In this document: piece after piece, positions 1 to 29,197 of the stretch
How positions within the stretch are numbered: the first letter of the stretch is position 1
Layout of the letters: each line of letters opens with the position of its first letter
Source of the DNA: Candidatus Methanomethylophilaceae archaeon
Lineage (GTDB): Archaea > Thermoplasmatota > Thermoplasmata > Methanomassiliicoccales > Methanomethylophilaceae
Assembly: GCA_050944155.1 (NCBI GenBank)
Contig: JBMNQN010000012.1
Coordinates: 1 to 29,197 of the forward strand
Length of the DNA stretch: 29,197 nt
Direction of reading: 5' to 3'
Translations under genes and position numbers: made by a program
Notes under the pieces: generated by a model
What the model was told of the DNA's origin: nothing
The model's input: only the letters and a program-made list of their open reading frames with translations
Databases searched by the model: none

Positions 1-32
1 ATTGTAAATAACCCGGCGCGGATTGGCTCCTT

Positions 33-1325
33 ATGTGCGCGGTACTCCAGGTTGCCCTGGATATTATGCAGACGGGAAGAAGCGTACCTATCGCCAGGGA
101 AGCCGTGGAAGGAGGGGCCGACTGGATCGAAGTCGGTACGCCTCTGATAAAGAGCGGCGGGGCCGAAGCGATACGGACTCTCAAAAAAGAATTTCCGGGA
201 AAAACCATCGTTGCCGATACCAAGACCATGGACGTGGGCGCATTCGAAGTCGAGATTGCGGCAAAGGCGGGAGCTGACATAATCACGGTACTGGGTCTTG
301 CCGACGATTCGACGATTTCAGAGGCGGTCATGGCCGCAAGAAAGTACGGCGCCAAAATAATGGTCGATATGATCAACGTCGGAGACAAAGTCAAACGTTC
401 GAAAGAAGCCGAAGCCCTGGGTGTTTCGTACATCTGCCTGCACACCGGAATCGACGTTCAGATGAGAGGTAGAGAACCCGACACGAAAATTCTCGAAGAA
501 GTCGTGAAAACCGTTTCGGTTCCCGTTGCGGTCGCCGGAGGCATAACAGCCGAGAATGCCGGTCTTTTCGTAAAAGCAGGGGCCTCGATTGTTATCGTGG
601 GGGGAGGAATCCTCAAAGCCGCCGACATTAAGGAGGCGACCGAAGCCGTGAAGGATGCGATGGGCGGCAAAGAGGTAAAGACCAGGCTGTCCAAAAAATA
701 CGGCGAAAAGGATCTGTTCGAAGCCTTCTCCAGGGTTTCTACCTGCAACATTTCCGACGCATATCACAAAAAAGGCGTGATTTTCGGTCTTCATCCGTAC
801 ATAAAAGACGGGACGCGCATGGTGGGGAGGGCTCTGACCGTTCAGACCTCCAACGGAGACTGGGCAAAACCGGTGGAAGCCATAGACCGCGCGGAAAAAG
901 GAGACATCATCGTTATCGATGCCGGGGGTTCGCAGATGGCCGTATGGGGTGAGCTCGCTTCCACTTCTGCGATGGTTGCCGGATGCAACGGAGTGGTAAT
1001 CGACGGAAGCATACGCGACATCGACGACATACGCAGAATCGGATTCCCCGCCTTCGCCAAAGCAGCGGTCCCCTGCGCCGGAGAGCCCAAAGGATACGGC
1101 GGCATCGGCATCGAAATCACCGTGGGAGGACAGAGAATCCGTACCGGGGACTGGATCATAGGCGACGAAAGCGGCCTTATCGCGGTTCCCCAGGAAGAAG
1201 CCGTACAGATTGCCAACCGCGCCCTGGACGTCCACGAGCACGAAAACCGTACCCGCGAGGAAATAAAGAGGGGGTCCACCCTTTCGAAAGTAAACGAAAT
1301 TTCGAAATGGGAACCGGTTAAGTAA
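33..1325 (+). CDS. hxlA: 3-hexulose-6-phosphate synthase (OMPDC/HUMPS barrel) fused to a C-terminal RraA/HMG-aldolase-like domain
   Basis: N-terminal HPS motifs LQVALD, IEVGTPLIK, VADTKTMDVG, LHTGIDVQ, AVAGGI; C-terminal RraA-family motifs STCNISDA, VGRALTV, AVWGEL, VIDGSIRD, GDWIIGDESG; ends TAA. Confidence 0.88.
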   Translation: MCAVLQVALDIMQTGRSVPIAREAVEGGADWIEVGTPLIKSGGAEAIRTLKKEFPGKTIVADTKTMDVGAFEVEIAAKAGADIITVLGLADDSTISEAVMAARKYGAKIMVDMINVGDKVKRSKEAEALGVSYICLHTGIDVQMRGREPDTKILEEVVKTVSVPVAVAGGITAENAGLFVKAGASIVIVGGGILKAADIKEATEAVKDAMGGKEVKTRLSKKYGEKDLFEAFSRVSTCNISDAYHKKGVIFGLHPYIKDGTRMVGRALTVQTSNGDWAKPVEAIDRAEKGDIIVIDAGGSQMAVWGELASTSAMVAGCNGVVIDGSIRDIDDIRRIGFPAFAKAAVPCAGEPKGYGGIGIEITVGGQRIRTGDWIIGDESGLIAVPQEEAVQIANRALDVHEHENRTREEIKRGSTLSKVNEISKWEPVK

Positions 1326-2282
1326 TCATTTGTTCCAGAACGGTTCGGATGTTCCGTTGTAACCTTCGTTCGCGTACACGGGTCTTTTGGGTTCGCTGTT
1401 CCGGTTTTCCGCAGCCATCTTCATGAGCAGTTCGATTCTTTCTTCCGTGGAAGGGTGCGTGCTGAAAATATTTCTGGTCAGAGATTTACGGGTTCCGAAG
1501 GGATTGGATATCCATACGGAAGAGTAGGCAGGGTTGTTGTAGTCGTTTTTGGGACTGCTGCACCCCCTTTCTATGCTCCTGAGCGCACTGGCCAGAGCTT
1601 CGGGCTTTCCGGTTATCTCGGCTCCGGTCTGATCCGCAAGAAACTCTCTTTTCCTGGAAATGCTGAGCTGAACGAGAAGCGCCGCAAGGGGCAGCGTAAT
1701 GTAAGCGAGAATCGCAATCAGAACCATCATACCCTGGTTTTTGTCGTTCCTGTTGCCTCCGGATGCTGCGAAAAAAACTCCGTATCTTGCTACGAATGTT
1801 ATTATCGAAGCGGCCGCGGAAGCGACGGACATGACGAGAATGTCTCTGTTTTTGATGTGCGACACTTCGTGAGCGATGACGCCCTCCAGTTCTTCGTCGT
1901 TCAGTGCGTACAGAAGCCCGCGGGTGGCTACCACCGCCGAGTCCTTGGGACCGCGCCCGGTGGCGAAGGCGTTGGGCATGAAATCTTCGGTTATTCCCAC
2001 ATCTGGCATGGGTATTCCCGCTTTGTCGGCGACGGATTTCACTATACCGTAAAGCCTGGGTTCTTCGGCCTGTGTGACCAGTCTCACCCTGTTGGCTCTG
2101 AGGGCCATGCTTTTGGAAAATATCGCAGAGTACGTGAGTATTATTACGGCTACCAGCAGAAGTGCCAGCATTCCGTAGATCGGACTTCCGAAATACCATC
2201 CCACCGCCCATCCCACCGCCGCGAAGAGAAGGGATAGAAACGCAAACATGAGTGCCGTTCTGAAGTGCCAATACGCTTTCAT
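1326..2282 (-). CDS. htpX: HtpX family M48 zinc metalloprotease
   Basis: Two N-terminal TM helices, PNAFATG, HEVSH zinc motif (VIAHEVSHIKNRD), SRKREFLAD, FSTHPSTEERI. Confidence 0.93.
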   Translation of the reverse strand: MKAYWHFRTALMFAFLSLLFAAVGWAVGWYFGSPIYGMLALLLVAVIILTYSAIFSKSMALRANRVRLVTQAEEPRLYGIVKSVADKAGIPMPDVGITEDFMPNAFATGRGPKDSAVVATRGLLYALNDEELEGVIAHEVSHIKNRDILVMSVASAAASIITFVARYGVFFAASGGNRNDKNQGMMVLIAILAYITLPLAALLVQLSISRKREFLADQTGAEITGKPEALASALRSIERGCSSPKNDYNNPAYSSVWISNPFGTRKSLTRNIFSTHPSTEERIELLMKMAAENRNSEPKRPVYANEGYNGTSEPFWNK

Positions 2283-3055
2283 TACAAATCCTCCGAAAGT
2301 CCTAAATCGTATTCCAATCTGTCTCCCGCTACGAATTCCTTGACGCCTTCAAGAGAAAGTACTTCCCTCAGACGAAGCGCACCGTTTGACCCGGTACAGT
2401 GATTGAGACGCAGGTCCTGGCACTCCGTACTTTTGAAGAATTCGGCGGTATCGTATACCGATTGTTTGGGTGCTTTGTCGATATGCAGTCCGCCTATGAA
2501 TGCTTTCGGATACTGTCCGAATTTTTTCTTTACGGCTTCCAGAACCTTTTCCGCGCCGCAGTGGGAACATCCGCTTATCACGATGGGTCTCGTTCCTCCG
2601 GAGAGAACCAGAAACGATTCGCTGGCGTGCGGGGAATCCATGGGCGGAGAGACCGAAAGATGTCTGCTGAGTTCGGTCCACCCGTTCAGTTCGTTTTTCT
2701 CGGCTTTACGGAAAGATTCTTCCGAAAGTTTTATTCCGTTTTTGGACAGAAACCCTCCGGATTTCCAGGCGGAAGCGGGTGCGTAAACGGGCAGAGGAGA
2801 CGTCCTCATACCAAGAAACACCGACAGGCCCCCCGTATGATCTGCGTGGCCGTGGGATATCACGACCCTGTCGATCGATTCCGGATCGATTTCGAGATGC
2901 TCCATGTTGTGTCTCAGATACCTTCCGCGCATACCGGTACCGAAAAGCGTGCGCTCTCCGTCCGTCTCCACCAAAAGGGAAAATCCCTTCGCCCCTATCA
3001 GCGACGTATACGGCTGAGACCCTTCGTTATAGACGCAGAGCACGCTTGCCTTCAT
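2282..3055 (-). CDS. MBL-fold metallo-hydrolase (COG1237-like)
   Basis: VISHGHADHTGG (HxHxDH), SGCSHCG, IGGLH and NHCTG motifs; its TAA overlaps the htpX ATG, implying co-translation. Confidence 0.85.
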   Translation of the reverse strand: MKASVLCVYNEGSQPYTSLIGAKGFSLLVETDGERTLFGTGMRGRYLRHNMEHLEIDPESIDRVVISHGHADHTGGLSVFLGMRTSPLPVYAPASAWKSGGFLSKNGIKLSEESFRKAEKNELNGWTELSRHLSVSPPMDSPHASESFLVLSGGTRPIVISGCSHCGAEKVLEAVKKKFGQYPKAFIGGLHIDKAPKQSVYDTAEFFKSTECQDLRLNHCTGSNGALRLREVLSLEGVKEFVAGDRLEYDLGLSEDL

Positions 3056-3090
3056 AAAGGACGGTTAACGGCAAGAGATTAAAAAACGTT

Positions 3091-3927
3091 TCAGCGGGAG
3101 AACAACGATTCGGGAATTTCCCCGCATATCACATGCACGTCTTCTTCGGTCATGCCGCCGTTGGCAAGCATGGCTTTTACTCTTTTGGGAACAGTGTTAA
3201 CCGACATACGGGCACCGGGTTTCGACGGGTCGTCGTAATAATCCGTTTCCAGCATGAAACGGTTGGATTTTTTGGACATCGCTTCCTTGATGTAATCCCT
3301 GGACGCGGGGATGGACGGCATGACCCCGAAATTTTCTTCTTCGGTTACGAACGGAGGGGAGGAATGTTTGATTACCATTCCGGGATCCAATCCGGCTTTT
3401 CCGGCTATTTCGGCCAGAGACCTGTTGGTCTCGACGGTTCCGGCTTCGCTGTGGATAATGACCGGACATCCGTTGGATTTCGCTATTTTCATGCCCTCCA
3501 GAAGAACCTCGTTGGATGCTTCCCATATTTCCGCGTTCACGGGAAAATGCGGTCTTCCGATTTCCCCTATGGCAACTGCTTTTCCTTCCTCCACGGCTTT
3601 TCCGGCGGCTTCCATGCCCTCGATCATTATCTCCTTTGATTTCTGCAGACCGTATTTTTCCGAAAGACCCAGCAGTATAATCGGATAGGGCCCGACCGCC
3701 ACGTTGACGAGAAGATCCGTTTCGGCCCTCGCCCTTTCCGCCAGGCCGAAAGTTATTTCGTAAGATCTGCGGAAATCGATGCCTTTCTCGATCGGAACTT
3801 CTCTGTAGGGAAGAGTTACCAGCGTCAGACCCGTGCCTCCCGCGGACTCGAATTCCTTCAGGGCATCCACGTTCCTTCCCGAAGGACTCATGTGGATGTG
3901 GTTGTCGTAAACGGGCACTTCCGCCAT
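3091..3927 (-). CDS. TatD-related / amidohydrolase-superfamily metal-dependent hydrolase (archaeal type)
   Basis: DNHIH, AIGEIGRPHF, VIIHSE, FMLETDY motifs. Start placed at ATG 3927 (MAEVPVYDNH) because the 4014 start overlaps priS. Confidence 0.85.
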   Translation of the reverse strand: MAEVPVYDNHIHMSPSGRNVDALKEFESAGGTGLTLVTLPYREVPIEKGIDFRRSYEITFGLAERARAETDLLVNVAVGPYPIILLGLSEKYGLQKSKEIMIEGMEAAGKAVEEGKAVAIGEIGRPHFPVNAEIWEASNEVLLEGMKIAKSNGCPVIIHSEAGTVETNRSLAEIAGKAGLDPGMVIKHSSPPFVTEEENFGVMPSIPASRDYIKEAMSKKSNRFMLETDYYDDPSKPGARMSVNTVPKRVKAMLANGGMTEEDVHVICGEIPESLFSR

Positions 3928-3979
3928 GCCGGATAAGACGCAGATAAGATAATTATACGTTCCCCGCGGTAACAAAACC

Positions 3980-5203
3980 ATGGACAGGAACTCCAGGTTC
4001 CTCCTGAAATGCATCAGGAAATACTACAGGGCGAACGCCCCGGAACTGCCGGACCGTTTTACGCGGAGAGAATTCGGTTTCATGTTTTTCGACAGACCGA
4101 TGATGCAGAGGCACCTGGGATTCCAGTCGGCGGGGGATTTAAGAAAATTCGTGGTTTCCAACGTTCCCGCCCACAGCTACTATTCCACTGCATATTACAG
4201 AAAACCGTCGGCGCCCACCATGGAAGAAAAAGAATGGATGGGCGCGGAACTGATATTCGATCTCGACGCCGACCACCTGGAAGGCGCCGAAAATATGTCC
4301 TATCCCGTAATGATGCGTCAGATACGGGGGGAGATGATGAAACTGTGCGATTCCTTCATCTACGGAGATCTGGGATTCGGCGAAAAGGACGTGCACCTTA
4401 CGTTTTCCGGAGGAAGAGGATACCACGCCCATGTCACCATGCCCGACATTCTTTCCCTGGAGTCCCACGAAAGAAGAGAGATCGTGGATTACGTAACGGG
4501 GGCCGGACTCAAGATAGACTGGGTCTTTCCCTATAACCTGGTTCCGACTTCGCAGACCGTGGTGCGTGGCGCCGTAAGAACAAACGTTGCCAAAGACCGC
4601 ACGATTCCTCCGGAAGACTCCGGCGGGTGGAGGAAGAAGATGAGGGACGGACTCATGTACGTGGTCAACGACTTCTGCGACTCCGACCCCAAAACCCTGA
4701 GACTGGAGTATCCGTCGATAAAAAGGAGCCAGTACAGCACGATTGAAAAAGTTCAGAACGATGTCAGACAGTCCAGAAAATTCCTTTTCGAAAAGAATAC
4801 CATGGCAACCCTGAACAGAAACAGCCAGGAGATGCTCGTAAAAATTATGGACGAGGACATGAGGCCCCGCATCGCCGGAGAGGTCGACGCTCCGGTCACG
4901 GCCGACATAAAACGTCTGATAAGGCTCCCCGGCTCCGTCCACGGAAAAGGAGGGCTCAGGGTCACTCCGCTTACCAGGGACGAACTCACGGATTTCGAAC
5001 CTTTGGAATCTGCCATGCCGAAGGAGTATTCGGACGACCCCGTAAAAATAACCGTGAAAAAGCCCGTGGACATGAGAATCAAAGAGGAGCGTTTCGTTCT
5101 CGAGGGCGAAACCGAAGTTCCGGAGTACGCCGCGGTGTTCCTGATAGGCAGAAAATTCGCGGATCTGGGTTATGCTTCGGAAGCACCCGAAATTTCGTTA
5201 TGA
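3980..5203 (+). CDS. priS: DNA primase catalytic (small) subunit
   Basis: REFGF, HSYYSTAYY, ELIFDLDAD (DxD), FSGGRGYH, VDAPVTADIKRLIRLPGSVHGK motifs of archaeo-eukaryotic primase. Confidence 0.96.
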   Translation: MDRNSRFLLKCIRKYYRANAPELPDRFTRREFGFMFFDRPMMQRHLGFQSAGDLRKFVVSNVPAHSYYSTAYYRKPSAPTMEEKEWMGAELIFDLDADHLEGAENMSYPVMMRQIRGEMMKLCDSFIYGDLGFGEKDVHLTFSGGRGYHAHVTMPDILSLESHERREIVDYVTGAGLKIDWVFPYNLVPTSQTVVRGAVRTNVAKDRTIPPEDSGGWRKKMRDGLMYVVNDFCDSDPKTLRLEYPSIKRSQYSTIEKVQNDVRQSRKFLFEKNTMATLNRNSQEMLVKIMDEDMRPRIAGEVDAPVTADIKRLIRLPGSVHGKGGLRVTPLTRDELTDFEPLESAMPKEYSDDPVKITVKKPVDMRIKEERFVLEGETEVPEYAAVFLIGRKFADLGYASEAPEISL

Positions 5204-6025
5204 ACGGGTACAGCAGCAGGACTGTTCGGTTTTTGTTTCGAATCCTTCAGATTCCGCCCACGTCAGAGTTTCCGGCGAAAGATTCGCCGCTCTGCGGACC
5301 CCCGCCGCAATCGCTTCCCTTTCTATGTACCTGAGTCTGCGGTCCCGCATGCATCCCAGAATAGTTTCGATACCGTATTCTTTCAGAGTTTTCACGGCCT
5401 CCGAAGTGCATCCCTCGGGGAGAACGAAACCTTCGAAATACGTACCTTCGGAAGGAACCGCGGAAAGCAGAACCGCACGTTTCAGTCCTTTGGACGAAAT
5501 CAGTTCGGAGCTTTCTTCGAAATCCTTTCTGCCGAATCCCATGGTAAGATGCGGCGTCGGAATCCCTCCCGCATCGAGAATCGAATCGATTGTGTTTTCG
5601 TAAGATTCCGGTTCCAGACCGAATACGTTTTTCACGGTTTCGCGGTCGCAGTGTACGTCGACGGAAAAATCCGAAACGCCTGCGTTCACGAGCTCTTCGG
5701 CATCTTCCCTTCCTATGATTCCGGGATGGACGTTGACCGAAAGACCCAAACCGGAAATTGTTCCGATTGTTCCGTAGTATTTACGCAGGGGAACCCTGCC
5801 GGAATGATCCGAACCGCCACTTATCAGAATTCCTTTTCCGCCCGACGCGGCGACGGCTCTGCCTGTCTTTTCCAGCTCCTCCGGACTGCATGCGGGGAGC
5901 ATCCCTTTCAGATGCTTTCCCCTGCAGTGAGCGCACATAAGGTTGCATTTTCCGCCGGTGACCGAGACGGCCGGAAATCCGGTACCCGGAACGCAATTGA
6001 CGAGAGTTCCGCATCCGCGACTCAT
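5198..6025 (-). CDS. Uncharacterised radical SAM protein (biotin-synthase-like, COG1856-type)
   Basis: SVTGGKCNLMCAHC (CxxxCxxC), ILISGGSD, LGCMR, C-terminal SCCC. Start is ATG 6025 or TTG 6037. Confidence 0.85.
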   Translation of the reverse strand: MSRGCGTLVNCVPGTGFPAVSVTGGKCNLMCAHCRGKHLKGMLPACSPEELEKTGRAVAASGGKGILISGGSDHSGRVPLRKYYGTIGTISGLGLSVNVHPGIIGREDAEELVNAGVSDFSVDVHCDRETVKNVFGLEPESYENTIDSILDAGGIPTPHLTMGFGRKDFEESSELISSKGLKRAVLLSAVPSEGTYFEGFVLPEGCTSEAVKTLKEYGIETILGCMRDRRLRYIEREAIAAGVRRAANLSPETLTWAESEGFETKTEQSCCCTRS

Positions 6026-6080
6026 ACGCACGCACAAAGCTTTATTATCTAAATAAGGCTCACGAACCTAGGTAGTAATT

Positions 6081-6308
6081 ATGAAGGCATTCCTTATCAA
6101 AGGCGATTTCGCCGACAAAAGACAGGGGAGACAGCCCTACACAATCGAAATGGCTGCGGAAGACGAGGCGGCCGTCAGAGAGAAGGCGATGTCCACTCTC
6201 GGAAGCAAACACAAGCTCAAAAGATACGAAATCAACATCGCATCCGTGGAAGAGCTTTCTCCCGAGGACGTAACCGACCACGTTGTAAAACACCAGATCG
6301 GTGAGTGA
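6081..6308 (+). CDS. rpl18a: 50S ribosomal protein L18Ae (LX)
   Basis: 75 aa, MKAFLIKG...EKAMSTLGSKHKLKRYEINI signature; sits before pfdA-ftsY as in the conserved archaeal cluster. Confidence 0.92.
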   Translation: MKAFLIKGDFADKRQGRQPYTIEMAAEDEAAVREKAMSTLGSKHKLKRYEINIASVEELSPEDVTDHVVKHQIGE

Positions 6309-6729
6309 AATGGACGACGGAGAGTTGCGCCAGGCCTTGCAGGTGCTCGAATCCTACAAAGAACAGATGGATGCACTCTCGAGACGTATCAGCGTTCTTC
6401 AGATTTCCTTGGAAGAAACCTTCAGGGCGAGAGAAACCCTCAGACAGTTTTCCGAAGCCAAAGAAGGCGACGAAATACTCGTTCCCGTGGGCGCGTCGGT
6501 TTTCGTAAGAGCCAAAGTGACCGGTTCCGACAGCGCTATCGTTGGTATCGGAAACAGAGTATCCGTCGAAAAGAAACTTTCCGATGCCGAGGATTATATG
6601 AACTCCGGCTACACGGAGATCGAAGAAGCTCTCCGGACGGCGAGCAAAGCCCTCAACGACATGAGCACAATCGCAAACAACCTAGCCGAAACCATAAACG
6701 CCGAATACGAGGCCAGGCAGAACGCCTGA
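6301..6729 (+). CDS. pfdA: Prefoldin subunit alpha
   Basis: Coiled coils flanking EILVPVGASVFVRAKV...AIVGIGNRVSVEK beta-hairpins. Start is GTG 6301 or ATG 6310. Confidence 0.93.
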   Translation: MSEMDDGELRQALQVLESYKEQMDALSRRISVLQISLEETFRARETLRQFSEAKEGDEILVPVGASVFVRAKVTGSDSAIVGIGNRVSVEKKLSDAEDYMNSGYTEIEEALRTASKALNDMSTIANNLAETINAEYEARQNA

Positions 6730-6738
6730 GCGCATCAG

Positions 6739-7881
6739 ATGTTCGATTCTCTCAAAACGAAGCTGAAAGGACTTTTCAAAAAAGCTCCCGAGACCCTCGA
6801 AGAGACGGTTTACGAAACTCCGGAGCCGCCGGCGGAAAAAAAGACGCCTGTTTCCGAAATTCCCGAACCGGAAATCAAGGAAACGGAAATAAAAAAATCC
6901 GAAGCCGTCGAAACCGAAGTTACCGAACGGGAACCGGTACAGAGTGCGGAACCCGAAGAAAAGAAAATTTCCTGGCGGGAGCGCAGAAAACAGGAAAAAC
7001 TTCAGAAAAAGGCTTCAGCGGAACCTGTCGGGGATTCCGGAAAGAAAATCAAAAACAAAGATCTGGAAAAAATTCTAGACGAACTGGAACTGATTTTGCT
7101 GAGCGCGGACGTTGCGCTTCCGGTTGCGGAAGAGATTAAGAACGGAGTTCTCGACAATCTCACCGGCAAGAAATACAGTCGCAGCTACACTCTCGACGAA
7201 GTCGTGGAGATGGCCGTGCGCGACGCGGTCATGGACGTTCTCAAGGTCAACGAATTCGATTTCGACAGTTGGATTTCCGAACAGAAAAAACCCATCGTAA
7301 TAATGTTCGTGGGAATAAACGGAACCGGAAAGACGACCGCCATAGCCAAAATAGCCAACCGCCTGCAGAAACAGGATAAAACCGTAGTTATGGCGGCCTG
7401 CGATACTTTCAGGGCGGGCGCTATAGAACAGCTGAGCATCCACGCGGACAGACTGGGAGTGAAAATAGTCAAACAGGCCCAGGATGCGGATCCTGCCGCC
7501 GTCGCTTACGACGCGGTGGAACACGCCAAGTCGAAGATGAGGGACGTCGTTCTAATCGATACTGCCGGAAGAATGCAGACCAACACGAATCTCATAGAAG
7601 AGATGAAGAAAATAGCCAGAGTTGCAAAACCTTCCCTCAAAATTTTCGTTGGAGACTCTCTCGCCGGAAACGACGCGGTAGAACAGGCGAAAGTTTTCGA
7701 TGACGCCATCGGAATCGACGCGATAATTCTGACGAAAATCGATACCGATGCGAAAGGCGGTGCCGCTCTCTCGATTGCGAAGACCATCGGAAAACCCATC
7801 GCTTTCGTGTGCAACGGACAGGAATACGACGATATCCAGAAATTCAGCGCCGAATGGATGCTGAACCGTCTTTTCGAGTAA
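6739..7881 (+). CDS. ftsY: Signal recognition particle receptor FtsY
   Basis: Acidic E/P/K-rich N-terminal region, GINGTGKTT, DTFRAGAIEQL, DTAGR, TKIDTDAKGG. Confidence 0.97.
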   Translation: MFDSLKTKLKGLFKKAPETLEETVYETPEPPAEKKTPVSEIPEPEIKETEIKKSEAVETEVTEREPVQSAEPEEKKISWRERRKQEKLQKKASAEPVGDSGKKIKNKDLEKILDELELILLSADVALPVAEEIKNGVLDNLTGKKYSRSYTLDEVVEMAVRDAVMDVLKVNEFDFDSWISEQKKPIVIMFVGINGTGKTTAIAKIANRLQKQDKTVVMAACDTFRAGAIEQLSIHADRLGVKIVKQAQDADPAAVAYDAVEHAKSKMRDVVLIDTAGRMQTNTNLIEEMKKIARVAKPSLKIFVGDSLAGNDAVEQAKVFDDAIGIDAIILTKIDTDAKGGAALSIAKTIGKPIAFVCNGQEYDDIQKFSAEWMLNRLFE

Positions 7882-9102
7882 TCACTTGCACAGTCTGTAA
7901 AACAGAGCCGCGAAAACTTTCGCGTCCGTAATTATGTTATCGATTTCGACGAACTCGTTGGGTCCGTGGAGAGACCCGCCTCCGGTTTCCCAGACGTATG
8001 CATCGTAACCCCTGATACGGAAGAAATTGGCGCAGGTCGCCCCTCCCACTCCCACCGGAGACGGTTCTTTTCCCGTTACCTGTTTTACGGATTCTTTAAG
8101 TGCCAGATACTCGGAGGATTCCGTAGAGGAGGGGGTTCCGGCCTGATGGCGCTGTATCTCCGAAACAGTTATCGACGCTTTGGTTTTTTCCGAGACCCTG
8201 CGTGAGGTTTCTTCGGCAGCTTTTAACACATCGTCCAAATCGTATTCCGGTAAAAGACGCACGTCCATGCAGAATTCGTGGTATCCCGGAACCGTATTCA
8301 CGTTTTCCACGGTAGCGGGACTTTTGGTCGGTTCGAAGGTGGATGCGGGGGGCATAAAACCGGAATTTCTGCGGGGAAATTTTTCCGCCATGGTTTTATC
8401 CAGTTCGATTATGAGTTCGGATGCGACTCTGAGAGCGTTGATTCCTTTTTCGGGAGTGGAACCGTGTGTCGATTTTCCGGTGATTCCGAATCTGAGCCAG
8501 ATAAGACTCTTTTCGGCAACCTCGATTAACGATCCTTCGGGACTTCCCCAGTCCGGAACTATAAAAACATCGTCTTCGGAAAAATATCCGTTATTCAGAA
8601 GATACGTTATACCCATGTCGCTGGTCGTCTCCTCGTCCGCCACGTAGGCTATTCCTAGAGACTTGCCGTTAAGGGTTCCCTTTTCAAAAAATTTAGAGGC
8701 GAACATGGCGGAAATGACCGCCTGACCGTTGTCTTCGGTTCCTCTGCCGTAAATCTTTCCGTCTCTCTCTTCCGGCTCGAAAGGAGGAGAGTCCCAGCTT
8801 CCCAAATCTCCCGCCGGAACCGTGTCGATGTGGGCGACGATCCATACCGTCCCCTTCTTCTTTCCGTTCTTTCTGGCGAGAATGTTCGACCTTTTAACGG
8901 AGGGGTCGAAAGTATCGGGAACGTCTATCCTGGTTACGCTGTCGAAACCTTCCAGTCTGGTTATCAGGTGGTCGGCCCTCGCGCTTTCCCCGGTTCCGCC
9001 GTTTTCGGGAGCAACCGCGGGTATCCTGATTAAATCGATCATCTCTTTTACGATGTCTCCGCGGGAGTTTTCGATTTTTCCGAAAACGGTTTCCGGTTCC
9101 AT
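7882..9102 (-). CDS. M20 family metallo-hydrolase (ArgE/DapE-like)
   Basis: AHIDTVP, YGRGTEDNG, ADEE, GKSTHGS, NTVPG, LHGPNE motifs. Confidence 0.9.
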   Translation of the reverse strand: MEPETVFGKIENSRGDIVKEMIDLIRIPAVAPENGGTGESARADHLITRLEGFDSVTRIDVPDTFDPSVKRSNILARKNGKKKGTVWIVAHIDTVPAGDLGSWDSPPFEPEERDGKIYGRGTEDNGQAVISAMFASKFFEKGTLNGKSLGIAYVADEETTSDMGITYLLNNGYFSEDDVFIVPDWGSPEGSLIEVAEKSLIWLRFGITGKSTHGSTPEKGINALRVASELIIELDKTMAEKFPRRNSGFMPPASTFEPTKSPATVENVNTVPGYHEFCMDVRLLPEYDLDDVLKAAEETSRRVSEKTKASITVSEIQRHQAGTPSSTESSEYLALKESVKQVTGKEPSPVGVGGATCANFFRIRGYDAYVWETGGGSLHGPNEFVEIDNIITDAKVFAALFYRLCK

Positions 9103-9159
9103 AATTCTCGATTGTCGGTAATGTTGATATTACTTTCTTAGACCGGAAAAATGAAAGTA

Positions 9160-9181
9160 AGAAGTTTAAGAAAAAAGGGGT
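9160..9181 (-). terminator. Putative archaeal U-rich terminator of the thiolase gene
   Basis: Minus strand reads ACCCCTTTTTTTCTTAAACTTCT directly after the TAA. Confidence 0.5.
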
Positions 9182-10360
9182 TTATTCGCGGCGTACTATC
9201 ATCGTCACGGCGTTTCCGCCGCCGAGGCAGAGAGTCGCCAGTCCCGTCTCTTTCTTCCTGTCTTCGAGGGCGTAAAGCAAGGTGGTCATTACTCTTGCGC
9301 CGGAGCATCCGATGGGATGACCCAGAGCAACCGCTCCGCCGTTTACGTTGAATATTTCGTCGGGAACGTTCAGTTCTTTTTTCACCGCACAGGATGCGGT
9401 GGCGAAAGCCTCGTTGTGTTCGAAGAGATCGATGTCGTCGATGGTCATACCGGCTTTCTTGAGAACGTGTCTGGTCGTCGGTATGGGAGCCTCCATAATC
9501 AGTTCGGGAAGAACTCCCCTTTCGCCGTAGGCAACTATGGATGCCATAGGCTTGATTCCGTGTTCTTCGGCCCATTTTCTTGACGTAACCACAAGAGCGG
9601 AGGCTCCGTCACTCAGCTGAGACGAATTGCCTGCGGTGACCTTTCCGTCTTTCTTGAACGCGGGTTTGAGTTTTGCCAAAGCTTCCATGGTGGTATCCGG
9701 TCTGATTCCTTCGTCCTGGGTTACGACGATGTCTTCTTTTCTCCCGCGAACGGTCACCGGAACGATTTCCTTTTCGAATTTTCCTTCGGAGGTGGCTTTG
9801 GCCGCCTTGATGTTGCTTTCGTAAGAGAGTCTGTCGGCGTCTTCTCTGGAAACGTTGAATCTGTCGGCGACGATTTCGCCGGTCATTCCCATGTGCTGGT
9901 TGTTGAATATGTCCCAAAGACCGTCGTGTATCATTGCGTCAACGGCCTGCTGGTCTCCCATTCTGTATCCCCATCTCGCCCCGTTAAGAAGATAGGGAGC
10001 GGAACTCATGCTTTCCATTCCTCCCACGGCGAGAACGTCGTATTCTCCGGCTTTGATTGCGTCTGCCGCGAGCATTGCCGCTTTCAGTCCCGATCCGCAT
10101 ACGGCGTTTATCGTGAAGGACCCTATTTCCACCGGAAGACCCGCGCCTACCGCCGCCTGCCTGGCGGGATTCTGACCCAGTCCCGCGGAAATCACGTTCC
10201 CCATTATGCATTCTTGAACGTCGTCGGAAGCTATTCCGGCTCTTTTTACCGCTTCTTTGATTGCGATGGCTCCGAGATCCGTAGCTTTGAGGTTCATCAG
10301 AGATTTTCCGTATTTTCCGACGGGTGTCCTGGCTGCGCTTATTATTACTGCTTCTTGCAT
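9182..10360 (-). CDS. Acetyl-CoA C-acetyltransferase (thiolase, AtoB/PhbA-type)
   Basis: ARTPVGKY, GQNPARQ, VCGSG (catalytic Cys), GGMESMS, NEAFA, GHPIG, LCLGGG. Confidence 0.95.
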   Translation of the reverse strand: MQEAVIISAARTPVGKYGKSLMNLKATDLGAIAIKEAVKRAGIASDDVQECIMGNVISAGLGQNPARQAAVGAGLPVEIGSFTINAVCGSGLKAAMLAADAIKAGEYDVLAVGGMESMSSAPYLLNGARWGYRMGDQQAVDAMIHDGLWDIFNNQHMGMTGEIVADRFNVSREDADRLSYESNIKAAKATSEGKFEKEIVPVTVRGRKEDIVVTQDEGIRPDTTMEALAKLKPAFKKDGKVTAGNSSQLSDGASALVVTSRKWAEEHGIKPMASIVAYGERGVLPELIMEAPIPTTRHVLKKAGMTIDDIDLFEHNEAFATASCAVKKELNVPDEIFNVNGGAVALGHPIGCSGARVMTTLLYALEDRKKETGLATLCLGGGNAVTMIVRRE

Positions 10361-10416
10361 AGAGTGCCTCCGGCGGAACCGTACTCTGAATATGTGGTAT
10401 TAAAGACTGTCGATAT

Positions 10417-11733
10417 TCAGGTACGACCATTGACGAATTCAACCGGCTGACATACTCCCATTCTTTTCAGCGGTTTGGAGAGGTGGCGTCTTGCGGCTAC
10501 GGGGGGTTCGTACCATCCCGGAACAACCTGTCTGACTTTTTCTTCGGTCACCGGTTTTTCCGAAAAGGTTCTGCATCTTCTGCAGCGGTATCCTTTGTCC
10601 TTTCCGACGGATTCCATGGTTTTTCCGCATCCCGGACAGACAGGATTGGAAATTTTCGAAATTTCGGGTACGACGGATATCACTTTCACCTTCTCTATAT
10701 TAAGAGTTCTGGGTTCTTCCCTCAGTTCGCCCATAACTCCGATACTGTCTCCGGGACAGAGCCAGTCGAAAAGATATCTGAACTCTTTGGAAGGTTCGTA
10801 CGCCGCACATTCCAGTTTTCCGTATTTCGTTTCGATTGTTACGAAAACGTGTCCTCCCTCTATTCTTTTGACGGATTTCACGGTTCCTTCGATATAATAG
10901 GAACTCATGGGAGTCGGAATTTTCGGATTTCTGATTATGTGATCGTCGGTTCCCTGATTCGTAAGAAAGATCATTTTTCTTTCGAGGTCTTCCGTAACTA
11001 CGGTTTCCGAAGCGGGAAACAGTACGGAAGGATCGTCTCCCCTGAGGCCGTACATAACGGGACAGGGAGTGGCCGGAATCATGGCAACCTTATGAAATCT
11101 GGGTTCCCAGCTGTTGAAAGTCGAAGAAAAAGAAGAATCCATTCTGCCTATGGATTCGGAATCGAATATGCGTTCGGTACCCCATCTCTTTTCCGGACGG
11201 TAAGCTATGAGTTCGAAAGTACGGTCTCCGGGTCTCCAGGCCATTCCGCATAAACTGCCCGTAAGTCCCCGTCCGTTTCCCCACGTATGCGTCAGAGCTC
11301 CGATTCTTTTGATTTCTTTGTCTATTTCTTCCCGTTTTACTATCGTTCTGACGCCTTTTGTGTAAAAGGACCGGGAAGGTTTTACCGAAGAAACAATCAA
11401 ACCGGAATCAGAATCTTTCTGACGGAATTTTTCCGTTATCGGAATGACCGAATCCAAAAGTTCTTTCGGATCCGGCTCTCTTGTTTTCTGTTTTTCGAAA
11501 CAAAAAATATCTCTGTTTTTTATTCTTCCGATTTTGATTTTTTTACCGGTTCCGTAACCGAATTTCAAAGATAACGAACCGTTTCCTCTGGTTTTCCATG
11601 GAACGGCGGGATTCAGACGGACGAGTCTCGGGTATCCTATAAGATCCAAATCCACGGATCCGATTATTTCGGTGGCGAGAAAGGTCGTGCATAATCCTTT
11701 CGGGGAATCGGTGTCGTCTACGGAAAGATACAC
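10417..11733 (-). CDS. tiaS: tRNA(Ile2) 2-agmatinylcytidine synthetase
   Basis: SVDDTDS..GLCTT, PRLVRLNPAVPWKTRGNG, TNQGTDDH, OB fold (GGHVF, AAYEP), zinc ribbon CPGC..CRRC, RRHLSKPL. GTG start with GGGAG upstream. Confidence 0.96.
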   Translation of the reverse strand: MYLSVDDTDSPKGLCTTFLATEIIGSVDLDLIGYPRLVRLNPAVPWKTRGNGSLSLKFGYGTGKKIKIGRIKNRDIFCFEKQKTREPDPKELLDSVIPITEKFRQKDSDSGLIVSSVKPSRSFYTKGVRTIVKREEIDKEIKRIGALTHTWGNGRGLTGSLCGMAWRPGDRTFELIAYRPEKRWGTERIFDSESIGRMDSSFSSTFNSWEPRFHKVAMIPATPCPVMYGLRGDDPSVLFPASETVVTEDLERKMIFLTNQGTDDHIIRNPKIPTPMSSYYIEGTVKSVKRIEGGHVFVTIETKYGKLECAAYEPSKEFRYLFDWLCPGDSIGVMGELREEPRTLNIEKVKVISVVPEISKISNPVCPGCGKTMESVGKDKGYRCRRCRTFSEKPVTEEKVRQVVPGWYEPPVAARRHLSKPLKRMGVCQPVEFVNGRT

Positions 11734-11759
11734 ACTCCCGTTCAGAGCATCCGATTATT

Positions 11760-12065
11760 TTAGGTGTACTCTATCAAAATCATATTTTTTACGAAAAACA
11801 TACTTCCGTCTTCGGAATATTCGCCGTTCACTCTGTAAACGGACATATTTTTCGGCTTTTCTCTGGAGAAGCATTTTTGTGTCGTTCCGTCCGAAAAATC
11901 CATCAGAAAAACAAATCCGTTTTCGGTTTTTCTGACATCGTGCACTATTCCTTCCGTATTTTCTTCGTTCTCTTCTTCTCCGTTTACGGATACCCAAATC
12001 AAAGAAAATAACAAAACCAAAAATAACCCTGTTATGAAATATCTGTCTCTCAAAAAATCCGTCAT
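11760..12065 (-). CDS. Small hypothetical membrane-anchored protein, possible OB-fold-like beta domain
   Basis: ATG start, one N-terminal TM segment (YFITGLFLVLLFSLIWVSV), acidic linker, beta-rich tail; ends 26 bp before tiaS on the same strand. Confidence 0.65.
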   Translation of the reverse strand: MTDFLRDRYFITGLFLVLLFSLIWVSVNGEEENEENTEGIVHDVRKTENGFVFLMDFSDGTTQKCFSREKPKNMSVYRVNGEYSEDGSMFFVKNMILIEYT

Positions 12066-12119
12066 AACGGGTTATTTTTCCCGTTTAATAGGAAATATAC
12101 CGTTACAATTAGTATAAAG

Positions 12120-12145
12120 CCCCCCACCCCTTCATTTCCACTGGA
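12120..12145 (-). promoter_or_regulatory. Origin recognition box (ORB) 1
   Basis: Minus strand reads TCCAGTGGAAATGAAGGGGTGGGGGG, matching the archaeal ORB core TCCAGTGGAAA plus G-string; lies upstream of cdc6. Confidence 0.9.
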
Positions 12146-12425
12146 GAAGGGAGAAAATAAATATTTTTCAGAAAAAATTCAGAAATACGTACCTATAACG
12201 TAAAGAATGCCTACGAATGCAGCTATTCCGAGTACGCACGCACTGATCACACTGATTGCTTTTTTGTTCATTGTTTTTCACATTCCTTGATTGGAAAGGG
12301 TTATTGTCTTTACTCAAATAAATAAACCTATCATTCTTCTTCCGGTAAAAAAATCAGATAACCAATCCAACCTAGAAAACTCTTATATGTATGATATTTA
12401 TTCATAGGAAACTGCGGTATTTCCT
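12146..12425. other. AT-rich non-coding region: probable oriC / DNA unwinding element and cdc6 promoter
   Basis: Longest intergenic stretch in the window, visibly AT-rich, lying between ORB1 and cdc6. TATA-like TTATAT at 12383-12388 with a purine-rich BRE-like run upstream. Confidence 0.72.
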
Positions 12426-12431
12426 ATGAAT
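12400..12431. repeat. Perfect 12-bp inverted repeat overlapping the cdc6 start codon
   Basis: ATTCATAGGAAA (12400-12411), 8-nt spacer CTGCGGTA, TTTCCTATGAAT (12420-12431). Confidence 0.8.
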
Positions 12432-13661
12432 GAAGAAGAATCCATTTTCAAACCGTTTATCGAAAAAAGAAATGCTCTCGTAAAAAATAAAAGAATTCTT
12501 CAGTCTTCATATATACCGGAACAGCTGCCTCACAGAGAAGAATAGATAAAAGAAATAGTAAACATTTTGGCGCCTTCTCTGGGAAGAGATAAACCTTCCA
12601 ATATTCTGATCATAGGAAAAACGGGAACCGGAAAAACGGCAGTTATGAAATACATAGGAAAAGAGCTGAAAAAAGCCGATGTCGATGAAAAAAACTGCAG
12701 TTTTATTTATTTGAACTGCGAAGTAGTGGATACTCCTTACGGAATGCTTTACAATATCGGAAATCAAATAATAAAAGACGAAACAAAAAGTATTCCTTTT
12801 ACGGGATGGAGTTTGGACAGAGTTTTCAATGAACTTACCAAATATATAGACAAAGAAAACAAAATTTACATCATAGTTCTTGATGAAATAGATAGATCTT
12901 TTCAGAAAAACGGAGACGACATTTTCTACTTTTTAACAACAATAAACGAAATAATGGAAAATTCCAGAGTTTCAATAATAGGAATAAGCAACAATCCTAA
13001 ATTCACGGATTTTCTCGATCCGAAAATAAGAAGCAGACTGGGAGAAGAAAAAATAATATTCCCTCCTTACACCACAACTCAGTTACAGGATATTCTTCTT
13101 GACCGTTCCAAAGACGCTTTCGAAAAAGATGTTATTTCCGACGGAGTGATATCTTATTGTGCAGCATTGTCTGCTCAGGATATGGGCGATGCAAGAAGAG
13201 CTTTGGATCTTCTCAGAATAGCTTCAGATATTGCCGAAAGAAACGGAGACAAAGTAGTCACTGAAGCTCACGTGAAATATGCAAAAAATAAAATTGAATT
13301 GGATGCTGTTTCCGAAGTAGTAAGAACTCTTACTCCTCAATCCAAAACCGTTCTGATGAGTATAGTAATCAATACAGAAAACAACAACTCGACCATGAAT
13401 ACTGGAGACGTTTTTACAACTTACAAATACATCTCCGAAATTCTCGGAACTTCCGTACTTACGCAGAGAAGAGTTGCAGGTCTCATTTCCGAATTAGATA
13501 TGATGGGTCTTATTCACGCCAGAGTAAAATCTTTCGGAAGAGCCGGAAGAACAAGAGAGATAGAACTGGGATCCAAAGACGTTGTGGATCTGATTAAATC
13601 CGACGACCTTTTCAAGAAACTCAAAAATTACAAAAGTGTCAAGCAGACAACTCTTATTTGA
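12426..13661 (+). CDS. cdc6: Orc1/Cdc6 replication initiator, 411 codons, with an in-frame TAG at codon 40 (probable pyrrolysine readthrough)
   Basis: From ATG 12426: MNEEESIFKPFIEKRNALVKNKRILQSSYIPEQLPHREE*IKEIVNILAPSLG, continuing in frame into GKTGTGKT (Walker A), IVLDEID (Walker B), RSRLG, GDARRALDLLR and a C-terminal winged helix (ISELDMMGLI..SFGRAGRT). Confidence 0.93.
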
Positions 13662-13667
13662 TGTGTT

Positions 13668-13693
13668 TCCAGTGGAAATAAAGGGGTGGGGGG
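13668..13693 (+). promoter_or_regulatory. Origin recognition box (ORB) 2
   Basis: TCCAGTGGAAATAAAGGGGTGGGGGG, 25/26 identical to ORB1 in the opposite orientation, 6 nt after the cdc6 stop. Confidence 0.9.
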
Positions 13694-13700
13694 GTTGCCC

Positions 13701-13739
13701 CGAAAAATGAATTTCAGTTGTCTGTTTCTTCATTTTTCG
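13701..13739. repeat. 11-bp inverted repeat between convergent cdc6 and fmdE (possible terminator or protein-binding site)
   Basis: CGAAAAATGAA (13701-13711), 17-nt spacer, TTCATTTTTCG (13729-13739). Confidence 0.55.
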
Positions 13740-13787
13740 ACGACTCATATATAAGAGGGCCGATGCACGAAAATACAAACAAAATTT

Positions 13788-14327
13788 TTACATCCATCCC
13801 CTGTCGTATGACTTAAAACACGAAAGACAGACCTTTTTTCCTTCCTGAAGACGGATCATATCTTCTCTTGTTTTTTCTTTGCAGTTTTCGCAGCGGACAC
13901 TTTCGAAAATTCTTGCTTTTTCCGGAAGTTCGAAATCCGGTTTCTTGAAAAGGAATACTTCTTCGGCCGGAGATTTCAGTATTTTTTTTGTTAATTCTTC
14001 TCTTCCGAGATTCTCCCATTCGGCAGGAAAATCCGTTACGACTCTGATACTTTTTCCGCTTTTTCTCGAAAAGAAAGAGTAAGCGCTTTTGCCTCTGGGT
14101 CTGAATATAAGATTTCCTTTTCCTGCCGTGCAGGACAGCAGATACTGTATACAGTCGATTCCGCAGGCATCGTTTTCGGAAACACATACCAATTCTTCGT
14201 CGGCGGCTCTTTCCATGGGAATGTTCATTTTATCCATCGCAGCGAAAGCAGCGGCAAAACCTATGGCGAGACCGGGACAGCTGTGTCCGTGAAAATCGAT
14301 ACATTCTTTCCAGAGTTTTTCGTCCAT
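13788..14327 (-). CDS. FmdE/FwdE-family protein with C-terminal zinc finger
   Basis: FHGHSCPGLAIG, ENDACGIDCIQYLLSCTAGKGNL, C-terminal CENC...CLSC. Confidence 0.92.
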   Translation of the reverse strand: MDEKLWKECIDFHGHSCPGLAIGFAAAFAAMDKMNIPMERAADEELVCVSENDACGIDCIQYLLSCTAGKGNLIFRPRGKSAYSFFSRKSGKSIRVVTDFPAEWENLGREELTKKILKSPAEEVFLFKKPDFELPEKARIFESVRCENCKEKTREDMIRLQEGKKVCLSCFKSYDRGWM

Positions 14328-14363
14328 GGATTCGCCATAATATTTTTCATAATATAATACTTA

Positions 14364-14391
14364 GTGTTACTATATACTAAAATATTAATAC
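14364..14391. promoter_or_regulatory. Putative NikR-like operator in the divergent fmdE / ABC promoter region
   Basis: GTGTTA-N16-TAATAC has the half-site character and 16-nt spacing of the E. coli NikR operator GTATGA-N16-TCATAC, and encloses the TATA-like TATATA. Confidence 0.5.
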
Positions 14392-14413
14392 GAACAGCGT
14401 ACTTTTCCGAAAT

Positions 14414-15781
14414 ATGAACCAAAAGATGATTTTGGCGATTATCACCACGATCATTGTGGTTTCTGCCGGTGCAGTATACGTAATTTCCGAAGATTTCGTA
14501 AATAAGGAAGAGTACGACAGCAAAATCACGGATATGGCCGGACGCACGGTGGAATATAACAGTAATCCCGAAAGAATCGCTTTGCTCGGTCCCAGCGCAC
14601 TGAGACTTTATTGTTATGCAGGGGATATGGACAAATTGGTCGGTATCGAAAGCATAGAATACGAATGGGGAAGGTTCGAAGGCCGTCCGTATATGCTTGC
14701 CTACAAAGATTATTTCGAAACCCTGAAAACGGACATAGGTTCAGGAGGACCCCGCGGAGTTCCGGATTTTGAAAAACTTCTGGATGCCGATTTGGATGTT
14801 CTTTTTACGACTCAGGGTATGGAGGTTGCCGAACTTGACAATCTTCAGAATAAAATCAGAACTCCCGTAATCAAATTATCTTACGGCAATAACGCACCCT
14901 TCGACGAAGACATTTACAGATCGATGGAAATTATCGGTAAAGTATCCGGTTCCCAGGAAAAAGCTGACAATGTCATCAATTACATCAAAGGAATCAAAAA
15001 CGATTTTAATACACGCACCGCGGACATACCGGAATCCGAAAGAGCAACCGTGTACATAGGAGCTCTTTCTTACGGCGGTGCCCACGGTCTCGAGAGTACG
15101 ACGAGATCTTACAATCTGTTCCAAGAACTTAACATCAAAAATGCTTACGACGAAAAGCTGAAAGAACTGAACAAGGATGTCGGGCAGGAACTGCATCGCG
15201 TCGACTGGGAGTTCGTTCAGGAAGTCAATCCGGAATACATAGTGGTAGACGAGGGTGGTCTCGATCTCGTTCGGCAGAATTGTGCAGATTTTCCCCAAAG
15301 ATACGATAATATGAACGCGTTTATGAACGGAAACGTGGTTGTTCAGATGTCGTTCAACTGGTATGCCAGCAATCTGGAGATGATTCTGGCCAACGGGTAT
15401 TTCATAGGAAAAACCTACTATCCGGAGAAATTCGCAGATGTCGACATGAAAGAAAAATTCGACGAAATCACTACCAATATGCTCGGTAAAGCTCTTTACG
15501 ACGACGTGAAAAAGGAATATGTATACAGTTTTGACACTTGGAACACCAAATCCCATACCGTAACGTATCCCGGCGTTTCCGAAGACTATGTTTTGGAAAA
15601 GGGAGCCGAAGGCAGTCTGTTCAGAGGGAAGGAAATATCCTTCTCCGTGACACCCGGCGAAGGAAAAACCGTTACGGTAAAAGTCAACGGTACGGAAATA
15701 GAAGGTACGGACGGAAAATACTCCTTCAAACTGATGGGAGATTCCGTCATATCCGTAGAGACGTCTTCGGGCGGGGTGTAA
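14414..15781 (+). CDS. Metal-chelate (Fe-siderophore/cobalamin class) ABC transporter substrate-binding protein with extra C-terminal beta domain
   Basis: N-terminal anchor, ITDMAGRTV..PERI, DKLVGIE, DFEKLL..DVLF, VDWEFVQEVNPEYI (class III SBP); about 75 additional C-terminal residues. Confidence 0.9.
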   Translation: MNQKMILAIITTIIVVSAGAVYVISEDFVNKEEYDSKITDMAGRTVEYNSNPERIALLGPSALRLYCYAGDMDKLVGIESIEYEWGRFEGRPYMLAYKDYFETLKTDIGSGGPRGVPDFEKLLDADLDVLFTTQGMEVAELDNLQNKIRTPVIKLSYGNNAPFDEDIYRSMEIIGKVSGSQEKADNVINYIKGIKNDFNTRTADIPESERATVYIGALSYGGAHGLESTTRSYNLFQELNIKNAYDEKLKELNKDVGQELHRVDWEFVQEVNPEYIVVDEGGLDLVRQNCADFPQRYDNMNAFMNGNVVVQMSFNWYASNLEMILANGYFIGKTYYPEKFADVDMKEKFDEITTNMLGKALYDDVKKEYVYSFDTWNTKSHTVTYPGVSEDYVLEKGAEGSLFRGKEISFSVTPGEGKTVTVKVNGTEIEGTDGKYSFKLMGDSVISVETSSGGV

Positions 15782-15783
15782 AT

Positions 15784-16608
15784 CTGCTGACGCTCGAGGA
15801 CATCAAGAAGGGATGGGATTCTCCTTCCACGTATTATCTCCAGGAGTGCGCCTGGGACGAGTCCGCGGGACATTACGCGGATTTTCCGATACCGACGGTA
15901 GACGACAACGAATTTCTGAGACTCGTCACGGAGGTTCACGAAGGCGGTCCTTCGGAAACAGCTTTGGACGTGGGCTGCGGAACCGGTCAGTATTCCGTTG
16001 CTTTGTCCGGAAGTTTCGGCAGAATCGTAGGGGTGGATTTTTCCGAGAATATGATAAAAACAGCGAAACGCCGCGCAGCGGAAAACAAAGTTTTCAACGT
16101 GGAATTTTACAAAAGAGACTGGAAGTCCATGACCGCGGACGATCCTCTGCTGAAGGACGGTTACGACATGGTTTTTGCCCATACCACTCCCGCGGTGTCT
16201 GATGCCGCTTCTTTTTCCCTGCTGGTTGACGTATGCAGAGGAACGGGCTTCTGTTCCACGCCCGTAAGGCGCAGGGACGGCCTGCTTGCCGAAATGTGGA
16301 AGGAACTCGGATACGATTACGACGGCAGGTTCGACGACAGCGACGCGATACGCAGGTTCGGTCTTCTCTGGCTCAGAGGATTGAATCCGATGATGCATTA
16401 TGAAAAAGACGTTGTATGGAACGAAGACAGACAATTTGAAAAAGCGATACAGATATGCACGAGAGACGTTTCGAGACGTCTCGGACCGGATTCCGGAAAG
16501 GAGAAAGAAGTCGAAGAATTTCTCCGTTCGAAAGCCGGAGACGAAGGAATCGTAAGTTCGGTGACGAACACGGAAATCGCCACGGTTTATTGGAAGGTTG
16601 GAGTGTGA
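15784..16608 (+). CDS. Class I SAM-dependent methyltransferase (start uncertain, probably CTG)
   Basis: Motif I ALDVGCGTG, VGVDFSENMI, YDMVFA. No in-frame ATG/GTG/TTG between the SBP stop and motif I; CTG CTG follows an SD-like GGGGTG. Confidence 0.85.
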   Translation: MLTLEDIKKGWDSPSTYYLQECAWDESAGHYADFPIPTVDDNEFLRLVTEVHEGGPSETALDVGCGTGQYSVALSGSFGRIVGVDFSENMIKTAKRRAAENKVFNVEFYKRDWKSMTADDPLLKDGYDMVFAHTTPAVSDAASFSLLVDVCRGTGFCSTPVRRRDGLLAEMWKELGYDYDGRFDDSDAIRRFGLLWLRGLNPMMHYEKDVVWNEDRQFEKAIQICTRDVSRRLGPDSGKEKEVEEFLRSKAGDEGIVSSVTNTEIATVYWKVGV

Positions 16609-16609
16609 A

Positions 16610-17680
16610 TTGATCCGGGATTCGGAAGGCATAGAGGATTACGAGAACCTCATAAGAAAGAAAAGACTCATAATTCTGGCACTGTTGATTTTATCCTTTT
16701 TCCTGGTAGCCCTGTCTCTGACCATAGGGTCCACCCATATACCCGTTTCCGACATCATAAAAGGAATATTCGGAATCGGCGAAAAATCCACGCTGATAAA
16801 AATCTGGGAGCACAGGATGCCCAGAGTTCTGGGTGGTCTGGTTGCGGGTGCGGGACTTGCGGTGGCCGGCTGCGTGATGCAGAATAACCTCAAAAATCCC
16901 CTGGCTTCGCCCTCCACTATGGGAATATCGGCGGCGGCCGTGTTCGGAGCGAACTTCGCCATAATAGTTCTGGGAGCTGGAGTTTCCTCCAGCCACTACA
17001 CTGCGGATTTCGTGATAAAAAATCCCTACGCGGTTACCATCATGGCGTTCGTTATGGCGATTATCACAATGTCCGTGGTCGTCGTTCTTTCCAAAAAGAA
17101 AAACTTTGCTCCCGCCGCAACGGTGCTTGCGGGAGTGGCGATGGGCTCCATTTTCTCCGCCGGAACGATGATAGTCCAGTATTTTTCGACGGATACGTCG
17201 TTGGCGACGGCAGTCTTCTGGTCGTTCGGAGACCTGGGAAAGATTTCCTGGAAAGAACTTTCGGTTCTGACGGCGGTGGTGGCCGTATGTTCCGTTTTCT
17301 TTTATCTGATGAGATGGAACTATAACGCTCTGGCAAACGGAGACGAAGTGGCAAAAAGCCTCGGCGTGAGGGTGGACAAACTCGTAATGGCGGGTCTGGT
17401 TTTATCTTCCTTAATCACCGCTCTGTGCGTTTCATTCATGGGAGTGATAGGATTCATAGGTCTTGTGGGTCCGCAGATATCCCGCCGGCTCGTGGGAGAG
17501 GATCACAGATTCCTGATTCCCGCGTCGATGGCTATGGGTGCGGTAACACTGATGCTTTCCGACCTCGTCGCAAGGACGGTTATCGCTCCCGTCACGCTTC
17601 CCGTAGGAGCGGTAACGGCATTAATAGGGGGTCCGATGTTCCTCTATCTGCTCATGAGGGGTGAAAGTTCCAAATGCTGA
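16610..17680 (+). CDS. FecCD/BtuC-family ABC transporter permease
   Basis: RMPRVL, MQNNLKNPLASPSTMGISAAA, GDEVAKSLGV, GVIGFIGLVGP, LPVGAVTALIGGP. Start is TTG 16610 (GGAG upstream) or TTG 16598. Confidence 0.94.
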   Translation: MIRDSEGIEDYENLIRKKRLIILALLILSFFLVALSLTIGSTHIPVSDIIKGIFGIGEKSTLIKIWEHRMPRVLGGLVAGAGLAVAGCVMQNNLKNPLASPSTMGISAAAVFGANFAIIVLGAGVSSSHYTADFVIKNPYAVTIMAFVMAIITMSVVVVLSKKKNFAPAATVLAGVAMGSIFSAGTMIVQYFSTDTSLATAVFWSFGDLGKISWKELSVLTAVVAVCSVFFYLMRWNYNALANGDEVAKSLGVRVDKLVMAGLVLSSLITALCVSFMGVIGFIGLVGPQISRRLVGEDHRFLIPASMAMGAVTLMLSDLVARTVIAPVTLPVGAVTALIGGPMFLYLLMRGESSKC

Positions 17681-18432
17681 TGCTGGAAGTCGAAGGCGTA
17701 TCTTTCGGATACCCGTCCCTGGATGTTCTGGACGGCATCTCTTTTTCCGTGGAAGCGGGAGACTGCGTTGCGATACTGGGTATGAACGGCGTCGGAAAAT
17801 CCACTCTTCTCAAATGTATCAACAATGTGCTTCCCAAAAAATCCGGCAGAGTCTATCTTTCGGGGGAAGACACGGAAAAGATGTCCCCGACGGAATTGGC
17901 CAGGGGCGTCTGCTACGTTCCGCAAAATATGATGTATTCCGACGTCTCAGTTTTCGATGCGGTTCTTCTGGGAAGGAAACCGTATATCGTTTGGGATGCC
18001 ACGGCCAAAGACCGCGAAATGGTCGAAGAGGCTCTCAAAAGACTGTCCATAGACGGATATGCCATGAGAAACGTCCGCCAGCTCAGCGGAGGGGAAGCTC
18101 AGAAAGTTTCCATAGCCAGAGCCATCGTGCAGGAAACGGACGTAATGCTTTTCGACGAACCCACGAGCAATCTGGATCTCAAGAATCAGATGGAAGTTAT
18201 AAAAATAATCCGCAGGGAATCCAAGGAGAGAGGCGTGGCCGCAATCGTCACCATGCACGACATCAATCTGGCACTTAGGTTTGCGGACAAATTCATCCTG
18301 ATGAAGGACGGTAAAATATACGGCGTGGGAAACGCGGATTCGCTCACTCCGGAAACCATCGCCGAAATTTACGGCATCGACGTATATATCGGGGAGATAG
18401 GCGGGCAGAAAGTCGTCGTACCCCGCGGATAA
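17674..18432 (+). CDS. FepC/BtuD-family ABC transporter ATP-binding protein
   Basis: GMNGVGKST, LSGGEAQ, LFDEPTSNLD, MHDINLA. Confidence 0.95.
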   Translation: MLMLEVEGVSFGYPSLDVLDGISFSVEAGDCVAILGMNGVGKSTLLKCINNVLPKKSGRVYLSGEDTEKMSPTELARGVCYVPQNMMYSDVSVFDAVLLGRKPYIVWDATAKDREMVEEALKRLSIDGYAMRNVRQLSGGEAQKVSIARAIVQETDVMLFDEPTSNLDLKNQMEVIKIIRRESKERGVAAIVTMHDINLALRFADKFILMKDGKIYGVGNADSLTPETIAEIYGIDVYIGEIGGQKVVVPRG

Positions 18433-18498
18433 GCGGTTCCGTAGGTATTCATCCGAAAGGAAAATTACGCGTAATCGGAAAGTGCCAGACTTTCAGAT

Positions 18499-19332
18499 TT
18501 ATTCTTTTTCTCTTCTGTATTTTCTTTCCAACAGGATTCCGAAATACACTGCGTACACGGAAACCAAAAGAAGGACGAAGCTCAGAAACGCCGTTCCCAT
18601 GGCCGGAATGCTGTTGGGCGCGTGTTCGTCCACAACGGCTCCTCTTCCGTCGGATATCAGTTTTATGCATCCTAGCCAGGGTATTTCCACCATCGGAACC
18701 GATTTTATCTTTTCGTATGTTACGAGACCGGACAGATACGGCTGATCCACGCCGGAGTTGTTGTCTCCTTTTGTTATATATCCGACGGTACCCACCTCTT
18801 CGCTCGATATTATCGAATCCAGATTGATGGTGACGGTTTTCTTGTTGTATCCCATTTCGTTGAGAGTAAGCGTTCCTTTGAGACGTTCGGGATTGGAACT
18901 TCCGGTGCAGGTCCAAAGCGGATTTCCGTCCGCGTCCCGGTACTCGTCCAGGAAGTTCGCTTTCAGGTATTTGTTGACCCCGTCGGTGGTTATTTCCGCG
19001 AGAATTATCGCCCTGTGGATGACAGGATTCTGATTTCCGTCCCTGTGATATATTATCACGCTTCCGTAATCTCCGAATTTGGAAAATCCGGTGGTCCTTC
19101 CCTCGAGATAGGAAACTATCTGGGTCTTTGATTTGTTCTTTACCAGAACCATGTCTCCGGTATCGATTACGCCGATTTCGGATCTTTCGTCGTCGTGCTG
19201 CATGCTCTGCGAAGTCACCGTGGAAAAGGGAGGACTGTGCCCGGAATACAGCACGATTCCTCCGAATACGCCGACGAACAGAACCGCTATCACGGCTATT
19301 GCGACAATCGTGCTTTTGCTTTCCCGGTCCAC
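18499..19332 (-). CDS. Archaeal/ER-type signal peptidase I (S26B)
   Basis: N-terminal [10 protein letters not shown] (catalytic Ser), IDTGDMV, VIHRA (His), TKGDNN, IPWLG, C-terminal TM. Confidence 0.9.
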
Positions 19333-19452
19333 GTCCGCGGATTAAATTTACCGGATATAGATTTAGTGTTTATCGGGTCTGACACATTCCGGAAAGCCGG
19401 TACGAGGTCGCTTGAATCGGAATTAAATACCGCAAAAATATATCCGCAACGG

Positions 19453-19899
19453 ATGACAAGACCCTCGAACGACGAATATTTCATGAATATGGCAGAACTT
19501 GCGTCCTCAAGATCCACATGTCTGAGACGTCACGTGGGGGCCATAATCGTCAAAGACAAAAGGGTCCTCTCCACCGGCTATAACGGATCTCCGAAAGGAA
19601 CCAGGCACTGTGAGGAGAAAGGATGCATACGGGTGCAGATGGACGTTCCTTCTGGTACCCGCCACGAACTGTGCAGAGGCGTACATGCGGAACAGAATGC
19701 CGTCATACAGGCCGCCTATTTCGGAGTGAGCCTGAACGGTTCCACGATTTACACCACGACCTTTCCGTGTTCGATGTGCGCCAAAATACTGATTAACGCG
19801 GGAGTCAGGGAAGTCGTGTTCAGGGAAGGATACCCCGACGACCTTTCCAAGGAACTCCTGGACGAAACCGGTCTGATCGTCAGAAAATTCCCCCTGTGA
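19453..19899 (+). CDS. dCMP deaminase / ComEB family
   Basis: From ATG 19453: [37 protein letters not shown] zinc motifs. Confidence 0.93.
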
Positions 19900-19905
19900 T
19901 TACGC

Positions 19906-19923
19906 TTTCCGGGAAACCGGAAA
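19906..19923 (+). terminator. Hairpin with GAAA tetraloop after the dCMP deaminase stop (putative terminator/stabiliser)
   Basis: TTTCCGG-GAAA-CCGGAAA, followed about 16 nt later by a T-rich tract (TTTCTTTTG). Confidence 0.5.
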
Positions 19924-19950
19924 CACTCTCGGAGGCATGTTTCTTTTGTC

Positions 19951-19983
19951 TCTATATTATAAATACACGGGAGTTAACGTTAA
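19951..19983 (+). promoter_or_regulatory. Probable promoter of the ATP synthase operon
   Basis: TATA-like TATATTATAAAT (about 19953-19964) and palindrome TTAACGTTAA upstream of the TTG start at 20029, which has GGAG upstream. Confidence 0.45.
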
Positions 19984-20028
19984 GTACCCTTTTCGTTATA
20001 ACAGCCTAAAACCGCCGGAGAAATTAAT

Positions 20029-20361
20029 TTGAGCCGAACCGAAATACTTACACAAATCAAGGAAACGGAGAAGGCTGCCGATGCGAAAGTCGAAAAGGCC
20101 CGCAACGACAGAAAAGAAGCCGTCTCCAAAGCCCGCAGAGATTCTGTAAAAAAAATACAGGATGCGGAGGCTCGGATACGCAGTTCCTCCGAATCCGCAA
20201 TCGCCGCGGAAAAGGAAGAGCTCGCAGCCGAACGCGAGAAACTCATGGCCGAGGGAATGTCCCGGGCGAAAGAACTCGAGGAGCACTCTGCGGCGAAGAT
20301 GAAAGAAGTCAAAGATTTTCTCAAAGAAGAATTCGAGAGGCCCCTAGATGTCGCTTCCTGA
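20029..20361 (+). CDS. atpH: A1Ao ATP synthase subunit H (G)
   Basis: 110-aa charged coiled coil (EILTQIKETEKAADAKVEKAR), first gene of the operon, overlaps atpI. Confidence 0.85.
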   Translation: MSRTEILTQIKETEKAADAKVEKARNDRKEAVSKARRDSVKKIQDAEARIRSSSESAIAAEKEELAAEREKLMAEGMSRAKELEEHSAAKMKEVKDFLKEEFERPLDVAS

Positions 20362-22438
20362 GTCGATGAGCAGAGTCGTAATTACGGGTACCAAAGCCCG
20401 GATGGATGAAGCAATAGCGGCGCTTTACGCCGTGGAAGCCGTCCATCTTATCGACTACACCGTCGACGCGGACGAAGGTTTTTCCATTGGAGCGCCCCGC
20501 GAGTATTCCTCCAAAGCATCCGAGAGGCTGCTTAAAGTAAAATTCATGGAGAAAGAGCTGGGCATCAAAAAGAAAACGAAGACCAAAGCAATTCCTCTGG
20601 AAGAAATAAGGGACCGCATTTCGTCCAACGGCGTCGAATCCGCCGAGAGAGAAATAGTATTAGCTCTCGACAGAAAGAACGATCTCGTTCAGAAAATCGC
20701 TTCACTCAACACTAAAAAGTCAGAACTGGAAATTCTCGAAATGCTGCCGGTGGATCTGGATCTGTATTCCGGCTACCACAGCATTACTTCGATGGTCGGA
20801 ACGGTGACCGAAGACCCCTCTCCGGTAACGTCGGCCGTGGATTCCCTGTTTTATGTGGCGGGGGGAAAGAAACAGCCCTCCGTCGTTGCCGCATTCGTCA
20901 GAAACTCGGACAAAGACAAGATGTATTCCATGCTTTCCGAGTACGGGTTCTCCGAAATACAGGTTCCCGACGGCGTAAGAGGAAAACCCTCCGAGGCCCT
21001 CGCTTCGACTGTTAAAGAAATCGCCGAAGCAGAAAGGGAACTGGAAGACGCCGAGAGCAACCTCAACGTACTCAAAGAAAAGTACAAAGCGTTCCTCAAG
21101 GCGGCGGACGAAGAGCTTTCGATAACCGTCGAACAGGGAGAGATTCCCCTCAGGATAGCCGTAAGCGAATATTCGTTCGTGATAGACGCGTGGGTGCCCA
21201 CCAAACAGGCTGCCTCGGTAAAAGGGAAACTGGAAAAAGAGATGGACGGAAAGATCCATGTTGAAATCCAGGAGAACCGGGGACGCAAGCTCAAAGAGGC
21301 CGAAGACGCCGAGGAGAGATTCAAAACCGCTCCGACGAAAATGAACAACGGCGCTTACGTCAAAGGGTACGAATACGCCACGAAACTCGTGGATGTTCCC
21401 AAGTACCAGGAAATCGACCCCACCGTTCTGATATCGCTCTTCCTGCCCATGTTCTTCGGATTCATGGTGGGAGACGTCGGATACGCCATACCTTTCATTA
21501 TACTCGGGGCCTACGGCCTCAAGGTCGCAAAGAACAAAGACTGGCGCGCAATCGCCCAGGTTCTCTTCTTCGGAGGAATATGGGCGTTCATATTCGGTCT
21601 TCTGTTCTACGGAGAGTGTCTCGGAATGCACTTCACGGGCACGTCTTCGGATACGGGAATAACGTGGGAGCACATCTTCGGAATGGCCCAGGGACAGCTG
21701 GACGCGTTTTCGGCGGTTCTGCCCAAATTCGTTGATGGCGAAGTAGTGCATGTGGGAGTGGGCAAACTCGTCGAGATCCCTCTCCTTCTGAAACTTTCGG
21801 TGTACATAGGAATCGTGCACCTGATGATCGGATACATCTGCGCATTCATCAACGCGAATATGCAGGCGGGATTCAAGTACGCGTTCCTTAACCAGGGAGG
21901 ATGGATACTGGCACTTATCGGTCTTGTTCTCTTCTCTTACGGTCTCGCAAACTCTCTCGTGGGAGGAAACATGATGGAAGATCTCAAAGGGCAGTATTGG
22001 ACCCCCTTCATTGCGGGTATCGTGATAATGCTCGTGGGAACGGTCATCAACGTCAAATCCCACCAGATAATGGGCATAATGGAACTTCCCGGCATGCTCG
22101 GAAACATACTTTCGTATACACGTTTGGCGGCCATCGGAATGTCCAAAGCGGGCATGGCGCTGGCTTTCAACTACATTGCGATGGTCATGATTTACGGCAG
22201 TATGGGCGGCGTACTGGGATTCGTTCTCGGATTCCTGGTATTCCTCATAGGCCATCTCATGATATTCTTCTTGGCCATTCTTTCGGCGGGTCTGCACAGC
22301 CTGAGGCTTCAGTTCGTCGAACTTATGGGCAAGTTCTATGAAGGAGGCGGAGAGGAGTACTCTCCGCTTAGAGTCATACGCAATAAAACCCTTTACAAAA
22401 CCCCCAAGACAGAAAACGCAACCAAAGCAGAGGTGTAA
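20348..22438 (+). CDS. atpI: A1Ao ATP synthase subunit I (a)
   Basis: PKYQEIDPT, FFGFMVGDVGY, LSYTRLAA (essential Arg), LHSLRLQFVE..KFYEGGG. Confidence 0.97.
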   Translation: MSLPESMSRVVITGTKARMDEAIAALYAVEAVHLIDYTVDADEGFSIGAPREYSSKASERLLKVKFMEKELGIKKKTKTKAIPLEEIRDRISSNGVESAEREIVLALDRKNDLVQKIASLNTKKSELEILEMLPVDLDLYSGYHSITSMVGTVTEDPSPVTSAVDSLFYVAGGKKQPSVVAAFVRNSDKDKMYSMLSEYGFSEIQVPDGVRGKPSEALASTVKEIAEAERELEDAESNLNVLKEKYKAFLKAADEELSITVEQGEIPLRIAVSEYSFVIDAWVPTKQAASVKGKLEKEMDGKIHVEIQENRGRKLKEAEDAEERFKTAPTKMNNGAYVKGYEYATKLVDVPKYQEIDPTVLISLFLPMFFGFMVGDVGYAIPFIILGAYGLKVAKNKDWRAIAQVLFFGGIWAFIFGLLFYGECLGMHFTGTSSDTGITWEHIFGMAQGQLDAFSAVLPKFVDGEVVHVGVGKLVEIPLLLKLSVYIGIVHLMIGYICAFINANMQAGFKYAFLNQGGWILALIGLVLFSYGLANSLVGGNMMEDLKGQYWTPFIAGIVIMLVGTVINVKSHQIMGIMELPGMLGNILSYTRLAAIGMSKAGMALAFNYIAMVMIYGSMGGVLGFVLGFLVFLIGHLMIFFLAILSAGLHSLRLQFVELMGKFYEGGGEEYSPLRVIRNKTLYKTPKTENATKAEV

Positions 22439-22440
22439 AA

Positions 22441-22674
22441 ATGGTATTGGAAGGAGACATAGGATCTGGATTGATCGCAATCGGAGCAGGACTTGCAGTA
22501 GGACTTGCCGGACTCGGTTCCGGTATGGCCGAAAAAGACATCGGTGCCGCAGCCGTCGGCGCCATCACGGAAGACGCCAGCCTTTTCGGTAAGGCCATGA
22601 TTTACATGGTTCTTCCTGAAACAATCGTCATCTTCGGACTGGTCATTGCTATCCTCGCTATCTTCGTGATGTAA
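22441..22674 (+). CDS. atpK: A1Ao ATP synthase subunit K (c, single-hairpin proteolipid)
   Basis: 77 aa, Gly-rich helix 1 and LPETIVIFG with the ion-binding Glu60; strong GAGGTG SD. Confidence 0.96.
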   Translation: MVLEGDIGSGLIAIGAGLAVGLAGLGSGMAEKDIGAAAVGAITEDASLFGKAMIYMVLPETIVIFGLVIAILAIFVM

Positions 22675-22691
22675 AGCCGGAGGCTCGGCTT
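22674..22691 (+). promoter_or_regulatory. Hairpin covering the atpE Shine-Dalgarno sequence
   Basis: AAGCCG-GAGGCT-CGGCTT fills the atpK-atpE spacer, with GGAGG at 22679-22683. Confidence 0.55.
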
Positions 22692-23249
22692 ATGGCATTT
22701 GACGACGTCATGAAGGAAATAATGGCGGACGCGGATGCGAAGGTCAGGTCCATACAGGACTCGGCCAGGGAAGAGATTGCGAAAATCGATTCCGACGCGG
22801 AAGCCAAAATTTCCGAAATGAAGGCAAACGAAGAGAAGAGGCTGAAAGGCGAAATCGAGCTTCTCCGCCGCCAGGAGATTTCCAGTGCGGAGCTGGAGAG
22901 CAAAAACATGGTGCTGGCTAAGAAGAAAGAGATTCTTTCCCGTGCGTTCGACGAGGCCCTTGCGGAAATGGAAGGCGCCCCCAAGAAAACCAAACTCAGC
23001 CGCTACAAGAAGCTCATCAGCGATTCCAAGAAGCTCATCGCCAAACCCGTTGCGGTAATCTCCGACAAAGACGGATTCACCGCCGAAGAACTCGGTGTGG
23101 AAGCCGTCGAAACCGACGGAAAGATACGCGCGGGGCTCATCCTCAGAAGCAAAGACGGTACGATGGAAGTGGATCTGCAGTACAGAACCCTTCTCGACGA
23201 TATCTGGAACCGGGAACTGAAGACCCTGTCGGATATACTGTTCGGGTGA
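22692..23249 (+). CDS. atpE: A1Ao ATP synthase subunit E
   Basis: N-terminal coiled coil, RRQEISSAELE, AGLILRSKDGTMEVD, C-terminal ILFG. Confidence 0.93.
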   Translation: MAFDDVMKEIMADADAKVRSIQDSAREEIAKIDSDAEAKISEMKANEEKRLKGEIELLRRQEISSAELESKNMVLAKKKEILSRAFDEALAEMEGAPKKTKLSRYKKLISDSKKLIAKPVAVISDKDGFTAEELGVEAVETDGKIRAGLILRSKDGTMEVDLQYRTLLDDIWNRELKTLSDILFG

Positions 23250-23253
23250 ATAC

Positions 23254-24312
23254 ATGTTCAGGCGCAACACGAGACGCGGAAATTACGCTTATACGGTGGC
23301 GAGAGTCAAAGCGAAGAAATCGCTTCTGATGAAGGAAGAGGACTACGAGAAAATGCTGATGATGTCCCTTCCGGAGATCTCCCGCTACATGAGCGAAAGC
23401 GGGTATCAGAAAGAGATGTCGGAGCTTGCAGGCAGGATGTCCGGCATAGACCTGGTCGAATACGCCGCGTATCTCAATCTTTCCAAGGTGTTCAAGAGCA
23501 TTCTGAAAGCGTCGGAAGGCGAATTGTACACGATGGTCTCGGCGTACCTGGACAAATGGAACATCTGGAACGTCAGACAGATTATCCGCGGCAAATCCTT
23601 CGGACTGGACGAAGCGTCCATAAGAGAAGATCTGGTGGCCGCCGGAAGTCTGAGCGAGGAGGATCTGGAGAAATTGCTTTCCCTTTCCACCGTGGAAGAG
23701 GTCGTCACCGAATACAGCAGAATGGATTCGGTGAACATACCTCAGGACGTCATCTCGTCCTATGCCTTGTCGGGAAGTCTGGCAATCATCGAAGACCATC
23801 TTTACAAATTCAGGTATTCCAGGCTGCTCGAGGCAATAGTGCCGAACAGCAGACCCACCCTTATGTTCCAGGACTACGTCAGACGCGAGATAGACACGGT
23901 TAACTTCAGTACGATTCTGAAGCTCAAAGCTGAGGGAATATACGGAGAGGCGGCGGTAGCCAACTACATAATTCCCGGCGGAAAACAGATCGACAGAAGA
24001 ACCGGCGTTCAGCTGGCAAACGCCGAAACGATTGCCGCCATGGCGTCCGAAGCGTCCCAGCTGGACTTCTACGAGAACATAAGGCATCACATGGAGTCGG
24101 AAAACGTTTCCATCAGATGCATAGAAAGCGCCATGAAAAAATACGGAATGGGACTCGCCAACAAATTCTCTCACATGAATCCCCTGTCCGTGGCGCCGGT
24201 GGTCGACTACATGATTCACAAGGAAACCGAAGTATTCAACATCCTTGCGATTGCAAGGGGGCTTCAGAGCGGAATCGATACGGACACCATCAAAGGACTT
24301 CTGGTGATCTGA
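23254..24312 (+). CDS. atpC: A1Ao ATP synthase subunit C
   Basis: YAYTVARVKAKKSLL, REIDTVN, PLSVAPVVDY..KETEVFNILAIARG. Confidence 0.95.
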   Translation: MFRRNTRRGNYAYTVARVKAKKSLLMKEEDYEKMLMMSLPEISRYMSESGYQKEMSELAGRMSGIDLVEYAAYLNLSKVFKSILKASEGELYTMVSAYLDKWNIWNVRQIIRGKSFGLDEASIREDLVAAGSLSEEDLEKLLSLSTVEEVVTEYSRMDSVNIPQDVISSYALSGSLAIIEDHLYKFRYSRLLEAIVPNSRPTLMFQDYVRREIDTVNFSTILKLKAEGIYGEAAVANYIIPGGKQIDRRTGVQLANAETIAAMASEASQLDFYENIRHHMESENVSIRCIESAMKKYGMGLANKFSHMNPLSVAPVVDYMIHKETEVFNILAIARGLQSGIDTDTIKGLLVI

Positions 24313-24617
24313 TGGAAATAGCCGTTCTGGGTAATGAAGAGTTCGTGCTGGGATTCCGCCTGGCGGGTATCAGGATGGTTTTCGTCGCGAACGAAATAAA
24401 CTACCAGGAAAAAATCCTGGAAGCAATGGAAGATCCCAACGTGGGTATCCTCGCGGTGGACGCGAAGGACCTTTCCTATCTGTCCCACAACGTCAGGGTC
24501 AGAGTGTTGGATTCCATTCAGCCGGTCATAGTGCCGGTGGGAGGCGACGAAAGCGACCTCCGCGAGAAAGTAAAGAGAGTAATTGGCGTTGATTTATACA
24601 AAGCAGAGGACGAATAA
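24312..24617 (+). CDS. atpF: A1Ao ATP synthase subunit F
   Basis: From ATG 24312 (TGATG overlap with atpC): MEIAVLGNEEFVLGFRLAGI...LREKVKRVIGVDL. Confidence 0.96.
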   Translation: MEIAVLGNEEFVLGFRLAGIRMVFVANEINYQEKILEAMEDPNVGILAVDAKDLSYLSHNVRVRVLDSIQPVIVPVGGDESDLREKVKRVIGVDLYKAEDE

Positions 24618-26351
24618 ATGGCCACTGAGAAAGGTGTAATTTATAGAGTTGCCGGACCGGTCGTGACCGCCGTCGGAATCTCCCCCAAGATGTACGACGT
24701 CGTACACGTGGGAAATGAACAGCTGATGGGCGAAGTCATCAAGATCGTGGGCGACAAGACAATCATCCAGGTTTACGAGGAGACGTCCGGCATCAAACCC
24801 GGCGAACCGGTTTCCAACACCGGACACCCTCTGGTTGTCGAACTGGGACCCGGGCTTCTGACCTCCGTTTACGACGGTATTCAGAGACCCCTGCCGGTCC
24901 TCAGGGAAATGATGGGAGACTTCATCTACCGCGGGGCAACCGCACCCGGATTGAGCAGAGATATCGAATGGGAATTCGTACCCGCCGTCGAGGTAGGGGA
25001 CGAAGTGACGGCGGGACAGACCATAGGTACCGTTCAGGAAGGACCCATGGTGCACAAGATTATGGTTCCACCCTCCATCGAGAAAGGTAAAATAGAGAAA
25101 ATCGAAGGCGGAAAGTTCAACGTCGACCACGTTGTGGCAAAGATTTCCGGTCAGGACGTTACCATGGTCCAGAAATGGCCCGTACGTAACCCCCGTCCGG
25201 TCAGCGACAAGTACCAGCCCGACATCCCCCTCATAACGGGACTCAGGGTCCTCGATACGATGTTCCCCCTCGCGAAAGGAGGAGCCGCCGCCATTCCCGG
25301 AGCTTTCGGAACCGGAAAAACGGTTACCCAGCAGTCTCTGGCCAAATACTCCGATGCCGAAATAGTCGTTTATATCGGATGCGGCGAACGCGGAAACGAG
25401 ATGACCGAAGTTCTTACCGAATTCCCCGAACTGGTGGACCCCAGAACCGGAGAATCCCTCATGAAGAGGACCGTCCTCATAGCCAACACTTCCAACATGC
25501 CCGTGGCGGCGAGGGAAGCTTCCGTGTACACCGGAATGACCATCGCCGAATACTTCAGAGACATGGGATACAACGTGGCGCTCATGGCAGACTCCACCTC
25601 CAGATGGGCGGAAGCCATGCGTGAAATTTCATCCAGGCTCGAAGAGATGCCCGGAGAGGAAGGATATCCCGCATATCTTGCCGGACGTCTTTCCGAGTTC
25701 TACGAGCGTGCCTGCCGTGCCAAAACCCTCGGCGGGGAAGACGGATCCGTTACGGTCATCGGTGCGGTTTCGCCTCCCGGAGGAGACCTTTCCGAGCCGG
25801 TTACGCAGAACACCCTCCGTATCGTCCGTGTCTTCTGGGCACTGGACACCAAACTGAGGGAGAGAAGACACTTCCCCACGATCAACTGGCTCACTTCGTA
25901 CACTATGTACGGAAAGACCCTCGAATCCTGGTTCGAAGAGAACGTTTCCCACGAGTTCGTCGAGCTCAGGTCCTGGGCGATGCAGGTTCTCCAGAAAGAA
26001 TCCGAACTCCAGGAAGTCGTTCAGATGGTCGGTTCCGACTCTCTGCCCGAAGAGCAGAAAGTCACCCTGGAAATAGCCAGAATGATACGCGAAATATTCC
26101 TGCAGCAGAATGCGTACCACAGCGTCGACTGCTACTGTCCTCTGAAGAGGCAGGCCGAAATGCTGAAGCTCATCAAGAAATATTCGGATCTTTCCGATAA
26201 AGCGCTGACCGCAGGCATTTCCGCGGACAAAGTGGCCCACCTGCCCGTAAGGCAGAGATTCAACCAGGCCAAGTACGAAGAGAACATCGACGAAGAACTG
26301 AAAGCGGTCTCGACCGACATGGACAAACAGTTCGCCGAACTGGGAGCGTGA
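24618..26351 (+). CDS. atpA: A1Ao ATP synthase subunit A (catalytic)
   Basis: GAFGTGKT P-loop, [41 protein letters not shown]. Confidence 0.99.
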
Positions 26352-26355
26352 TCAT

Positions 26356-27732
26356 ATGGCAAAAGTAACCAAAGAATACAAGACCGTGTCGCAGATTGCG
26401 GGACCTCTGGTTTTCGTACGTAAAACCGAACCCGTCGGATACCAGGAAATGGTTTCCATAAGACTTTCCGACGGCAGCATCAGGAGAGGACAGGTTCTCG
26501 ACTCTTCGGACGAACTCGTCGTCGTTCAGGTGTTCGAAGGAACCACGGGAATAGACCGTGCGGCATCCGTACGTTTCCTCGGCGAAACCATGAAGATGCC
26601 CGTTTCCAGCGAGATGCTGGGAAGAGTTCTCTCCGGAGCGGGAGAGCCCATAGACGGCGGCGCCCCCATAGTTCCCGAAAAGGAACTGGATATCGAGGGA
26701 GCGGCCATCAACCCCTGGGCTAGAGACAGCCCCGCCGATTTCATAGAAACGGGAATATCCACCATCGACGGAATGAACACCCTGGTCAGGGGACAGAAAC
26801 TGCCCATATTTTCGGCATCCGGTCTGCCCCACAACGACATCGCTCTTCAGATTGCGAGACAGGCAAAGGTCCGCGGAGAGAACGAACAGTTCGCCGTGGT
26901 GTTCATCGCCATGGGTATCACCAACGAAGAGAAACAGACCTTCATGAAAGAGTTCGAGAGAACCGGCGCGCTGAAGAACGCCGTGGTTTTCCTCAACCTT
27001 GCAGACGACCCCGCCGTCGAGCGTATCGTCACTCCCCGTCTGGGCCTCACCACCGCCGAGTACATGGCGTTCGAACTGGGAATGCAGGTTCTGGTCATAA
27101 TGACGGACGTAACCAACTACTGCGAGGCTCTCCGTCAGGTTTCCGCCGCAAGGGAAGAAGTGCCCGGAAGACGCGGATACCCCGGTTACATGTACACCGA
27201 TCTGGCACAGCTGTACGAGCGTGCGGGAAGAGTCAAGGGTAAGACGGGATCCATTACGCAGATCCCCATTCTCTCCATGCCCGGAGACGACATCACCCAC
27301 CCGATTCCTGACCTGTCCGGATACATCACCGAAGGTCAGATCGTTCTGTCGAGAGAACTCCACCGCAACGGAATTTACCCGCCGGTCAACGTTTCGTCCT
27401 CTCTCAGCCGTCTGATGAACTCCGGTATCGGAAAAGGAAAGACCAGGGACGACCACAAGGCGGTCTCCGACCAGCTTTACGCATCCTACGCGGAAGGTAA
27501 AGATCTGAGAGGATTGGTTGCCATCGTCGGTAAAGATTCCCTTTCCGCAAAGGACAGGAAGTATCTCGATTTCGCGGACCTCTTCGAAGACCGCATCGTC
27601 CGTCAGGGACACGACGAAGACCGCTCCATCGAACAGACTCTCGACATCGCATGGGAAATCCTCAGAGAACTGGACGAAGACCAGCTTACGAGAATCGACC
27701 GTAAGTACATCGAGAAGTACCTGAAGAAGTGA
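26356..27732 (+). CDS. atpB: A1Ao ATP synthase subunit B
   Basis: [50 protein letters not shown]. Confidence 0.99.
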
Positions 27733-27736
27733 AATC

Positions 27737-28375
27737 ATGCCGGCGCACGAAGTAACCCCGAACCGCTCGGTCCTTCTGGACCTCAAAAGAAGGATAAAAC
27801 TGACCAAAGGCGGTCACAAGATCCTTAAGATGAAAAGAGACGGTCTCATCATCGAGTTCTTCGCCGTGCTGGAGAGAGCGCGCCAGATGCGTGCCGGAGT
27901 CGCGTCGGACTATCAGGCGGCGATTGACAGAATCGCCATCGCGAGAGCCGTCGAAGGAGACATAGCCGTAAAAAGCGCGGCCTATGCCGTAAGCTCCGGC
28001 CCCCAGGTCACCGTGGGCAGCAAAAACATCATGGGAATGAAGGTTCCGAAGGTGGAAGCCTCCGGATCCCTTCACAGAAACATCCTCAGCAAAGGATACG
28101 GCGTAATATCGACGTCTGCGTTCATAGAGGATGCGTCCCTGGCTTTCGAGAAACTTCTCGGCACCATAATCAGGGCCGCGGAGATCGAAACCACCATGAA
28201 GAAGCTGCTGGACGAAATCGAGAAGACCAAGAGAAGGGTGAACGCTCTGGAATTCAAGATAATTCCGGAACTTCAGGAATCCGAAAGGTTCGTCAGGTTC
28301 AGTCTCGAAGAGATGGAAAGGGAAAACACAACCCGTCTGAAGCACCAGAAGAAGAAAAGCGAGGTAACCGAGTGA
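27737..28375 (+). CDS. atpD: A1Ao ATP synthase subunit D
   Basis: GHKILKMKRDGL, NIMGMKVP, EIEKTKRRVNALE..IIP, LEEMERE. Confidence 0.98.
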   Translation: MPAHEVTPNRSVLLDLKRRIKLTKGGHKILKMKRDGLIIEFFAVLERARQMRAGVASDYQAAIDRIAIARAVEGDIAVKSAAYAVSSGPQVTVGSKNIMGMKVPKVEASGSLHRNILSKGYGVISTSAFIEDASLAFEKLLGTIIRAAEIETTMKKLLDEIEKTKRRVNALEFKIIPELQESERFVRFSLEEMERENTTRLKHQKKKSEVTE

Positions 28376-28527
28376 AGAAATCCTTCGAGGAACGCTGGGA
28401 AGACGTTCAGGAAGACCCCGTAAAACTCAAAAGAGTCTTTACGACGGTCTGGGTCTTGGCGTACTCGATGCTGATTCTCGGTGCTTTCATCATCATCTGG
28501 GCTTTGGCGAAGACCCATCTTTTCTGA
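28372..28527 (+). CDS. Small (51 aa) single-pass membrane protein, last gene of the ATP synthase operon; absent from the ORF track
   Basis: GTG overlaps the atpD TGA (GTGA); SD GAGGT at 28361-28365; translation MKKSFEERWEDVQEDPVKLKRVFTTVWVLAYSMLILGAFIIIWALAKTHLF. Confidence 0.75.
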   Translation: MKKSFEERWEDVQEDPVKLKRVFTTVWVLAYSMLILGAFIIIWALAKTHLF

Positions 28528-28543
28528 AACCCTTTACGGAATT

Positions 28544-28906
28544 TCATTCCGTTTTTTCATTTTTGTCTTTCTTGGAGGTGGACATTTCCAGTCCGCCTAT
28601 TCCGGCAATAATGACTATCACGAACAGTATGCGCAGAAGAGTGACGGGTTCGTCGTAAAGCAGCGCTCCGACCACTACGGCCCCCAGGGCTCCGATTCCC
28701 ACCCAGACGGAATATCCCACGCCCGTGGGTATTCCTTTTGTGTACGCCACGTTAAGAAACCACGTGCTCACGAAAAGGAAGAATATCGTAACGGCCGTCC
28801 ACAGAGGAACGGTGAACGCTTCGGACACGAACATGGTGGTGGCCCAGACGGTTTCGAACATGCCCCCGATGACGAGAAACACCCATCCCAGCTTTTTCTG
28901 ATTCAT
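28544..28906 (-). CDS. SMR family transporter (SugE/Gdx-like), second gene of a pair
   Basis: Four TMs, membrane Glu in GGMFETVWA, IPTGVGYSVWVGIGA, LYDEP, GIGGL. Confidence 0.9.
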   Translation of the reverse strand: MNQKKLGWVFLVIGGMFETVWATTMFVSEAFTVPLWTAVTIFFLFVSTWFLNVAYTKGIPTGVGYSVWVGIGALGAVVVGALLYDEPVTLLRILFVIVIIAGIGGLEMSTSKKDKNEKTE

Positions 28907-28907
28907 G

Positions 28908-29197
28908 TCAGCTGCCTCCGAATATCTGCAGTCCGGTTATTCCCACGATAATCACGAAAAGGAAAAAAACCTGCATTCTGGATATTTTCTCTTTGTAAAG
29001 CACCATTCCGGCCAGGACGGTTCCGACGGCTCCGATCCCCGTCCATATGGCGTATGCCGTGCCCATGGGACAGTCCAGCATTGCCACGGAGAGACAGTAG
29101 GGACTCAGAACTATGAAGAACGCGGCGAGCACGGTCCACTTCTTGTTCGTATAGGACTCGGATTTTCTGAGAGCTATGACCCAGCACGGTTCGAGCA
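28908..29197 (-). CDS. SMR family transporter (SugE/Gdx-like), first gene of the pair; 5' end lies beyond the window
   Basis: Frame is open to the window edge: LEPCWVIALRKSESYTNKKWTVLAAFF...PMGTAYAIWTGIGAVGT..LYKE. Confidence 0.88.
   Translation of the reverse strand, partial: LEPCWVIALRKSESYTNKKWTVLAAFFIVLSPYCLSVAMLDCPMGTAYAIWTGIGAVGTVLAGMVLYKEKISRMQVFFLFVIIVGITGLQIFGGS

Follow-up and report, generated by a model that had tools for sequence, protein, structure and literature searches.

The origin-linked replication initiator gene orc1/cdc6.1 of this Methanomethylophilaceae archaeon carries an in-frame amber codon, TAG, as codon 40 of its 411 codons, at a position where other strains of the same species have CAG. 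The account that we favour, with a probability of roughly 0.55, is that CAG changed recently to TAG and is read as pyrrolysine (Pyl), which would amount to a missense polymorphism and not to a control mechanism shaped by evolution. The gene lies in the window, by which we mean the whole 29,197-nucleotide stretch of DNA that was analysed, amid the following features.

10400..15800, no strand assigned: low-GC island around the origin (GC 0.33-0.47; genome about 0.52), with the cumulative GC skew lowest at about 14.0-14.6 kb
12117..12145, minus strand: origin recognition box (ORB) with G-string on the upstream side of cdc6, forming one arm of inverted-repeat pair I1 (29 nt, 93% complementary)
12394..12402, plus strand: TATA-like A/T-rich box some 28 nt ahead of ATG 12426, from reading of the sequence
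12426..13661, plus strand: orc1/cdc6.1 frame, 411 codons and stop, TAG at codon 40 (translation, profiles, Pfam)
12543..12545, plus strand: in-frame amber TAG, codon 40, in the window sequence; conspecifics have CAG, with G instead of A at 12542
12567..13661, plus strand: TTG-started open reading frame of 364 aa, the gene-caller product if TAG is a stop (ORF list)
13668..13696, plus strand: ORB with G-string just past the cdc6 stop, the other arm of pair I1

The orc1/cdc6.1 frame at the origin

Translated from ATG 12426 the frame is open, its sole interruption being the TAG at 12543-12545 in the context LPHREE*IKEIV. Residues 1-39, upstream of the TAG, match the N-terminus of full-length conspecific proteins at every position, and the product as a whole is 99% identical to the 411-aa conspecific proteins P0001-P0004. 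With residue 40 read as K for the profile searches, the full-length frame matched NF001625 (NCBIfam) over residues 5-408 at 491.5 bits, slightly below the equivalog cut-off of 501, and TIGR02928 over residues 19-381 at 407.9 bits (cut-off 181.3), which places it in the Orc1/Cdc6 family. Since the 39 upstream residues fall within the family profile, the upstream frame is not a chance open stretch; codon bias over 12426-12575 is 0.12 in the cdc6 frame and -0.73 and -0.37 in the other two frames of the same strand. Pfam recognises AAA (residues 60-207), Cdc6_lid (221-287) and the Cdc6_C winged helix (297-382), and Walker A (GKTGTGKT, its loop at residues 64-71) and Walker B-like (VLDEID) motifs can be read from the translation. 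An earlier, sequence-only reading had described a TAG at codon 40 of an otherwise intact cdc6 with a normal N-terminus reaching up to ATG 12426; translation, the two family profiles and Pfam confirm the first point, and conspecific identity, profile span and codon bias the second. A second paralogue, Orc1/Cdc6.2, is intact elsewhere in the assembly (C3:33116-34270): it is 27% identical, scores 239 bits with TIGR02928 and holds no stops.

That this is the initiator belonging to the origin, as also proposed, is borne out by the flanking 29-nt ORB inverted repeats and by the position of cdc6.1 at the cumulative GC-skew minimum. At up to 1 mismatch the ORB core, TCCAGTGGAAA, occurs 5 times in the window where 0.75 occurrences would be expected, and it matches the ORB consensus published for Methanomassiliicoccales (PMC4153887), for which the same arrangement of a cdc6 gene flanked by ORBs is described. 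The chromosome records of three complete relatives have their cdc6.1 orthologue at bases 98, 599 and 127. The low GC content of the gene (0.33-0.39) is common to all 11 cdc6 orthologues of the genus and is therefore ancestral; a horizontal origin of the gene was rejected on that ground. The TATA-like box would, from its place in the sequence, give a leaderless cdc6 mRNA. In the conspecific RNA run X15 the contig starts at 12435 and there is zero cover over 12155-12367, a weak hint in the same direction, as contigs cannot show true 5' ends.

Codon 40 in other strains and species

Contigs of the same species were recovered from four independent runs (X4, X9, X14 and X15; three DNA, one RNA), each from a different study, one Logan contig per run, with 4 to 10 other differing letters per run over 2.1 kb. 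All four have G at 12542 in place of A and C at 12543 in place of T, and so read GAG CAG, with Gln at codon 40. The amber codon is thus not confirmed as a property of the species, and CAG, which the sequence-only reading had named as grounds for its own refutation if found in reads, is what these other strains carry. Full-length proteins with Gln at position 40 were found on 26 contigs (22+2+1+1). The alignment of orthologues that it had called for gave a similar answer: 11 of 11 same-genus orthologues have a Gln codon (CAG in 7, CAA in 4), and across the order an internal stop occurs in 1 of the 150 matches listed, the window itself, hence in 0 of the other 149 listed, with 64 more matches beyond these. 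Among 25 orthologue loci with the motif, out of 29 searched, codon 40 specifies Gln in 20 and Glu in 5, and further metagenome loci holding the region have CAG in 7 cases of 7. An exact degenerate 34-mer found no conspecific stretches in JGI/ENA metagenome contigs; a protein-guided scan of the same contigs yielded 9 loci, all from other species, at 85-90% identity. The TAG is private to one lineage and is not conserved. The gene cdc6.1 itself, with its ORBs, is kept in all relatives searched.

Position 40 tolerates substitution. Of the 119 closest homologues 85 have Lys there and 34 have Gln, which makes a lysine derivative plausible at this position, and in solved structures it is Gln (2qby_A), Glu (2v1u_A) or Ile (2qby_B).

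Decoding of UAG and competing accounts

The pyl genes that the sequence-only reading proposed to look for are present. Genes for PylS (273 bits, cut-off 178), PylB (420, 348), PylC (300, 248) and PylD (204, 150) lie in a row on one contig (C25), all above their NCBIfam cut-offs, and upstream of pylS is a candidate tRNA(Pyl) gene, a 72-nt cloverleaf with CUA (MFE -32.1 kcal/mol, z -1.28). This candidate pylT was identified by position, fold and conservation, being recognised neither by ARAGORN nor by Rfam (E up to 1); 14 of 15 genus genomes keep the CUA cloverleaf block, and that block alone, at 90-97% conservation. An atypical tRNA(Pyl) whose D-loop has 4 bases is known from Methanomassiliicoccales (PMC3941956). 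Adjoining the candidate pylT, at the contig edge, is the 3' part of an mtmB gene; the 92%-complete assembly yielded neither mtbB nor mttB.

TAG is scarce as a terminator. It ends 45 of 891 open reading frames of at least 100 aa and 8 of 981 filtered by coding score, three of those eight being the 5' portions of frames that continue beyond the TAG, and this scarcity matches the published pattern of Methanomethylophilaceae in which all TAG is Pyl (Code 34). Counted towards Pyl decoding, too, is an RNase III-like gene of this genome with a TAG inside its Pfam domain; another species of the genus (G005) carries a TAG in that gene as well, at a different codon. Genes for tRNA-Gln with CTG and TTG anticodons are also present. 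Near-cognate readthrough by tRNA-Gln(CUG), restoring Gln, is possible at a low level and was set aside as superfluous wherever a cognate Pyl-tRNA is available.

The sequence of events that we propose starts from a host that would be a small-genome, Pyl-decoding methanogen of the Methanomethylophilaceae type, in which TAG has nearly gone as a stop. Beside a synonymous A/G difference at 12542, a C-to-T change at 12543 would recently have turned CAG into TAG in one lineage; and because TAG has almost vanished as a stop in such a host, the UAG would most likely be read by Pyl-tRNA(CUA). Full-length initiator should then still be made, with Pyl at a predicted surface-tolerant site occupied by Lys, Gln or Glu in relatives, and the Gln-to-Pyl polymorphism would have arisen by drift, like the singleton Pyl codons of related archaea, with no regulatory link. 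Translation of the UAG as Pyl and function of the product are both inferred, and are in our view the most likely outcome; the earlier suggestion that the full-length protein requires amber decoding would, given the pyl genes and the scarcity of TAG, most plausibly be satisfied by Pyl.

An unlikely alternative is that the allele is null or hypomorphic, with translation mostly ending at codon 40: a young and mildly deleterious variant that has risen in one bioreactor population, its absence from four of four other populations being as expected for a deleterious variant. Cells could survive through the intact paralogue Orc1/Cdc6.2, by restart at TTG 12567 or ATG Met74, or by origin-independent replication; origins and Cdc6 are dispensable in some Euryarchaeota (Haloferax volcanii, Thermococcus kodakarensis), which we counted in favour of this alternative. 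Decay by nonsense mutation does occur in the assembly, as can be seen from stops that Pyl could not rescue: a xanthine/uracil permease gene has a TAA inside its domain, and an MIP channel gene has one TGA and one TAG, the TGA beside its TAG making it probably a pseudogene. With domain-internal TAG in 3 cases and TAA or TGA in 2 there is no clear enrichment of TAG, and the expectation that stops interrupting conserved genes would all be TAG, with no TAA or TGA among them, was not cleanly borne out. These figures come from 40 candidates put to Pfam, of which 34 TAA/TGA cases were merely neighbouring genes sharing one frame; the TAG candidates C1:45602 and C15:2618 had no Pfam support across the codon. 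The readthrough screen was a home-made codon-bias filter, not the published pipeline, that needs at least 35 open codons on each side and so misses early and late TAGs; it included one 90-nt out-of-frame overlap, on C24, and, as the contig end truncates mtmB, returned no methyltransferase TAG. UAG is, moreover, known to keep its meaning as a stop beside Pyl in Methanosarcina acetivorans (PMC12626013).

Several observations nevertheless tell against the null allele. Efficient termination at UAG is unlikely in a genome in which TAG ends fewer than 1% of coding-like open reading frames and a full Pyl set is present. The gene shows no damage beyond the TAG: among conspecifics it has 12 variable sites, 8 synonymous, 3 conservative and the TAG/CAG site itself, mostly in third codon positions. 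Cdc6.1 and ORBs are, as noted above, retained in every relative searched; and restart at codon 48 or 74 would lose the conserved LPHR segment, or even the Walker A loop, while no Shine-Dalgarno-like motif is seen in the sequence before TTG 12567.

Less probable again is that the TAG is an artefact—an error of consensus, polishing or strain mixing, or a minor variant—and that the true gene has CAG. The uniform CAG of the four independent runs is in keeping with such an error; the possible source runs X1-X3 contain 0.97 of sampled words, not 1.0; the exact 364-aa product (P0009, JGI/IMG, the same TTG product) is found on one contig only, the window's own, on which NCBI calls a 368-aa form (P0122); two neighbouring differences, AT against GC, are unusual; and all 15 variable sites between the window and the conspecific runs are transitions. 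Against this, two truncated gene calls from other contigs are compatible with TAG. One, P0121, is a 364-aa call from the same TTG on a second JGI/IMG contig of 22,475 bases, with a different residue at 185 and thus a different protein sequence; the other, P0124, is a 338-aa call from Met74 on a Logan contig of 10,519 bases, the work of a different assembler. They suggest that the TAG allele is real and no lone assembly error, in so far as TAG may be deduced from gene calls and not DNA. The mostly synonymous, third-position character of the differences also looks like natural variation in an accurate assembly, some of the window's private differences being present in RNA run X15 as well; and as relatives have both GAA and GAG at codon 39, the difference at 12542 can be a polymorphism of greater age. 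When the window, P0121, X15 and X4 are compared, the pairs TAG/CAG and I185/V185 form a four-gamete pattern that hints at recombination; it was not taken as evidence because a chimeric metagenome consensus could yield the same pattern.

A more dynamic version, which we consider improbable, takes TAG and CAG to be segregating in one species and UAG to be a mixed signal, ending some chains and inserting Pyl in others; the dual reading in M. acetivorans means that readthrough in cdc6 may indeed be partial. In that case both the amount of full-length Orc1/Cdc6.1 and the firing of the origin would rise and fall with charged tRNA(Pyl), and so with the pyl expression that methylamines drive. If so, this would be a natural, newborn conditional allele leaving the whole cell addicted to Pyl, and the return of a stop codon to sense use in an essential gene would be caught as it happens.

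The proposal that the amber codon was selected, whether to tie replication initiation to Pyl and methylamine supply or to lock in the expanded code, we judge very improbable: the codon does come early in an essential-type gene at the origin, and pyl expression responds to methylamines in M. acetivorans, but an evolved coupling finds no support in a TAG missing from the conspecific runs, the genus orthologues and the other listed matches alike, the 108 nt 3' of it form no PYLIS-like structure (-14.7 kcal/mol, z +0.60, 141 of 200 shuffles folding at least as well), and lock-in as a by-product of drift is already a published view (Borrel 2014, PMC4153887; Kivenson 2024). An evolved link of methylamine metabolism to the cell cycle is not demonstrated by the cdc6 TAG.

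Returning to a Gln-to-Pyl polymorphism: if the allele is real and read as Pyl, an origin-bound initiator joins the housekeeping proteins able to carry pyrrolysine, and a Pyl codon has been caught while still polymorphic within a species. Natural pairs of TAG and CAG strains would, if real, allow readthrough efficiency, fitness cost and the lock-in of the expanded code to be measured, the last being an idea already in print. For annotation, gene callers give a truncated initiator of 364, 368 or 338 aa, and code 11 mis-describes cdc6.1.

Comparison with known systems

The closest structural relatives are Orc1-1 of Sulfolobus solfataricus (2qby_A, E 5.6e-95) and ORC1 of Aeropyrum pernix (2v1u_A, E 2.2e-88), matched over nearly full length; like the protein encoded in the window they have an LPHRE motif, an AAA+ fold and a winged helix, and they differ from the window gene in having Gln or Glu at the TAG position. 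With the methylamine methyltransferases MtmB, MtbB and MttB the gene would share UAG decoding by the same tRNA(Pyl)/PylS system, as predicted here. Their TAG, however, is kept across archaea, and catalysis depends on the residue (the O334A and O334K variants are inactive in vivo), whereas codon 40 of cdc6 is not conserved and its position tolerates Lys, Gln and Glu. The PYLIS-like stem-loop present in mtmB, a feature not generally required, is absent after the cdc6 TAG.

The genome resembles that of 'Ca. Methanomethylophilus alvus' (PMC4153887) in its very low use of TAG as a stop (1.6% there, 0.8-5% here depending on the set of open reading frames) and in that conserved housekeeping genes carry amber codons which relatives lack. 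The 16 non-methyltransferase Pyl proteins given in that account do not include Orc1/Cdc6, and its genome is complete and isolate-derived, ours a metagenome-assembled genome of another genus. Its argument that such codons would make the Pyl cassette essential applies likewise here. TAG codons in other essential genes have been described as locking in Pyl decoding both there and by Kivenson 2024 (bioRxiv 10.1101/2024.09.30.615893), so the lock-in idea, put forward afresh in the sequence-only reading, is not new.

The Code 34 archaea of Kivenson 2024 offer the nearest parallel. As in their genomes, we find a Methanomethylophilaceae-type genome with pylTSBCD (pylT here being a candidate) and TAG nearly absent as a stop. 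Their main text has no occurrence of cdc6, orc1 or replication; the cdc6 TAG corresponds to their 'Category 1', in which a conserved gene other than a methyltransferase holds a TAG within it and shows homology to either side. Their Pyl proteins are backed by proteomics: of 15 predicted Pyl proteins expressed in Methanomethylophilus alvi, 12 were shown to have Pyl at the TAG and no other residue was found there, while the cdc6 case is known from sequence. Like nearly all of the new Pyl proteins that they report, the cdc6 TAG is restricted to one genome; unlike their singletons it is polymorphic within its species, four of four other populations having CAG, and would thus be seen at, or shortly after, its birth.

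Reading frame and origin setting of orc1/cdc6.1

The window sequence has a TAG at 12543-12545 (...CCT CAC AGA GAA GAA TAG ATA AAA...), codon 40 of a frame that runs from ATG 12426 and gives an Orc1/Cdc6 product 411 positions long, of which it is the sole interruption; it sits within the motif LPHREE*IKEIV. In a mechanical ORF list the gene begins only at TTG 12567 and has a product of 364 aa. The 39 residues upstream of the TAG are nevertheless part of the protein, because two family profiles align across the codon (NCBIfam NF001625, residues 5-408, 491.5 bits; TIGR02928, residues 19-381, 407.9 bits). They also match, residue for residue, the start of full-length conspecific proteins, and the codon bias of this segment is positive in the cdc6 frame only. 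The sequence-only reading, which placed an amber codon in an otherwise open frame and took the upstream part for the true Cdc6 N-terminus, was right on both points.

12426..13661, + strand: orc1/cdc6.1, with Pfam matches to AAA, Cdc6_lid and the Cdc6_C winged helix
12117-12145 and 13668-13696: arms of a 29-nt inverted repeat flanking orc1/cdc6.1, 93% complementary
10400-15800: low-GC island, origin region, GC down to 0.33 in a 0.52-GC genome

Both arms contain TCCAGTGGAAA, then a G-run. The core motif of the origin recognition box (ORB) occurs five times in the window at one mismatch or fewer, against 0.75 expected, and agrees with the consensus printed for Methanomassiliicoccales, in which ORBs flank orc1/cdc6.1 (Borrel et al. 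2014, PMC4153887). The gene lies at the minimum of cumulative GC skew, inside the low-GC island (0.33-0.47 vs about 0.52), and three complete relatives have its orthologue right at the beginning of their chromosome record; repeat, skew and position together identify it as the origin-linked copy, as had been proposed. Its neighbours encode TiaS, a small ORF, an FmdE-like protein and a periplasmic binding protein. The second paralogue, Cdc6.2 on contig C3, is intact and 27% identical; two orc1/cdc6 copies are reported for the order (Borrel et al. 2014, PMC4153887). Recent import of a low-GC cdc6 is ruled out, since gene GC is 0.33-0.39 in all 11 same-genus orthologues (0.25 to 0.57 in more distant ones). 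In two conspecific sequencing runs, X14 and X15, the ORB cores 12126-12145 and 13668-13687 are connected, with 197 other letters between, by short contigs of high depth (1110 and 26); evidently the core also occurs in other organisms or loci that are more abundant in those samples.

Distribution of TAG and CAG at codon 40

Logan contigs for four runs, each from a separate study, three of DNA (metagenome, landfill, biogas fermenter) and one metatranscriptome, were aligned to 11800-13900. The species is present in all four, each run differing by 4 to 10 letters across the 2.1 kb, and all four have G at 12542 and C at 12543, reading GAG CAG, Glu-Gln; a synonymous A/G difference in codon 39 thus adjoins the C>T site. 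The full-length form with Gln at position 40 is found on 22+2+1+1 contigs of the protein collection. Among 11 full-length genus orthologues codon 40 is CAG in 7 and CAA in 4, seven further sister-species metagenome loci have CAG, and the 25 orthologue loci with a locatable motif (29 searched) encode Gln in 20 cases and Glu in 5. An orthologue at E <= 1e-80 is present in 213 of 251 genomes of the order; among the 150 matches listed, with 64 more outside the list, an internal stop occurs in the window's own match only. The TAG is private to the window's lineage; it thus derives from CAG by a C>T change. Of the amber codon first described for this initiator, what stands is the TAG of the window; it does not extend to the conspecific strains of the four runs, which have CAG, or to the 25 orthologue loci, which encode Gln or Glu.

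On one ENA contig of 16,169 bases from a related strain or species (91-95% identical, Gln at position 40), the cdc6.1 calls fall into two pieces, 265 and 88 aa long (P0123, P0125), with about 48 residues absent between them, which points to a frameshift, gap or other disruption.

Pyrrolysine genes and the fate of the codon

The assembly (1,039,042 bases, 27 contigs, 92% complete) encodes pylSBCD and a probable tRNA(Pyl), the pyrrolysine (Pyl) machinery that the sequence-only reading expected of it.

C25:1-477, contig edge: last third of mtmB (profile positions 292-450), on a 4.6 kb contig that also holds a putative pylT and pylSBCD

The order on C25 is mtmB fragment, a 72-nt element, pylS, pylB, pylC and pylD, all four pyl genes scoring above curated NCBIfam cut-offs. 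The element, which neither ARAGORN nor Rfam calls, can be folded into a cloverleaf whose anticodon is CUA and whose D-loop has 4 bases; this tRNA-like block alone shows 90-97% conservation, in 14 of 15 genus genomes; an atypical tRNA(Pyl) is described in Methanomassiliicoccales (Borrel et al. 2014, PMC3941956). No copy of mtbB or mttB was found in the 92%-complete assembly. The pylB gene (C25, 1562-2617) itself stops at TAG, where readthrough would add 19 codons and a 59-nt overlap with pylC; Kivenson et al. 2024 (bioRxiv 10.1101/2024.09.30.615893) mention Pyl-containing PylB in other archaea.

TAG is the stop of 45 of 891 ORFs of at least 100 aa; under a stricter codon-bias filter (981 ORFs) the stops are TAG 8, TGA 740 and TAA 233, and three of the eight TAG-ended ORFs are upstream portions of frames continuing beyond it. 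This is the pattern published for Methanomethylophilaceae: in 'Ca. M. alvus' TAG makes up 1.6% of stops and 16 extra Pyl proteins are predicted (Borrel et al. 2014, PMC4153887), and in M. alvi Pyl at TAG is confirmed by proteomics, with Genetic Code 34 proposed (Kivenson et al. 2024). A further internal TAG (C5:47997, residue 301) lies within the Pfam Ribonucleas_3_3 match (residues 215-341) of an RNase III-like gene; another species of the genus has one in the same gene at a different codon, both positions being variable, and the 14 other genus genomes have none. In-frame TAGs at C1:45602 and C15:2618 have coding-like sequence on either side, with no Pfam match across either; of the two genes, one encodes a channel protein of the MscS type whose N-terminal region is long, and the other encodes a secreted repeat protein of large size.

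We read the codon as most likely a young amber mutation in one lineage, which would be tolerated since the host reads TAG as pyrrolysine, and give this a probability of roughly 0.55. Of readthrough, termination and artefact, readthrough as Pyl appears the most likely outcome, because the cognate machinery is present, TAG is nearly gone as a stop, and there is precedent in close relatives, in which Pyl is inserted at every detectable TAG (Kivenson et al. 2024). Folding detected no special structure downstream of the TAG (z +0.6); Pyl readthrough needs none. Position 40 is not strict: among the closest homologues that are 390 aa or longer, 119 in all, Lys stands there in 85 and Gln in 34, and solved structures have Gln (2qby_A), Glu (2v1u_A) or Ile (2qby_B), so that a lysine derivative at this Lys/Gln/Glu position is plausibly a near-neutral change.

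It is unlikely, though the strongest of the alternatives, that the TAG terminates translation and makes a null allele, the lineage relying on Cdc6.2 or other routes. The cell would then be left with a peptide of 39 residues, and the initiator would be missing altogether or be made by restart at residue 48 or 74. A restart would cost the protein its LPHR segment, which is invariant, or the P-loop as well, which counts against such a product. In its favour, UAG has both readings in Methanosarcina acetivorans (PMC12626013), and the same assembly holds other nonsense codons within domains: a TAA (C20:7706, residue 301) in the Xan_ur_permease match (residues 91-389) of a xanthine/uracil permease gene, where either nonsense mutation has disrupted the transporter or the assembly is wrong, and a TGA (C16:14470) and a TAG (C16:14866) in an MIP (aquaporin-type) gene (C16:14308-15111), both covered by a single Pfam MIP match (residues 34-260), which is probably a pseudogene.

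Reality of the allele and comparison with known systems

That TAG is not the organism's true base is less probable still. The possible source runs (X1-X3) contain 0.97, not 1.0, of sampled words, as an artefact would allow, and no conspecific record came up in either of two scans across metagenome contigs. Against this, the cluster of truncated products includes, besides the window's own calls (364 aa, JGI/IMG; 368 aa, NCBI), a 364-aa call differing at residue 185 on another JGI/IMG contig (22,475 bases) and a 338-aa call beginning at Met74 on a Logan contig (10,519 bases), the gene-caller output that the same TAG would give on those two contigs. Moreover, the 12 variable sites among conspecifics within the gene (8 synonymous third-position, 3 conservative replacements and the TAG/CAG site) resemble natural strain variation under purifying selection rather than assembly error, and some window alleles are common to the RNA run X15. 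The indirect evidence thus favours a real allele.

Selected coupling of replication initiation to Pyl or methylamine supply, as once suggested for this gene, is highly improbable for a codon private to one lineage, with CAG in all four conspecific runs and CAG or CAA in all 11 genus orthologues.

The accompanying idea that the codon locks in the expanded code is already in print: once an essential gene contains an amber codon, the cell can no longer dispense with Pyl decoding (Borrel et al. 2014, PMC4153887; also Kivenson et al. 2024). Full-text search on pyrrolysine, Cdc6 and amber found no report of Orc1/Cdc6 as a Pyl carrier in the titles and abstracts of its hits; it is absent from the 16 predicted Pyl proteins as given in Borrel et al. 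2014 (PMC4153887), and the accessible main text of Kivenson et al., the only source found for 'Genetic Code 34', says nothing of cdc6, orc1 or replication, while its supplementary 1903 predicted Pyl proteins may include such a case. The modest extra value here is that one species offers both a TAG and a CAG form of an essential gene.

In methylamine methyltransferases the catalytic Pyl is defined by conservation, which the cdc6 TAG, when compared, does not share. The window's case would work in the manner of the singleton Pyl codons found in Code 34 archaea, and the genome fits that code by Pyl genes and TAG scarcity, and probably by internal TAG with homology on either side, features judged from sequence and outside the published classification pipeline.
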